In this document: positions 1-64,000 of the stretch, in pieces
Numbering within the stretch: the first letter of the stretch is position 1
Layout of the letters: each line of letters opens with the position of its first letter
IMG/VR virus record: IMGVR_UViG_3300042935_001404
DNA: 64,000 bases
Origin: a virus
Taxonomy: Duplodnaviria > Caudoviricetes
Reading direction: 5' to 3' (one strand)
The notes under the pieces: generated by a model
What the model was told of the DNA's origin: nothing
Databases searched by the model: none
Seen by the model: the letters and a program-made list of their open reading frames with translations, nothing else
Translations under genes and position numbers: made by a program

Positions 1-17
1 GTGTTACAACAATAGCA

Positions 18-797
18 ATGAATTACCCAGGTGGTGGCGAAGGAAATGTATTGATTGCTGTAGGTAATAACGCAACTACAGTAAACTACTGGCTCTTTGA
101 CAATACCGGTAATTTAAGATTACCGGGCAATACTTTCGCAGTTAACTATGCTAATGGTACAGCAGTTAGTTTAGGTGGTAGTTATGGCAATGCCAATGTG
201 GCCACATTCTTGGCCGCATATGGTAGCAATACAATCAGCACCTCGGGCAATGTTACAGCCGGTAACTTGATTGGCAACATTTCAATCACCGGCAATGTTG
301 TGGGCACACAACCAAATGTGACCTTGGTGGCTGGCAGTTATTCAACTGTGTTTGACAACACAGGCAATCTTACACTACCTGGCAATACATTTGCTGTGAA
401 CTATGCCAACAACACACCAGTGGATGTTGTCACAAGGGCCGAAGGCACTTGGACGGTGACTGCAGGCAACAACAACTACAGTTTCACAGTGCCAATCAAC
501 AACACGTATCAACTATGGATCAACGGCAACATACCCAACGGTATTATAGTCTACAATGCCACGGTCGGTGTGTCCAATACCAACGTGCCAGTGATAGGTC
601 AACAGTTTGCCTGGAACTATGAAGGCGGTGGCAACATACTGATGTTTACCAGCATCCCTGCTCAAATCATAGGCACAGCCGGTGCTATCAGCAATGCCTC
701 TCCTGCTGTGGCCAATACCAATGTGTTCTCTTTTGGTATCAACAACACTTCTGGATCAAATCAAACTGTGAGTTACGGTTGGATCCAAATTAGTTAA
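18..797 (+). CDS. Tail fibre / virion structural protein, C-terminal part (frame is open upstream of the window)
   Basis: G/N/T-rich beta-strand composition; two copies of FDNTGNLxLPGNTFAVNYAN; no stop in frame before position 18. Confidence 0.6.
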   Translation: MNYPGGGEGNVLIAVGNNATTVNYWLFDNTGNLRLPGNTFAVNYANGTAVSLGGSYGNANVATFLAAYGSNTISTSGNVTAGNLIGNISITGNVVGTQPNVTLVAGSYSTVFDNTGNLTLPGNTFAVNYANNTPVDVVTRAEGTWTVTAGNNNYSFTVPINNTYQLWINGNIPNGIIVYNATVGVSNTNVPVIGQQFAWNYEGGGNILMFTSIPAQIIGTAGAISNASPAVANTNVFSFGINNTSGSNQTVSYGWIQIS

Positions 798-807
798 TGA
801 ATCAACC

Positions 808-1533
808 ATGATCATATCGGGTGTAACAATAAAAGGATTTAATGTGTATGACGCATCGTTTAATTCAACGGGTGCGCTACTGTATTTAGATCCAGGAAAC
901 ACTGCCAGTTATCCTGGGTCTGGAACCACATGGACTGACCTGTCAGGCAACAACAACACAGCCACCTTGGTTGGTAGTCCAACTTGGACCAGTGCTGGCG
1001 CAGCCAGTTACTTCAGTCTCAACGGCACCGGGTCACAGTATGCGTCCACTGTCTCTAACAAATACAATCAAACCTACACTGGCAAAACTGTCATGGCGGC
1101 CATAAGAATCAATGCCAGTGCTTGGACTCCCGGAGTTGATTTTTACCGGGGGATATTTGGCACAAACACTGGCCTTAGAAATTTCAACACTTACATACAT
1201 CACGATGTTTCGAACAATTTACAAATACATTACAGTTCAAACACTTTCGGTGGACTCAGTAACAATGTGTCAATTCCCGCAGACACCTGGGCCATTGTTG
1301 CTGTGACACAGACCACTGGCGGTGTAGTGACTTTCTATCTCAACGGACAAGCGGTAGGAACTGTGGCCGGACAGACATTTGCTCAGTATCAAAGTAGTTC
1401 AACTGAAAACGTAGGTCGACTCGACAACTTCTGGTATGGTGACATTGGTGTCACTGCGGTATATGGACGAGCATTAAATGCTGACCAAATAAAACAGAAC
1501 TACAATGCTCTAGCACTTGACTACGGATTATAA
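808..1533 (+). CDS. LamG / concanavalin A-like lectin-domain virion protein
   Basis: LYLDPGNTASYPGSGTTWTDLSG N-terminus, W-x-x-V-A-V-T, FYLNG and YGRALNADQIKQNYNA, typical of T4-like phage LamG proteins. Confidence 0.8.
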   Translation: MIISGVTIKGFNVYDASFNSTGALLYLDPGNTASYPGSGTTWTDLSGNNNTATLVGSPTWTSAGAASYFSLNGTGSQYASTVSNKYNQTYTGKTVMAAIRINASAWTPGVDFYRGIFGTNTGLRNFNTYIHHDVSNNLQIHYSSNTFGGLSNNVSIPADTWAIVAVTQTTGGVVTFYLNGQAVGTVAGQTFAQYQSSSTENVGRLDNFWYGDIGVTAVYGRALNADQIKQNYNALALDYGL

Positions 1534-1542
1534 GCCAAAAGA

Positions 1543-1564
1543 AAAGCCACTGTGAAGTGGCTTT
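1543..1564. terminator. Bidirectional intrinsic terminator between convergent genes
   Basis: Stem AAAGCCACT / loop GTGA / AGTGGCTTT. Confidence 0.75.
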
Positions 1565-1587
1565 CTATTAGATAGACTCAGAGTCTA

Positions 1588-1818
1588 TTAGGCTTTGTTG
1601 AAACTCCAATACAGCACTGCCACTGCAACCAAGCCAACTAGGCCTTGACTACCAAGTGATGCAACTATTTTGGTAATGTTAGTGATCACATCCAATCCCA
1701 AGAATGGTACTGCGGCGCCAAATAAAATTTGGAGAACCACTGTGACTGCAATTAGTTTGATACCAATTGAAGTGATGTTACTAACAAGATTTCCTGCTAC
1801 TGTGAATGCTTTGTCCAT
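1588..1818 (-). CDS. Small membrane protein (2-3 TM)
   Basis: Hydrophobic 76 aa; AAAGGAG RBS and TAAATA late-promoter motif upstream. Confidence 0.7.
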   Translation of the reverse strand: MDKAFTVAGNLVSNITSIGIKLIAVTVVLQILFGAAVPFLGLDVITNITKIVASLGSQGLVGLVAVAVLYWSFNKA

Positions 1819-1909
1819 TTAATAGACTCCTTTAAGTTAACAAGCCTGACGGGCCCGTACATTTATTTAAGGAACGGTCAACAAAACAGGGCCAATTAGG
1901 CCCAGTAAT

Positions 1910-1942
1910 CGGTCACTTTTGTCATTATACAGGGTTATTTCG
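1910..1942. repeat. 33-bp direct repeat, copy 1 (contains TATAAT on minus strand)
   Basis: CGGTCACTTTTGTCATTATACAGGGTTATTTCG; 31/33 identical to 3246-3278. Confidence 0.9.
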
Positions 1943-3169
1943 TCACAAGTACACCCAGTGAGGTTCAAGTATGGTCCACCACTCGGGAAAAGTCTTACTA
2001 AAACTTTGATCCCGCAATTGATCTAGTTTTGTGGTAGCACGGCAAAACTTGGGCCACTCAACGTCGCAACCGGGAATGGTCTTTGATAGGAAACTTTTGA
2101 TCTTTTGATCTTTTATACTATTGATTAACAGAGTCTTAACCGGGACAGGCAGGTGCCTAATATCATATTCAGGTGTGGTCACAATGTTTATGTTCACCGC
2201 AATGCCAAGGATTCGGTTAATGCTTTCCACAATTTGATCCACATAAAATACATTGAGTGGGGTTATGGTCAATGAAATTCTAACAGTAACATTGCTATGT
2301 GGTCGGAACAATTCCACAAATCTTTTTGTATTTGCAATAGTCGACTCAAAATCACCTTTGTGCCTGATGTATTCAAATTGCTCCGATTGCATGCTATCTA
2401 TGCTGATGTTAAATCCCACCTGCTTGTAGTGTGTCAGTATTTTAACGTATTGCTCGTTGAGAATTGACGCATTGGTATGGAGATTCAAGGCCACATTCTT
2501 TGCCACGTCAGTGGTGACACCATGCTCTAGTACATCAAACATGGCCGGAACCAAGAAGGGCTCGCCACCGTAGATGTCGATGTATTCAAAATTTCCAATC
2601 CATTCTTTTAATGTGGGCCAAAATTCTTCATTGTTGCGACCAAAACTGTTGCGTATGGTTTCAAATGTCCGAGTGTATTCATTAAAAGTCAACGTGGTAG
2701 CCTGCCCAGTTTGATCTTCACTGTACCAACTGCTACTGCCAAGATCCGATTTTTCTAATTCATGACCATCACTGTACCAACTGCTACTGGTCATGGGGTT
2801 ACACATTCTGCAGGCAAAGTTACAGGTGTTGCCGGGTTTGATCACCAACACACGAGGTTGTGTTTTTATTGCTTCCAAGTGACCAAACTTTCGGTTGTAT
2901 TCCATTCTTGCCGATGTCCTACCAACGTCTTCTAAATCCCAACACGTCTGGCAACTGGCATGACGGATGCCGTGGTCCAGTGCCGTGGCAATCAATTTGC
3001 GGGTGTAACTTTTGAAGGCTGTTTTTAAAGGATGACTGTAAACACGTATAACTTCGTGGGAGTTATCTTTCCAACTTTCCTTGTTGAGATTACAACAACA
3101 ATAATCTGCGTTGTTTTGCAACGCCATACCCATGTGAGTCATTACGCAATAAGTGTTTGATTTTTCCAT
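1943..3169 (-). CDS. Radical SAM protein with N-terminal Cys-rich (SPASM/twitch-like) region
   Basis: GNTCNFACRMC (CxxxCxxC), YGGEPF, N-terminal CC...CQTC. Confidence 0.9.
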   Translation of the reverse strand: MEKSNTYCVMTHMGMALQNNADYCCCNLNKESWKDNSHEVIRVYSHPLKTAFKSYTRKLIATALDHGIRHASCQTCWDLEDVGRTSARMEYNRKFGHLEAIKTQPRVLVIKPGNTCNFACRMCNPMTSSSWYSDGHELEKSDLGSSSWYSEDQTGQATTLTFNEYTRTFETIRNSFGRNNEEFWPTLKEWIGNFEYIDIYGGEPFLVPAMFDVLEHGVTTDVAKNVALNLHTNASILNEQYVKILTHYKQVGFNISIDSMQSEQFEYIRHKGDFESTIANTKRFVELFRPHSNVTVRISLTITPLNVFYVDQIVESINRILGIAVNINIVTTPEYDIRHLPVPVKTLLINSIKDQKIKSFLSKTIPGCDVEWPKFCRATTKLDQLRDQSFSKTFPEWWTILEPHWVYL

Positions 3170-3184
3170 GCAGTATTTAACGAG

Positions 3185-3206
3185 AAACCACCCGGTGGGG
3201 TGGTTT
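3185..3206. terminator. Intrinsic terminator hairpin upstream of radical SAM gene
   Basis: AAACCACCC / GGTG / GGGTGGTTT. Confidence 0.65.
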
Positions 3207-3245
3207 TATACTAAACCTTTAGTGTGTCGACAATCACCACGGAAC

Positions 3246-3278
3246 CGGTGACTTTTGTCATTATACAGGATTATTTCG
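3246..3278. repeat. 33-bp direct repeat, copy 2
   Basis: CGGTGACTTTTGTCATTATACAGGATTATTTCG; overlaps stop of 3271..3477. Confidence 0.9.
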
Positions 3279-3477
3279 GCATGCTGTTTATAAAAGCATT
3301 CATCATGGCAATGGCCTGTTTCACAGCATCCTCGGTCGACGGCTGTTGAACGCACCCGGCTTTGACACCCTGCACTTGCCATTCTTTGGCAGAGGTTTGG
3401 CAGGCCTGTTGTGTTGCGAATGTCCCAACCGGAGCAGGTGCGGTGTTGATTGCAGTGACCAATAGTAATGTCCACAT
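3271..3477 (-). CDS. Small exported protein with two Cys
   Basis: MWTLLLV hydrophobic start, GTFATQQAC...AGCV; coupled to upstream gene. Confidence 0.6.
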   Translation of the reverse strand: MWTLLLVTAINTAPAPVGTFATQQACQTSAKEWQVQGVKAGCVQQPSTEDAVKQAIAMMNAFINSMPK

Positions 3478-3830
3478 TATGCTGTTTCCTTGATGTGCTT
3501 ACATGCGCCACGATATTTGTGCCCGGGACAGGAGCACGTGACCTGACCATTCAGTTCTGTCACAGTGTATTCAGCACCTTTTGACCCTGCTACAGTCCAT
3601 GAGCGGCCTTCGGGTTCTGCCGCTTGGCCCGGCTCATATCCCCAGGAATTCGGCACTTCCCGAAACTTGCGGCCACGTGTGTAAAAACTGATTGGGTGGG
3701 CAAACTGTTTGATTCGAACAGAACCGTGTTGCAAGTATGCAAACATCTTGTCGCGGCTGTCGTTTAAAAAGTACACATGATTGGGGCTGTCCGTGTTACC
3801 CCAATCTGTAGTTTCCTGCAGAACTTTCAT
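3477..3830 (-). CDS. SWIM zinc-finger protein
   Basis: YTVTE...CSCPGHKYRGACKH (CxC-x7-CxH); start MKVLQ at 3830 overlaps upstream stop (ATGA). Confidence 0.8.
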   Translation of the reverse strand: MKVLQETTDWGNTDSPNHVYFLNDSRDKMFAYLQHGSVRIKQFAHPISFYTRGRKFREVPNSWGYEPGQAAEPEGRSWTVAGSKGAEYTVTELNGQVTCSCPGHKYRGACKHIKETA

Positions 3831-3958
3831 CGTGACCGAATCCACTCGCCTGCACGAGACAGGTCTTGACCTGCACCACTCACAGCGCCACCCATGGTGC
3901 CGCAACCTGACACAGTGATCAGCACCATGCTCAACAAAAGATATTGCAGTTTAGTCAT
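3827..3958 (-). CDS. Entericidin-like small lipoprotein (43 aa, not in ORF track)
   Basis: My translation MTKLQYLLLSMVLITVSGCGTMGGAVSGAGQDLSRAGEWIRSR; lipobox VSGC; AAGGAG RBS. Confidence 0.7.
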   Translation of the reverse strand: MTKLQYLLLSMVLITVSGCGTMGGAVSGAGQDLSRAGEWIRSR

Positions 3959-3968
3959 TGTGTTCTCC

Positions 3969-4130
3969 TTAGGAATTCACAGTTTGGAAAGGGCTGTGTT
4001 CTTCTTCTGGGTCAGCAGTTTCGTAAACCCAGTTCACAGGAATTTCCAACAGTCGAGCCACTGTCACAGGCAAGTAGCCTGCTTCCAGCATGTCAGAAAT
4101 TTCCACAGTTAAATCGCTCATCTTGCTCAT
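3969..4130 (-). CDS. Small hypothetical protein, possible HTH
   Basis: LPVTVARLLEIPVNWVY; start reassigned to MSKMSDL. Confidence 0.55.
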   Translation of the reverse strand: MSKMSDLTVEISDMLEAGYLPVTVARLLEIPVNWVYETADPEEEHSPFQTVNS

Positions 4131-4131
4131 A

Positions 4132-4356
4132 TCAGTTCCAATCTTTCTTATCACCAAACTGTTCATTATCGTTAAAGCCTGCGGTGTAGGCCGCAATCTC
4201 TTCTACTGTCATATCTTTTTTCTCAACACGCAGGCTAGTGCTGGTACCAGCCACATAGTAATGAGGGTTATGGCCTCGGCTATAGTACGAATCGGCTGAG
4301 CCACGGTCGTAAGCACCACCATGGCGTGTGTTGTGTTGTGTTTTTTCTGCAATCAT
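4132..4356 (-). CDS. Conserved phage hypothetical protein (HGGAYDRGSADSYY motif)
   Basis: ORF track; start reassigned to MIAEK after AAGGA RBS. Confidence 0.65.
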   Translation of the reverse strand: MIAEKTQHNTRHGGAYDRGSADSYYSRGHNPHYYVAGTSTSLRVEKKDMTVEEIAAYTAGFNDNEQFGDKKDWN

Positions 4357-4369
4357 TTCTGTGTCCTTG

Positions 4370-4735
4370 TTACGCAAAATATCTGTAGGGCAAGCCCAGG
4401 GTCCAAGCAAGGTAGTCTTCATCACCGTTTGTGTCTTCGGCTTCGTGGATCCAACGCATGGCCATTTCTAAATCTTTGGCACCCAGTGTCAGCATCTCTG
4501 CTACACGACGTTCAAAAGCTTCGGTGGCCTGAGCTTCGGCTGTTTTGCGTTCTTGTTCTGCCGAATCAATTGCTACACCGAGTCCTTCAAACTCTGCATC
4601 AAACTGCTCAAGAGTCCAGGTACTGGTATCAATACCACGGGGACGGAAACCGTAGGCATCCTTGTACATGTCCCAGTAGGTGGCCTGCGCCTGTTCCAAC
4701 TGTGTCAACTCTTCCCAACTTTTAAACTGTTCCAT
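4370..4735 (-). CDS. Early hypothetical protein (YWDMYKDAYGFRPR motif)
   Basis: ORF track; AAGGAG RBS and sigma70 promoter at 4766-4794 place the start at MEQFK. Confidence 0.7.
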   Translation of the reverse strand: MEQFKSWEELTQLEQAQATYWDMYKDAYGFRPRGIDTSTWTLEQFDAEFEGLGVAIDSAEQERKTAEAQATEAFERRVAEMLTLGAKDLEMAMRWIHEAEDTNGDEDYLAWTLGLPYRYFA

Positions 4736-4765
4736 TTCCGTCTCCTTATTTCTTACTATGTTCAT

Positions 4766-4794
4766 ATTATAGCAAATCGGCAATTTCGAGTCAA
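4766..4794 (-). promoter_or_regulatory. Early sigma70-type promoter
   Basis: TTGACT-17-TATAAT. Confidence 0.85.
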
Positions 4795-5066
4795 CCAAAT
4801 TCGTACATGTGTTGAGCCATTGCGGGATCCAATTTAATCAAATCCTTTGCGGCCGCAGTCAACTCACGATAGCGACGGTTGACCACTGCACGAGGCAGTT
4901 CACCATCACAGCTCAAGTTTTCGGGGCTCAAGTCCGAATCAATCATGCCTGCCACACGCAGACGGCCTGCGGCAGTGGTAACTTCGTACAGGGCTTCTGT
5001 GCGTTGGCCGCGGAACAGGGCTTGGTATTTGTTCTTGTTGTCAATGTAGGTTTGCAGTGCTTTCAT
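4791..5066 (-). CDS. Early hypothetical protein
   Basis: ORF with AGGAG RBS and own promoter. Confidence 0.7.
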   Translation of the reverse strand: MKALQTYIDNKNKYQALFRGQRTEALYEVTTAAGRLRVAGMIDSDLSPENLSCDGELPRAVVNRRYRELTAAAKDLIKLDPAMAQHMYEFG

Positions 5067-5097
5067 TTACGACTCCTTTTTTGTTAAACTATGCTAT

Positions 5098-5126
5098 ATT
5101 ATAGCAAATGGGGAATTTTTGGTCAA
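5098..5126 (-). promoter_or_regulatory. Early sigma70-type promoter
   Basis: TTGACC-17-TATAAT. Confidence 0.85.
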
Positions 5127-5142
5127 ATGCCAAGTGTTGCGT

Positions 5143-5481
5143 TTACGCAACACCACGTACATCAGTGTTAAGGTTGGGCTTCATAGTACGGATCAAATCA
5201 CGTTCAAAATTGTGTGCTTCTGTTTTGCCACGCACCACAGCCACAACACGAACAGTGAATGAATCAGTACCACGTTCACGCATGGTCTCATAAAGCATCC
5301 ATGATTTGTCTTCCGAGCGCATGCGGTACATGTGCTTGTTGCAACGAACCAACACGCTCTTCTTCACAGTGCTCATTGTCTTGGCAGTGACGCCAATGTA
5401 GAAGTCTGTGCCGCTTTCAATCATGTAAATGATGTGAGTACGGTCGGTGCGTTTTTTACGTGATTGCTTTTTTAAGTTCAT
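5143..5481 (-). CDS. Stand-alone GIY-YIG endonuclease domain protein
   Basis: HIIYMI...FYIGVT...R..H...E...I...PNLN. Confidence 0.8.
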   Translation of the reverse strand: MNLKKQSRKKRTDRTHIIYMIESGTDFYIGVTAKTMSTVKKSVLVRCNKHMYRMRSEDKSWMLYETMRERGTDSFTVRVVAVVRGKTEAHNFERDLIRTMKPNLNTDVRGVA

Positions 5482-5486
5482 AGTGT

Positions 5487-5515
5487 ATTATAGCAAATCG
5501 GGAATTTTGGGTCAA
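5487..5515 (-). promoter_or_regulatory. Early sigma70-type promoter
   Basis: TTGACC-17-TATAAT, 5 nt from the ATG. Confidence 0.85.
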
Positions 5516-5628
5516 CTGGTATTTTGTGGTAAAAACGCCACAAAAAAAGGTAATACTTGAGTATTACCCGGGGATTATCGATAATATTATTGGTTATTTT
5601 TAATGATTATCTGTCATATTATATTTCT

Positions 5629-6051
5629 TTATTGATAAATCCAACCTAAATTTAGTGTATTGTGCATCCATGTAAACACAGGCACAGAAAACTCCAATTG
5701 ATAAACACCGTTCCACCCCAAGTAACCTTGCCCAGTCAATGGAGATGCTTTATTAGGGTAGTGTGGGGGATAATCGGGATAGTATATTCCTGCCCATATA
5801 AACTTCGGATCCGTTATTCCAAAGAAACCGATTTCTTTAACAATCACCGCAGTAGAAATATCGTTGTCATCTTTTTTAAAGTGTTCAACTTTTAAACAAC
5901 ACTGGCCTGTTTTTGCAACAAAATCAAAATCAAAATCAGTTGTTTCTGTTAACTGTTGGATTCTTCCCCGGCCATCTACATCTACCTCAACCCAGGGCTC
6001 ACCCACAGGTTCAAGTGTCACACGCATTGTTACCGGGTACTCAGTAGCCAT
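5629..6051 (-). CDS. Hypothetical protein coupled to radical SAM gene
   Basis: 140-aa ORF overlapping stop of 6041..7393. Confidence 0.7.
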   Translation of the reverse strand: MATEYPVTMRVTLEPVGEPWVEVDVDGRGRIQQLTETTDFDFDFVAKTGQCCLKVEHFKKDDNDISTAVIVKEIGFFGITDPKFIWAGIYYPDYPPHYPNKASPLTGQGYLGWNGVYQLEFSVPVFTWMHNTLNLGWIYQ

Positions 6052-7393
6052 GCAGATCCAATATATCAGTTAATTCTGGGTACAATGATCTAGCATCGTA
6101 ACCGTATAGATTGTCCCAACGTCGGCACCAGGCAACCATGTCCTTTAAATGCTGTTCACTATTGGGCAACTGATCCTGTGTCAAAATGTTTAAGCATTGA
6201 TCAATCTGACTTAAAATTGTGCGCGGCAATTGGTTGATGTCGCTTTCGTTATAGTCCACAGTATAGTCGTTGGTTAAGTTGTATTCGTGTATTAAGTTTT
6301 TATAATTGTCAATGTACAGATGCCGCACAGCCAATGGCAATATCATTGGATTTAAAAAAATTGGATTTGTTACATTTAAATTTTTTACATTTATTTTATT
6401 GTCAAGGCAGTAACGCAACAAGGTATGATAAGAGCCAATGGTCAATGTACTGATAGCCGGTCTGGCTGTCACAGTTATATTTGATCTGTTGCAATGTGCA
6501 AGATATTGTTGTATATTTTTCAGTACCAACTGAGTATCAGTGCCCTGTCTCTGGTACGAGTTATGTTCGGTAATAGTTTCAATGCTTACTTCAATTCCCA
6601 CACGGTTAAATTTCTTTAACTTGTTGATCAAACTTTCATTGAATATGGTTCCGTTTGATACAAAACTAAAGTTTAAATCCGTGCGGCCATGTAGAATCAT
6701 ATGGTCAACAAACTCTTCAAATCTTGGTGTTAATAATGTCTCGCCGCCCATGAAATGAACATTATTGAGATCTTTTATATTGACCAGTTCGTTGAGCACA
6801 CGAGTCCATACTGCTTTGTCACGAGTCCAGTCTGTTCCTACATATTGCTGTGCATTTGCATTTCCCCATTTAACTTCTTGCGCGGCAATAGTGCTACTGG
6901 CTTGAGGATGGCACATCTTACAAGCCAGGTTGCAATAGTTTCCCAAGTCAATGTGTAAGTCTATGGGCATTCCATCATAATCACCGTTGTTATTTTTACT
7001 AGATTCAAATTTATCGTAGCCAGGACTTTGCTCGTAACTGTTGGAGAAATTTGTTTTGGTAAAAATAACGCTCTTTTGATTGCATTTATGTCTGCGACTG
7101 GTGCCACTGATTCCTTGCTGATAGTAACAACGACTACAAAAACTGACTGGTGAATCACTAAACATTGCCAGTCGAGCTTGCCGCATAGGTTCACTGTTAA
7201 ACCATTCAGCAATGGTCATTTGAGAGACGTTATAAGTTTTGCCTAAATTGTCCGGGTACAGTTTGTGTGATTCTTGGCAACAAAAACCTAGACTACCATC
7301 CCAGTAGATCTGTAGTTCATACCAGGGACTAGTGCAAAAAATATTTTTATTAGGCACGTTTTTCAATAATTTTATCAGCAAGTCCAAAATCAA
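6041..7393 (-). CDS. Radical SAM/SPASM-twitch protein (true start may be GTG at 7357)
   Basis: CTSPW...CC...CSRC; [11 protein letters not shown]; MGGETL. Confidence 0.9.
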
Positions 7394-7973
7394 CTGCTTG
7401 CTGTGCGCTTAAGAATGTATCAAACTTCATAGTTTCATACAGTTCTTCATAGGTCTTGTTGGCGGTGTTGTGCTTGACATACAGTTCGGTTAGACGTTTA
7501 TTTATCCGTACGCTTTCTTCAAACGCACGTTTGCTATCTTCAAACTGCAAGTCCTGCACATGTACAGATCCACGTGTGCCTGGGGTGCCGGAACTCACAC
7601 GATGAATCATTGTACGTGCTTCTGGAAGTACCATGCGTTTGCCAACAGCGCCGGCCTGTGCCAACATTGATCCCATGCTGGCGGCCTGGCCCAATACAAT
7701 GGTCTGCACATCGCATTTGATAAACTGCATGGTATCATAAATGGCCAGGCCTGCTGTAACAGCGCCACCAGGTGAGTTGATATAGAACGAAATATCTTTG
7801 TCAGGGTTTTCACTTTCCAAGAACAGCATCTGCGCCACAATCAAACTGGCTGAATGTTCGCTGACTTCTGTGTCCAACATGATCACACGGTCACGAAGCA
7901 AGCGGCTGTAGATATCGTAACTACGCTCGCCTTTGGCAGTTTGTTCTAGAACAATCGGTACTAAATTAGGCAT
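7350..7973 (-). CDS. clpP: ATP-dependent Clp protease proteolytic subunit, paralog 1
   Basis: [27 protein letters not shown] (Ser), MIHR (His), [16 protein letters not shown]. Confidence 0.95.
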
Positions 7974-8011
7974 GGAATTTCCTTGTTATGCATGGGTGTG
8001 TAATATAAGTA

Positions 8012-8040
8012 AGTATAACACATAAAGTGATTGTATGCAA
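8012..8040 (-). promoter_or_regulatory. sigma70-type promoter for clpP1
   Basis: TTGCAT-17-TATACT, overlapping start of the divergent gene. Confidence 0.55.
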
Positions 8041-8694
8041 GATATTAAGTTTGAAATTTTTCCAGAAGACTATGCCTATTCCCGGGTTCAGACAACTTTT
8101 CCGTGGAGCCGAACAGAGTTAATAGCAGACTTTGAACAGGAGGATTGGAAACCATACGGAGCCGAAACTGCTGTTAAACACGACGCTTGGACTGGCAAAC
8201 GGTTTAAAGTGCATCGTCCCCGAAGCTCTAAGTTGCAACAAATTTCTCAATTCTTCAGGCAGGATTCTGTAAAAGATTACGTCATTGAATGCCTGTATCG
8301 AGACAAACCTATCTTACAAATAAACTGGCAAATGTATCCTTGGCGCATGAGCACCAATACTGTGTTACATGCAGAATTTACAAAAGATTTGCCAGGCTTT
8401 GAAAACGGTATTCACTGCGACATGCGACGACTAGTAGGAACTGGTATGATATATCTGGCCGAGGGTGACGATCCAGCCTCAGCCAGTTGCTTTTATGATC
8501 ATCCAGATCGTCACAACCCTCGTCGTGTCACCACCGGCTACGGCGCAGGGTGGGTACACAGCAACGATTGGAATACCTGGCACGATGGTTGGAATCGCAC
8601 TGACAAAACACGCTATAGTATCTTGTTGGCTCTTACTTTGAAACTGGAGAATCAACCACAAGCAACTGATCAAGCGGTGCAAACCACGGTGTAA
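8035..8694 (+). CDS. Putative 2OG-Fe(II) oxygenase
   Basis: HxD (IHCD), later WHDG and R-x-S (RYSIL) typical of the DSBH fold. Confidence 0.65.
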   Translation: MQDIKFEIFPEDYAYSRVQTTFPWSRTELIADFEQEDWKPYGAETAVKHDAWTGKRFKVHRPRSSKLQQISQFFRQDSVKDYVIECLYRDKPILQINWQMYPWRMSTNTVLHAEFTKDLPGFENGIHCDMRRLVGTGMIYLAEGDDPASASCFYDHPDRHNPRRVTTGYGAGWVHSNDWNTWHDGWNRTDKTRYSILLALTLKLENQPQATDQAVQTTV

Positions 8695-9907
8695 TTAGTT
8701 CTGCAAATTCAGGCACGGCTGTTTCAAAAGTTTGTCCACGGCTACGATCAAGGCCGCGAGTGTAACGATGAAATTCCCGGAAGTGATGCTGTTGTCCTTC
8801 CATTGGTGTATTCAAAAAGTTCAACACAATTTCACAATGGTCTTTCCAGTAGCGTTGATGCCACGGCCCAATATCATCCCCTGTCACATACTTTGACAAT
8901 TTATCAGTAATTGCGATTTTAACAGCATCGGGCAAACTTTTCACACACAGCTGATATGGTAAGTGCAACATGTTAAAGTTAGTGCCCAGCCCTTTCTTTG
9001 CAAAGAAATCAAATATCTCATCCAGATAATACACATTCAAACTGTTGACAGTGATACACACGCTAAATTGAAAGTTTTTGTTTGTGCGTTGTGCCTGTAG
9101 GAATCGTTCAAGATTGGCGGAAACCAGATCCCAGGTACTAGAATAGCGAACATATCCACACCTATCTTCAATGTCATCAATGCTGAGATCAAAATAAACT
9201 CGTTTAAATTGCTTTAACAAATTTTCTAACTCATCATTCCAGACAGTGCCATTGGTGCTAAAATGTAGGTCTATGTTTTTTGCAGTGCCTTGATCCACAG
9301 CAGCCTGTAGCACGTCAAAGTTCTTTTTGATCAGCATGGGCTCTGCACCGTAGTAGTCAATGTACACTGCATTAGGCACCCACTTGCTCATGGTGTTCCA
9401 GAGGTCTTGATTGTTGTCGCTGTAACTGGCAGGAATTCTGCGCCAGCGTTTGAGATACTCTGGGTAAGAAACGCCTTCTGCGGGCTGTGCTGCCAATTCC
9501 CAATCTTCACGATACCATTGACTGGACACTTCTGGGTTACAGGTTCTGCATTTCATGTTGCAGGTGTTGCCCATTTTTAGGTCCAGTATTTGCGGTTGAT
9601 CATCACGGTCAGTCACTGGATGATTCATGCTGTTGTGCCACTGTCTGCGTGACTTTTTGCCGGCGTGTTCATCGTCCCAGCAGGCCTGACAACTGGCATG
9701 CTCTTGATTGTTTTCCAACGATTCTTGTATTTCTCTGCGTGTAGGGCTTGTCCATGCTTGTTCTAACGTGTGGGTGTCTAGATATATCTGCTCACCCTGT
9801 GCATCTTCCAGGTATTTTCTACTGTGACAGCACAGATATGTTCTTCCAGAATTGTGCAGGCCCAGGCCTTTGTCGGCTAAAATACAGTATAAATTACTTT
9901 GTTTCAT
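8633..9907 (-). CDS. Radical SAM/SPASM-twitch protein
   Basis: YLCCH...CQAC; GNTCNMKCRTC; YGAEPM. Confidence 0.9.
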   Translation of the reverse strand: MKQSNLYCILADKGLGLHNSGRTYLCCHSRKYLEDAQGEQIYLDTHTLEQAWTSPTRREIQESLENNQEHASCQACWDDEHAGKKSRRQWHNSMNHPVTDRDDQPQILDLKMGNTCNMKCRTCNPEVSSQWYREDWELAAQPAEGVSYPEYLKRWRRIPASYSDNNQDLWNTMSKWVPNAVYIDYYGAEPMLIKKNFDVLQAAVDQGTAKNIDLHFSTNGTVWNDELENLLKQFKRVYFDLSIDDIEDRCGYVRYSSTWDLVSANLERFLQAQRTNKNFQFSVCITVNSLNVYYLDEIFDFFAKKGLGTNFNMLHLPYQLCVKSLPDAVKIAITDKLSKYVTGDDIGPWHQRYWKDHCEIVLNFLNTPMEGQQHHFREFHRYTRGLDRSRGQTFETAVPEFAELITPWFAPLDQLLVVDSPVSK

Positions 9908-9948
9908 ATATTGATTTATGATAAGTAAACAACAACGGAAAAAGAATC

Positions 9949-11535
9949 ATGCGTGACCTACTTAATTTACTTGACAATGTATTAACTGAAGAAAATCTAG
10001 CGGCTAAGGAAATACCCTCTAGAAAAATGTCTGCATTTATAGATCCCAAAACTAAAAAACAATTGAACCGTTCAGAGTTATTCTTGTGGAAAGTTAAAAA
10101 TGCATCACCTTTTGAACTGGTAGGTGGAGGAACAGTTACCATTAATCCCAAAGAGGCACAAAAAATTGCAACTTGGCTTGCTACCGGTCCTTCTGGTACT
10201 ATAGCAATGGCCACGTCAGATGGCGGTACAGTAAAAAATACTCAACTACAAAAAACTGTAGAATTTGGCAGCAAGGAAGCAGAGAACATCAAAATCAAAC
10301 CCAGTGATATTTTTCAAACAGATGAAAAAACTGAAATTGCTGATTTAGGCAACAATATTGATGCACTATTACAGGCTGGCGGATTTCCAGCATCAGAGAT
10401 GTATGACAAAATTGCCAATAATCCTGCTCTAGTAAAAATGGGAAAAATAGGAGATGCAGTAATTTACATGGCCAATCAGGCCAACAACGGTCAAGTGCCG
10501 ACATTCCCAAACAATCTCAATCAAGATCAAATCAAAGCAATTGAACTGTATGCCAGTGAATATCTTGGTGCGCTAGGACTGGTCACTGGTGGAGTACCAT
10601 TCATGCGTGGATCTCGAGAAGAGTTTGAAGGATTCGTGGGCGGTGATCTCAAAGACATGATTATGTTTTTCCCCAAAGCATCAAACAATCCCTTGGCCGA
10701 CAGTTTTAGTGTAGTTAATGACGAAACTGGTCATGCTGTTAAAATTTCTAGCAAAGCTGCCGGCAAAGGAGCACCCCCGAGCCTAGGCAGTATGAAATTC
10801 CCAGATGATATTAAGAAAAAATATCCGGAGGCTACACAATTTTTGAATAAAGCACAAGATGCATCTTTAAGTGCATTCACTCAACCATTTGCGTTGATGA
10901 ACTATCTGTACGAAATCAACCCTAACAAAATTCCCAAAGCATATCGCGGGTTAATGCCATTTACCCCAGCATTGGTCAGCCAACTTGAAAACAACATGAA
11001 AGGTGGCAAACCTATACCACGATCTATCATGAAACAGTTTGAAAAACAACTAAATCCCAAAGTTCGTGATGGCTCAGCCACTGACGGTGGCAAAGCATGG
11101 TATGCTGTGATTCAAGACATGATGCGAGCAGTTAACGCCGATCGTGCTGTGCCGGAACTACGTGCCGCATTGATTGAAAGTTTAGGTTACAACTTTGTTC
11201 AGTTATATACCAATGCCAAAGGTAACAAATTAGTAACACAAGCGTTTTGGCCTGCAAAAATTTCCGGGCAAGTTAAACTTAAATCTAAGGGATCTGCTGG
11301 AGAACTCAAAGGCAAAATGAGTGTGGAAATATCTCCCGGTGGCGAAGACTTGTACGATCCTTATAATCTTGACGACACACGTGGTGATCTTGGTGGCGTG
11401 ACCTACACTGACGACACTGAAAAACTAGATGATATTGAAAATCAACGTTCCGGAGTCACTGCGGCAGCCGGCGGCATAGAAAAAACTAAACAATTAGGAA
11501 ACGATAAAACGCTGGGACGCAAGCGCCAGCGTTAA
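9949..11535 (+). CDS. Putative PD-(D/E)xK nuclease-like protein, possibly virion-packaged
   Basis: E-YLG...NPLADS...KISSK motif; N-terminus MRDLLNLLDNVLTEE; ATAAGTA late-like motif upstream. Confidence 0.5.
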   Translation: MRDLLNLLDNVLTEENLAAKEIPSRKMSAFIDPKTKKQLNRSELFLWKVKNASPFELVGGGTVTINPKEAQKIATWLATGPSGTIAMATSDGGTVKNTQLQKTVEFGSKEAENIKIKPSDIFQTDEKTEIADLGNNIDALLQAGGFPASEMYDKIANNPALVKMGKIGDAVIYMANQANNGQVPTFPNNLNQDQIKAIELYASEYLGALGLVTGGVPFMRGSREEFEGFVGGDLKDMIMFFPKASNNPLADSFSVVNDETGHAVKISSKAAGKGAPPSLGSMKFPDDIKKKYPEATQFLNKAQDASLSAFTQPFALMNYLYEINPNKIPKAYRGLMPFTPALVSQLENNMKGGKPIPRSIMKQFEKQLNPKVRDGSATDGGKAWYAVIQDMMRAVNADRAVPELRAALIESLGYNFVQLYTNAKGNKLVTQAFWPAKISGQVKLKSKGSAGELKGKMSVEISPGGEDLYDPYNLDDTRGDLGGVTYTDDTEKLDDIENQRSGVTAAAGGIEKTKQLGNDKTLGRKRQR

Positions 11536-12107
11536 CGATTCAGTACGGAGATGTTGTCGCAGATGCCAAGCTTCAAGGCTTCTTCTGCACTGAGATACAC
11601 ATCGTGTGCCGGCAACAAGGTTCGTTTAATTTCTTCTTCTGATAATCCTGTACACTGCACATAGTGTGCAACCATGCGCTTTTGTGTAAGATCAAACTCT
11701 TTCATTGTGGCCATCAACTCATGATGCTTGCCATCATTGCCCCAGGCATACTGATGACTCATGATACTAGTGTTGGGCGTTAGTGTTCTGCGTCCGGGTG
11801 ATCCTGCCAAAAAGATCAACAATCCAGCACTGGCAATCTGACCCAGACCCACAGTCTTAATGAATATGTTGGAACTACGCATCACGTCAATTAGGGCAAA
11901 GGCCGCACTCATGTCCCCGCCCTCTGAACAGATCATCAACAACAGTTCTTTGCGTTTTCTTTTTGTAACAAAGTTCTCGTGCAGAATCCATTCGATCGCA
12001 GGCTTTATACTTTCATGGTCTACTTCTCCCATGAAAACATACATACCATTATCTGCCAACGCTTGTGTGTGGTCTTTTACGGTGTCAAAATCTTGCTGTG
12101 TGGCCAT
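11532..12107 (-). CDS. clpP: ClpP-family protease, divergent paralog 2
   Basis: ICSEGG, GQIASAG (Ser), IMSHQ (His), DVYLSAEEALKLGICD. Confidence 0.85.
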   Translation of the reverse strand: MATQQDFDTVKDHTQALADNGMYVFMGEVDHESIKPAIEWILHENFVTKRKRKELLLMICSEGGDMSAAFALIDVMRSSNIFIKTVGLGQIASAGLLIFLAGSPGRRTLTPNTSIMSHQYAWGNDGKHHELMATMKEFDLTQKRMVAHYVQCTGLSEEEIKRTLLPAHDVYLSAEEALKLGICDNISVLNR

Positions 12108-12198
12108 GTTTAAATCAGTTAATTTGTGTGTGTTCAGTATTATACTACTGAACTGTCAAGATGCACAATTACTTATGGCGCAATGTTGGCGCCAAAAA

Positions 12199-13266
12199 TT
12201 AACAATTTGGACCGCGAACTATGGCTATTTTAACCTGATCTAAGTTGGCTGTGGGCAAACGGCTGAGATCAATAAATGTATTAAATCTTTTGACTGCTCG
12301 GCCATTAATTGCCACTTGGTCATGGGTCTGATTTACATAGTACCAAGCAGAATGATCGCGATGGTCCAGTTCTTTGGCATAAAAACACTGTTTGAATTGC
12401 TCAGTTCCTGCGGTGTCCACAATGGCAACTCGTATAGTAGGCTGGCTTTGGATCATCTCTTTACGTACCATTTGGTCAGCAACTGTATCGTTAAACCAAG
12501 TTTGGGTGGTTGAGCCAAACCCAGGGCGTACAACATCAATCTGGGATGACACACCTCTACATCCAAACAAGCCGCCACAATCGGAACGTTGGTTTATTGC
12601 AGTCAGTGCTTCGGCAACACTTTCAAGGTACTCTTTACTCCATGATAACCAAAACGCCACTTCTAATTGTCCTGTCCTGTTGGCATCAAATAAGACTTGT
12701 GTTTTATCCAATTCGATTACAAACGCTCTTTTGGGATAGTCAGTCAAGACAGATTTAAGCAACCTATCTCCTGAGGTTCTTTCGTGCTGTAGTGTTTGTA
12801 TCTGTGTGCCGATACGCCCACCTTCTACTACACCAACAGCGGCAGATCGATTTAGCAAACGGTTGGCAATTTTACTGGGACGCACCCATACCTTCATGTT
12901 GACCAGCACTCGATTACCTACTCTTTGCTGTTCAACAACTTCGAATCGATCCACATAGCCACTGGCATAGGTAATGATTTCATCTCGGGCAATACGATCG
13001 TTTCGTACTTCTGTTTCGGAAGCAACAACTGTGCCGACTGCATGTTCAACTGCCAATCTGAAACCTTGCTGCCTAGCCTGGTCTATTGTGATGCCTTCGC
13101 CGATCACTTCAACATACAACACCTTTTCAGTGGAGGTTTCATAGATCCAACGGGCCACAGTTATGCCTGTGCCAATGGGACTGCGAAGTACATCTGCAAT
13201 AGTGATACCTTGTGCGGCAGTCACGACCACAACAGTGCTGACTGCGACGAGTAAACGTTTTAGCAT
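12199..13266 (-). CDS. Exported protein with LPP20/FlgT-N-like domain
   Basis: Signal-peptide-like N-terminus; G-G...ARQQGFRLAVEHAVG...SET...I...SGYV. Confidence 0.55.
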   Translation of the reverse strand: MLKRLLVAVSTVVVVTAAQGITIADVLRSPIGTGITVARWIYETSTEKVLYVEVIGEGITIDQARQQGFRLAVEHAVGTVVASETEVRNDRIARDEIITYASGYVDRFEVVEQQRVGNRVLVNMKVWVRPSKIANRLLNRSAAVGVVEGGRIGTQIQTLQHERTSGDRLLKSVLTDYPKRAFVIELDKTQVLFDANRTGQLEVAFWLSWSKEYLESVAEALTAINQRSDCGGLFGCRGVSSQIDVVRPGFGSTTQTWFNDTVADQMVRKEMIQSQPTIRVAIVDTAGTEQFKQCFYAKELDHRDHSAWYYVNQTHDQVAINGRAVKRFNTFIDLSRLPTANLDQVKIAIVRGPNC

Positions 13267-13267
13267 G

Positions 13268-13960
13268 TTATTGCATCATTAGGCCACGTACCACTGGGCG
13301 AACTGCATTGGATTTTTTGTCCCAACGATACACCACCCGGACGTTTTTACCACTGTTGATCACCTCACCTTTGACCAGATACAAGCCTGACAAGATACCT
13401 GCATTTTGTGTGGTGATGGTGTTGTTGACTGTGCTGGCAATTCTCAACGCATCGTTGCGAACAGCAGTATTATCTTCTTTAGAAGTACTGCCGGTATTCC
13501 GTTGCGGATTTAAATCCGCGGCCACGTCTGTGTCATCTGTGGACTTGATAGCATTGGTGGTAAAGTTGTTTTTCTTGTTGTCGTTGGCCTGCTCCAGGTT
13601 GCTACTGATCATACGCACAGATGTCCGACTTGTGATGTTTTCTCGATTGATAAAGTCGTTAAGACTTTTCTTGGCTTCAAGTTCAGCCACACGGAATGAT
13701 TCACGTATGGCGTTTTGACTATTGCCCCACACAGGTGCATAGCCAATGACTTCAATGCTTTCAACGTTGCCCGAGAATGTGCCATACTTGATACTAACAC
13801 CAAGACGAGTAAAGTCGTTAGTAGCTGTTTGCTCACTGATTGGTGCAGTGGCATTGGCACCAGGTGCAACGCCGGAGTTCTGGCTCAGCGGATTGGAACT
13901 ACATCCAGTTAACATTACCAGCACAGCCACGGCTGTGGCAGATAAAATACGATTCTTCAT
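13268..13960 (-). CDS. Lipoprotein (LPP20-like)
   Basis: Lipobox LTGC; G-Y-A...AFRVAELEAKKSL pattern. Confidence 0.7.
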   Translation of the reverse strand: MKNRILSATAVAVLVMLTGCSSNPLSQNSGVAPGANATAPISEQTATNDFTRLGVSIKYGTFSGNVESIEVIGYAPVWGNSQNAIRESFRVAELEAKKSLNDFINRENITSRTSVRMISSNLEQANDNKKNNFTTNAIKSTDDTDVAADLNPQRNTGSTSKEDNTAVRNDALRIASTVNNTITTQNAGILSGLYLVKGEVINSGKNVRVVYRWDKKSNAVRPVVRGLMMQ

Positions 13961-14088
13961 TTCGCTTCCTTTTGTGTCTTTTTCTGGTTAACCGATACGG
14001 TTTGTTTACACCCAAGAAAAATCCAGTTCATGTGTGTATTGTACACGAACTGGATTAATTGGTCAATGCCTTTTGGGCCAAACGGATA

Positions 14089-14367
14089 TTATTTGGCTTT
14101 GGGCTGAGTAGTTTGGTAAGCCTTCATGATGCCTTCACCAAACTTGGTGTAGTCAAATTTCATTGCTTCTTGCATGGCTTTGGTAGATTCGGAAACCAAA
14201 GTAGTTATGGTTTCGGAACCGACTTTGGCGGCTTTTTTGGTATAATTGGCCTGCTCATCAATGAACGTGTTCATTGCGTCTGCTACCTTTTCATTTTGGA
14301 CAAATGTCTTAACGAATTGTTTTTTGCTGTTTTGTACAGCGTCGATTGATGCGTCTAGTGTAAACAT
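14089..14367 (-). CDS. Phasin-like protein (PHA granule-associated)
   Basis: 92-aa amphipathic helical protein (DAVQNSKKQFVKTF...FIDEQANYTK); strong leader and RBS; assignment by resemblance. Confidence 0.55.
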   Translation of the reverse strand: MFTLDASIDAVQNSKKQFVKTFVQNEKVADAMNTFIDEQANYTKKAAKVGSETITTLVSESTKAMQEAMKFDYTKFGEGIMKAYQTTQPKAK

Positions 14368-14422
14368 AATTTTCTCCTATTAAGCGAGTTTACTATAAGG
14401 CCCGACCTATTCAGCACCTTAT
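14368..14422 (-). promoter_or_regulatory. Conserved structured leader (bulged-G hairpin + AACTYGCTTA + SD), copy 1
   Basis: ATAAGG-TGC-TGA ATAGG TCG-GG-CCTTAT ... AAACTCGCTTAATAGGAGAAAA. Confidence 0.7.
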
Positions 14423-14436
14423 GTTCTATTGTAACA

Positions 14437-14456
14437 TTATTTATGTTGCAACGCAA
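14437..14456 (-). promoter_or_regulatory. 20-bp operator plus late promoter, copy 1
   Basis: TTGCGTTGCAACATAAATAA on minus strand, identical to 43909-43928. Confidence 0.85.
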
Positions 14457-14502
14457 CATCATTTGGTATTTTTATTAGTGAATGGTCACTAAATAGTATA
14501 AT

Positions 14503-16155
14503 ATGATTATTTTTACACCAACACGAGCAGACAATAGATCAAATCCGTATCTTTTTCATGTCACATCAGAAATTGGAAAACTTCACGGATTAAAATTTTT
14601 ACCCACAGTGACTTATCCAAATCAAGCATGGACGCAGAAGTCGGCCAAACGAGCCCTGGCTGATCCCAATTCTGTGATTGAATTTAAAGACTGGGCACAC
14701 ATTGATTTTTTTAAGCACAGCAAACGAAAAAAAATAATATTTTTAGATCAATTTTTTATACACAACTACTACAAAAGAGATGTTGGCGGCGTTCATGCAT
14801 TAAATCCAGACCAATACTTTCCAAGACCACGTGATCATGCACCCAGCCCGGCAATTGATCGTTATCCCGATCGGATTGACTACAGCTGGGCCGATCTGAT
14901 AATTTGTGTACAAGAAGAAAATCTATCAGGACCTGAATGGCTTGAGTTTTTCAACAATCCTGGAGCCTATTTTCACACCGACTCGGACCGTGTGATATCC
15001 ATAGTGTCTGGCCTAAACTCTGACCTGTCATATCAAAATGTCTTTCCTCCCAACGTGTTACGTGTGCCGCTGAATTTCTGGTGTGCGTGGGTCACAGCCT
15101 GCAATACACCTGTAGAATACAATGCTGACTATGACAGACCTTACAAATTTGAAGCCTTGTTGGGCGGGTCAAAAGAAAATAGACAATTTGTTTTTCACAA
15201 GCTGAAAAAACACAATCTGCTAGAGCACGGTCTGATCAGTATCAGTGCTCAGACATTCAGATCTCCTACTGACCGCCGTTATCACGATGATTTTTATCGC
15301 AGTCCGGATCTAGATAAGTATGACAACAAAGAAATGTTGGTCCTGCGAAAGGATAGTCGTAAAGGCAATTGGATAGCACACACCACTGGCGCCGCAAGAA
15401 TTTATAACTTTCCACTGGGCAACGAAAAATCTACAACGCATGTTGGTCCGTATGCAAGTTTTTTTATACCACATCGCGTTTACCAAGAATCGTGGTTCAG
15501 CATTGTGGCCGAAAGTATTGTTACAAACTGTGACTTTTATACAGAAAAAACTGCCAAAGCCCTGTTGGGTCGTAGAGTCTTTATTACATTTGGGCCACAG
15601 CACAGCCTGAAAGTGCTCAGAGACAATGGGTTTAAAACTTTTGGTGCGTGGATAGACGAAAGCTATGACGACGAGCCCGACGACGAAATTAGATGGGGTC
15701 TGGCTTTTGAACAGGTTGTTCGATTGATTAATCACCCCAGTTTAAAATCATTACATGTTCAAGCACAAGCAGTGCTTGAACATAATTATCAGTTGGTATC
15801 TGATCAACGATCAATGCTAAAACCCATTGACGACTTTATTCAATCGTTTTTAAATGGTACTGCGCCCAGCTGTGTTGGATCGGTGCCAATGAAACAAAAC
15901 TGGACTCCTGCACAACAGCTGGCAGCAACAAAAAAACATCATCCTGTTCAAATTGAACAGGATTCTCCCGGTGCGGCATTTGCACCCTACTCGCCGGAGA
16001 TACTGCAGGGAACTATTATACGTTCAAAAAATACCACTGTGGTGCAACCTATTGTTATTCAACCAACTCGACGGTTCAATGATCGTGCTATACTACAAGC
16101 TCTGGAGCAGGCACGAGCTGAAACAGCAAAAAAACGGCAAGGATTGGGCCGTTAA
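14503..16155 (+). CDS. Putative glycosyltransferase-like protein (GT10-like C-terminal motif)
   Basis: FSIVAES...FYTEKTAKALL...GFKTF..WIDESYD. Confidence 0.5.
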   Translation: MIIFTPTRADNRSNPYLFHVTSEIGKLHGLKFLPTVTYPNQAWTQKSAKRALADPNSVIEFKDWAHIDFFKHSKRKKIIFLDQFFIHNYYKRDVGGVHALNPDQYFPRPRDHAPSPAIDRYPDRIDYSWADLIICVQEENLSGPEWLEFFNNPGAYFHTDSDRVISIVSGLNSDLSYQNVFPPNVLRVPLNFWCAWVTACNTPVEYNADYDRPYKFEALLGGSKENRQFVFHKLKKHNLLEHGLISISAQTFRSPTDRRYHDDFYRSPDLDKYDNKEMLVLRKDSRKGNWIAHTTGAARIYNFPLGNEKSTTHVGPYASFFIPHRVYQESWFSIVAESIVTNCDFYTEKTAKALLGRRVFITFGPQHSLKVLRDNGFKTFGAWIDESYDDEPDDEIRWGLAFEQVVRLINHPSLKSLHVQAQAVLEHNYQLVSDQRSMLKPIDDFIQSFLNGTAPSCVGSVPMKQNWTPAQQLAATKKHHPVQIEQDSPGAAFAPYSPEILQGTIIRSKNTTVVQPIVIQPTRRFNDRAILQALEQARAETAKKRQGLGR

Positions 16156-16179
16156 CTAAATACTTGATAGGAGAACATT

Positions 16180-16389
16180 ATGTTTACAAAAATCAAAGAA
16201 TTCTTGTTTGGCAAACCTTCTGAATTAGAAGCACCATACAAGGTTGAGGCACCAGCACCTGCGGTAGAAACTAAACCTGCTCCTGTAGCAGAAACTAAGC
16301 CTGCTCCAGTTGCCAAGCCCAAGGCAACACCCAAGCCCAAACCGGCAGTCAGGCCAAAGGCACCTGCTAAACCTCGAGCACTAAAATAA
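16180..16389 (+). CDS. Small Pro/Ala/Lys-rich protein
   Basis: AGGAG RBS, CTAAATA late motif, PAPVAETK repeats. Confidence 0.75.
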   Translation: MFTKIKEFLFGKPSELEAPYKVEAPAPAVETKPAPVAETKPAPVAKPKATPKPKPAVRPKAPAKPRALK

Positions 16390-16412
16390 AAAGTCCCGAA
16401 AGGGACTTTTTT
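16389..16412. terminator. Bidirectional terminator
   Basis: AAAAGTCCC GAAA GGGACTTTT. Confidence 0.85.
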
Positions 16413-16566
16413 ATTGATGTGTTTTTTTGGGTAACTTTGGCCTGGCCTTTGGGCCAGTTTCTTTGGCCTTTTCTTGTGCATGTTCGGCAGCTGGACTAGT
16501 TTTATAAGGTGCTGGAACAGGTGCAACTGGTGGATGTCTGTGCGGTATTCGTTTAAACCAACTCAT
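16411..16566 (-). CDS. Small Pro/Lys-rich protein (51 aa, not in ORF track)
   Basis: My translation MSWFKRIPHRHPPVAPVPAPYKTSPAAEHAQEKAKETGPKARPKLPKKTHQ; GTAAATA late motif just upstream. Confidence 0.6.
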   Translation of the reverse strand: MSWFKRIPHRHPPVAPVPAPYKTSPAAEHAQEKAKETGPKARPKLPKKTHQ

Positions 16567-16609
16567 ACTGATATTTACGACCGTACGCAAATCATAATAG
16601 ACAAATAGA

Positions 16610-16627
16610 AAGCCCCTTCCGGGGCTT
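16610..16627 (-). terminator. pstS terminator
   Basis: AAGCCCC-4 nt loop-GGGGCTT. Confidence 0.7.
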
Positions 16628-16635
16628 GTTGTTGA

Positions 16636-17637
16636 TTACTTGATCTGTGTCCAAACACGTTCACGAATCTGTTTTGTCAGTGCATCTGGCAATGGTACAT
16701 AGTCCAAATCTACAGCATCTTTCTTGCCGTTCTTAAATGCCCAATCAAAGAACTTTAGCACTTCATCACTGGTAGCTTTGTTGGCAGGGTTCTTGTACAT
16801 GATGATGAAACTGGCTGAGCTTACTGGCCAAGCCGCAGGATTCTTTTGATCCACAATACTCAGGCCCATACCCGGAACACTGAACCAATCAGCACCATCT
16901 GCGGCAGCGGCAAATGTTAAGTCATCTGGACTGACATACCGGCCTGATTTATTTTGTAGTTGTAGGAATACCATGTTGTTCTTTTTAACATAAGCATACT
17001 CTACATAACCGATTGAACCTCGGATACGGTTCACATTGGCTGCAACACCTTCGTTGCCTTTGCCACCTACCGAGTTTGCCGCTGGCCATTTAACTGCGGC
17101 ACCGCGACCCACACGCTGGAGCCACTCAGGACTAACAGTAGCAAGATAGTCTGTCCAGTTGAATGTTGTTCCTGATCCATCAGCACGGTGTACAATGGTG
17201 ATAGGCTGATCTGGTAATTGTTTGCCTGGATTCAATGCTACAAGGCGAGGATCATTCCATTTAGAGATGTTGCCCATGAATACATCTGCCATAACAGGGC
17301 CAGTAATGCGTAGTTCACCTGGCTTAATGCCATCCAAGTTAACAACAGGAACTGTGCCGCCAATGATGGCAGGGAATTGAACTTGAGCATTCTTATCTAA
17401 GTTCTCCCCGCTTACCGGAGCATCGGTTGCACCAAAGTCTACAGTCTTTGCGTTGATTTGTCTAATGCCACCTGAACTACCAATACTCTGATAGTTTAAG
17501 CTGACCCCTGTGGCTTTCTTATATCCTTCGGCCCATTTAGAATAGATAGGCATTGGAAATGTAGCACCAGCACCTGTAATGTCTGCGTGTGCTGATACGG
17601 TTACCGCGGCTAATAAAATTGCTAATAGTTTGTTCAC
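16636..17637 (-). CDS. pstS: Phosphate ABC transporter substrate-binding protein
   Basis: ITGAGATFP, YQSIGSSGG, DFGATD, HRADGSGTT, GKGNEG. Confidence 0.97.
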   Translation of the reverse strand: MNKLLAILLAAVTVSAHADITGAGATFPMPIYSKWAEGYKKATGVSLNYQSIGSSGGIRQINAKTVDFGATDAPVSGENLDKNAQVQFPAIIGGTVPVVNLDGIKPGELRITGPVMADVFMGNISKWNDPRLVALNPGKQLPDQPITIVHRADGSGTTFNWTDYLATVSPEWLQRVGRGAAVKWPAANSVGGKGNEGVAANVNRIRGSIGYVEYAYVKKNNMVFLQLQNKSGRYVSPDDLTFAAAADGADWFSVPGMGLSIVDQKNPAAWPVSSASFIIMYKNPANKATSDEVLKFFDWAFKNGKKDAVDLDYVPLPDALTKQIRERVWTQIK

Positions 17638-17679
17638 TGTGTTCTCCTTGTTGTGACAAATTTATTTAAGGAGAATCAT

Positions 17680-17697
17680 GTTACAGTTTTGTTACAA
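17680..17697 (-). promoter_or_regulatory. Pho box upstream of pstS
   Basis: TTGTAAC-AAAA-CTGTAAC, 11-bp periodic direct repeat matching the PhoB consensus. Confidence 0.75.
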
Positions 17698-17979
17698 AAT
17701 CATGCGTAGCAAACCCACTGTGTCAATTGTGGTCAACAGTATATAGTTAGCCAGCATGCCAAAAGATTTCCTAGTATAACTAGCCCAAGCATAGAGGGCG
17801 CAACCAAGGATCCAAATAGGATACAACGTAAGTAAAGGGGGGTTGGGGACGGTAACTGCCATACTAATACTACACCCAATACTAATAGCCCAAGCAAGCA
17901 ACTCAATAGCAAAGCGAATCCTGTTAGACTTAAAATCATCTCGTATCCAGTCAAATGTGTTAAGCAATATATCGTTCAT
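17692..17979 (-). CDS. Small multi-TM membrane protein
   Basis: Three hydrophobic segments; start reassigned to MNDIL. Confidence 0.65.
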   Translation of the reverse strand: MNDILLNTFDWIRDDFKSNRIRFAIELLAWAISIGCSISMAVTVPNPPLLTLYPIWILGCALYAWASYTRKSFGMLANYILLTTIDTVGLLRMIL

Positions 17980-18973
17980 AAACCTGTTCACTGGCCAAAT
18001 TTTTGCCTTTGGCTTCGCATTGGATATCAAATTGATCAGCAAAGGTCAATGCCCAATCAGTCACAGCGGAATTCCAATAAAAGTCACTGTGGGCTCGCAG
18101 TTTTTGTTTTTTAAAGCCCTGTGCCAACAATGCAGCCATGTCCGGCAACACCGTGGCGTCATGCCCCACCAGATAGTCTTCTCTACTGACTGAATAATGG
18201 AGTGCAGGCCTTACTCCACGCCAGGAATCAATCACACGCGAAACTCTATCGTCGGAGGGTTGAATGTAGTCTCCTGTACGGATCCAGTGATGGTGTATAT
18301 CAAGCACGAGGGCACAGTCTTTGGCAAGTTCAAGACTTGAGTCGATTCCCCAGGCATTTTCGTCGTTTTCGATGGTGATGCAGTTTCTTGCTTCGGGGCT
18401 AAGACGCTGGAGGGCAGAGCGAATACCCTCGGGGCCTTGTTTACCCGAGATGTGTACATTGATTTTAAAGTCTTGAAAAGTTTTGCCGTAGCCCATCCAC
18501 CTGACCATATCTGCATGATATTCAAACTCCTGTATGCTTCTATTTACGATGCCAGGATTCTCACTGGCCAACACACAGAACTGTCCAGGGTGAAAACTCA
18601 ATCTAACATCCAGTCTACGAGCAGTTTCACCAATGGGTGCAAAGATCTTGGCACAATGGTCTTGAATCTCCGGACGTTGCCACCAGTCAATCCAACTGGG
18701 CTCAGTGTAGCCTTGTAGCATTTCGCTACCTAATCGTACCATACGTCGGCCTTCGGGCAAGGTAGCCACACGTTCAATCATCCGCACAGCCGCTGAGGTG
18801 TTGTGATTCATGATATCCCACTGGCGTTGTTCAGCTTCGTCAGCGTGTTCACGAAGCCATCGCATGGTGGTTGATCTGCCGTTTAGGTCACGGTCCACTG
18901 CATTGACTTTCATGCCGCCACATTCTGAGGGGTCATTAAGCCACTTGCAACAAAAGCCAATTCGTTTATTCAT
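17960..18973 (-). CDS. uvsE: UV damage repair endonuclease (UvsE/UVDE)
   Basis: RLSFHPGQFCVLAS, NVHISG, TIENDE, VLDIHHHW, HYSVS, LRAHSD, EAKGK. Confidence 0.93.
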   Translation of the reverse strand: MNKRIGFCCKWLNDPSECGGMKVNAVDRDLNGRSTTMRWLREHADEAEQRQWDIMNHNTSAAVRMIERVATLPEGRRMVRLGSEMLQGYTEPSWIDWWQRPEIQDHCAKIFAPIGETARRLDVRLSFHPGQFCVLASENPGIVNRSIQEFEYHADMVRWMGYGKTFQDFKINVHISGKQGPEGIRSALQRLSPEARNCITIENDENAWGIDSSLELAKDCALVLDIHHHWIRTGDYIQPSDDRVSRVIDSWRGVRPALHYSVSREDYLVGHDATVLPDMAALLAQGFKKQKLRAHSDFYWNSAVTDWALTFADQFDIQCEAKGKNLASEQVYERYIA

Positions 18974-18979
18974 GCTAGT

Positions 18980-19008
18980 ATTATAGCAATAAATCTATTT
19001 GTTGTCAA
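18980..19008 (-). promoter_or_regulatory. sigma70-type promoter of uvsE
   Basis: TTGACA-17-TATAAT, 6 nt before ATG. Confidence 0.85.
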
Positions 19009-19562
19009 GGCTTTAGCAGTTCGATTACATTTTCTAATGTGTCTTTGGTAAGATTTTCAAATTCAGCCAATTCGGGATGGACGTCACCTTCGTGATCAAC
19101 CAACACCCATTGTACTGCCGGATTGCTTGAGATGGCATCTCGGATAAAACGCTGGTAATTTGTTGCTCGATGTGCTGTTAACCGATCTGCACTCTTGGGT
19201 CTTTCGGTCCAGTTGAATCCCAATAGTAGCACAACATCGCTTTGTCCAGACACTAGGTGTATGCTGATCAATTCGTCTTTGTTGTCTATTTCAAAAGTAA
19301 AACTACCTTCATACAGTCGTACCCCTCGGGGGCGATCTAGCTCGGCATAGATTGATGCTGGAACATACATATTGCACATTTCATTCATTTTGCGTTTTAA
19401 CAACTCACGTGCTTTGCCTGCATCATTGCAAACAACATTGTCAGTGCTACACCCACGCCAGGTGCGCCAGCCACCCCAGATGGCAGCAATGTCTTTGAGC
19501 ACAGTGACATCAACGTCTGGTGGTAACGCAGTGGAGTCTGCTACAACCCAATTGATTCTCAT
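19005..19562 (-). CDS. Rossmann-like protein resembling MptE/Maf (DUF115) transferase-fold proteins
   Basis: WVVA...IWG...DNVVCND...VVLLLGFN pattern; weak. Confidence 0.4.
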   Translation of the reverse strand: MRINWVVADSTALPPDVDVTVLKDIAAIWGGWRTWRGCSTDNVVCNDAGKARELLKRKMNEMCNMYVPASIYAELDRPRGVRLYEGSFTFEIDNKDELISIHLVSGQSDVVLLLGFNWTERPKSADRLTAHRATNYQRFIRDAISSNPAVQWVLVDHEGDVHPELAEFENLTKDTLENVIELLKP

Positions 19563-20854
19563 TCAACAGCCTTTAGTGTTTTCCATTTGTAGTTGCCCAG
19601 ACACACCCAGGCAAAGGCACCATTGGGCATAGGATCAGCATTGAACACAATGTCGCCCTTGGTTCCGGAATAGTTGGGAACTGTTGTTCCGTGTCCTATC
19701 ATGTACTGTGCCACACGCAATTTTTTAACAGCAGTTATGCCATCTGTTCCAATGGTCAGTTGAGGTAATTTATTAACACCAATGTTCAGTGCTTGGTCGC
19801 GACTGGTGCCAATGTAGGCTTCTTGATTTTTGTACTTGCCCGCAGATATACTAATTTCTTCGTCCCAGACATTCAGAGCAGAGTCTGGATGTTCTGTATT
19901 AATGCCCAGCCGCTTTTTAACCACCACGACAGTTTCGTTTAAACTGGTTTCGCCTTCGACTATTAGGTCTCGAAGGCGACCTACTTTTTGCAAGTTACTT
20001 TGTGTGATAGTTCGTGCCAACTGATTGCCAGCAACCAATGGGTGATCATCCACTGTGACATTGTCAAATTTAATACCGGTCTTTTTAATTTCTTCCGCGA
20101 CCTGCTCGACCAACCGATCTTTCCAGTCTTGATCCAGTTGTTTCAATGTCTTGGCACTTATGTCAGCTGCCAACACATTCCAACTTTGATTGTCTGTGTT
20201 GATAGATCCTGTGACTGCCAGGTCCTTGACTGTGACTGAATCTACAAACTTGGCAGCACGAGCAGTCAATGTGTTTTCAACCACTGTTGTTTCGTCTAAA
20301 ATTGTCAACTGGCAAGATGTAGCACGATCATCAATGCCTGTACTGGAAAAATTGTTTAACAATTCAATTTTTAATTTGGCCATATTTTCATCTACACGCT
20401 GATGAATAACAGTATTGATATCAATCGACCCAATGGTTGCTACTGTGCGGTGCACTACCATTTGATTAAGCGTTTTTTCAATCTTTTCTAACCATACCAC
20501 GTCCGTGAACAATTCTGTAACTGCGATTCGTGTGATACGATCTACTTCTTGGTCAACAGTGGTCTTAATGAGATTGTTGTTGACAAACTGTGCAACGCCA
20601 GGAACTGTGCCTGCGGCAAATAACTCAGCAACCGTGGTTTTAACAGCTTCAAGGATTTCAGGCATGGTTGTTGAGTTGGCAAATTTTGAAAGTATACGAT
20701 CTTGTGTGTACTTTAATATCTTATCTTCAAGGGGTTTGGACCACTCAGTTGATGTAAGCACTCCGTACACATGATCATTGACTGTTTCAGCAATTTGCTG
20801 TTCTATCATGCGTGTTATTACATCAGTATCAATCATGTTTTCTCCGTGTGTCAA
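19559..20854 (-). CDS. Probable virion fibre protein (coiled-coil N-terminus, fibre-like C-terminus)
   Basis: SNLQKVGRL, RLGINTEHP, GTKGDIVFN...AWVC fibre-type motifs. Confidence 0.55.
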   Translation of the reverse strand: MTHGENMIDTDVITRMIEQQIAETVNDHVYGVLTSTEWSKPLEDKILKYTQDRILSKFANSTTMPEILEAVKTTVAELFAAGTVPGVAQFVNNNLIKTTVDQEVDRITRIAVTELFTDVVWLEKIEKTLNQMVVHRTVATIGSIDINTVIHQRVDENMAKLKIELLNNFSSTGIDDRATSCQLTILDETTVVENTLTARAAKFVDSVTVKDLAVTGSINTDNQSWNVLAADISAKTLKQLDQDWKDRLVEQVAEEIKKTGIKFDNVTVDDHPLVAGNQLARTITQSNLQKVGRLRDLIVEGETSLNETVVVVKKRLGINTEHPDSALNVWDEEISISAGKYKNQEAYIGTSRDQALNIGVNKLPQLTIGTDGITAVKKLRVAQYMIGHGTTVPNYSGTKGDIVFNADPMPNGAFAWVCLGNYKWKTLKAVE

Positions 20855-21746
20855 GTGTTACACAATGAAACCCACCGCCCAATGTACGGCTATGGCTTAG
20901 CGTATGAGGTATAGCATCAATGCCTTTTGACTTTAATATAGTAATTAGTGCTGTTTGTGCGGCATCTACAATAACTGTTTCAGGATCCAGCACCAACATA
21001 TTCATGGCAATCCATTTGGACGCATACGGATATTGATAAAATCCTTGCGGCACTACGTCGTTGATGTAGATCTTTTCCCAGGAATCAAACGCCGCTGGGC
21101 AGTTTGATTCAGTTACACGACTGGCGTTCAACAATACCAATCCTTCCCGCACAGGCACAATAGTACTGTCAATGTGTACGCCTGAATAAAAATTGCACAA
21201 CTCAATGTCAATGTCAGGGAATTGATTGCACAACCAATCATATGCGGCCATGTTGCCACTGTGACTTTGTAGGTACAACCAAGTGTCCCCTAGTCTACAC
21301 ACGTTGGCAGCATCTAAAATCATGTCTTGATCCCGGGGCATTGTTAACACTTTTTTAGCTTGGCGTATGATTTGTTGCAGTGCTTCGGTTTCTTGATTGC
21401 GGCAAGGATACATCATGTTTACATCAACCACAGTGTCGCCTGCCACCAATAATCTATCACGTGGACAATAGTTGTACATTCCATCTAGTTCAACAAAGTC
21501 CATTGGTTTAGGTCTGTAAACCACTGCACCATAATCAACCAGTATCTCTGTTAACTGATCAAGTTCCGCATTGGCTTCTTCAACAATCCATTCGGGCACA
21601 GACCCAGCTGGCACAGGTGTTTCGGTCCAGGATGTTTTAGACGATTCTATAGCAAACACAGGATCATTGCTGGGCCAATTGGCGTTGGTTGCACTGCCAA
21701 CCACTATGGCTTCCAGTGGATCCCATTCGTTACGACTGTCTATCAT
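20829..21746 (-). CDS. Amidinotransferase (StrB1 / glycine amidinotransferase family)
   Basis: NEWDPLEAIVVG, CPRD, DAAN, HIDST, GGGFHCVTLD catalytic motifs. Confidence 0.9.
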   Translation of the reverse strand: MIDSRNEWDPLEAIVVGSATNANWPSNDPVFAIESSKTSWTETPVPAGSVPEWIVEEANAELDQLTEILVDYGAVVYRPKPMDFVELDGMYNYCPRDRLLVAGDTVVDVNMMYPCRNQETEALQQIIRQAKKVLTMPRDQDMILDAANVCRLGDTWLYLQSHSGNMAAYDWLCNQFPDIDIELCNFYSGVHIDSTIVPVREGLVLLNASRVTESNCPAAFDSWEKIYINDVVPQGFYQYPYASKWIAMNMLVLDPETVIVDAAQTALITILKSKGIDAIPHTLSHSRTLGGGFHCVTLDTRRKHD

Positions 21747-22258
21747 AGGTGCCCTGTTATTTGCAAGGTATACCGATCTTCAAGTCCAATATTGGCAGCC
21801 ATGTGCGGTGCATCATACACCCACTCTGACGTTTGTCCTGCTTTCCAGTTAACATACGGAACACCATCTACTTCCAGATAGTGCCCAGGCTTCCAGTCTT
21901 CTAACAACACCAATGCTCGACGTATCGACTTCTCGCGACCTTGCAAATTAAACAGTTCAATATAACGTTTATACAGGTCTCTATGTACCGGCATAACTGT
22001 GCCTGTGGGCATACGATAAAATGCCAGACCAATATCTTGCCATCCTTGTGCTCGATACATATCTATAAACTTTGGTGCCCAGTCTGGAAGTCTATGCCGC
22101 ATGTCACATAGTTCGCCACAAATTTTACTTTGGTATCCCTGGGTTTGCCACAATTCTAAACTTGCAGGATCATTGAAAGGCTCTCGAATGTAATCTAGTG
22201 TTTTAAATTCTTCGTCCCAGAATTTATATAACTGGTATTTCCGTGGATTGTATATCAT
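21743..22258 (-). CDS. Cupin/2OG-Fe(II) oxygenase (Asp/Asn hydroxylase-like)
   Basis: MPVHRD (HxD), PHMAANIG...RYTLQI. Confidence 0.7.
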   Translation of the reverse strand: MIYNPRKYQLYKFWDEEFKTLDYIREPFNDPASLELWQTQGYQSKICGELCDMRHRLPDWAPKFIDMYRAQGWQDIGLAFYRMPTGTVMPVHRDLYKRYIELFNLQGREKSIRRALVLLEDWKPGHYLEVDGVPYVNWKAGQTSEWVYDAPHMAANIGLEDRYTLQITGHL

Positions 22259-23499
22259 TTTGTATTGCGTGTGTTTCCGTAGTGTATCACTTTGATGTCA
22301 GGTGTTGTTTCTACTAACGTGCGCCACGGATCAACAACAACACTGCCTTTGGGTATGTTGCAATAGAATCCATCCTTGACTGCGTTTCCGGTGTAGCCGT
22401 ATGTTACCTGTCGATTGTGGGCCAGCAACAGCACACAAGGACCAATCAACTCCGACACTACTTCTGCTGGATCATCTGCTAGAGGATCAACATATCTAAC
22501 ATTAAATCCAGATTCTTTTACAAAATGCCCAATCAACGTTGAGTATGATCCGATGCAGTAGGCAACATCTGGCTTGTAGGCTTTGCCATGAATTACAATG
22601 CTCATGCCGCGTTCTTTTGCTGTGTCTGCTAAAAACTTAGCAAGATTTTTTGCTTGTATTTCTCGAGCATGCATGATGGTATCAAACATGTCATAGCCAA
22701 GATCATATTCTTCCGCCAACCAACGTAGTGCAATGTTGTCTCTGGGATGACAAGCACCTGCATCGCCCATGCCTGCTGTCATGTATTTGGGACCCATGAT
22801 ACGCATGGTTGAACGAGCCAATGCATTTGTGACCACATCCACATTGATGTTGCCAATCTTCATGGCAAAGTCCTGTATCATGTTTGCCAGTCCAATCTTG
22901 GCCGAAATAAATGTGTTGTAAAAGATCTTAATTGCTTCGCATTCGTCCCAGGTGCCAATTTCGTAGCGTGGGTTGTTTTGCATAACTTGATTGTAGATAT
23001 CTACCAACTCACTGGCCAGGGCGTTTGGATTGCCGTCTTCGGTGCCAATCATGATCATTTCTGGGTTGACCATATCCCATTTAACTGATCCCATGGCAAT
23101 CAAGTAAGGGTTATATAAGAACTGATGCTGTTTATCCAGCAATGGTACAAAGTATTTGCGAGTGGTACCGGGTAATACTGTGGAAATCAACACAACTTTC
23201 TTAGGTGATGTGGCATACCGGTTGATGTTTGTAATGGCTTCCTTGACTGCATCATGTCCAAAATCTCGTGGAGTCAAATGACTGGAGGGAGTGCTGCCGT
23301 CATAACCCTCGGCGTGTGGGGTAGGCACAGCAACAAAAATCCACTCACTTTTGTTTATGGTTTCTTCAATCGTGCAAACTTGTACCAGGTCACTGGTTCT
23401 TGGGCTTATGTCGTAGCCTCGCACTGTAAACTTTTCTGCCAGCACTTCTGCACATTCCAGACCTAATTTTCCAATGCCAATGAAGCCTATATTTTTCAT
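22255..23499 (-). CDS. UDP-glucose/GDP-mannose 6-dehydrogenase family protein
   Basis: GFIGIGKLG, FVAVPTP, STVLPGTT, YNPY, EAIKIFYNTF, GACHPRD, GKAYKP. Confidence 0.92.
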   Translation of the reverse strand: MKNIGFIGIGKLGLECAEVLAEKFTVRGYDISPRTSDLVQVCTIEETINKSEWIFVAVPTPHAEGYDGSTPSSHLTPRDFGHDAVKEAITNINRYATSPKKVVLISTVLPGTTRKYFVPLLDKQHQFLYNPYLIAMGSVKWDMVNPEMIMIGTEDGNPNALASELVDIYNQVMQNNPRYEIGTWDECEAIKIFYNTFISAKIGLANMIQDFAMKIGNINVDVVTNALARSTMRIMGPKYMTAGMGDAGACHPRDNIALRWLAEEYDLGYDMFDTIMHAREIQAKNLAKFLADTAKERGMSIVIHGKAYKPDVAYCIGSYSTLIGHFVKESGFNVRYVDPLADDPAEVVSELIGPCVLLLAHNRQVTYGYTGNAVKDGFYCNIPKGSVVVDPWRTLVETTPDIKVIHYGNTRNTK

Positions 23500-23690
23500 A
23501 TTATGAGTATTCTTTCGGATAGATTGTGTTCTTATGTTCTTTATACAGAACAATTTTATTGATTGTGTATTAATTTATCGGCTTACAGTACCATGCCCAA
23601 AAAAAAGTAAACGAGTTTATCTATACCTACTGAATTTTATTGCTGTAGAGCAATAAATATTCGGATAATAATAACTATAAAGGTGATAGC

Positions 23691-24806
23691 ATGAGTAAGA
23701 GACTAATTATGGGCCTAGCCAGCCTTGTTTTAGTAATGTCTGCAACGGCACAAACAACCACTACGTCTGGCACAACCGGTGGAACAACCACAGGCACAAG
23801 TACACTGATCAATCAAGGTACCTACGACTCCAAGACTTTGGTTGATACCAACAGCACCAGCAATAGTACCAGCACAGTTACTTCAAATAGCAATACTAAT
23901 AGCAACAGCAACAGCACCAGCACAGCCGCGGTCAACAGTACCAGCAACAATACCAACACCAACACCAGTGTAAACACAAATAACAACATCAACTCTGGTA
24001 CCAGTACAGTTAACAACAACAACGTTAACTCAGGCACAATGACCTACAACAACAACAATGTCAACTCGGGCACAATGACCTATAACAACAACAATGTCAA
24101 CGCCAGTACAAGTACCAATGTAAACACAAACAATAATATTAACTCAGGCACAATGACCTACAACAACAACAACGTCAGCACTGCCACTAACAACAACAAC
24201 AATGTCAGCACCAGCACAGCCACCAACAACAACATCAACACTGGCGACATGACCAACCGCAATATCAACACGTCAACCAGTACCAGCAACAATGTCAACA
24301 ACAATGTGAACTCTAGCACCGCAGTCAATCAAAATGTACAAACAGGTGATATGACCAACCGCAATATCAACGAAAGCACAATCACACAACGAGTGATTCA
24401 ACCCCCTCCGACTGCTGTAGCACCTGCCATGCTGAGCGGCGGCAATGCTGACCTATGTAGTACTGGTAGTTCCGGATCGGTACAAACACAAGTGTTTGGT
24501 GTTAGTTCGGGCGGCACAGTGCGTGACATGAATTGCGAACGATTAAAGTTATCTAAAACACTATATGACATGGGTATGAAGGTTGCGGCAGTTGCTACTA
24601 TGTGTCAAGACCGTCGTGTGTTTGATGCCATGCTGGCAGCTGGTACACCTTGCCCTTATGAAGGCAAAATTGGTGAACAAGCCAAAGCAAGTTGGGAAGC
24701 TAATCCGCATAAGATTCCAAAGTTGGATGAGGTAAAATTAGATGACACTTATAAGAAAGTTGGCATTGGCGCTATCCTTGGCGTTCTTGTCCACAAATTA
24801 TTCTAA
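23691..24806 (+). CDS. Exported Asn/Thr-repeat protein with Cys-rich C-terminal domain
   Basis: Signal peptide; NNNNVNSGTMTY repeats; C...CERLKLS...MCQD...TPCP. Confidence 0.8.
   Translation: MSKRLIMGLASLVLVMSATAQTTTTSGTTGGTTTGTSTLINQGTYDSKTLVDTNSTSNSTSTVTSNSNTNSNSNSTSTAAVNSTSNNTNTNTSVNTNNNINSGTSTVNNNNVNSGTMTYNNNNVNSGTMTYNNNNVNASTSTNVNTNNNINSGTMTYNNNNVSTATNNNNNVSTSTATNNNINTGDMTNRNINTSTSTSNNVNNNVNSSTAVNQNVQTGDMTNRNINESTITQRVIQPPPTAVAPAMLSGGNADLCSTGSSGSVQTQVFGVSSGGTVRDMNCERLKLSKTLYDMGMKVAAVATMCQDRRVFDAMLAAGTPCPYEGKIGEQAKASWEANPHKIPKLDEVKLDDTYKKVGIGAILGVLVHKLF
23980..24370 (+). repeat. In-frame tandem repeats (36-nt unit, poly-AAC)
   Basis: AACTCAGGCACAATGACCTACAACAACAAC-like units; second family GACATGACCAACCGCAATATCAAC x2. 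Confidence 0.85.
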
Positions 24807-26970
24807 CGCACAAGACATATCCACTACCGGTAATTTAATAAATTACGGTACTGCACCTACGAGTACAACCAGTACCTGGAACAATGGTGTGTATGTCAAT
24901 CAACTGTGCTTTTATGCCGGCGAGCCAGGCAACTGCGGACCTAACCCTAGTATTATCCCTGGAGGTCGCATTCACTTCAGTTACGGAACCGCCGACCTTA
25001 ATCAAGTTATCAACATAAACACAGCACTGTCTGCAGGAGGTACAGGTGTACAACTTGCTGGATTTACCTACAGCCTTTGGGCCAAGAACGGCAATGGATG
25101 GGATGATGCTAGACAAGATTATCTAGCCGCTTATGTAAAACTATACGGTTCAGGCGGCAACCTGATAGCAAACTATGATTACTCTGCGGCAACCAATAAC
25201 AAATACAACTGGACTAACTTTACATTTTCTGAAACATTTGCTAGTCCCTATATTGCGTCAACACTAAGCACAGCACAGGTGGGCATGATAGGTAGAGATA
25301 ATAATTTTTGGGCAGGCAACTATGGTCCAGAAGTTTTTGATGTGGATTTTCGTTTAAAATACAAAGTTGATCCTTGTGCAACAAATCCAGCATACAGTTC
25401 AACTTGTGCAGGATTTGGTAGCATTCTTAACACCAACAACTTATTGGATTCAACTAAAGGTGGTAGTTCTCTAAATCAAGCATTTGCTATTAACACCGCA
25501 TTACAAAGTGCCGGAGTTGGTGCAATGATTCATGGATTCAACTACGGATTCAATTGGAGAGTTGGGCAAGGTTTTTCTGGATGTACTGCTTGGAATCAAG
25601 ATGGGTCATGTAGTTGGACCATGAACATACCTGCGTATGCCAATGCCACAGTGTCACTTACAAACAGTAGCAACCAGTCTATACATTCAAAGAGTTATAG
25701 TTTTACAGGTGATGGTACTAGTGGTTCAGTGAGTGACAAGTTTTTGTTACCATCTAGCATGAATCAATCCATGTTGGGCACAGGTAGAATTGTAGGGTCA
25801 GCATCAGGCACAGGTTCTTCCGTAGAAGGTGCCTGGGCAACAATGATTTATACTGCTGATCCTTGTGTGGCCAATCCTTTATACAGTTCAAATTGTAAGG
25901 GGTTTGCATTTGCTATGGCCAAGCAAGCGTCGGCAGCAAACAATACCGCACCAGTTGCACCTGATGGCACACAGATGCAGGATGCTCCGCCTCCGAGCGG
26001 ACCACCTCCTCCACCACCGGGTAGTCCTTCCCCGCCACCACCGGGTTCAGAGCCACCACCGGGTAGTCCACCTCCTCCGCAAGGTGCACAACAACCTGCT
26101 GCCGGCAATCCCAATGGCACACCAGCAAATCAACCTCCTCCGCCGGGCGGCGGCAGTAGTCAACCACGAGCAGGCGAAGTTAAAACAGCCAGCGATAGCA
26201 ACAGCAAGTCGGCTCCCAGTCTAGGCAGTGTTATGAGCATGATCAGCACCAATCAAGCCAGAATAGGCAACGAAGCAAAGTCTGTTGTGCAAGCCGCAGA
26301 AACAGCCGCTGCCAAAGATGCACAACAAGCACAACAACAAGCAGAGACCGTAGCTGGCGCACTCACTGCTCAAAGCATTGCTGGTAGCATGACACAGGCC
26401 AGCACAGGCACAGGGCTAGTGGTATCCAGCAGTCAATCACAAATGTCCGTGGTAAATGTGACCAGTGTGTCGCAAACCAGTGTGGTCACCATTGGCGGCT
26501 TACGCCCAGCAACAACAAGTATATTTGCTGATCCTAACATTTCTTTGTCATCAAGCATGATACCGAGCCAATTTGATATGTACAGTTTGCAATCAGCACT
26601 GGGGCGCAACAACACACAACCAGAAACAGAAACACCACAGATTGAAGGTATCAAAATTGGCGGCCGTTCTGCACTAAATGATGCCATGGAACAGCGTCCG
26701 ATATTACCAAGTGCTACTGCACAAGAACAGCGTACAGACTCGGTAAACAAAAATGTACAGTCAAATGAACTAGCCGGCGGGGTTGACCTAAGTAGAATGG
26801 CTATCCAGCCTGCAGGTTATCAAGCATACTCAATGATCATGCCTGATGTGGCGTTTTATGCACCACGAGAAATATACCGGAATCAAGTCAATGTTGACAA
26901 TACAAGATTATTGCGTCAATTGTCAAGTGATCGATTACACCAAGACCTGGTAAATCTACAATACAAATAA
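24742..26970 (+). CDS. Large exported protein with Pro-rich linker
   Basis: Signal peptide; two DPCxxNPxYSxxC repeats; PPPPPPGS tract. Confidence 0.8.
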   Translation: MTLIRKLALALSLAFLSTNYSNAQDISTTGNLINYGTAPTSTTSTWNNGVYVNQLCFYAGEPGNCGPNPSIIPGGRIHFSYGTADLNQVININTALSAGGTGVQLAGFTYSLWAKNGNGWDDARQDYLAAYVKLYGSGGNLIANYDYSAATNNKYNWTNFTFSETFASPYIASTLSTAQVGMIGRDNNFWAGNYGPEVFDVDFRLKYKVDPCATNPAYSSTCAGFGSILNTNNLLDSTKGGSSLNQAFAINTALQSAGVGAMIHGFNYGFNWRVGQGFSGCTAWNQDGSCSWTMNIPAYANATVSLTNSSNQSIHSKSYSFTGDGTSGSVSDKFLLPSSMNQSMLGTGRIVGSASGTGSSVEGAWATMIYTADPCVANPLYSSNCKGFAFAMAKQASAANNTAPVAPDGTQMQDAPPPSGPPPPPPGSPSPPPPGSEPPPGSPPPPQGAQQPAAGNPNGTPANQPPPPGGGSSQPRAGEVKTASDSNSKSAPSLGSVMSMISTNQARIGNEAKSVVQAAETAAAKDAQQAQQQAETVAGALTAQSIAGSMTQASTGTGLVVSSSQSQMSVVNVTSVSQTSVVTIGGLRPATTSIFADPNISLSSSMIPSQFDMYSLQSALGRNNTQPETETPQIEGIKIGGRSALNDAMEQRPILPSATAQEQRTDSVNKNVQSNELAGGVDLSRMAIQPAGYQAYSMIMPDVAFYAPREIYRNQVNVDNTRLLRQLSSDRLHQDLVNLQYK

Positions 26971-26980
26971 GGAGAAAAAA

Positions 26981-27568
26981 ATGGCAGAAGAAATAAAAAA
27001 CGTAAATGCAAAGGTTGACGAACTAGAAGCAGCCGCTAAAAAGTACGCATCAAAAGATACTGTTATCAGTATTGGTGGCTATGAATTTACACCAGCCAAA
27101 CTGATGGTAGCATTTACCATTGTGAGTAGTATACTGGGCGGACTTTATGGTTCGTTTGAAGTGTACAAAGACTATGTGGGCATGAAGAAAAAGATTGCCG
27201 AATATTCTGCGCCAGACTTGAGTGGCTTTGACAAACGACTGGCAGTGATCGAAGAGAATAGTGCCAAGACTAGTGACTATACTCGCGATATCAAAACTGA
27301 TTTGAAGAATGATCTACGTCGTAATGAGTCTGTGACTGAACAGGTAGAACGCAGTGTTAAAACAGCACAGCGTGAAACGGAAGCAGAAATGCGTGACATG
27401 CGCAAGGCAGTGCGTGAGGACCTAGAAAAAGCACGTAACGAAGCCAGTGTTATTCGTAGAGAAATGGCCGATGCACGTAGAGAGATTGAACGTGAAGTTG
27501 TTCAGTTGAAAAAAGAAGTTGATAGCAAAATACAAAAGGCCATTGATAATCCATTGGCCAACAAGTAA
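26981..27568 (+). CDS. Single-TM coiled-coil protein
   Basis: One TM then long heptad-rich region; AGGAG RBS. Confidence 0.75.
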   Translation: MAEEIKNVNAKVDELEAAAKKYASKDTVISIGGYEFTPAKLMVAFTIVSSILGGLYGSFEVYKDYVGMKKKIAEYSAPDLSGFDKRLAVIEENSAKTSDYTRDIKTDLKNDLRRNESVTEQVERSVKTAQRETEAEMRDMRKAVREDLEKARNEASVIRREMADARREIEREVVQLKKEVDSKIQKAIDNPLANK

Positions 27569-27569
27569 C

Positions 27570-27731
27570 ATGTTCAACGCCATTGGCTCATTGATGTTGG
27601 CAGGCATGCTGGCTCAAGAGCCAAGGTGCGTAAAATGGACCTGGTCCGGTGATGTGTACAATCGCCGAGTTGTGTGCTTGGAATGGTCCAAGCCTCCTCT
27701 TAAAGATAAAAAGGATCCAAAAAAAACATGA
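27570..27731 (+). CDS. Small exported protein with two Cys
   Basis: MFNAIGSLMLAGMLAQEPRCVKWTW...VCLEW. Confidence 0.55.
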   Translation: MFNAIGSLMLAGMLAQEPRCVKWTWSGDVYNRRVVCLEWSKPPLKDKKDPKKT

Positions 27732-28213
27732 TTGATCCTATCACCATTGGTCTTGCTTTTACGGCTGCTCAACAATCGGTTGGGTATATTAAAAAAGCCA
27801 TTGCCTTGGGGAAAGATGTCAACAGTCTCTACGGACAGTTTGCCCGGTTCTTTGAAAACAGTGACGCAATTCACAGTGCTAATATAACAGCACAGACCAG
27901 CAACAGCATTCTCACTGACGGTCAGATTAGATCAATGTCAATACAAATTGCCATGCAGAGTAAGGCCCTACGTGATGCCGAAAAAGATCTTAAAGAAATG
28001 TTGATATATTCAGGTAATGGGGATGTGTGGGATCAAATGATGGCCGAACGTGTTCGCTTATATAAGGAACGTGCCAAAATACAAGCAGACTTAAAAAACG
28101 CCAAGATCAAAGCACAGGCCGACATGATAGACAGAGTACTTATAGGTATAAGTTTCATGGCAATATCTGTTCCTGTTGTGCTTTTCAGTTTTGCTATGAT
28201 GGTTCGATCTTAA
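27728..28213 (+). CDS. Coiled-coil protein with C-terminal TM
   Basis: MIDPITIG start; hydrophobic C-terminus; ATGA coupling. Confidence 0.75.
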   Translation: MIDPITIGLAFTAAQQSVGYIKKAIALGKDVNSLYGQFARFFENSDAIHSANITAQTSNSILTDGQIRSMSIQIAMQSKALRDAEKDLKEMLIYSGNGDVWDQMMAERVRLYKERAKIQADLKNAKIKAQADMIDRVLIGISFMAISVPVVLFSFAMMVRS

Positions 28214-28267
28214 AGAAAAGAAGTTGATATCAACATACAAAAGACCATTACCAATACATTTGTAAAA

Positions 28268-29383
28268 CTAATTAGCAGGGTCAAATGTTAAATTATAGTT
28301 GTTACCCCTAATGCCGTCAATCATGTTGGTATATCGGCGAAATTTATCATTTAGTTCAGAATCATACTGGTAGTCTTTGATTACATTAAGCACGTATGAT
28401 TTAACATCAGGCCTAACCGTCAAAGACTGCTCAATTTGATCCTTGAACCGAGCCATGTCAGCAGGTGGCACAGAATTTATTCTCATGTATTCTTCGCCGC
28501 CATGAAGAGAAAAGTGTAATTCAATATTTTGAATACAGCACCAATCTATCAGTGCAGGAAGAGAATAAATGCTGGTGTGCTGAAATGTATGATTAACCCC
28601 TAGTTCTAACTTTTCATTTAACACACTTTTTACTTTTTTTAAATTATTTTCAATGGTTAAAAAATCACTGCCAAATCGAATATAATCATTTTGTTTGCCT
28701 GTGCCTTCAAGGCTGATGACAAAATTAACAGACTTAAACTTTTTTAACAACAATAATGTTGCATCATTGATTGTTGTCATGTTTGTTACAAACAACAGTT
28801 CTACTGCGGGTGGGTCTGGTACACTGGATAGGATATCAACTAGTCCGGGCACCATAAAAGGTTCACCACCAGTGAAATGCAAGTATGTGACTGTGGGCAG
28901 AACTTTAAGATAAAACTCTTTAAATGCGTCGGAGTCCCACCACTTGTGCTCACTTGATGTCACACTCCAATTGACCCCAACCGAGTTATATTCTGCTTTA
29001 TTTTGTATGAACTCTGACCAAATGCTAGAACTCGAGTATGGACTGCACATGATACAGCGAAGATTGCAAAAATTTCCCAATTTAAATTCTACATGCCACG
29101 GATCTGTATTGGCAGCGTCGCCGTGACGTTTATTGGATGTTGTTCGCAAACTGCTGTATCCTAGGTTCTCGTCATACCAGCATTGATAACATCTAGGATC
29201 TTCTATGCCTGCATCAAGATCTGCTGCCAGGCTGTCCATTTCTACACGCCATTGTGAGTAATCACGAATGGTGTAGGATTTATGTCCATCGTGAGGTCTT
29301 TCACGGAATTGACAACATGGCAGTAGATTACCGCTGGTCTCTATACTCAATCCGTGTCGTGCTAATACACATGATTTAGTCAT
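28268..29383 (-). CDS. Radical SAM/SPASM-twitch protein
   Basis: PCCQF...CYQC; GNFCNLRCIMC; TGGEPF; start reassigned to MTKSC. Confidence 0.9.
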   Translation of the reverse strand: MTKSCVLARHGLSIETSGNLLPCCQFRERPHDGHKSYTIRDYSQWRVEMDSLAADLDAGIEDPRCYQCWYDENLGYSSLRTTSNKRHGDAANTDPWHVEFKLGNFCNLRCIMCSPYSSSSIWSEFIQNKAEYNSVGVNWSVTSSEHKWWDSDAFKEFYLKVLPTVTYLHFTGGEPFMVPGLVDILSSVPDPPAVELLFVTNMTTINDATLLLLKKFKSVNFVISLEGTGKQNDYIRFGSDFLTIENNLKKVKSVLNEKLELGVNHTFQHTSIYSLPALIDWCCIQNIELHFSLHGGEEYMRINSVPPADMARFKDQIEQSLTVRPDVKSYVLNVIKDYQYDSELNDKFRRYTNMIDGIRGNNYNLTFDPAN

Positions 29384-29384
29384 A

Positions 29385-29747
29385 TTATGCTGTGTGCTTT
29401 TCGATAACTCCATCCCACTCAGGGCCCGGATCCGTTTCCATATATGTGTTAACACGATTACGGATGTCGTCGTAGAAACTGTCTAGTTCTTTATTCCAAC
29501 TACCAATTAAATGTTCCAGTGCTTGATGGCAATAGTTCCAATCACGCTTTCGGTAATTTATTAACAAATTGTTATGAAGATTTGTTTTGCTTTCAGTCAG
29601 CGGCAACTCCATAATTGGAATCGTTTCAACCACACAGTATGCAGTTACCTCTGTATTTCCCGGGATGACGCGAATGGTATCCAATTCCAATACTGTATAC
29701 TTTTCTCGATAACTTTCAATTTGATCAGGGTCAATAATAATGTTCAC
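29385..29747 (-). CDS. Protein resembling the C-terminal tail/TPR-like extension of class III nucleotide cyclases
   Basis: LELDTIRV...VTAY, YRKRDWN, PGPEWDGVIEK; no catalytic core. Confidence 0.5.
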   Translation of the reverse strand: MNIIIDPDQIESYREKYTVLELDTIRVIPGNTEVTAYCVVETIPIMELPLTESKTNLHNNLLINYRKRDWNYCHQALEHLIGSWNKELDSFYDDIRNRVNTYMETDPGPEWDGVIEKHTA

Positions 29748-29773
29748 GGTGTGTTTCCTTTTAAATATGTATC

Positions 29774-30565
29774 ATGCAAATGACATTTGATTTAATTTCT
29801 GACTTACATCTAGGCCCTACGGACACATTTGATTGGACTGGATTGGCCACTAGTCCATTTTGCGTTGTTGCTGGTGATATTTCCATGGATGTTGAAATAG
29901 TGAAAGAAACGTTGGAGCATCTTGGCCAATGTTATCAAGCAGTATTTTATATCGACGGCAACAACGAGCATAGATATAGTTTAGATTCAATTTCGGGCAG
30001 TTATAACATATTAGAAGAAGCCGTTGCTGGAATAGAAAATGTAGTGTTTTTGCAAGACAATTGTGTGATTGTTAATAATGTTGCATTTGTTGGCACCAAT
30101 GGTTGGTGGACATATGATTTAGATCCGAGTATTGATGATGAACAATGCAGATTATGGTATTGCGATATTATGGATGTCAGCATGCCTGTTACCAGTGCTA
30201 TATACAGTATGGCGTATAACGATGTCGCTTACTTGAGAAACAGTATTAAAACCCTTCAAACACATCCAGATGTTACGTCCATTGTTCTTGTCACACACAC
30301 TGTTCCAACTGTAGATTTAATCGATCATGACATGGAAATTACGTCAACTTATAAGTTTAATGTAATGGGAAATTCTCTAATGCAATTGGCACTGGATGGC
30401 GATACAGAAAACAAAGTTAAAACATGGTGCTTTGGACATTACCACAATCCCATTGATCAGCATCAAAATGGCATTAGATACGTGAACAATTGCCGAGGCA
30501 GAGTTGAAGATTCTACAGAATGGACTCCAACATATTACCCCAAGCGCATTGTTATTGATCTTTAA
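29774..30565 (+). CDS. Calcineurin-like metallophosphoesterase
   Basis: SDLH, AGD, GNNEH, VTH, FGHYH. Confidence 0.9.
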   Translation: MQMTFDLISDLHLGPTDTFDWTGLATSPFCVVAGDISMDVEIVKETLEHLGQCYQAVFYIDGNNEHRYSLDSISGSYNILEEAVAGIENVVFLQDNCVIVNNVAFVGTNGWWTYDLDPSIDDEQCRLWYCDIMDVSMPVTSAIYSMAYNDVAYLRNSIKTLQTHPDVTSIVLVTHTVPTVDLIDHDMEITSTYKFNVMGNSLMQLALDGDTENKVKTWCFGHYHNPIDQHQNGIRYVNNCRGRVEDSTEWTPTYYPKRIVIDL

Positions 30566-30867
30566 CGCAAAGTTTCAGGTTCTAGTTTAATCTGCAACGG
30601 ATAATCGTTACTGCGAGCATCCAGTGTGACTTCGATGCCTTTTTGTTCGGCAATTTCATACGGCAAGATTGCAACAACTGCAGACCCAGAATTATGAATA
30701 TCTTCTGTAATTGTTACAGCAGTTTCTGCGGTGTATTCAAAGTGTTGTATCAAACTTTCAACTACAAAATCCACAGATGTTTTGTTGTCATTCAAGTAGA
30801 TAATTTTGAATAATGGTGGCTCACGCAATTCTACTTTTGATTTTGACACTGTATTTGTATCTGCCAT
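30562..30867 (-). CDS. clpS: Clp protease adaptor ClpS
   Basis: PPLFKIIYLNDNKTSVDFV...IHNSGSAVV...YEIAEQK...YPLQ. Confidence 0.92.
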   Translation of the reverse strand: MADTNTVSKSKVELREPPLFKIIYLNDNKTSVDFVVESLIQHFEYTAETAVTITEDIHNSGSAVVAILPYEIAEQKGIEVTLDARSNDYPLQIKLEPETLR

Positions 30868-30883
30868 TTTATATCCTTTATTA

Positions 30884-30906
30884 TGTGGGGGCACCGCGCC
30901 CCCACA
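30884..30906 (-). promoter_or_regulatory. GC-rich hairpin in clpS leader, downstream of TAAATA motif
   Basis: TGTGGGGGC-ACCGC-GCCCCCACA. Confidence 0.6.
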
Positions 30907-30921
30907 GTATTTACTATTATA

Positions 30922-31380
30922 TTAAGAAGTGTAAGTGATTGCAATAGCCTTTGGCCGGGCTTCTTCAGGAACTTCACGTCGTAGGTGAATGCTCAAGATA
31001 CCAAGTTCAAGATGTGCATTGCTGATTTCCACATGATCTGCCAGCTGGAATTCTCTGCGGAAACTACGCTCACTAATGCCTTTGTGTAAAAATGTATAAG
31101 AGGCATCAGGTGATTCTACAGTTTCGGCACTGTGTTTGCCTTCAATGATCAAGAACTTTTTGTCCTTGGTAACTGAAAGGTTGTCAGGGCCAAAGCCAGC
31201 CACAGCCACACTGATCATGTACTCGTCTTCATTCACTTGTACAATGTTATAAGGTGGATAGTTAGTGGTGGATTGTTGAGCACTCACACGCATGAGTTCA
31301 TCAAACATGTTGTCAAATCCGATACCAAATTTGTGAATTGCGGGAATATCAAAACTGCGAAGTGTTAATGTTTTAGTCAT
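30922..31380 (-). CDS. Small heat-shock protein (IbpA/Hsp20)
   Basis: NYPPYNI, AVAGF, LHKGISERSFRREFQLA, GILSI. Confidence 0.95.
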   Translation of the reverse strand: MTKTLTLRSFDIPAIHKFGIGFDNMFDELMRVSAQQSTTNYPPYNIVQVNEDEYMISVAVAGFGPDNLSVTKDKKFLIIEGKHSAETVESPDASYTFLHKGISERSFRREFQLADHVEISNAHLELGILSIHLRREVPEEARPKAIAITYTS

Positions 31381-31443
31381 TTGTTTTCTCCTTTATTAAG
31401 CAAGTTGACTATACTGTGTGGACCCGACCATCGGCATCCACAC
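31381..31443 (-). promoter_or_regulatory. Conserved structured leader, copy 2
   Basis: GTGTGGA-TGC-CGA TGG TCG-GG-TCCACAC ... CAACTTGCTTAATAAAGGAGAAAA. Confidence 0.75.
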
Positions 31444-31449
31444 GTATTT

Positions 31450-31478
31450 ATTATAACAAGATCAAATTATCTTGTCAA
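31450..31478 (-). promoter_or_regulatory. sigma70 promoter overlapping late TAAATA for hsp20
   Basis: TTGACA-17-TATAAT followed directly by AAATA. Confidence 0.75.
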
Positions 31479-33125
<1,647 letters not shown>

Positions 33126-33422
33126 TTATTCTCCTTTATTTACAATTGCCATTACATCGGTTTCGTACACGATGTTAAATTCTTCGTTGTCGACTTTGAC
33201 TTTTTGCACAGCAGTCTTGCTGAACAAAACACGATCGCCAACTTTAACTACCATTGGTACCAGTTTGCCATCTTCGGCAATACGGCCAAGGCCAACAGCA
33301 AGCACATCACCCTGGCTGGGTTTTTCTGCTGCCGCATCTGGAATAATTAGACCACTGGCAGTTTTAGTTTCTGCCTCGATCAAACGCACAACAATGCGAT
33401 CACGGATAGGGATTAATTTCAT
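33126..33422 (-). CDS. groS: Co-chaperonin GroES
   Basis: [33 protein letters not shown]. Confidence 0.97.
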
Positions 33423-33455
33423 AGTTTTTCCTTATAATAAATGAATCAATAGAAT

Positions 33456-33484
33456 AGTATAACATAGGCCGATGGCTATGTCAA
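33456..33484 (-). promoter_or_regulatory. sigma70 promoter of groES-groEL
   Basis: TTGACA-17-TATACT; spacer is an imperfect palindrome. Confidence 0.75.
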
Positions 33485-33503
33485 CTGAACTGGGTTAAAA
33501 AGG

Positions 33504-33548
33504 TTATGTGCTGATGCTGTGATCAGGTGGTGACAGGTTTTTGATCAT
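33504..33548 (-). CDS. 14-codon micro-ORF MIKNLSPPDHSIST (not in ORF track)
   Basis: Perfect TATAAATA (33605-33612), leader hairpin and AAAGGAGA RBS directly upstream. Confidence 0.5.
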   Translation of the reverse strand: MIKNLSPPDHSIST

Positions 33549-33612
33549 TTTTTCTCCTTTAATAAGCAAGTTAATGTGATGTAGCCCCGAAGGCACTACA
33601 AAGATATTTATA
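33549..33612 (-). promoter_or_regulatory. Late promoter plus conserved structured leader, copy 3
   Basis: TATAAATA...TGTAG-TGC-C TTCG G-GG-CTACA...TAACTTGCTTATTAAAGGAGAAAA. Confidence 0.75.
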
Positions 33613-33630
33613 CCAAGAAATCAGAAACCG

Positions 33631-34830
33631 TTAAGAATTTTGTTGTTCTAGGTTAATGGGTGTAGCGACTTGTGTTTTATCAATGGCAATTTTTAAAATA
33701 TTTCGTGATTGATAATCTTTTAAGTTGTACATATGGGGTAGTAGTACTCGTTCAAGTTCTGTGTGCAATCCGCGAGCACCTGTTTTTGTGGTAATTGTAC
33801 GTTCTGCAATCAAGTCTATACTGTCGGCATCAAAGTCCAGGGCCACACCATCCTGGTTAAACAACCATCTGTACTGACTGACCAAGTTGTTTTTTACTTC
33901 TGTTAAAATAGTAATAAGTTGAGATTTGGTCAGTTCTTCCAACTGTATAATAGATGGGAACCGTCCCACAAACTCTGGAATCATTCCGTAACGTACCAGA
34001 TCGTCGGGTGTGATTGCTTCGGATACAGTTTCTTTGACAGTGCTGGCGCCAAACCCAATCGACGTGCCTTGTGTACGTGCTTTAATCACTTTGTCTAGTC
34101 CAACAAATGCACCACCTACAATAAACAGTATGTTGGCAGTGTCAATGTCAATTGTTTCACTGCTGGATGTTTTGCGCACTCCTTGATTTGGCACTTTACA
34201 ACGTGTGCCTTCGATCAGTTTAAGCAGTGCTTGTTGAACACCTTCGCCACTCACATCACGTGATACAGTACTGCTTTCACCTTTGCGAGCAATCTTATCT
34301 ACTTCGTCAAGAAAGACGATTCCACGTTGTGTGCGTTCAACATCGTTGCCGCTGGCGTGATACAATCTAGCAATCAAACTGTCAACATCGTCACCTACAT
34401 AGCCTGCTTCTGTCAGCGTTGTGGCATCTGCAATGACAAAAGGCACATCCAGGTATTTGGCCACTGTGCGAGCCATCAATGTTTTACCTGTGCCGGTTGG
34501 GCCGGTCATCAAGATGTTGGCTTTTTGTATTTCGTTTTCAGGATCTGCATTGCCAATACGTTTGTAGTGATTGGCAATTGCTACACTTAACACAATCTTG
34601 GCAGTGGTCTGGCCAATCACATATTGGTCCAGATACCGGTGTATTTCACGTGGATCTAACACTGACTCTGTTGTGGGTTTCTTGTCATGTTCTTTTGACA
34701 ACAGCAGTCCGTGACAGAATTCCACGCACTCGTTGCATATGCCAACATTGTGTCCTACAATTAGTTTGCCCACTTGATCTTTGTGCTTGTTACAAAAATT
34801 ACAATGCGTGGGTGTTGTTTTAGCGATCAT
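33631..34830 (-). CDS. clpX: ClpX ATPase
   Basis: C4 zinc finger CNFC...CNEC, GPTGTGKT, EAGYVGDDV, DEVDK, GVQQALL, IGF loop. Confidence 0.96.
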   Translation of the reverse strand: MIAKTTPTHCNFCNKHKDQVGKLIVGHNVGICNECVEFCHGLLLSKEHDKKPTTESVLDPREIHRYLDQYVIGQTTAKIVLSVAIANHYKRIGNADPENEIQKANILMTGPTGTGKTLMARTVAKYLDVPFVIADATTLTEAGYVGDDVDSLIARLYHASGNDVERTQRGIVFLDEVDKIARKGESSTVSRDVSGEGVQQALLKLIEGTRCKVPNQGVRKTSSSETIDIDTANILFIVGGAFVGLDKVIKARTQGTSIGFGASTVKETVSEAITPDDLVRYGMIPEFVGRFPSIIQLEELTKSQLITILTEVKNNLVSQYRWLFNQDGVALDFDADSIDLIAERTITTKTGARGLHTELERVLLPHMYNLKDYQSRNILKIAIDKTQVATPINLEQQNS

Positions 34831-34831
34831 T

Positions 34832-36427
34832 TTATTGTCCGGTCAAACGGCGTTCAATTTGTTCTTGTTCTGCTTCGCTCAACAGATCTGGATCGTATTC
34901 TCCCGAATCAATTTTCACAATCAAGTGATCAATGTAGGCTTCATTGTACGCATAGCGATTGTTTAATTGCTTGTCTACCTCTATCCAATTATTTCCATTG
35001 TACTTGTACAGTACACTTGGCAACCGATCAACACGCAAGAAAGTATCGCCTTTCTTTGGACTCAACGGAAATGACGTCCCGAATCCAGTGGTGTTTTCTT
35101 TTGCAGGTGCGTTGTCAGGAGTTGGTCCTAGGTAGTATTTGGAAGACATCCAAGGTAGCGTATCAATCTTACCAATTTCGTACAAACGTTGCTGAGTTTT
35201 TAATGTTTGTCCAGGATTTTCTTCTTTCCATCGACGTGCGGCTGTTTTGGCTTCAGCATCCATTCCGTCCAGGTGATCATCTTCTGTATCGAGTGCTTGA
35301 ATATCGGTGGCAACGACATTCGTGTTGACTTCTTCTGTTTTAACAATCCTGTCAGTAGGAACTTCTGCCACGGGTAAATCTTCGTTTGCGTCATGTTGCT
35401 CTCCATTTGTGTTACAATCTTTGTTGGGACAAAATAGTCCAATGCCTGGTGCGTCTACTAGTGTGGTGCCACATTTGGCACAGTCAATAGCAGTGTCTTC
35501 TGGAAACAAGGTGCTTTTAACAACCAGGTCTCCAGTTGGTAAATCTTTTACTAGGTCTTGTAGCTGTTCAATTTGTTCATCACTGAGTGGACCGTCATCT
35601 GCTTTGTACTTTTTTTCTCTGTTCCACTTTAGACTCTCAGTGGCAGCCAACAGCATCATGATGGCCAATGGATCAAACACTGTGACCAATATTATAATAA
35701 CCCAACGAACTGCTTTTTCTAATAGATTAGTGTCAGGGTTGTCACCATAGATAAGTGCGGCTATGTATTTGATAGGGCCAACTTCGGCTTCTACTTTGCG
35801 CACTTCAGCCGCGATGGGCGCACGTTGTTCGTTGAGTGCTGTGATTTTTTGTTGTGCTGTTGCAATGTCTGCAAGGAGGCGAGCACGTTCTTTCTGCTGG
35901 GTTCTGCGTATGCTGACAGCTTTGTCTGCCCCTTTTTCGTCCTGACTGCGACCCATAACTTGGTCCACAGCCTCATCCATCTGTTTGAGAGCTTTGCGAT
36001 TAGCATCTATGTTTTCTTTTTCGACCTTGATCTTCTCGTCATACAAAGCAATTTTGGCTTGTACATCACCGGATACCATACCTTGGTCCATGTGTGCCTT
36101 TGAAAGGAATCCAAAGATGCCCATACTAGTGATGACCATAAGCATAAACACTGCTGGCACCAGGTAAACCTTCATTAACCAGCGGCATTGACGCCAGTAT
36201 TCATGCAGCCACAGTGTGACTACAATTTTTGCCAGTTCCAGGATGCCGCCCATGATTATAATAGGCACCACAGCGGCAGCAAATATGGCCGCAAGCCCTG
36301 CAATAGAATACCAAGCCGCAATAACCGACAGGCTCAATGCTACTGCTAACGTAATCAAACTTAGAAACATAATGTAATATTTATCTATGTTAGTTCCATG
36401 TCCGGTGTACTTCGGCAATCCACTCAC
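34832..36427 (-). CDS. Membrane protein with coiled coil, CxxC...CxxxxC zinc ribbon and C-terminal repeat-like domain (likely start 36370)
   Basis: 3 N-terminal TM, FDPLAI motif, CAKC...CPNKDC. Confidence 0.75.
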   Translation of the reverse strand: MSGLPKYTGHGTNIDKYYIMFLSLITLAVALSLSVIAAWYSIAGLAAIFAAAVVPIIIMGGILELAKIVVTLWLHEYWRQCRWLMKVYLVPAVFMLMVITSMGIFGFLSKAHMDQGMVSGDVQAKIALYDEKIKVEKENIDANRKALKQMDEAVDQVMGRSQDEKGADKAVSIRRTQQKERARLLADIATAQQKITALNEQRAPIAAEVRKVEAEVGPIKYIAALIYGDNPDTNLLEKAVRWVIIILVTVFDPLAIMMLLAATESLKWNREKKYKADDGPLSDEQIEQLQDLVKDLPTGDLVVKSTLFPEDTAIDCAKCGTTLVDAPGIGLFCPNKDCNTNGEQHDANEDLPVAEVPTDRIVKTEEVNTNVVATDIQALDTEDDHLDGMDAEAKTAARRWKEENPGQTLKTQQRLYEIGKIDTLPWMSSKYYLGPTPDNAPAKENTTGFGTSFPLSPKKGDTFLRVDRLPSVLYKYNGNNWIEVDKQLNNRYAYNEAYIDHLIVKIDSGEYDPDLLSEAEQEQIERRLTGQ

Positions 36428-36788
36428 GGCCGTCGTATTCGTCTATTTGCCAGTCTACAGAGGCAGGAATCTCTACAATTTTTAATTCAGCAAAATTACC
36501 ATTGGCTCGGGCTCCCAATTCACGCACCACAGACACCAGCACCGGATCATCACGTGGAATATCACTGCTGTACCAGATTTTTCCATTGACCAGAATTAGC
36601 GGACCATATCGTTCAGTGTCAAATCGACTTTCACGATCTTGTGTTGTATAGTCAGTCAGTGATCGTTTTAGATACAACAACTCGGCTTCTTGACTTAGTC
36701 CATACCCACCGTGGCATGAGTTAATGACCACATACCGAACGCCTTTGAGATAGCGTATGAGTCGTTCTTGTTCGGTTTCTTGTATCAT
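36390..36788 (-). CDS. Conserved phage hypothetical protein
   Basis: VVINSCHGGYGLS...RDDPVLV...WQIDEYDGREW. Confidence 0.75.
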   Translation of the reverse strand: MIQETEQERLIRYLKGVRYVVINSCHGGYGLSQEAELLYLKRSLTDYTTQDRESRFDTERYGPLILVNGKIWYSSDIPRDDPVLVSVVRELGARANGNFAELKIVEIPASVDWQIDEYDGREWIAEVHRTWN

Positions 36789-37249
36789 TCATCGAATAGA
36801 TATTCGTAATTGACCGATGTTGTGTTAACTTGTAATACCACTGCACCATTACGCAAATGAAAACGTCGAGCCATTTCTGTTTGCGGGCTCAATGTTATAA
36901 ATCGTTTAACTGGCATTGTATCTTTGATCAGTTTGGCAGCACCCAACACAAGTTCACGACCAGCACCAGGCCGGTAACTCCATACTGTATAAAATACTGC
37001 AATGTCGCCAATGGGTTCGTTGGGTGTGGCAGGAGTAGAAAACTTTTCCAGTTCACCTTCGTCAGTTGGCACTTGATTACAAAATGCCGCACAGATTACG
37101 GCCAGTACTTCATTTGTGCTGTCATCTTCTAATACAAATACTTCTCTATTGGGATCCACACGCCAAAAGGTCGGCAGATGTGGACGAACAGGGTCGTCCT
37201 TGATAAAATTTAAATAATAATCTGTTCGTACACTTTTTATTACGGCCAT
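36785..37249 (-). CDS. Hypothetical protein, possible GNAT fold
   Basis: FYTVWSY..GAGREL...LSP.TEMARRFHLRNGA. Confidence 0.5.
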   Translation of the reverse strand: MAVIKSVRTDYYLNFIKDDPVRPHLPTFWRVDPNREVFVLEDDSTNEVLAVICAAFCNQVPTDEGELEKFSTPATPNEPIGDIAVFYTVWSYRPGAGRELVLGAAKLIKDTMPVKRFITLSPQTEMARRFHLRNGAVVLQVNTTSVNYEYLFDE

Positions 37250-37250
37250 A

Positions 37251-37802
37251 TTATCCTAAATCTTGTGCGTAGTCATCTGCAAACTTATCTAACTTGTGTT
37301 GCTCGATTGCGGCTCTCAGTGCTTGTTCAACAAATTCATTAAATGTCATGTCCTGGTCATGAGCCATTTTCATGTATGTCAACAGTTCTTCGTCGCTAAA
37401 GTCCACTTGCATTTGTACACGAGTGTCGTAGACCTCGCCGGCCACAATGGCTTCTAGCTTTTCTAAAAAGTCTTGTTCGACGTCCAAATCAATGTAATCA
37501 ACATCGTCCCAGGCTTGATTGGCCGACTCGCCGCGTCGAATCGCCTCGGCCGCATTCTTGTCTTGGTACTTGAGGTTGATCAAGCGATATGCACGTTCGT
37601 GTGTATAGTCACACACTGTTACTTCATATACCTTTTGACTTTTGGTACTAAACACAATATTGGCACTCCAGCCGCCCGAACCGTGAACACCGTTCCACGC
37701 ACTCAGTTGATGCGAATTAGAACCGTAACAATTCCATCCGTAATCGCCGCCTTCGGTAACACGGTAATTAATAGCTTCCATATATTGTTGCATTGTGATC
37801 AT
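37251..37802 (-). CDS. Hypothetical protein
   Basis: 183-aa ORF with RBS; RHH-like C-terminus. Confidence 0.7.
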   Translation of the reverse strand: MITMQQYMEAINYRVTEGGDYGWNCYGSNSHQLSAWNGVHGSGGWSANIVFSTKSQKVYEVTVCDYTHERAYRLINLKYQDKNAAEAIRRGESANQAWDDVDYIDLDVEQDFLEKLEAIVAGEVYDTRVQMQVDFSDEELLTYMKMAHDQDMTFNEFVEQALRAAIEQHKLDKFADDYAQDLG

Positions 37803-37979
37803 TTAAACTCCCTTGTAGGCATCAAAAATAAGAGCTCCGCCGATTGTAAATCCCACTATAGCAAGTGCATAGTTACCTGTGACCAATGAACTTATTCCAG
37901 ATAGTACATTTACTCCGCCAATTGTAAGACTGATTTCTCTTCTATTGCGGCCAACCCATATAAAAAATTTATCTAACAT
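37803..37979 (-). CDS. Small membrane protein (58 aa, not in ORF track)
   Basis: My translation MLDKFFIWVGRNRREISLTIGG...FDAYKGV; fills gap, AAGGA RBS. Confidence 0.6.
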   Translation of the reverse strand: MLDKFFIWVGRNRREISLTIGGVNVLSGISSLVTGNYALAIVGFTIGGALIFDAYKGV

Positions 37980-38209
37980 TATTCTTCCTTTACAAAGTCG
38001 TATGATCGTTCAAATATAGGACCATCACAAATATATAACTCACCATCGATTCCACGCATTAGGTAATCACCAGGCTTGCCCTGTTTGTAGTTGCCTTCTA
38101 ACGTGTTCACTCGAAATTCTTCGTTGATTTGTTTGGCATGCACCACAATAGGCCGCTTGACACACGCACCCATAGATTCTACTTGCTCAAATGTGTCAAA
38201 AGTTTTCAT
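37979..38209 (-). CDS. PGDYG-like small protein
   Basis: TLEG...GKPGDYLMRGIDGELY. Confidence 0.7.
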   Translation of the reverse strand: MKTFDTFEQVESMGACVKRPIVVHAKQINEEFRVNTLEGNYKQGKPGDYLMRGIDGELYICDGPIFERSYDFVKEE

Positions 38210-38619
38210 TCTTCTTCTCCAGAATATACTACATTGCCTTCTTCGTCAGTTAGTTCCAGCGGACCTTGCAAGATATAATCTGTGTCATCATTGCGCCAAC
38301 CTAGTTCTTCCATACCGTCAAAGTAATCTTCGTTCCAGGCTGCTTCAATCTCTGCTTGTTCTTGTTCTGTCATGCCCTCAGGAAATGTCCAATCAGCCCA
38401 GCATCCATCGTCAAGGCTTGACAGTTCCCAATCGTAGTCGCTTTCGCTTAGATTGTATTCACCATCTTCTGGTTCAATTACAGGTTGGTCGTCACTTTCG
38501 CAATAGAATTCGCCCCAGCGCCAACCTTCTTCGCGAATGATTGTTTTGCCGTCTTTGCACCAGAACTGCTTTTCAACAGCACTTTTTTTGTGTAGGGTTT
38601 TGAGTGTCCAGGTTGCCAT
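38206..38619 (-). CDS. Acidic hypothetical protein
   Basis: D/E/W-rich ORF in operon. Confidence 0.7.
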   Translation of the reverse strand: MATWTLKTLHKKSAVEKQFWCKDGKTIIREEGWRWGEFYCESDDQPVIEPEDGEYNLSESDYDWELSSLDDGCWADWTFPEGMTEQEQAEIEAAWNEDYFDGMEELGWRNDDTDYILQGPLELTDEEGNVVYSGEEE

Positions 38620-38621
38620 GA

Positions 38622-38834
38622 TTAGTCATCCCGATCCATCTCTGTAGTTTCTTTGATCAGGGCCTGCAATTGATCCAATGCAGGAACCATGAGCTTGACT
38701 GTTTTGTAGTCGCCCTCACTGTCACGCCCGCCCACTTCAATCATGTATGCATTGTCATACATGTATACTTGAAACGATTCGCTGACCTTGACCAACTTGT
38801 CACTGATTTTGTTTACTGTTTTAGTTTTTGCCAT
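38622..38834 (-). CDS. Small hypothetical protein
   Basis: AAGGA RBS and promoter at 38857-38885. Confidence 0.7.
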   Translation of the reverse strand: MAKTKTVNKISDKLVKVSESFQVYMYDNAYMIEVGGRDSEGDYKTVKLMVPALDQLQALIKETTEMDRDD

Positions 38835-38856
38835 GATGTTTTCCTTAATAACATGT

Positions 38857-38885
38857 AGTATATAACAATCTGTTTAATGTGTCAA
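38857..38885 (-). promoter_or_regulatory. sigma70-type promoter
   Basis: TTGACA-17-TATACT. Confidence 0.7.
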
Positions 38886-38901
38886 TACGTTAGGTGTATC
38901 A

Positions 38902-40275
38902 TCACAATTTCTCTCCTGGTTCAAATCCACGGAATCGCACAAAGCGAGGGAATCTCAAACTGTATGATCCGTCTTGGTTTTGAGTAACTGCGTCCGCTTC
39001 AACCTCAACCACCCGATCAAGAAGCTCATTGCGAGCGGTCCAATACTCATCGCGATTGCTATCAGACAAACCGCTACCAACATTAACACGAATATTTCTG
39101 TCATTATCGACTCCTTCACATATTATAGCACCCAACCGGCCTAGATTGCGACCAGTTCCTTCTTCAAAACCCACAATATTGAGATCAACTGTGATTGTGG
39201 GTTTCCATTTCATCCACGAGTCCGAACGTTTGCACTCATATGGCGCATCCATGCTCTTGATCATAATGCCTTCATAGCCTTCTTCTACTGACGCTTCGGC
39301 AAACCTACGCATGACGTCATGACCTTCGGCTGTGTCCAAGTCCACATCCATACCTGGCATCACACGCACACAACCATTTTCTGGCAGGTGTGCTTGTGTA
39401 CGTTTCAACAAGTCAATGCGTTTGTGTTGCTGTAGATTACAGAAGCCTTCGCGGAACTCACTCAGCGGCATGATATCAAACACATGGTACACCATGTTTT
39501 CTGTTCGAGCATTGCTCTTACGCTGTGCCTGCTTCATCAAGTCCTGAAAGTTCTTACCCACAATCTCGCCATCCAACACAAACTGTCCACCAAAAGCAGA
39601 ATCACGCTGAAATGCTTTGCGATGTTCTTCAATAAAGTCTGCAATCTGTGGAAAGTTCTCAAACTCTTTGCCATTGCGGCTGTACAATGTACAAGCAGAT
39701 CCATTTACAACTGCCAACACACGTACACCATCCAGTTTGACTTCCAGTCGTTTGATACCTTTCAACTTCTTGGGGTGGTCTGTAGAATCCTGTGCCAGTT
39801 GGCAACTGAATACAGGAATCTTCCATTCAGTTCGGCCCAACACCTTGTTTAGTGTTTTTTCTGATATACCACAACGCAGGTCTTTGATCAACACACGCCG
39901 GGCCACGTTGTTCCATTCATCTGAATCAAACTGTTGGCTACATTCATCAATGGCCTCACGTGCTCGATTACCTGTGACGCTACGGGTACGCAGACTTTCC
40001 AACAACGCCCAAAACTTAGGCCACGGATTTGATTGACTGGTTAAGCCCTCAGTCTCGGGCACTTGCCGGATGCCAAACACATAAAAAGGATTGTAGGCTT
40101 GATAACAATTGAACAAGAAGGCCTGCGCATCAGAACTGCCCAACTGGGAAGCTACCAATGCCTTTTCAATAGTTTTTTCTTTATGTATTCGACTGTCCGA
40201 GCTTTCCAGGTCAAGAATCCAACCTGCTACCATTGTGCCCGCAAACCTTGGGTCTGAGAAGTTTGTTTCATTCAT
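38902..40275 (-). CDS. ATP-dependent DNA ligase
   Basis: EVKLDGVR (motif I), LDGEI, YHVFD, YEGIMIK, KWK, LRFPRF. Confidence 0.95.
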   Translation of the reverse strand: MNETNFSDPRFAGTMVAGWILDLESSDSRIHKEKTIEKALVASQLGSSDAQAFLFNCYQAYNPFYVFGIRQVPETEGLTSQSNPWPKFWALLESLRTRSVTGNRAREAIDECSQQFDSDEWNNVARRVLIKDLRCGISEKTLNKVLGRTEWKIPVFSCQLAQDSTDHPKKLKGIKRLEVKLDGVRVLAVVNGSACTLYSRNGKEFENFPQIADFIEEHRKAFQRDSAFGGQFVLDGEIVGKNFQDLMKQAQRKSNARTENMVYHVFDIMPLSEFREGFCNLQQHKRIDLLKRTQAHLPENGCVRVMPGMDVDLDTAEGHDVMRRFAEASVEEGYEGIMIKSMDAPYECKRSDSWMKWKPTITVDLNIVGFEEGTGRNLGRLGAIICEGVDNDRNIRVNVGSGLSDSNRDEYWTARNELLDRVVEVEADAVTQNQDGSYSLRFPRFVRFRGFEPGEKL

Positions 40276-40287
40276 ATATTTACTCCG

Positions 40288-40710
40288 TTACCACGAACTG
40301 TTATAGAACACTTTTAATCCACAAAACAATTCTGCACGAGCGTCGCGAACAAACTTGAGATCTTGTTCTTTATAGTGCGCATCTGCTTCATTACCAAAAA
40401 AGAAACCTGACGTACTGGGCAGTGTACCACTCATAATATCCAGTTCAAGGATTTCAAGATCCTCCCATGTAATTTCTAACTCAATGCCATTGAAGTTGGC
40501 GCTGTCACCTTTGCCGCCGTTGCGACTTTTCCAAAGCTGTTCCATCCAGCCATGCAGATTAGGATGCTTGCGCCAGTAGGCAATCTCACGCGGCTGTTCT
40601 ACTGTCTTGTTAACAAAATCTTTGGCATCATCGTCAAATTCGGCACTCTCATAAAACTCACGTTGTTGGCCTTCCTTTGCGGCCACGTATGCATACATGT
40701 CAAGTCCCAT
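40288..40710 (-). CDS. Conserved phage hypothetical protein (MGLDMY / YWRKHPNLHGW family)
   Basis: Motifs; AGGAG RBS before MGLDMY. Confidence 0.75.
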   Translation of the reverse strand: MGLDMYAYVAAKEGQQREFYESAEFDDDAKDFVNKTVEQPREIAYWRKHPNLHGWMEQLWKSRNGGKGDSANFNGIELEITWEDLEILELDIMSGTLPSTSGFFFGNEADAHYKEQDLKFVRDARAELFCGLKVFYNSSW

Positions 40711-40752
40711 TATCTTTCTCCTGGTTTGTTGACGGAAACTAGGTGCAGGCAC

Positions 40753-40932
40753 TTACCTGTTCCGAACACGATTGATCACTTCATTGGCAGCTTGGAAGCC
40801 ATTGTGCTGTTCTGTTTCTAAGAATATTTCTGTTACTTCATTTTGTAACTCGGCAAAAGCGGCACGGAACTGGGCCAGCTCTTGTTCGGTCAAATGCATC
40901 TGCATTTTGTAGTTAAAGGAGTTGTTGTTCAT
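40753..40932 (-). CDS. Small hypothetical protein (59 aa, not in ORF track)
   Basis: My translation MNNNSFNYKMQMHLTEQEL...VRNR; ATGA overlap with upstream gene. Confidence 0.55.
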   Translation of the reverse strand: MNNNSFNYKMQMHLTEQELAQFRAAFAELQNEVTEIFLETEQHNGFQAANEVINRVRNR

Positions 40933-41201
40933 GCCACTTCCAACATGTTGGCAGGTACATTGAATAGGCCGCCTGGAGTCTTGACCAGCACAAATTTGAT
41001 TTTGACTTTTTGAACATCGCCAACGTAGGTCAAGCCATTGCGGTTGCTGGTAAACTTTACCCGGTCACCAATGCCGAACGCACGGGTCTTTTGTTTGGTC
41101 AATTGCATACGAGCAAACTTCACTGCATCGATCACACTAGACAACTGATCATTGGTTAAGTTACCAAACATAATTGCAGAGTTAATTTCTTTGACGTTCA
41201 T
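40929..41201 (-). CDS. Hypothetical protein with SH3/KOW-like C-terminus
   Basis: FGIGDRVKF...GDVQKVKIKFVLV. Confidence 0.7.
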   Translation of the reverse strand: MNVKEINSAIMFGNLTNDQLSSVIDAVKFARMQLTKQKTRAFGIGDRVKFTSNRNGLTYVGDVQKVKIKFVLVKTPGGLFNVPANMLEVA

Positions 41202-41232
41202 TACAGGCTCCTGTTTTGTTTACTGTATCTAT

Positions 41233-41261
41233 ATTATACTACCAAAATCAATTTGTGTCAA
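41233..41261 (-). promoter_or_regulatory. Early sigma70-type promoter
   Basis: TTGACA-17-TATAAT. Confidence 0.85.
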
Positions 41262-41590
41262 TTAAACATACACGGAGTAGGATCACAAATTTCGCCGTGT
41301 CGTCGTAATTGTATCTGCTCATAATCTGTAAGAAAGTCGTTGTCAACTAATTCATGCCACGAGATTATTTCTCCATACCGGTTGGGATTCTCTTGTATTT
41401 TTTTATTATTCAATCGTATTCGGGGACCCAACTCGGTCATAACAAATTCCATTAATTTCCAATCTTTCCGAAAATGTTTTTTATATGTTTTCTCATCGGG
41501 AATATAAAAGTAGTTGTTATTACGTTTACCAAAAGCAAGGTGTCCGTCAAGATGAGTGACAAAAAAATATGTGTGAATATGTAGTTTCAT
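41258..41590 (-). CDS. Early hypothetical protein
   Basis: ORF with GGAG RBS and own promoter. Confidence 0.6.
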   Translation of the reverse strand: MKLHIHTYFFVTHLDGHLAFGKRNNNYFYIPDEKTYKKHFRKDWKLMEFVMTELGPRIRLNNKKIQENPNRYGEIISWHELVDNDFLTDYEQIQLRRHGEICDPTPCMFN

Positions 41591-41617
41591 TCCCGCTCCG
41601 TTGTTGTGTATGTGTGT

Positions 41618-41646
41618 ATTATAGCAGTTTGGGAATTACAGGTCAA
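41618..41646 (-). promoter_or_regulatory. Early sigma70-type promoter
   Basis: TTGACC-tgtAATTCCCAAACTGC-TATAAT. Confidence 0.85.
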
Positions 41647-42112
41647 CTGTGTCCCAGGTCTTGCTCACTTCCATTTCGTCAACTAGCGCCTTCAATAACA
41701 ATACCAACTTGCGGTAATACTTGGCATCATTTTCGTGTGTGTTACCCACGTACCAGACACCGTCACGCATGATGTAGTACCATTCTGCGCCGCAGTCGTT
41801 GGCACGATCAAAGAACGTTTCAAAGGTATGATCTGTTGCAAACTCTGCACCTGTCTCGTCACGGTCACGACCGTAAAACACAGTTACATTTTCCATGGGT
41901 GAACCAAAAGTATGGAACTCGCCATCTGGAAAATCAACATCGCGTTTCAAAGAAGACACATCGCCCAGTGACACCAGGTGGTTGGCCTTGGCACTGTCAT
42001 AATAGTGCTCTTGCAATATCACACCATTGTGTTCCAGATAACCGTCCCAGTGACAGTAGACTGATTTGCAAACGTCACCATGCATGACACCAATTCTTGA
42101 ACGTGTACCCAT
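41636..42112 (-). CDS. Conserved phage hypothetical protein (MGTRS...YCHWDGY family)
   Basis: Motifs. Confidence 0.75.
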   Translation of the reverse strand: MGTRSRIGVMHGDVCKSVYCHWDGYLEHNGVILQEHYYDSAKANHLVSLGDVSSLKRDVDFPDGEFHTFGSPMENVTVFYGRDRDETGAEFATDHTFETFFDRANDCGAEWYYIMRDGVWYVGNTHENDAKYYRKLVLLLKALVDEMEVSKTWDTVDL

Positions 42113-42113
42113 T

Positions 42114-42314
42114 TTATGCTACCTCTTTCTGTTGTTGCAACCAAAAATATTCATTAATCAAATCTGAGGGGAAATCCTCATGGTACCAAAAATAGTACCG
42201 AGCAGATTTCAATCCCAGTGCTTTTTTTACAACATCAAATCCCACGTCAAGAACATCATTCTCTGCTGTGATATTGGGATTGATTGCAAATACATCTTCG
42301 GCAAAACTTGACAT
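42114..42314 (-). CDS. Small early hypothetical protein
   Basis: ORF with RBS and own promoter. Confidence 0.65.
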   Translation of the reverse strand: MSSFAEDVFAINPNITAENDVLDVGFDVVKKALGLKSARYYFWYHEDFPSDLINEYFWLQQQKEVA

Positions 42315-42344
42315 CTTTTTTCCTTTTTTTCTTACTATGTTTAT

Positions 42345-42373
42345 ATTATAGCAGTTTGGGAATTATCAGTCAA
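42345..42373 (-). promoter_or_regulatory. Early sigma70-type promoter
   Basis: TTGACT-gatAATTCCCAAACTGC-TATAAT. Confidence 0.85.
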
Positions 42374-42727
42374 TCAATCTAATCTGCTTCCAGCGTAGAC
42401 CTGTGTTAGGCCCAACTTGGTCTTCAGTACCTCAGCGTAGGCCTCGGCACCTGCTTCTAAAATGCTGATTGATTGGGTTGGGAAACCGCTGGGGTTCCAC
42501 AGTTGAAGACTGCCAGTGTAGTCCTTACGGAAGCCCGCGGCCTGTAGCCACTTGCCCAACTTTGAGTTAGACCGTACGCCAAACACGTTGACCCAAGCAA
42601 AGCCACAAGCATCACGATCGCCATGCTTGGCGTGGAATGCTTTGGCCGCTGAGCGGGCTTGGATACCTGCTTCGTTGGTTGCGTCTTGTACCAACTGCTC
42701 TGTGATCTGTGTTGCTATTGCTGTCAT
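42374..42727 (-). CDS. Early hypothetical protein (ACGFAWV family)
   Basis: Start reassigned to MTAIAT, downstream of promoter 42758-42786. Confidence 0.7.
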   Translation of the reverse strand: MTAIATQITEQLVQDATNEAGIQARSAAKAFHAKHGDRDACGFAWVNVFGVRSNSKLGKWLQAAGFRKDYTGSLQLWNPSGFPTQSISILEAGAEAYAEVLKTKLGLTQVYAGSRLD

Positions 42728-42757
42728 TTCGGAATCCTTTTTAGTTTCTATACAAGT

Positions 42758-42786
42758 ATTATAACAGTTTGGGAATTTCGGGTCAA
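42758..42786 (-). promoter_or_regulatory. Early sigma70-type promoter
   Basis: TTGACC-cgaAATTCCCAAACTGT-TATAAT. Confidence 0.85.
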
Positions 42787-43073
42787 CCGTTTTGTTTGTC
42801 CATGATGTACTCAAACAAGACAAATTTAGCACGATTCAGCAGTTGACGCTGATCTTCAATGGTGTTAAAGTCCGGTTGCTCGTAGGCCATCAGTTCTTGT
42901 GCATCACTCATCATGCTGGCCACAACCATTGCAGGGCCAGAGAATTTAAAAGTGCTGGACGATTCCACTGCTTCACGCATTTCGGACTCGGTGCAACCAT
43001 ACATGCCAACTTGGCGTTTTTCTTGCTCGTTTAACGTAATCATTTCGCCTAGTATATCGTATCTTAAACCCAT
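42783..43073 (-). CDS. Early hypothetical protein
   Basis: AGGAG RBS, own promoter. Confidence 0.7.
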   Translation of the reverse strand: MGLRYDILGEMITLNEQEKRQVGMYGCTESEMREAVESSSTFKFSGPAMVVASMMSDAQELMAYEQPDFNTIEDQRQLLNRAKFVLFEYIMDKQNG

Positions 43074-43104
43074 TTTTGAACTCCTTTTTGTTAAACTATG
43101 CTAT

Positions 43105-43133
43105 ATTATAGCAAATTGGGAATATTCGGTCAA
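43105..43133 (-). promoter_or_regulatory. Early sigma70-type promoter
   Basis: TTGACC-17-TATAAT. Confidence 0.85.
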
Positions 43134-43363
43134 CCAAAGGCTTTTACCAGCCCGATTAGCCCAATTGCTACACTTACAAGATTCACAAACATCTGTGGTT
43201 TATTTGCAACACGCACAGTCCAAATCAGGAACAAAATAGTCCCAATAAAAAATGTAAGAATGTTGTAAGGATGAGCTGTTGGCCCCACTGCATTGAGGCT
43301 ATGCCCTGCTACTATAAAAATAGCCCCGGTCCACTGCAAAATTTCATTTGTATCTAATTTCAT
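43130..43363 (-). CDS. Small 3-TM membrane protein
   Basis: Three hydrophobic segments. Confidence 0.7.
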   Translation of the reverse strand: MKLDTNEILQWTGAIFIVAGHSLNAVGPTAHPYNILTFFIGTILFLIWTVRVANKPQMFVNLVSVAIGLIGLVKAFG

Positions 43364-43369
43364 ACCTTA

Positions 43370-43398
43370 ATTATAGCAGTTTGGGAATTATTGGTCAA
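43370..43398 (-). promoter_or_regulatory. Early sigma70-type promoter
   Basis: TTGACC-aatAATTCCCAAACTGC-TATAAT. Confidence 0.85.
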
Positions 43399-43404
43399 CC
43401 GAAA

Positions 43405-43806
43405 TCACAACTCAATTGCCCTGCGAAACACAATTTCTTGCCGGGCAAAGGCATCTAATTCCCAGGGCTGTTGCAAATATGCCACATTACGACCGTAGTA
43501 TTTGCCGTTCCATTTTTTGCCTTTGGGCATGATTTTTAGGATGCCTCGTGCCATTTGTCGCACATGCACCAACTCGTGTGCCAGGGTCACGCCCAGTGCA
43601 TACAAATTTCTAGTGGGTTTTAATACCACCAAGTAAGTGTCAAGTCCTGTCAACGGCACAGTGGTGCCCATTTCCTCTAAATCTGAGTCCACTTTGATCA
43701 TAAGCAATTTTTGATTTTTAGCAAGCCCAAGTTGGGTCAACATGCTAGGAACCAGTGCTTCAATGTACCGTTTGGTTTTGGGTCCGGCTTCAACGTGCAA
43801 TTCCAT
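43405..43806 (-). CDS. Zincin metallopeptidase-like protein
   Basis: TLAHELVHVRQ (HExxH) and downstream PWELDA. Confidence 0.8.
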   Translation of the reverse strand: MELHVEAGPKTKRYIEALVPSMLTQLGLAKNQKLLMIKVDSDLEEMGTTVPLTGLDTYLVVLKPTRNLYALGVTLAHELVHVRQMARGILKIMPKGKKWNGKYYGRNVAYLQQPWELDAFARQEIVFRRAIEL

Positions 43807-43833
43807 ATGTGCCTTTTTTTACTATATGCCCAA

Positions 43834-43862
43834 ATTATAACAAAATACCAATTTTGTGTCAA
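43834..43862 (-). promoter_or_regulatory. Early sigma70-type promoter
   Basis: TTGACA-17-TATAAT. Confidence 0.85.
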
Positions 43863-43908
43863 CCGATGCATGTTTTGTTTATTTTATTAGTAGAAACCAT
43901 TGGGTGTA

Positions 43909-43928
43909 TTGCGTTGCAACATAAATAA
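43909..43928 (+). promoter_or_regulatory. 20-bp operator plus late promoter, copy 2
   Basis: TTGCGTTGCAACATAAATAA, identical to reverse complement of 14437-14456. Confidence 0.85.
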
Positions 43929-43971
43929 CTCAGTAGAAACCACGAGTTTCTCGTTACTAAAGGAAAAAGCA

Positions 43972-44136
43972 ATGACAGCAACAATAGCAAAACTAATTGA
44001 GCGTCTAGCCGAAATGTTCCCACGACAGAACTATCAAAGCAAATTAGACGCTTATCTCGCAAGTAAAAACGTACAAGACATCTGTGATGTAGAACACTGG
44101 ACCAAACAGTTTGACCGTAAAGGAAGTTATCTATGA
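43972..44136 (+). CDS. Small protein resembling DUF3563
   Basis: KLDAYLASKNVQDICDVEHWTKQFDR; AAGGA RBS. Confidence 0.6.
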   Translation: MTATIAKLIERLAEMFPRQNYQSKLDAYLASKNVQDICDVEHWTKQFDRKGSYL

Positions 44137-44237
44137 AAAACTTTATCAACACAGTGTATAACGGTCTAATTGCCTGGGCAGAAATGATTCACGAATATCG
44201 TCAAAGTTCTGCTAACAAATTTCATTATTGGAAGTAA
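44133..44237 (+). CDS. Micro-protein, 34 aa (not in ORF track)
   Basis: MKNFINTVYNGLIAWAEMIHEYRQSSANKFHYWK; ATGA coupling. Confidence 0.55.
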   Translation: MKNFINTVYNGLIAWAEMIHEYRQSSANKFHYWK

Positions 44238-44239
44238 TC

Positions 44240-44323
44240 ATGGACATAGGATTAGTCGCGGTTCAAATCATAATATTCGGGGCAATAATTCTCGTATATC
44301 TAGTGCAGGAGTTTAATAAATGA
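44240..44323 (+). CDS. Single-TM micro-protein, 27 aa (not in ORF track)
   Basis: MDIGLVAVQIIIFGAIILVYLVQEFNK. Confidence 0.5.
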   Translation: MDIGLVAVQIIIFGAIILVYLVQEFNK

Positions 44324-44421
44324 ACTATCTAAACACATTATTGATGTTACTACGTTGGTCAAAAGACGGATGGGAAGTTCATCCTATTGACTTATCTACC
44401 GACTTTAGCGGATGGGTTTAA
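44320..44421 (+). CDS. Micro-protein, 33 aa (not in ORF track)
   Basis: MNYLNTLLMLLRWSKDGWEVHPIDLSTDFSGWV; AGGAG RBS, ATGA coupling. Confidence 0.55.
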   Translation: MNYLNTLLMLLRWSKDGWEVHPIDLSTDFSGWV

Positions 44422-46487
44422 TAAACCACTTGCAAACGTGCTTCTTGTTCACTGAACTTAGATGAACTTAACACTGCCTGAGGCGGCGGGGTTGATGGTA
44501 TTGGATCCACTGTAGTAGCCGCTGTTCCAACACCTGCAACATTAAGTCCAGTTGTGGTGCGTCCTTCACGCAGTACTGCCACAGTAGATTGCCCTGCACT
44601 TGTTGCGTTACTACTTGCAGTAGTGGATGTGTCAATATTAGCTACCAGTTCTAAATATTGTGCAGACCCTCCAACTTTGGTTTCAAGGCCAAATCCCGGC
44701 AATGCCGACACAAAACTCATAATGGCTGGTTGACTGTTGCCTTGTACATTGCCAATGTCTATACCTGCTTTGACTTGTAATTCAGTTTCTTTTGTTATTT
44801 GTGCGCTGATTGCTGAAAAGTATATGTTAAGATTGGCAGTTTCCGCAGGGTTGGCAGCAATAATATTTCCAATCTCAACTTGTGCAGCCGTAATCAGGTT
44901 TCCAACGTTTCCTTCGTCTGACACAATTGTGTTTGCGTATATGCCATTGTATATGGTAATTAAATTAGCCAGTGCGTTGTTTATGTTGCCATTATCATAT
45001 AATGTATTAATGATAGTAACGCTGTTTTCAAGATTAACAGTGATATTAGTTCCTACGGCAGTTCCAAGAATATCAGTTAACAATATAGTACCATTTACGC
45101 CAGATCCTGTTGCTATACTATTTGCATAATAACTTACATCCGCAGTGGGCAACGGTTGTGTTTGCGATTCAATGGCCGTCAGCCCCTTGTTGGTTTCTGC
45201 TGACAAGAATGCCACAGCCAACTGTGGCAAGGTCATACGACTGACATTTGTAACCTGATCCAATGCGCAGGACAATGCTTTGTTGGCCAGTGCCAGCCCC
45301 GGGGTCGTCATAACGCTTAGTCGTTCATAACTTATTCCAGCCTGGTCAGCGGCCACTATAGGTTCTAACAAACTATTCGGTGTGTATTGATTGCCAGAAC
45401 CTGTGTTGCCAGAAGTATCTCCTGTTATGGGGCTGGCAGTTGATCCAGCAGTGACTGGATTTTCGCTTTGACGTATTTCACACGCTAAAGGTCGATCAAT
45501 GGCTCTTGCGGCAGCTTCTTCATCAAGTATAGCCTGACTTTGTTCCGCAGTTAAGTTATCCTCCAGTGGCAGCGGATCTGGTGTGATGTAAATAGCACGT
45601 GGACCATCTGCAGTTGGCATTGTTAAGGATGGGTAACTGTTAGGCAGCATCACAGCAGGATTCAACAAGTCTGCCAATGTGTTGATGTTTGGTGTCCATA
45701 CATCTAGTATTCTTAATATATTTGCAAGCTCATCGCCTGTGACGCCAAGCAATGCGTTATACATAAGTTTCTGTATGGTGTCAGTCACCACTACAGCAGG
45801 ATCATTGAGATTGAGAATAATGTTATCAGGCACGCCGGCCACGCTGAGTGTTGCTATCAAAGGACTGATTGTTCCAGCACGGCGTGATATCTGTTGTATC
45901 AGTGCCAATGGAGTTCCGTAATTGTCAAGATTCCCTAGATCTATGTAGTGGCCAGCATTGAACAAGTCATCACCCATTGCAGCCGTAGCAAGATTAATTT
46001 CAGTAAGACCACTGGCAATAAGATTGTCCTGGCCAGTGAATGTTGGGCCCAAATAGCTGTTAGCGTTTACTGCACTGTTGATAAAACTATTCACAGTTGA
46101 ACAATAACTATTTGTTTGAACAAAAGTTTGTGTAAATTTACTAAGATCGCCATTGCCCATATATGCATCTGCAGTCAATGTAATCACGCCCGACATGCCT
46201 GGAGAAGTATTGCTGAATGGAACAATGTCAACTGTTCCAAGTACAATTGAATCGGCCAATGCCGGGCAACTATTCCCAACATTTCCTGCAAATGTCTGAA
46301 GAAGCACTTGTGTATTTGCAGTTAAATTTCCAGGAGCTGCCAACATGGCATTTATCAACGGAGTCAACAATGCAGTTGAGGTATATGCAGTGACATTTGC
46401 AGTTAAATTTGCATTAACAATATAGCCTTGATTTTGAAATAAACCGGCAGCTGCCTGTAGTTGTAGCGCAGATAATGATCCAGCCAT
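44418..46487 (-). CDS. Probable baseplate/tail-associated structural protein
   Basis: 689 aa A/G/T/N-rich; translationally coupled to PAAR gene. Confidence 0.55.
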   Translation of the reverse strand: MAGSLSALQLQAAAGLFQNQGYIVNANLTANVTAYTSTALLTPLINAMLAAPGNLTANTQVLLQTFAGNVGNSCPALADSIVLGTVDIVPFSNTSPGMSGVITLTADAYMGNGDLSKFTQTFVQTNSYCSTVNSFINSAVNANSYLGPTFTGQDNLIASGLTEINLATAAMGDDLFNAGHYIDLGNLDNYGTPLALIQQISRRAGTISPLIATLSVAGVPDNIILNLNDPAVVVTDTIQKLMYNALLGVTGDELANILRILDVWTPNINTLADLLNPAVMLPNSYPSLTMPTADGPRAIYITPDPLPLEDNLTAEQSQAILDEEAAARAIDRPLACEIRQSENPVTAGSTASPITGDTSGNTGSGNQYTPNSLLEPIVAADQAGISYERLSVMTTPGLALANKALSCALDQVTNVSRMTLPQLAVAFLSAETNKGLTAIESQTQPLPTADVSYYANSIATGSGVNGTILLTDILGTAVGTNITVNLENSVTIINTLYDNGNINNALANLITIYNGIYANTIVSDEGNVGNLITAAQVEIGNIIAANPAETANLNIYFSAISAQITKETELQVKAGIDIGNVQGNSQPAIMSFVSALPGFGLETKVGGSAQYLELVANIDTSTTASSNATSAGQSTVAVLREGRTTTGLNVAGVGTAATTVDPIPSTPPPQAVLSSSKFSEQEARLQVVY

Positions 46488-46780
46488 TATCCTGCCCTTA
46501 CATCTGGACTGCCGCCTGTTCGTGCATGTCCGCAGGTGTCAACATTGCCAGTTCTAACAACAGGTTTTCCACCAGCACGTACTGTGCCACTACCACCAGC
46601 AGTGCTTGCGGCAGCATGTGGTGGATGCGGGTTATTTCTACGTTGAGGCCACGGTGCGTGTGCTGACACGGTTACACCATCAACTACAACAGGCTTGCCA
46701 TTGACTCGTACTGAGGCCACACCTGATGTGGCTGCACCGCCTTCAGAGTTTGTATCACCTTGTCTTTGTACTGCTGGCAT
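46487..46780 (-). CDS. PAAR-domain spike tip protein
   Basis: MPAVQRQGD, VRVNGKPVVVDG..VSAH, PH, VRAGGKPVVRTG...CGH. Confidence 0.9.
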   Translation of the reverse strand: MPAVQRQGDTNSEGGAATSGVASVRVNGKPVVVDGVTVSAHAPWPQRRNNPHPPHAAASTAGGSGTVRAGGKPVVRTGNVDTCGHARTGGSPDVRAG

Positions 46781-46815
46781 GTTGTTCCGTTCTTGTCAAT
46801 TATTTATCCAGCAAT

Positions 46816-47106
46816 TTACACCAGTTTGATGCCAGTGGTGCTTTGTATAAACTGATCAGCAAACATTTTGTCTGTGACCGCAACCACTGTAACTGTGCTT
46901 TTTGACAATTTAATATCTTTGTCTGGGCTCACTGTGAACAAGTAGGGCATTAGACCTGGGCCTTGAGCACCCATGGCAATCACCATTGGGCGTGATAGCT
47001 TGTAGTGTGCATCAGTTTCTTCCACTAATTTTCCAATTAGCTCTTCGCCAGACGTTAGTTTTAGTGTCACCACTTCACCTACTGAGGCACCTTTGTCAAT
47101 TAACAT
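46816..47106 (-). CDS. Sm/Hfq-like fold protein
   Basis: VVTLKLTSGEELIGKL...YKLSRP; start reassigned to MLIDK. Confidence 0.6.
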   Translation of the reverse strand: MLIDKGASVGEVVTLKLTSGEELIGKLVEETDAHYKLSRPMVIAMGAQGPGLMPYLFTVSPDKDIKLSKSTVTVVAVTDKMFADQFIQSTTGIKLV

Positions 47107-47107
47107 A

Positions 47108-47365
47108 TTATAATACTCCATCGCCGTAGCCAACAGCGTTTTCCTGTTCAAATAACTTTTTAAGTTCTGTAAATCCGCCAACAAGTCTATCATCTAAAAA
47201 TATTTGCGGCACGGTTCTGGCAGTTGGTACTGCTTCTAATAGTTGTTCTCGGGTCCAATCTTTACTTACATTACGTTCTTCAAACTCAATGCCGTTTTTC
47301 TTTAACAATGCTTTTGCTTGGTCGCAATAGGGGCACTGATCTTTACTCCATACAGTTGCTTTCAT
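47108..47365 (-). CDS. Glutaredoxin
   Basis: CPYC, TVPQIF, VGGF. Confidence 0.95.
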   Translation of the reverse strand: MKATVWSKDQCPYCDQAKALLKKNGIEFEERNVSKDWTREQLLEAVPTARTVPQIFLDDRLVGGFTELKKLFEQENAVGYGDGVL

Positions 47366-47380
47366 ATTTTTCCTTTTATT

Positions 47381-48481
47381 TTATAAATTTGGCAGTTCAT
47401 CGTAATCTAACGTGTCACTCATGATGCCAATAACATAGTTAGTCGACTCGTTCTCCTGCAGTGCAGTTTGTTTGTTCGATGTGTTGACGTGTTTGTTAAA
47501 CCAAGGAATCGGTGTGCTCTTGGGAGCAGGTGCTAGATATTTAATACCAATTTCTTTCAATGCGGCAGCGGCAGTGTAGTCCACAAAATCACGCAGGATG
47601 TTGGCATTGAGTCCAATCACCGGACCATGTTTGAACAGGTATTCTGCCCATTCTTTTTCTTCACGAATAACATCCATGTACAGTTGATACACTTCTGCTT
47701 CGCATTCACCTTTGATGGCTGCAAAGCGTGGATCTTCTTTTACCACTTGATTGATCATCCAACCAGTCCACTCTTTGTGTAGTATTTCATCTTGCAGGAT
47801 CAACTGAATGATGTTGCCGTTGCCAATGAAGATCTTGTTCTCTACCATGGCCAAACTTGTGGCAAATGATACCATGAAGCGGAATGCTTCCAATGCGTAT
47901 GACGCATGCAGTGCCATCCAAATTGCTTTGATATGTTCACGCTCGGGAAAGTCTTCTAACAGTTCTTTACGGCAGTTGATCATGTGTAGTCGATCATAGT
48001 ACATGCCTACACTCGAAGCCATATCAACAATTTCTTTGGTGTCGTGGATTGTGTTGAACATTTCCTTGGGCACATTGTAGATGTTGCGAATGATGTGGCT
48101 GTAACTGCGACTATGGATATTGGTTTCAAAAAATGTCCAGTTATAGACCAATGCTTCTAGTTCAGGCAATGATACCACTGGTGTAAAGATTTGACTTGGA
48201 CCACGACCTTGTAAACTATCTAGTGCTGTTTGACGTAACAAGTTTGATGTAAAGATGTGCTTGACAGTATCCGACGCATCTTTAAAGTCTTGTGAGTCTT
48301 TGGTCAGGGAAATTTCTTCTGGTACCCAAAAAAATCCACGTGCTTCTTGCTCGTACTTGGCAATCTTGTTGTACTTGACTTCTTCAAAGCGTTGGATGGT
48401 AACCGGACCTGCTGGGTCCAGGAACATCTTACGATTGAGGTAGTCTGTTTTTGTTTTTAAATTGTATTGTGCTTGGCTCAT
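47381..48481 (-). CDS. nrdB: Ribonucleotide reductase class Ia beta subunit
   Basis: FFWVPEEI, ETIHSRSY-like ETNIHSRSY, LEAFRF, DEILH. Confidence 0.96.
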   Translation of the reverse strand: MSQAQYNLKTKTDYLNRKMFLDPAGPVTIQRFEEVKYNKIAKYEQEARGFFWVPEEISLTKDSQDFKDASDTVKHIFTSNLLRQTALDSLQGRGPSQIFTPVVSLPELEALVYNWTFFETNIHSRSYSHIIRNIYNVPKEMFNTIHDTKEIVDMASSVGMYYDRLHMINCRKELLEDFPEREHIKAIWMALHASYALEAFRFMVSFATSLAMVENKIFIGNGNIIQLILQDEILHKEWTGWMINQVVKEDPRFAAIKGECEAEVYQLYMDVIREEKEWAEYLFKHGPVIGLNANILRDFVDYTAAAALKEIGIKYLAPAPKSTPIPWFNKHVNTSNKQTALQENESTNYVIGIMSDTLDYDELPNL

Positions 48482-48485
48482 TGTA

Positions 48486-48686
48486 TTACCAGTGTCTAAT
48501 TGTGTTGGCTATAATAAAGCCACAAGTTATAATATGTATTATAACCCAAAACGTTTTGAAGAACAAGGCTATTCGGGCTTCTTGCAGTGTCAAGATAGGC
48601 ACATCAGGGCGATCATGATCTGATTCTCCCATCAAGTGTCCTGTAGCCCGGGCCCAGATTTTTTCAACGCTGTTCATAGTTTGCAT
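48486..48686 (-). CDS. Small membrane protein between nrdA and nrdB
   Basis: 66 aa with C-terminal TM, overlaps nrdA stop. Confidence 0.6.
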   Translation of the reverse strand: MQTMNSVEKIWARATGHLMGESDHDRPDVPILTLQEARIALFFKTFWVIIHIITCGFIIANTIRHW

Positions 48687-50998
48687 GATTCGCAGTCTTC
48701 ATCGAGATCAAAATCAATTTCATCCAATGGTGCAACTGCTTCATCTTCGGCCTTCATCTTACTGCCTGCTTTGTTGATCAGGCTGTAGTAGAATGTCTTC
48801 AGTCCCCAGTAATGTGCCTGCATCAAGTTCCGAGCAATCAGGGTTGTAGGAACTTTGCGATCAGCAAAGTGTGCCGGATTGTAAAATGTGTTTGTGCTGA
48901 TACTTTGGTCAACATAGGCTGCCAACACCGCCGCTGTTTTCAAGTAACCATCGCAGTCTTTTTGTGCCCACATCTGTTGATACTTGTTTTTCAACTTGTG
49001 ATACTCGGGCACAACCTGTGTTAATGATCCTGCTTTGCTTTCCTTAACTGAGATTAAACTCATGGGCATTTCAATCCCATTGGTTGAATTGATCACAACT
49101 GAGCTTGACTCCACAGGAGCAATGGCCATTGATGTTGCATTGCGAACACCATAACTGCGCATTTCTGCACGTAGGCTTTCCCAGTTCAGTTCTGGTGTAA
49201 AGTCTGCAAGTTCGTTCACACCTTTGGCACGTAGTTCCCAAGGAAACACACCTTGGCCGTAGCGTGTTCGGTCTGAGTCTACACAACGACCACGTTCTTT
49301 AGCCAGTTCTACTGACATTTCTGTCAGGTAGTAGGCTTGATGTTCCATCCACGTCTTGACTTCAGCCAAGGAGTCTCGCTCTCCGTAGTTGAATCCACGT
49401 TTGGCGTGCCAGTAGGCAAGGTTGGTGACTCCGATTCCCAGTGGTCTGATTTCGTCGTTGGATAGTTTAGACTGGATGGAAAGAAAGTCTTGATAATCAA
49501 GAATGTTGTTGAGGCTACGATGCAGTATACGGCAAGCACGGCGCATGTCTTCTGGATTGCGGAACGCACCCCAATTGATTGAGCCCAGGGTGCAAAGTGC
49601 GATACGACCGCTATCGTCATCCAGACGTTTAAAGGACTTAGTAGGTAAAAGTATTTCACAGCAAAGATTACTCTGGTAAATGGTATGATATTCAGGATCA
49701 AACGGTCCTTGCTTCATCACGTTGTCAATGAACACAAGATAGATACGTCCTGTGTCTGTACGCTCTTTTAGTATGCCCGACTTGAATACTTCTTCTGCTG
49801 CCATAGTTTTTGTACGCAAGTCCTTGCGTTTTTCGTACTTGACATACAGTTCTTCAAACAGTTCTGTGTTAGAATAAAACGCTTCGTATAAGTCTGGCAC
49901 TTCGTTGGGATCAAAGAATGTTATTTGTTCTTTGTTTTTAAATCGTCTCCAGAAGAAAGCACTAAGCACAACCCCATAATCCATATGACGGACTCGGGTT
50001 TCTTCTGTTCCTTGGTTGTTCTTAAGTACAATAAGATCATCAAACTGATGATGCCAAATAGGATAAAAAACAGTAGCACTTGCATTGCGGATACCTCCTT
50101 GACTGCATGAACGTAGGTCACCAAACCATTTTTTCAGGAATGGTATCATACCTGTGTGCATGATCTCACCACCTCGGATGGGACTACCTAACGGACGTAG
50201 TCGTCCAATCTCTAAACCAATGCCAGCACGTTTGCTGGCATACTTAGCCATCATTTCACCTGAAGCAAATATACTGTCCAGATCATCGTCACTGCGGATA
50301 AGTACGCAACTACTAAACTGTTTAGTAGGAGTCCCAAGACCAGCGAGCACAGGAGTAGCAAGAGTGAACAAGCCATCGCTGGCTGCGTTATAATATTCTT
50401 TGATATAACGCATACGGGCACTATTAGGTTCTTCTTTATGAAAGACTGTGGCGGCTGCCACCATGTATCTAACTTGTGGAGTTTCATATATTTCCTTTGT
50501 ACTTCTATTTTTTACCAAGTACTTCTCTATCAGTTGTTCAATGGCAGCATAACTGTACTGTTCGTCTTTGGAATGATCAATAATGTCATTCATTCGATTC
50601 CAGTCATCTTCAGTGTACCACTCCAGCAGTTCCGGAGTATATAACCCTGTGGCCACATTGGTTTTTACTATTTCGTATAGATGTGGCGGAGTGTAACTTC
50701 CGTATACATCTTTACGCAACATGCTTAGTCGTTGCTTGCCGGCCACAAACTGATAGTTGGTATGTCCTACATCAGGATTAGATTCAACATCAATTAAATC
50801 TACTATGGCCCGGAGGGTGATACCATCAATTTCTTTGGTTGTGATGCCGTCATAAAAGTGCAGTTGAGCTTTGATCTCCACCATACTCTGACTGACATCT
50901 GCTATACCTTGACATATTTTTGCTATTTGTGATTGCCACTTTTCGATAGCAATGGGTTCACGGCGCCCACTGCGCTTTACTACTGTTATTGTTGACAT
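48674..50998 (-). CDS. nrdA: Ribonucleotide reductase class Ia alpha subunit
   Basis: ATP cone, QFSSC, SNLCCEI, GVRNA, C-terminal CESC. Confidence 0.97.
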   Translation of the reverse strand: MSTITVVKRSGRREPIAIEKWQSQIAKICQGIADVSQSMVEIKAQLHFYDGITTKEIDGITLRAIVDLIDVESNPDVGHTNYQFVAGKQRLSMLRKDVYGSYTPPHLYEIVKTNVATGLYTPELLEWYTEDDWNRMNDIIDHSKDEQYSYAAIEQLIEKYLVKNRSTKEIYETPQVRYMVAAATVFHKEEPNSARMRYIKEYYNAASDGLFTLATPVLAGLGTPTKQFSSCVLIRSDDDLDSIFASGEMMAKYASKRAGIGLEIGRLRPLGSPIRGGEIMHTGMIPFLKKWFGDLRSCSQGGIRNASATVFYPIWHHQFDDLIVLKNNQGTEETRVRHMDYGVVLSAFFWRRFKNKEQITFFDPNEVPDLYEAFYSNTELFEELYVKYEKRKDLRTKTMAAEEVFKSGILKERTDTGRIYLVFIDNVMKQGPFDPEYHTIYQSNLCCEILLPTKSFKRLDDDSGRIALCTLGSINWGAFRNPEDMRRACRILHRSLNNILDYQDFLSIQSKLSNDEIRPLGIGVTNLAYWHAKRGFNYGERDSLAEVKTWMEHQAYYLTEMSVELAKERGRCVDSDRTRYGQGVFPWELRAKGVNELADFTPELNWESLRAEMRSYGVRNATSMAIAPVESSSVVINSTNGIEMPMSLISVKESKAGSLTQVVPEYHKLKNKYQQMWAQKDCDGYLKTAAVLAAYVDQSISTNTFYNPAHFADRKVPTTLIARNLMQAHYWGLKTFYYSLINKAGSKMKAEDEAVAPLDEIDFDLDEDCESCKL

Positions 50999-51019
50999 CT
51001 GCTTCTCTTGTTATTTTTG

Positions 51020-51448
51020 TTACTGGTACTTCTCACTAACCTGTAATTGGGTTAATTTTTTTACTATTTTTGCTTCTGGATTGATATTTACGACAGTTGA
51101 CTTATCCCAATTCAGTATATATTTTGATTTGTCGACCAGGACTAAATTATGACCCGTTTTTGTTAAAATCAGTTCTGCTGAGTGTATATCTGCACGTTCC
51201 AACAAAGTTATAGTATACAGGATTCCTAGCCCGCGAGCAACCTCGCAGAATATATTGTCATCCAATAGTTGCCAGGGATCGGGCCAATCTGTTTGATCAT
51301 CCCAGTGCAGGTGATATCCAGTCCAGGGAGATGAGAACCACCAGGTGTTGATGTCTTCCAGTGCCGCATCAATGGGCAGAGTTTTGGCTCGAGTGCGTAG
51401 TTGTGTCCAACTATCCAGCCGGGATTCAAATGTTGCAGGCCAGACCAC
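51020..51448 (-). CDS. Hypothetical protein, possible transglutaminase-like fold
   Basis: WPDPWQLL...FCEVA...GHNLVLV (Cys, His). Confidence 0.5.
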   Translation of the reverse strand: MVWPATFESRLDSWTQLRTRAKTLPIDAALEDINTWWFSSPWTGYHLHWDDQTDWPDPWQLLDDNIFCEVARGLGILYTITLLERADIHSAELILTKTGHNLVLVDKSKYILNWDKSTVVNINPEAKIVKKLTQLQVSEKYQ

Positions 51449-51449
51449 G

Positions 51450-53030
51450 TTAGGCCAAATGTGTTATACTATAAGTTAGTGTAGCGGCCAAGCCGGTGTT
51501 GGTACTAATGTACTTTACAAAAACCGTGCTGCCAGTCTGAGTCACAGTGAGAGTAATGCCAGTACTGGCATTTTCTGTGTAGTCATCTGTGTAGTTTAAA
51601 CTGCCGCTTCCTGTGGTAGTTATGTTAATAATACCAGTTCGGTACGCTGTACCTCTCACAATGGTATAATTGATGCTGAGTGCAACAACACTGCCAAGGC
51701 TGTATGCGATTGCATTGGTGGGAGTAATGACGTTGTTTGTTAATGAAACTGCGAGTCCGGAGTCTCGAACATAGGTGCCCATGGCCAACTGTTGACCGTT
51801 TGTAAATGCAATACTTGCTTCGCCATTTAAATCAATTCTTGGATGCACAACAGCATAGGCATCTGCCCGTTCGAACATGTCACCAACACTTATGTTGTTG
51901 GCAGACAAGAAATCTATGATTGTGGTGTAGGGTTGTGTTATGCCACCAAAGTGGTTGCCAACATCGCCAAATGTGTTTTGTGCTGTGGCATTGCGATCAG
52001 AATAAAATATAATACCTTGTGCATATACAGTATCAAAATCGCAACTGGTAATTCCAAATCCTTGTGGATTGAATTCAGCACCATCAGGATTGACTTCTAA
52101 TAGAACGCCGTTGAACAAGGTTGAAAAATGTGCGCCTGTGATACCTACTCCGCGAACATGTCGATCTGTTCTAACTCCGTATGTTGTTCCAGTGAATCCG
52201 CAGTTGTCAAATTTAATTTGATGTACATCTAACGCATCACTATTGTCAAATCTAACACAAGCAGTGTTGTCGGTATCCACTGTGAGATCTGCTGTGGTCA
52301 ATGGTCCAACAAATTGCACTTGATTGAAAATACAGTCGGATGCTCGATCAATGAATGCAATATCCATTGGATCAACGGATTGGAAACACATGTTTTCAAT
52401 TGTAATACTTGTGGGCGGTGTTGCACTGTTTGTGCCAATGTTGGCACCTGTTTGTTGTAAACTGTCGCTGGTCTGTACCACGTATGATGCTGCCGAGCCG
52501 GCAGCCATTTGAATGATACTGTTCAGAGGACCTTCACCTTGTAATGTAGCATAAGGAGGAACATTAATTGTGCCAGTGACAAGATATACGCCGGCTGGAA
52601 AGAATAAACTTCTGCGAATTGCAGGATTTACTTCTCTGCAATAAAGTTGATAAAGTGCGCGGTTAATGGCCGCAGTGTCATCTGTAATACCATCGCCCAC
52701 TGCACCAAAGTCTTTGACAGTGGCAAACTGATCCATCCAATTTTGGAGAGATAGTTGTACTGGAGTTCCGGGTGATGGGCCAGTTTGTACTGTGTATCCC
52801 GTGGCTTCTTCGCCGCTGTAAGTGTAATCCTGTACCAGCGGAATAATTTCAGAAAATTCTGTTAAGATTTCAGTGTTGCCGATAACTGGAGCGCCGTCTT
52901 GAAGAGTTCCGTTGCCAATGAACAATCTGCGTTCGTCAATGCTCCATCCGAATTCAGCACCGGCCAGTTGCGGTAGATTTTCCTGTAACCCTTTACGCTG
53001 GGTAATTCGCGAAATTTGTACAATAGCCAA
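51450..53030 (-). CDS. Tail fibre/spike with pectate-lyase-like beta-helix
   Basis: GAEFGWSIDERRLFIGNG N-terminus; VKDFGAVGDGITDDTAAI...FFPAGVY. Confidence 0.85.
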   Translation of the reverse strand: MAIVQISRITQRKGLQENLPQLAGAEFGWSIDERRLFIGNGTLQDGAPVIGNTEILTEFSEIIPLVQDYTYSGEEATGYTVQTGPSPGTPVQLSLQNWMDQFATVKDFGAVGDGITDDTAAINRALYQLYCREVNPAIRRSLFFPAGVYLVTGTINVPPYATLQGEGPLNSIIQMAAGSAASYVVQTSDSLQQTGANIGTNSATPPTSITIENMCFQSVDPMDIAFIDRASDCIFNQVQFVGPLTTADLTVDTDNTACVRFDNSDALDVHQIKFDNCGFTGTTYGVRTDRHVRGVGITGAHFSTLFNGVLLEVNPDGAEFNPQGFGITSCDFDTVYAQGIIFYSDRNATAQNTFGDVGNHFGGITQPYTTIIDFLSANNISVGDMFERADAYAVVHPRIDLNGEASIAFTNGQQLAMGTYVRDSGLAVSLTNNVITPTNAIAYSLGSVVALSINYTIVRGTAYRTGIINITTTGSGSLNYTDDYTENASTGITLTVTQTGSTVFVKYISTNTGLAATLTYSITHLA

Positions 53031-53048
53031 TTTAGTTGTCCTCTGTGA

Positions 53049-53768
53049 TTAACTATTTAGCATATAATACTGCTCTACTCGTTTCCACCAAAGACCGCAG
53101 TATTTTTCAAACTCGTTGCCCTCTAGTACAAATTCCTGGTATTCAGGTGTGGTAAGCACATTGCCCATGTCATCAGTTGTGGGTTTGACACACATTAAAA
53201 TAACACCTTTTTTAATCTTTGTTCCGTGCAGTTCGTTATGTGCTTCTGCATAGGCGCAAAGTTGTAAAAAGTAATCGTCGATCCATTCACGTTTTTTGGG
53301 CTTGTTGGTTTGTTTGTAGTCTATGATGGCTTCTTCGTTTAAGTGCAGGCCGGCAGCATCTGTTGTGCCTGCATACACCTTGGGAAAATATAGTGGAACT
53401 TCGTAGCCCCAAAACTCATTCACCCGATTGGTAATTCCTTCATTAATCACTGTTTCTGCCATGGCATGACTTGCCCACCCAAACGGGTTTGTACCACGGT
53501 CTTTTAGTTCGCCATTCTTGACATAGTGTTCCAGGTAGGTGTGCATACGTGTGCCGCGGTTAGCAGCCTCAGTGGTAATCTGTTGTGCCTTTTCGTAGCC
53601 AACACGTCGGCGCCATTGTTCAAGAATTAACTTTTTTTCTTCAGGCTTGGTTTTGTCAAGGATAGTCGTGACACTGGGTAACTTGTTGCCGTCAGGAGTG
53701 GCATAAAAACGTTTGCCATTTACTTCTACACGCGGCACCGGTGTGTAATTAAATTTTGGATTGTACAT
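53049..53768 (-). CDS. PD-(D/E)xK exonuclease (RecB/Cas4-like phage family)
   Basis: LPSVTTIL, GTRMH, AGTTD...IIDYKQT, QLCAYA. Confidence 0.88.
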   Translation of the reverse strand: MYNPKFNYTPVPRVEVNGKRFYATPDGNKLPSVTTILDKTKPEEKKLILEQWRRRVGYEKAQQITTEAANRGTRMHTYLEHYVKNGELKDRGTNPFGWASHAMAETVINEGITNRVNEFWGYEVPLYFPKVYAGTTDAAGLHLNEEAIIDYKQTNKPKKREWIDDYFLQLCAYAEAHNELHGTKIKKGVILMCVKPTTDDMGNVLTTPEYQEFVLEGNEFEKYCGLWWKRVEQYYMLNS

Positions 53769-55029
53769 GTTGCAAATGAGAGTTGTATATATGTTTATGG
53801 GCGTCTGACAGTTTGTCAAACAGTTTGGAATTTAGGGTGTAGCTATCAGTATCGGTGCGATTGTCGTAATCTGCGGTAAATTTTAAATATTCTGTAAATG
53901 TTGGTTCTGTGTTTCGTTTATTATTCATAACAGTGGACAACATTGACGTGAAATATCCTTTGAGTACATCGGTGCGTTTGTATTTTTTAAACACTGTGTG
54001 GTTTACGCATTGCTCTAACAGTTCAATCAGTTGCGGGTAGTATTGCAATGATAAACTTTCTACCATCAATGGCTCAGGATTATACAAGTGTATGTTTGAC
54101 ATCCATAAATCTGTTTGTGTTTGATCTGCCCAGCGTTCCCACCAATCAAGATAATCTGTTGCATAAAAAATATTGTTCAATGAAAATACAGGACTAACCG
54201 ACAACGAAAATTTTCCTGGATATTGTTGACTCAACGAATTGAATGTTTTTAAGTTGTCTTCAATTTTGTTAAATTTAGCAGGCCATCTCACATAATGATA
54301 ATTTTCCCCAACGCTGTCGATGCTTGAAAGAAATTCTATGCGTTTGAACAATGCAAATTTTTCAGAAAATTTTTCAGATATGCTAGGCACAAGACTGGTA
54401 GTAATACGCAGTGTAGTTGTCCCTGCTAAGTTTTCTGCAATCAACCAATCAACTAATTTTAAAAATCCAGGTTGCACCATTGTTTCGCCACCAATTGGAT
54501 GTACAATGAAGTTATCAGTTTCGTTATGTTTGCAAAGAATCATGTCAACTAGTGCATTCCAATGGTTCTCGTTTGTTGAAATATCAATTTCGTATTCAGT
54601 CTCAGCCGGGCGACCCATCAGCTTGGACCATAAACTGCTGTCAGTTTCGTTGCAACTGCGACAGGCTAAATTACATAAATTGCTGAATTTCATTCCAACT
54701 TGGAATTCAGTTGTTTTTCTGGACTGCTTAAACTGTTCTAGTTCGTCGGCCGAGTAACCCAGCATGTATTTTACACGTTCTGACTGTGCTTGATTTTGTT
54801 CATCGTGTGTGCATCGCCAGCAATGCTCTGACACAATGTTCTTTGACATGTCTTGCTTGACATTTTCTATAAAACTAAAATCCAGATCTTTATTTGTTTT
54901 AGATATGTCTAAATTACAACAAGTTGTAACTTTAAATTTGTCAAATTGAAATCTGAAATCGTATGCAGAATAAGGTGCTGTGCAAAATTCAGGATTATTT
55001 TTAATCCATTGAATTGTTTGTGAGGTCAT
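53749..55029 (-). CDS. Radical SAM/SPASM-twitch protein
   Basis: CTAPY...TCC...CWRC; SNLCNLACRSC; IGGETM; ATGA overlap with iscA. Confidence 0.9.
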   Translation of the reverse strand: MTSQTIQWIKNNPEFCTAPYSAYDFRFQFDKFKVTTCCNLDISKTNKDLDFSFIENVKQDMSKNIVSEHCWRCTHDEQNQAQSERVKYMLGYSADELEQFKQSRKTTEFQVGMKFSNLCNLACRSCNETDSSLWSKLMGRPAETEYEIDISTNENHWNALVDMILCKHNETDNFIVHPIGGETMVQPGFLKLVDWLIAENLAGTTTLRITTSLVPSISEKFSEKFALFKRIEFLSSIDSVGENYHYVRWPAKFNKIEDNLKTFNSLSQQYPGKFSLSVSPVFSLNNIFYATDYLDWWERWADQTQTDLWMSNIHLYNPEPLMVESLSLQYYPQLIELLEQCVNHTVFKKYKRTDVLKGYFTSMLSTVMNNKRNTEPTFTEYLKFTADYDNRTDTDSYTLNSKLFDKLSDAHKHIYNSHLQHVQSKI

Positions 55030-55346
55030 ATTCTGAATGATTCTCCACAGCCACAACGATCACGCTCATTTGGATTGCGAAATTCAAACCCTTCATTGAG
55101 TCCTTGTCGAACATAGTCAACTGTGATGCCTTGCAAATACGCACCAGATTTAGGATCTACAAATACTCGACAGTTGGCACAGTCAAAACACTGATCCTCG
55201 GGTTGTGGATTGTCTACATATTCTAACACATAGGCAAGTCCAGAGCAACCAGTGGTTCTGACTCCAAGTCTGATTCCTTCACCGTGTCCACGGCGAGTTA
55301 ATGTTTGTTGAATTTTTCGAGCGGCAGCATCAGTTAACGAGATCAT
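55026..55346 (-). CDS. iscA: Fe-S cluster assembly A-type carrier IscA
   Basis: TTGCSGLAY, NPNE...CGCGESF. Confidence 0.95.
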   Translation of the reverse strand: MISLTDAAARKIQQTLTRRGHGEGIRLGVRTTGCSGLAYVLEYVDNPQPEDQCFDCANCRVFVDPKSGAYLQGITVDYVRQGLNEGFEFRNPNERDRCGCGESFRI

Positions 55347-55722
55347 GCTTCTTACGATAGTCGTCTACAGCCGCTTTGATTGCGTCTTCGGCTAGAATGC
55401 TACAATGGATCTTCACGGGGGGTAAGGCCAATTCTTCAGCGATGTCGGAGTTTTTGATTGCTCCTGCTTGGTCGATGTGCATGCCTTTGACCCACTCGGT
55501 AATAAGGCTCGAGCTCGCAATAGCCGATCCGCAGCCATACGTTTTAAAACGTGCATCTGTAATAATACCTGTATCATTATCGACCTTTATTTGTAATTTC
55601 ATGACATCCCCGCAAGCAGGTGCGCCAACCATACCAGTGCCAATATCAGTATCAGTCTTGTCAAAAGATCCGACATTCCTGGGATTTTCATAGTGATCAA
55701 CTACCTTTTTGGAGTATGCCAT
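55330..55722 (-). CDS. iscU: Fe-S cluster scaffold IscU
   Basis: DHYENPRNVG, APACGDVM, YGCGSA, LPPVKIHC. Confidence 0.97.
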   Translation of the reverse strand: MAYSKKVVDHYENPRNVGSFDKTDTDIGTGMVGAPACGDVMKLQIKVDNDTGIITDARFKTYGCGSAIASSSLITEWVKGMHIDQAGAIKNSDIAEELALPPVKIHCSILAEDAIKAAVDDYRKKHDLVN

Positions 55723-55728
55723 GTGTGT

Positions 55729-55932
55729 TTACTCTGGTTTAATGTTGGATGCCTGCAGGCCTTTTTGTCCTTGAACCACATCGTATGTCACACGTTGATT
55801 TTCCTTGAGGACTTTAAAGCCTTGCGTCTGAATTGCTGAATAGTGTGCAAACAATTCTTCGCCACCTTCGTCTGGAGTAATAAACCCAAAACCTTTGGTT
55901 TCATTAAACCACTTTACTTTACCTAATGCCAT
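55729..55932 (-). CDS. cspA: Cold-shock domain protein
   Basis: [21 protein letters not shown]. Confidence 0.9.
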
Positions 55933-56041
55933 ATACTGCTACTACTTTCTGTTTTAATTTACTAATTTACAATTACTTTGTACACGTTCTTGTGTCTACC
56001 TACCTCAAATGTATTATACTACATTCTGTGTGTATTTACTA

Positions 56042-56965
56042 TCATTTTGGTTCTTTTATCCAGGACTTTTTACGATCACTGAAAGTAATTGGTTTGTATT
56101 CGTATGATTCTGGGCAGAACTTACATTGATCAATTTGATTGTCAATCGTGTCAATAAATTCTTTGCCCCGGATGTCAAATTCATCAATGGTCAACGGCTT
56201 ATAGCCGTGTAGCATAGCACGATCCTCATCGCTTATTTCAAAATGGTATTGATCATCAAATTCGGGCATTAATGCAGCCGGTCCGCATTTATAAATCTTA
56301 CCATTGATCATGTGATAATTTTTAAATCTGCGAAAAGTGCAGTTTTCGTGTGCCCGTGCAGGATCACTTTGATACAGTGTGTACTTGTTATCTGGCAGTT
56401 CAATGATATTGCTTTGAACAAACTTGTTGCTCATCCAGGCGTGAATTTTTAATTTTTTATCATTAATAAATTGATAATCGCTACCAATTGGATCATCCTT
56501 GTGTTGTGTTTCTATTACAGTGGGTCCCAAGAAGTTTCGTACACGAGCAAATATTTCTTCTCGGTCATTGGGATTGTGTATGCTAATGCCTAGCCAATTG
56601 CCTACCTTAGGATCAAGTGCTTCTTCAAGTCCTTTGACACAATCAATTCTAGTGCCGTTGCTTTGGACTTGGGTTCCTGAATGATTGGGCCATAGTTTAT
56701 TAACGCCAGTGATCCACTTGACAATGTCAGGATTAAGCAGTGGTTCGCCGCCAAGGATTACAGGATGTCGTATATCTATTTTTTCTGCCCAGCGTGTGAG
56801 AACAGGTTCGGCTTCTGCCCAACTTTGCCAACCGCTGAATTTATAATTGTTATATCGGTTACAACCATTGCAGGTTAGGTTACACACGTTGGTGATGTAG
56901 AATTCTAACTTGTCAATCAAGATTTTTTGTGTCATGTAACGATATTTAATGCCATTAACTGGCAA
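56042..56965 (-). CDS. Radical SAM protein, second subfamily (C-terminal Cys cluster)
   Basis: ITNVCNLTCNGC, LGGEPLL, C...KCG...CKFC. Confidence 0.88.
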   Translation of the reverse strand: MPVNGIKYRYMTQKILIDKLEFYITNVCNLTCNGCNRYNNYKFSGWQSWAEAEPVLTRWAEKIDIRHPVILGGEPLLNPDIVKWITGVNKLWPNHSGTQVQSNGTRIDCVKGLEEALDPKVGNWLGISIHNPNDREEIFARVRNFLGPTVIETQHKDDPIGSDYQFINDKKLKIHAWMSNKFVQSNIIELPDNKYTLYQSDPARAHENCTFRRFKNYHMINGKIYKCGPAALMPEFDDQYHFEISDEDRAMLHGYKPLTIDEFDIRGKEFIDTIDNQIDQCKFCPESYEYKPITFSDRKKSWIKEPK

Positions 56966-56972
56966 GAGTGTT

Positions 56973-57314
56973 TTATTGGCGACGCTTCAAGGCTGCTTTG
57001 GCATTGCTGTCAACAACTTCACGTGCTTGGTCAACACTCATGCCTGTGGTGGCTTCGGTGTTGCCTTTGAATCTAACTATGCCTGAATTTGGTTCAAGTG
57101 GTTCAAGCAAGTTGCTCAATGGTTCACGGCTGATCATGTCACCAAGATTTTGTTCAGTTACGTTAACGCCCATTGACTGAGCTAAATCAATAAATGCTGC
57201 TTGACTAATTTGTTTTGAGGCTGCTTCGTCATCGGCTCTGTCGCTGAGAAACTGAGTCAGCGCCGCTAGTTTAAGAGCGCTGTTGGCAGTTTCATTAAAC
57301 TCACGTAGACGCAT
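56973..57314 (-). CDS. Late hypothetical protein, MRLREF N-terminus
   Basis: ORF in late operon. Confidence 0.7.
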   Translation of the reverse strand: MRLREFNETANSALKLAALTQFLSDRADDEAASKQISQAAFIDLAQSMGVNVTEQNLGDMISREPLSNLLEPLEPNSGIVRFKGNTEATTGMSVDQAREVVDSNAKAALKRRQ

Positions 57315-58204
57315 TATCTGCGCTCGCGACCTAGTCCAGTTTTAACGGGCTCTTCAAGGTCTGCTTCTGCATCGGCAGCAAGTGCATCTAGTTCTGCACC
57401 AGGTTCGGCAGGCATTTCGGCACCAGCATCCATGGCTGGCATTTCTGCGCCAACATCAGGAGCTGTTTCGCCTGGCACTATAGGTGCTTGACCTGTCACT
57501 GTGCCCATGGCAGTTTCTAATTGAATCTTGGATTGCTGTAGGTTCTGTACCATTCCGCCCAGTGCGGCAGTGGCATCTGCATTGAATTTTGTAGCTTGGT
57601 CATAGCCAATTTCGTTACGGATCTGGTCAACCAATGCTGGCAAATCTTTGAACTGTATAGAAGTAACCTGTTCAATCATGCGCTGAACTTGATCAACCAT
57701 GTCTTGGCTGGCCAAGATAACCTGTGCTTGTTGTACTTCGCTCTCGGCTAATCGACGTCCTGTTTTACGACGACTTTCAGCGGCCATTGCGGCAGACAAG
57801 GCAGCGCCTTGTACCATCTTTTGTTCGTCTGGTGACAGTGTTTGACCGGCAGCACTTTTGGTCATTGCTGACTTGAGTTTAGGATCAGAAATTTTACTGA
57901 GAGCCTGTTTTGTTTTGTTAGGGTCTGGCATTCCCATTGTTGTGTCTGCCGGAATCTCTTCTTTGATTTTTTTAGCCAACACCTGCTCTAGCATTACTAG
58001 TTTTAGGTATGCCGAATCCTGTTCGCTCTTATGGAATGCAGGTGTGCGGCGATGCTCACCCAGTAAACCACGCACCCGGCCTAACATAGCATGTGCTTGA
58101 CGCTTTGAAATTGATTCAAAGGTAATGCTTTTACCAAAGTAACTTTCGAATACTTTAGCGACTTGTTTTGTTTGCGGCAGCACGGCCAATTCTTGCAGTT
58201 TCAT
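57314..58204 (-). CDS. Late helical protein, possible head core/scaffold-type
   Basis: MKLQEL start, internal LAESE, acidic A/P-rich tail; CTAAATA motif upstream. Confidence 0.6.
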   Translation of the reverse strand: MKLQELAVLPQTKQVAKVFESYFGKSITFESISKRQAHAMLGRVRGLLGEHRRTPAFHKSEQDSAYLKLVMLEQVLAKKIKEEIPADTTMGMPDPNKTKQALSKISDPKLKSAMTKSAAGQTLSPDEQKMVQGAALSAAMAAESRRKTGRRLAESEVQQAQVILASQDMVDQVQRMIEQVTSIQFKDLPALVDQIRNEIGYDQATKFNADATAALGGMVQNLQQSKIQLETAMGTVTGQAPIVPGETAPDVGAEMPAMDAGAEMPAEPGAELDALAADAEADLEEPVKTGLGRERR

Positions 58205-58652
58205 TATCGAATCCTCGTTGTTGATAATATTTAGCCCAATTCACACATTTGGCTAATCTATTTTCTATTTCTTTTTTCTTTAAAATCTTGTTTTCTAACT
58301 TAGTCAGAATGATTTCACGTTGATCGGCATTTTTAGTACGATCGCCAATGGCAGCTCTGGTACTGATATCTACAGTCAAATGGTGTAAATTGTTGTCTAA
58401 CTGTATTAAATCTCGGGCTACATTGTACTGCTTAAACTTGTCAGCAATGCACCAACTCAATGCTGATTTAGTAGTGTGAAAAACGCCAACATCAGTTAAG
58501 GCACAGTGTACTCTGTAGCCTAAACTTTCTTTAACAATGCTGTATTTTCCAAATACTGTATAGTCTCCATCAGAATTTTTCCAGATGCTGTTGTGTTCTA
58601 GAGTGGGGAATTCTTTAAGTATTTCTCGGGAAATTTCTTTATCTATTTTCAT
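58155..58652 (-). CDS. Hypothetical protein
   Basis: 165-aa ORF coupled to upstream gene. Confidence 0.7.
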   Translation of the reverse strand: MKIDKEISREILKEFPTLEHNSIWKNSDGDYTVFGKYSIVKESLGYRVHCALTDVGVFHTTKSALSWCIADKFKQYNVARDLIQLDNNLHHLTVDISTRAAIGDRTKNADQREIILTKLENKILKKKEIENRLAKCVNWAKYYQQRGFDNETARIGRAAANKTSR

Positions 58653-58912
58653 TTAAAAACATAAGTTACAAGCAGCCAACCAATGACCGCGGCCATAGAG
58701 CCCATTGCACCCAGACCCCATGAAATCAGTTGGTCGTTGCGTTTGGCGGCCATGTCTCTGACCATATCACGTATCTGAGCCACCATCTGCTCTAGACTGG
58801 CAATTTTAGCATCTACGTTATCTAAACGCAGTTCTAATTGACTATAGCGTTCTGCACACAGTTCTACGTGTGCTTCTAGACTTTTTTTCTCAATAGCAGT
58901 GGTATCAACCAT
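58649..58912 (-). CDS. Coiled-coil protein with C-terminal TM (XhlA/holin-like topology)
   Basis: AHVELCAERY coiled coil then one TM; CATAAATA motif upstream. Confidence 0.6.
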   Translation of the reverse strand: MVDTTAIEKKSLEAHVELCAERYSQLELRLDNVDAKIASLEQMVAQIRDMVRDMAAKRNDQLISWGLGAMGSMAAVIGWLLVTYVFK

Positions 58913-58913
58913 G

Positions 58914-59354
58914 TTAGGTCTCCAATGCATTATTTATGGCTATCGGAGCGAACCATATGTTCTGTTGGTGGCCGTGAGTAACCAACACAGAAGACATTTC
59001 AGGTCTATTGTCCAGGCCTAACAACATGGGCACACCTTCTGCATCTGCACGTAGCACAGCGGTTAAATCATCATCAGTTCCGTAAATGTTATCAGTTTCT
59101 GTTTCAAATTCAAACATCCAGGCACGATTTAATTGGTCCACAGTGGGTTCTTGTATACGGAACAACTGTGTGCGGAGTCCTAGTATTTGTGTGAGTGTTT
59201 CCCAGTTGCGCTGTTGATTTCTAGCACGACCCCAGTCGGCCTCGTCGGTTATGACATTGCCTGCGTGATCACGGAACGGCACACGGGCAGGTTTGTAGTG
59301 CCCAGTAACTCCTGTGGCAGTGATGTCAAAGAAAGTTTGTACTACAAATCTCAT
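58914..59354 (-). CDS. Hypothetical protein
   Basis: TFFDITATG...QQRNWET motif. Confidence 0.7.
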   Translation of the reverse strand: MRFVVQTFFDITATGVTGHYKPARVPFRDHAGNVITDEADWGRARNQQRNWETLTQILGLRTQLFRIQEPTVDQLNRAWMFEFETETDNIYGTDDDLTAVLRADAEGVPMLLGLDNRPEMSSVLVTHGHQQNIWFAPIAINNALET

Positions 59355-59605
59355 GAGGTCTTTTTGCTTAGTTCGTACAAGACTTCAACCTTGTTGCACA
59401 ATTCATCCAGTGCTACATTGTTGTGGCGTGATTCAAATATTTCTGCCCAGCGACGTTTGTTTTCAAGTTCTTCAAGTTCTTGTTTTAATTTAGGGTCTTG
59501 GTAGTGCAAGGATTTTGAACTGTTTCCGGGTTGGCGAGCATACACTGTGCGCCCGCCGTCGGGACTTTCAAATATTGTTACTTCAGTTATTTTGCTTACC
59601 ATCAT
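59351..59605 (-). CDS. Hypothetical protein (FESPDGGRTVYAR motif)
   Basis: ORF with late motif upstream. Confidence 0.7.
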   Translation of the reverse strand: MMVSKITEVTIFESPDGGRTVYARQPGNSSKSLHYQDPKLKQELEELENKRRWAEIFESRHNNVALDELCNKVEVLYELSKKTS

Positions 59606-59628
59606 GATGAAGTATTTAATGTCAAAAG

Positions 59629-59656
59629 AAAACCCTGGGTTTTATTCCAGGGTTTT
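59629..59656. terminator. Intrinsic terminator
   Basis: AAAACCCTGG-loop-CCAGGGTTTT. Confidence 0.8.
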
Positions 59657-59676
59657 TGCGTCAAAAACTATTTAGA

Positions 59677-60087
59677 TTAGTTTGTGAATGTTGCTGTAGC
59701 GGCTGTGGTAACAGCGTAGCCTAGTGAAGCAGTCAATGCCACATCTAGATCTTCACCGTTGGCATAGTTCCATGCACCAGTTGGGTATGTGGCCAAGGCC
59801 AATGTAGCTTGGTTAGAACCCACTGTGGTGAATTCATACATAGCGATTGTGCATTTAGTTTGAATAGTCAAGAATGCAATGCCCAATGAAGTAGCACTTA
59901 CAGTAGCGTTACCAGTGAAAGTAACTGTACCGAAGTCTAACTTAGGACCTGCAACGTTAACTGTTGCGCCACTGGTTACTGTGTTAGCACCACTGTTCCA
60001 GCCTGCGCCAGGTGACGAAGGAACTGTACCAGCATCCATGTTGACAACTGGTTCAAAGTTGCCGTTTACTTGTGTAATATAAGCCAT
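59677..60087 (-). CDS. Probable virion structural protein (head decoration-like)
   Basis: A/T/G-rich 136 aa; late promoter, AAGGAG RBS, own terminator. Confidence 0.55.
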   Translation of the reverse strand: MAYITQVNGNFEPVVNMDAGTVPSSPGAGWNSGANTVTSGATVNVAGPKLDFGTVTFTGNATVSATSLGIAFLTIQTKCTIAMYEFTTVGSNQATLALATYPTGAWNYANGEDLDVALTASLGYAVTTAATATFTN

Positions 60088-60156
60088 TTAAAATCTCCTT
60101 AGTGTATGGTCGCTTTGGACCTGCATTTATTTATGCCGTAAGGAAAAAAACTCCGG

Positions 60157-62025
60157 TTAGGCTGTTTGATCTGGGTTGTTTAGAGCACGATTTCCGGCAC
60201 TAAACCCGAATCGATTTACCAGTTTAGCACGGCCTGCAGGGGTGGCCAACACCCAGCCTTCTTGTCCGGGCTGTTGACGATCTAGCTGTGCCAACATGTC
60301 TGTTTTGATATCATGCAACAACAAGAATGCAGTGAATGCCGCAGTGATACCTGCCATGTTTGTGCGTGGGCTTTGCAGGTATTCCACAATGTTATTGAAC
60401 TTGCGTGGTGTTACATTGGTTTTTAGCCAGTCTCCAAATCCGTGCAACAAGTTGTCGTAGTTGCTGGTGATTCTAGAATTGATGTAGCGTTTGCACAACT
60501 GTGGCAAATCAGTAATGCCGGCAGCACGTAGATCAGCAGGATTAAACAAACTGTCAATGGCAGCACCTTGTGTAGACACAATCTGACTCAACTGTTTAAC
60601 TAGGCCACTGTTTAACTCAACGTTGCGAATGTCTTTGACACTGGGCTCAATCAGCAACAGTCCAGGAACTTCATTCAGTGTGACCTGCTTGATTGCTTCA
60701 GGAGCGGCATCAACATCACGATAACGTGTGTGTACAGCAACACCTACTTCGCTGTTGCCAATGCGCTGTCCTAGCTTACTGCTGGCTGGAATCTTGTATT
60801 CAACAAAGTTTGGACGGAACACATAAGCGCCGGCCTGTTCAGGAGGTGTGTTGGTATACAGTAAATCGCCCTGTACAAATCCACGCATGCTGTCAGGCAC
60901 GGCAGCACGTAGCAAGGGAAACAACTTTTGATAAAGCCCAATCAACTCTGTACGATCTCCAGAACGCATGGCCATCATTCTAGCAATATGCTCCGGCGAT
61001 GTTGCCAAGCCGTCATAGCCTTTGGCACCAAATCCGCTTTTGTCTGTGAGCACAAACGTGCCATCTGGCTTGCGGCCAAATATGATAGCAGGCTTGCCAT
61101 CCCATTTGACTGTGGTTGTGCCACGTGTGTCTTCTGCGGCGTGGCGCATGATTTCAACTGCATCGCGAATGCCACGTGTGCCTTTTTCAAACACTAGATC
61201 TTCTAGGTGTTCGATACGTGCATCCTTAGCACCTTCCACAATCACTGCCATACCTTGATTCACAATGCGATCACGCAGTCTGCCCAAGAAGTTTACTTCG
61301 TTGTATTCTTTGTATACGGGCTCTTCGCTTTCCATAAATGGTACACCAATTTTGGCAAAGTGTTCACGTGCATCTGCCAGCTTGGCATCACGCTTGGGAT
61401 CACCTTCCAGTGCGGCCACAATGGTTTCTACACTGTGTAGATCTTTGCTGGTTGCTTGTTTATTCAACAACAGTCGGGCAATTTTATCTGGATCATCGCT
61501 GATAACCTTGTTGGTAGCGCGGTCAGCAATGCCTGCATTTTGATTCAACTTGTAACCCATGCTCTTGGCAATGCTGTTCATCAGCACGTTACGTGCCGAT
61601 CCACTGTAGTTGCTGTCAGGTGCCGCACTTAGCACAAACTTTGAAAATGGCACATTGGTCAAGAACATAAAGTCAGACTGCACATAACCTGAATTGGGAT
61701 TGCCTTTGATAGGTGTTTTAAAGTGTACACTGATGCCAGACTTTTTGATGTAGTCTTCCGGTTTGAAACCATGGCTTTGACACCATTGTGTTAGTCGTGC
61801 AACCAATTGTTCTTTGCTGACTTGATTGGCATCCACTGCCAGATCCAAATCGCCTGACGTGGGTTTTCTACCTGTGGAGCCCAGTGTGTTGTTTTGCAAA
61901 TCCAGTCCCGGTAACATTAGATCAAGCCAGGCCAAGGTGGGAGCAACGTCTGCTTGGTTAATGCGCTGTGTTAGTATGCGGCCACTTGCGTCTTTAAAAA
62001 CATTGCCGCCTTCTTTTAATATCAT
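60157..62025 (-). CDS. Fusion of Pol-beta nucleotidyltransferase and KxDG ligase-like domain
   Basis: LGSTG...SGDLDLAVD...VQSDF; IEHLED...TVKWDGKPA...QGDLLY...EGWV...KLVNR. Confidence 0.75.
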   Translation of the reverse strand: MILKEGGNVFKDASGRILTQRINQADVAPTLAWLDLMLPGLDLQNNTLGSTGRKPTSGDLDLAVDANQVSKEQLVARLTQWCQSHGFKPEDYIKKSGISVHFKTPIKGNPNSGYVQSDFMFLTNVPFSKFVLSAAPDSNYSGSARNVLMNSIAKSMGYKLNQNAGIADRATNKVISDDPDKIARLLLNKQATSKDLHSVETIVAALEGDPKRDAKLADAREHFAKIGVPFMESEEPVYKEYNEVNFLGRLRDRIVNQGMAVIVEGAKDARIEHLEDLVFEKGTRGIRDAVEIMRHAAEDTRGTTTVKWDGKPAIIFGRKPDGTFVLTDKSGFGAKGYDGLATSPEHIARMMAMRSGDRTELIGLYQKLFPLLRAAVPDSMRGFVQGDLLYTNTPPEQAGAYVFRPNFVEYKIPASSKLGQRIGNSEVGVAVHTRYRDVDAAPEAIKQVTLNEVPGLLLIEPSVKDIRNVELNSGLVKQLSQIVSTQGAAIDSLFNPADLRAAGITDLPQLCKRYINSRITSNYDNLLHGFGDWLKTNVTPRKFNNIVEYLQSPRTNMAGITAAFTAFLLLHDIKTDMLAQLDRQQPGQEGWVLATPAGRAKLVNRFGFSAGNRALNNPDQTA

Positions 62026-63470
62026 GGTATTGTGTACCCCATACCTTCTAGCATGGTGTCAATTACTGAATCACCTGTGGTAGATAGTTGTTTGTTGCCA
62101 GTTGCAGTCTGAATTGCTTGTCCTGCACTACCCAATACCTGGGCAGTTAGCCCGGACTTGTTTAGCAATGCCACTGCATTGGATCCCATCAATTGACCCG
62201 TGGCCGGTGCAGTACCAGCGGCGGTGCCAGCGGCTCCAGGTTGCCCTGTTTTTCCAGTTTGTCCGGCCGGTGCTGGTTGCTGTCCATATGCAGGCGCTTC
62301 CGGTGATGCGGCTTTCACAGTATTTTGTGATGCCACCAGTTGCAGTGCGGCCATGGCAGTTAAAATATAACTTTTAACTGCTTCTTTAGTTTTTGCAGGA
62401 TCGCCCTGGGCACCGATAACTTCTTGTTTGGCTGCGTCCAACTCTGCCTTTAAATCAGAGTTTTCGGCGGCTGTTAATCCCAGCATTTTGTATGTGGCCG
62501 AATCGCGCATGGCAATTTTTTCATTTGCCCACTTTAAAAAGTCTGTGGCATACGCAGATGAGGGCGCTGCCGCTGCTTTATACCCTATAGGATTTGTTGG
62601 AGTTGGGTTGGTTCCTGCTCCAGGTACCTGGAATGGTTTCAATGGCATTGCTGTGCCTGTTGATTTTGCAGGTGCCGTTGTAGTTGTTGCAGTTTGACCG
62701 GGTTTTGTTACGGCTGGGTTAGGATTGGTTCCTGCTCCAGGTACCTGGTACGGCGCAGTTGGCATTGCTGTGCCTGTTGATTTTGCAGGTGCTGCCGGCT
62801 GTTGTGCAGCCACGCCACCTCTTACCATGTCGTTTATACCTTGCCCAGCATTGGCCACAGCAGATGTTGCTGGATCATATTTTGCAAACTTGGTTGCATC
62901 ACCGCCTGTGCCACTGCCTGCACGACCTTGAACGTACCGGGTTTGATCTTTGATGTTGGGATTGTTAGGGTCGGCCTTGTTTACCTGACTGCCTGTGACA
63001 GGAGGCGTTTGTGCGGCCGCAGTGGTATTGGCCACACCGGGCATTTTTGCCACGTTGTTGTAATTAAATCTTTGTGCGTTAACAGTTGCAGGCGCTTTGG
63101 GCTGTTGTGCGGCCAGTGACATGTACGGATTAGGCCGACCGGTTTGTTTTTCTAATTCCTGTTGCGTAGATACCGCTGTGTCTTCTGGAACTGGTTGTGC
63201 TTGTTTTTTTACCCATTCATCAGCATACGTTGTTGCCAGTTTGACCATTTGTGAATTTGCCTTCACAGCGGCTAATTTTTTTACAGGATCAAGGATACCT
63301 GAACTTGATGCCCTGAAGTTTTGTGTTGTTCCTGTCCCAGGAGATACAGATTGTGCAACCGCAGTTTTGGTTGCGTCGTAAGCACCTTTAGCCACATTAC
63401 CAACGCCTTTTACCACGTCCATAATGCCTTCGTCAGTGCGACGTGAACGATTTAACTCATGAATTTGCAT
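62022..63470 (-). CDS. Low-complexity A/P/T/G/Q-rich late protein, probably capsid-internal
   Basis: MQIHEL...DEGIMD N-terminus; internal 39-aa duplication. Confidence 0.65.
   Translation of the reverse strand: MQIHELNRSRRTDEGIMDVVKGVGNVAKGAYDATKTAVAQSVSPGTGTTQNFRASSSGILDPVKKLAAVKANSQMVKLATTYADEWVKKQAQPVPEDTAVSTQQELEKQTGRPNPYMSLAAQQPKAPATVNAQRFNYNNVAKMPGVANTTAAAQTPPVTGSQVNKADPNNPNIKDQTRYVQGRAGSGTGGDATKFAKYDPATSAVANAGQGINDMVRGGVAAQQPAAPAKSTGTAMPTAPYQVPGAGTNPNPAVTKPGQTATTTTAPAKSTGTAMPLKPFQVPGAGTNPTPTNPIGYKAAAAPSSAYATDFLKWANEKIAMRDSATYKMLGLTAAENSDLKAELDAAKQEVIGAQGDPAKTKEAVKSYILTAMAALQLVASQNTVKAASPEAPAYGQQPAPAGQTGKTGQPGAAGTAAGTAPATGQLMGSNAVALLNKSGLTAQVLGSAGQAIQTATGNKQLSTTGDSVIDTMLEGMGYTIP
62608..62792. 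repeat. In-frame duplication with 117-nt period
   Basis: TTGGTTCCTGCTCCAGGTACCTGG at 62608 and 62725; GGCATTGCTGTGCCTGTTGATTTTGCAGGTGC at 62644 and 62761. Confidence 0.9.
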
Positions 63471-63705
63471 CAGTTTTTCTCACGGTTCTTGTAAATTTGC
63501 CGGGGTCGCGCAGGTTGATGGCATTGATCAACTTGCGTTGCAAATTTTTAGCTGCCTCGGGCTCATAACTGGAGTCAATCTGCTCTAGTAGGCGTATAGC
63601 ACTGGCAATGATGTTACCAGCACGATTTTCGATAACATAGCGGGAGTCACGCTCCACATACATGCTGTCTAATTCTTCTAATAAACTACGAGTTTTCTTC
63701 TGCAT
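63457..63705 (-). CDS. Hypothetical protein
   Basis: 82-aa ORF, AATAAATA late motif upstream. Confidence 0.7.
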   Translation of the reverse strand: MQKKTRSLLEELDSMYVERDSRYVIENRAGNIIASAIRLLEQIDSSYEPEAAKNLQRKLINAINLRDPGKFTRTVRKTDANS

Positions 63706-63744
63706 TTTGGTCCCAAACCCTTTGTGTTATTTATTGTTTTTTAG

Positions 63745-63975
63745 TTACAATGTAGATAACAAAGATTCCCAGAGTGCATCACGATCCCAATAAAAAGGAG
63801 TCCACTCGGTATCAGATATTAATTTTTTTAATTTAGATACTCGTTGAGCGTCCCAGGTAAGTGGTAATTTATGTAATAGACATTCAATTATCCAATCGAG
63901 TTGAACATTAGGCGAAGGTTGCACTTCATTTTGCCGGATGTTTTTATATTTTGATTGGAAACTATATTCGTTCAT
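63745..63975 (-). CDS. Hypothetical protein
   Basis: 76-aa ORF at window end. Confidence 0.5.
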   Translation of the reverse strand: MNEYSFQSKYKNIRQNEVQPSPNVQLDWIIECLLHKLPLTWDAQRVSKLKKLISDTEWTPFYWDRDALWESLLSTL

Positions 63976-64000
63976 TCCTTGCCAAGTATTGTGCCAGCTC

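Follow-up and report, generated by a model that had tools for sequence, protein, structure and literature searches.

In the DNA of a giant freshwater phage analysed here (the window, a stretch of 64,000 nucleotides from IMG/VR record IMGVR_UViG_3300042935_001404), clpX and groES are separated by a small regulatory cassette in which a structured leader RNA precedes an ORF of 14 codons. This micro-ORF is most likely a regulatory leader ORF and not a gene for a useful peptide. Regarding its mode of action, we give about an even chance to the reading that the ORF is gated by a thermosensor-like hairpin and passes late or heat control to those groESL transcripts that start upstream of the groES promoter. 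The cassette is a variant that combines two known kinds of element, a ROSE-like thermometer and a leader-ORF relay.

Every gene of the region is carried by the minus strand, and the gap between clpX and groES measures 208 nt. All the elements that an earlier note on this DNA had listed in the gap are present there, on the minus strand and between these two genes:

33631..34830, minus strand: clpX (Pfam ClpX zinc finger and AAA_2), upstream of the cassette and in the same orientation, with its stop codon at 33633-33631.
33605..33612, minus strand: P1, a T4-type late-promoter-like element TATAAATA, an exact match to the consensus, with a poor -35 box (TTAACG, 33634-33629) and a spacer of 16.
33580..33600, minus strand: hairpin 1, the 5'-terminal stem-loop of the leader, found by folding, with a G/G internal loop and a UUCG loop.
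33554..33570, minus strand: hairpin 2, ROSE-like, in which CUU-G-CUU pairs with AAGGAG of the micro-ORF Shine-Dalgarno (alignment of model R1).
33557-33554, minus strand: Shine-Dalgarno GGAG of the micro-ORF, within AAAGGAGA and 5 bases ahead of the ATG at 33548.
33504..33548, minus strand: the 14-codon ORF and its TAA stop, from the ATG at 33548 to the end at 33504.
33511..33526, minus strand: hairpin 3, within the ORF, with a 5 bp stem and a 6-nt loop.
33497..33503, minus strand: pyrimidine tract CCUUUUU (DNA CCTTTTT), anti-Shine-Dalgarno-like, directly 3' of the stop codon.
33485..33548, minus strand: C-rich, G-poor tract of rut-like composition (C 31%, G 11%; top 0.4% of same-length windows).
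33456..33484, minus strand: P2, the own sigma70 promoter of groES, TTGACA-17-TATACT (11/12 matches plus a TG extension), with an inverted repeat in the spacer.
33422-33126, minus strand: groES (Pfam Cpn10), downstream of the cassette, with its ATG at 33422.
33122-31479, minus strand: groEL (Pfam Cpn60_TCP1), downstream of the cassette.
31380-30922, minus strand: hsp20.
30894-30562, minus strand: clpS.

A search for terminator-like sites between clpX and groES found neither an intrinsic terminator nor an attenuator. Together with a gene for a 531-aa membrane-like protein, clpX, groES, groEL, hsp20 and clpS form a compact proteostasis cluster (30562-36427, minus strand), and clpP is absent within this interval. 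Searches of IMG/VR with ClpX and GroES returned many relatives, located on contigs of 317-364 kb with terminal repeats; they are giant phages from environmental metagenomes, and the related genomes measure about 340 kb. In several cassette-bearing relatives, a bS21 gene and a small ORF lie between clpX and the cassette. A bS21-like ribosomal protein gene follows clpX directly and overlaps its stop codon in L015 (7176-7400), L016, L017, L028 (7199-7423), L060, and L214-L216, a call made by eye from the translation (C-terminus K-K-L-Y, basic RKRK stretch).

The leader of the micro-ORF belongs to a family of structured RNAs. Covariance model R1 was built from 16 hsp20 and dnaK leaders of other phages, with the promoter and all micro-ORF copies left out, and in the window it detects the hsp20 leader (64 bits), the leader of the micro-ORF (46.2 bits, E 9e-8, match at 33604-33546), and a third copy (31.5 bits). 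Since this score was reached with a model built without micro-ORF copies, and since hairpin 1 covaries, the micro-ORF leader is a true member of the family. Among 53 distinct sequences, hairpin 1 carries compensatory changes in eight of its nine pairs and is paired in 99% of cells, while hairpin 2 (UUGCU at 33569-33565, with the bulged G at 33567) is paired in 94% and almost invariant. The 23 bases ahead of the micro-ORF ATG are nearly identical to those ahead of hsp20. The two further copies in the window are as follows:

31378..31446, minus strand: paralogous leader before hsp20, matched by Rfam ROSE_3 (E 8e-4) and sharing the 23-nt box with the micro-ORF leader.
14365..14425, minus strand: third leader copy, preceding a 92-aa protein, in the same arrangement as in related genomes.

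Over 90 sources, R1 finds 76 leader copies, and five whole related genomes contain just 2-3 copies each, before hsp20, before the ~90-aa protein and, in genomes that have it, before the micro-ORF. Additional contexts are dnaK (L028) and groES itself, to which the leader is joined directly (L222/L223/L288). The family is confined to stress-protein contexts, and what precedes the micro-ORF is a particular structured RNA instead of a general late leader. The conserved hairpin and ribosome-binding site reported in the earlier note are indeed there, but they do not constitute a common late leader, given the 2-3 copies per complete related genome. The description of the leader as strong was a misreading, as it resembles a repressing RNA thermometer of the ROSE type and not a strong constitutive leader.

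A regular-expression scan of all fetched loci showed hsp20 preceded by ATAAATA, a hairpin, a CTTGCTT box, AAGGAG, and ATG in about 50 contigs, many of which are unrelated and were recruited by a loose DNA pattern only. The scan of viral contigs with that loose pattern was set aside as yielding mostly chance matches, and by surprise it recruited unrelated contigs with the leader before hsp20. In L028 (7457-9909), clpX, bS21, and a leader with dnaK (626 aa) are followed by a second leader, located right after the dnaK stop and without a promoter, and then by hsp20 and clpS; thus, the leader also works inside an operon. The third copy (14089-14425 of the window, minus strand; also L369-L373) always stands ahead of a protein of 80-93 aa, for which no Pfam or PHROG family was found; its earlier designation as a phasin finds no support in Pfam.

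A U(U/C)GCU sequence that blocks the Shine-Dalgarno is the main characteristic of ROSE-like thermometers, among them the ibpA thermometers of Pseudomonas, which are short and have two hairpins (PMC3669281). This hallmark is found in the micro-ORF leader, where UUGCU in the 3'-proximal hairpin is paired imperfectly with the Shine-Dalgarno and a G is bulged. ROSE_3 (RF02523) is the sole credible Rfam match for the leader family; the hsp20 leader of the window scores 31.8 bits, and two orthologous micro-ORF leaders score 35.5 bits (L016) and 33.7 bits (L218). None of the 11 loci reached the gathering score of 43 bits, and formal ROSE_3 membership was not assigned because the scores lie below this cut-off; the micro-ORF leader of the window itself gave no Rfam match at E<=10. 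Between 5 C and 42 C, the predicted probability that the Shine-Dalgarno is unpaired rises from 0.28 to only 0.40 in the micro-ORF leader and from 0.34 to 0.60 in the hsp20 copy, and hairpin 2 is predicted to melt gradually.

The likeness to ROSE-like thermometers of the Pseudomonas ibpA type (RF02523; PMC3669281) extends to the two-hairpin architecture, with a compensatory G-C/C-G pair in hairpin I, to the 3' hairpin with U(U/C)GCU opposite the Shine-Dalgarno and a bulged G, and to the association with small heat-shock protein genes. In contrast to those thermometers, the putative thermometer described here is phage-encoded, scores below the Rfam gathering cut-off, and stands behind a promoter of the sigma70 or T4-late type instead of a sigma32 promoter. 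The location in the 5' UTR of a small-Hsp gene applies to the hsp20 paralog and not to the micro-ORF copy, whose target would be a 14-codon ORF ahead of groESL instead of a chaperone gene. The leader resembles ROSE_3 in form and probably in function, and we infer that it may sense temperature. The hsp20 leader (31378-31460, minus strand) also gives a weak match to the Rfam freshwater-2 motif (21.8 bits, E 4), the 3' end of which is identical to the stretch from the Shine-Dalgarno to the ATG of this leader; the freshwater-2 motif may come from leaders of related phages.

The promoter ahead of the leader was described in the earlier note as a perfect late promoter, and this holds in part. The match to the motif is exact, but the window contains the 8-mer TATAAATA a single time, a frequency not above chance, so enrichment of the exact motif was rejected as an argument, leaving the positions of ATAAATA as the only informative test. 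This core has 11 sites in the window, seven of them in non-coding DNA, which makes up 6.5% of the window, and it is found without a -35 box ahead of a PAAR gene and of a virion structural protein gene. A homologue of the gp55 family (the T4 late sigma) is present in each of three complete related genomes (phrog_234, E ~1e-23). From the non-coding placement of ATAAATA and these homologues, it is plausible to read P1 as a T4-type late promoter. The similarity to T4 late promoters, in which gp55 reads TATAAATA some 6-8 bases ahead of the start of transcription, consists in the exact consensus and in the presence of a gp55-family sigma in related genomes. It differs in that, in most relatives, the same motif has TTGACA 17 bases ahead of it and doubles as the -10 element of a good sigma70 promoter; unlike those, the window copy has a poor -35 box. 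The gp55-like frames are also longer than T4 gp55 (310-340 aa vs 185 aa; L377, L378, and L379 of genomes G003, G001, and G004), and the match covers positions 22-137 of the profile only. At 60087-60135 and 1818-1880 of the window (minus strand), a small GC-rich hairpin lies just a few bases behind ATAAATA and ahead of the ribosome-binding site, and a 5' stem-loop may be a general feature of late transcripts in this phage.

One explanation of the cassette would need only such a promoter and a 5' stabiliser: the hairpin and the ribosome-loading site would protect late groESL mRNA against decay, without sensing or relay. The position of hairpin 1 at the predicted 5' end of the transcript, the gp55-family sigma of the relatives, and the small hairpins behind other ATAAATA sites agree with it. 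This explanation nevertheless leaves three things unaccounted for, namely the retention of the ROSE-type anti-Shine-Dalgarno pairing, the limitation of the leader to 2-3 stress-related genes per genome instead of late genes in general, and a conserved motif behind the stop codon of the micro-ORF. We regard it as improbable.

The history of the cassette in related phages bears on whether the micro-ORF has a function. The cassette together with P2 and groES is orthologous in relatives at 62-100% ClpX identity (L001, L002, L010/L285, L015, L016, L017, L060, L214-L218, L220, L221, and L286). The micro-ORF occurs in 15 variants of 8-14 codons, all of which retain the Shine-Dalgarno and the ATG; a metagenome scan added three relevant loci only, one without the cassette (L284), one with the same peptide as L010 (L285), and one with a new 8-codon variant (L286). 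Other relatives keep groESL but lack the cassette and have P2 only, in a gap of 58-79 nt (L003-L005, at 96% ClpX identity, L006-L007, L009, and L284). As the end points of the deletions differ in L003, L006, and L009, the cassette was lost at least three times independently. Its repeated loss in close relatives that retain groESL indicates that the cassette is dispensable and forms an optional layer on top of P2. In many further relatives groESL is missing and hsp20 is driven directly by the leader that comes first after clpX, and in distant phages (L222/L288 and L223) the leader is fused straight to groES, with no second promoter.

Where the cassette is kept, its sequence is conserved beyond the neutral expectation, for which the four-fold degenerate sites of clpX and groES served as the yardstick. 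Identity to the window at these sites is 0.66-0.75 in L002, 0.44-0.56 in L010, and about 0.3-0.5 in the distant group. Between the window and L002, the stretch from TATAAATA to the ATG has one difference in 67 nt and the ORF body two in 39 nt (probability if neutral 1e-3 to 2e-5); compared with L010, the ORF body has nine differences in 39 nt (6e-3 to 3e-5). In the group with 8-codon ORFs, the ORF and the 4 nt past its stop show a pairwise identity of 0.89-0.92, vs 0.53 under neutrality, and beyond this point identity falls to 0.53-0.68. Gene conversion does not explain this conservation, since the micro-ORF leaders cluster by orthology and not with the hsp20 leader of their own genome. By these comparisons, the micro-ORF and its initiation region are under selection.

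The same comparisons weigh against the view that the cassette is a recombination scar, in which the leaders are portable regulatory cassettes and the micro-ORF is a functionless leftover of the joining of a P2-groES-groEL module to a leader. Several observations would fit such a scar. Three layouts coexist (clpX-leader-hsp20, clpX-P2-groESL-leader-hsp20, and one in which the cassette is added), groESL is bordered on both sides by leader copies that form direct repeats with a near-identical 23-nt box, deletions end at different points in different lineages, and 8-14 codons is the size of a chance ORF after an ATG in AT-rich DNA. There is also a precedent in the PeSLs of T4-type phages, which are repeated composites of an early promoter and a terminator stem-loop found at indel junctions (PMC2839356, PMC4122927). 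Like PeSL cassettes, the present one is a short regulatory composite that occurs more than once per genome and lies at indel junctions between close relatives. PeSLs, however, have neither a translated ORF nor a hairpin that masks a Shine-Dalgarno, and the association with indels seen here is accompanied by a translated ORF, by 2-3 copies per genome only, and by no terminator, which places the cassette outside that class. A functionless leftover is, moreover, difficult to reconcile with an ORF and initiation region conserved far above neutrality over long divergence and with leaders that group by orthology and were not copied from the hsp20 leader of their own genome.

The earlier note had also considered that the micro-ORF might be the remnant of a deleted gene and had asked whether relatives have a longer gene behind the same leader. 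No long ORF stands behind the orthologous copy in any relative, and local alignments of the ORF body with the 5' ends of groES and hsp20 revealed no significant similarity when compared with shuffles (mean z 0.16 for a groES stub and -0.36 for an hsp20 stub). An origin as a stub of either gene is accordingly unsupported, which also counts against the scar; on balance, we consider a scar unlikely.

If the micro-ORF is under selection, its product might be what matters, with the 14-residue peptide itself acting, for example, on Clp or GroEL. In the sub-lineage of the window there is some room for a constraint on the peptide or for a pause at a Pro-Pro-Asp motif: six of the nine changes relative to L010 fall at third codon positions (hypergeometric p = 0.024), and the first ten codons contain four changes, none of which alters the amino acid. 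Outside this sub-lineage, however, peptides of 8, 11, or 14 residues (range 8-14) occupy the same place behind the same leader and share only Met-x-Lys, a start also found in hsp20 (M-T-K) and DnaK (M-S-K), and those of 8-11 residues in other lineages are unrelated to the peptide of the window. The variable sites of the 8-codon group show no third-position bias, and conservation there runs past the stop codon. Moreover, the nucleotide motif CUGAYC, 18-23 nt after the AUG, is retained in three different reading frames. A functional micro-peptide is therefore very unlikely in our judgment. Of the three options that the earlier note had proposed, a leader peptide controlling read-through into groESL is the best: the ORF and its initiation region are conserved well above neutrality, and the peptide sequence is not conserved between lineages.

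The features that recur are those of the RNA. A small hairpin 16-22 nt after the AUG folds in every variant, from seven different stem sequences, and a U run behind hairpin 3 was seen only in L214-L216. Within 0-12 nt after the stop codon, CUCC, UCCU, or CCUU occurs in 13 of 15 variants, vs 8.4% of background windows. This tetramer is complementary to the Shine-Dalgarno core, and a terminating ribosome would cover it. Between the AUG and the -35 box of P2, C exceeds G by +0.09 to +0.23 in all 15 variants, and on its base composition the tract may be read as rut-like.

Partition-function folding at 25 C gives the post-stop element a probability of 0.5-0.8 of pairing with the groES Shine-Dalgarno in the 8-codon group and in L214. 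The tract of the window is predicted to pair with the Shine-Dalgarno of the micro-ORF itself (0.51) and not with that of groES (0.00), and the predicted partner in L015 is likewise the micro-ORF's own Shine-Dalgarno. A long-range helix that would join the post-stop tract to the Shine-Dalgarno of groES was set aside, as it is predicted in some lineages but not in the window and RNAalifold detected no covariation for it. Read-through of the stop codon into groES was also discarded: the frames match in the window, but two more in-frame stops intervene, and the frames differ in L015.

The explanation that we favour, gating of a leader ORF by a thermosensor-like hairpin, can be set out as follows. 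The cassette is a second copy of the leader of the phage chaperone genes, with its late-type promoter, 5' hairpin, and ROSE-like hairpin masking the Shine-Dalgarno, attached to a short leader ORF in place of a protein gene. Transcripts from P1 or from read-through of clpX would carry the leader and the micro-ORF, followed by groES and groEL, whereas transcripts from P2 would start downstream of the ORF and contain neither. As long as hairpin 2 is closed, the micro-ORF would stay untranslated, and the naked C-rich RNA, together with the anti-Shine-Dalgarno-like tract behind the stop, would hold downstream expression low, with Rho loading on the rut-like tract, Shine-Dalgarno masking, and decay as candidate routes. 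Once warmth or another signal opens hairpin 2, the ORF would be translated, ribosomes would terminate over the post-stop tract, and the block on groESL would be relieved. The timing of promoter use and the coupling step are the parts of this sequence of events that we infer. Only tentatively do we propose the complete wiring, in which a virus RNA thermometer gates the leader ORF and terminating ribosomes that cover the anti-Shine-Dalgarno or rut-like tract switch on a late or read-through chaperonin operon. It could be objected to any such relay that P2 alone could supply enough groESL. The dispensability of the cassette, the pairing predicted for the post-stop tract in the window, the lack of covariation for a long-range helix, the absence of an intrinsic terminator, the gradual melting predicted for hairpin 2, and the sub-threshold Rfam scores likewise speak against it.

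Known leader-ORF relays include tap/repA of plasmid R1, repY/repZ of ColIb-P9, tnaC, and mgtL. As in these systems, a short ORF with its own ribosome-binding site is kept upstream of the regulated gene, here in 15 variants; translation of the ORF, and not its product, would set downstream expression, and an element at or just past the stop codon would be unmasked or shielded. Two differences stand out: the input would be a thermometer-like hairpin instead of an antisense RNA, a metabolite, or a stalling peptide, and the leader ORF is separated from the target by a full sigma70 promoter, with the coupling being putative.

Full-text searches of the literature on phage RNA thermometers, and on thermometers combined with leader peptides or groES, found, among the papers searched, none on a thermometer-gated leader ORF or on such a phage chaperone cluster. 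Giant freshwater phages carry a folding and degradation set of their own (ClpX, GroES/EL, Hsp20, ClpS, and sometimes DnaK), the regulation of which is almost unstudied. If the phage-borne element is truly ROSE-like, the virus itself would sense temperature or folding stress. A thermometer acting through a leader ORF, and not on the chaperone gene directly, would represent a new way of connecting such a sensor with an operon already served by a constitutive promoter, and a relay from a thermosensor to an upstream ORF is not known from any groESL operon. Being small and self-contained, the cassette is testable in a standard reporter strain without phage culture.

Some minor observations concern the groES promoter region. 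P2 is found in all relatives, including those without the cassette, and the groES leader 3' of it extends 33 nt up to the ATG. Folding of this leader (33423-33455, minus strand) predicts a pairing between UUCU and the AGGA of the groES Shine-Dalgarno; the groES leader of L003 is far shorter, and the pairing is thus not conserved. The spacer of P2 (33481-33462) and that of the hsp20 sigma70 promoter (31473-31455) both contain inverted repeats, in which ACA of the -35 box is answered by TGT before the -10 box. The inner bases of these repeats vary among relatives yet remain complementary, with a U-G type change in L220, and the repeats could serve as an operator or form a hairpin in read-through RNA.
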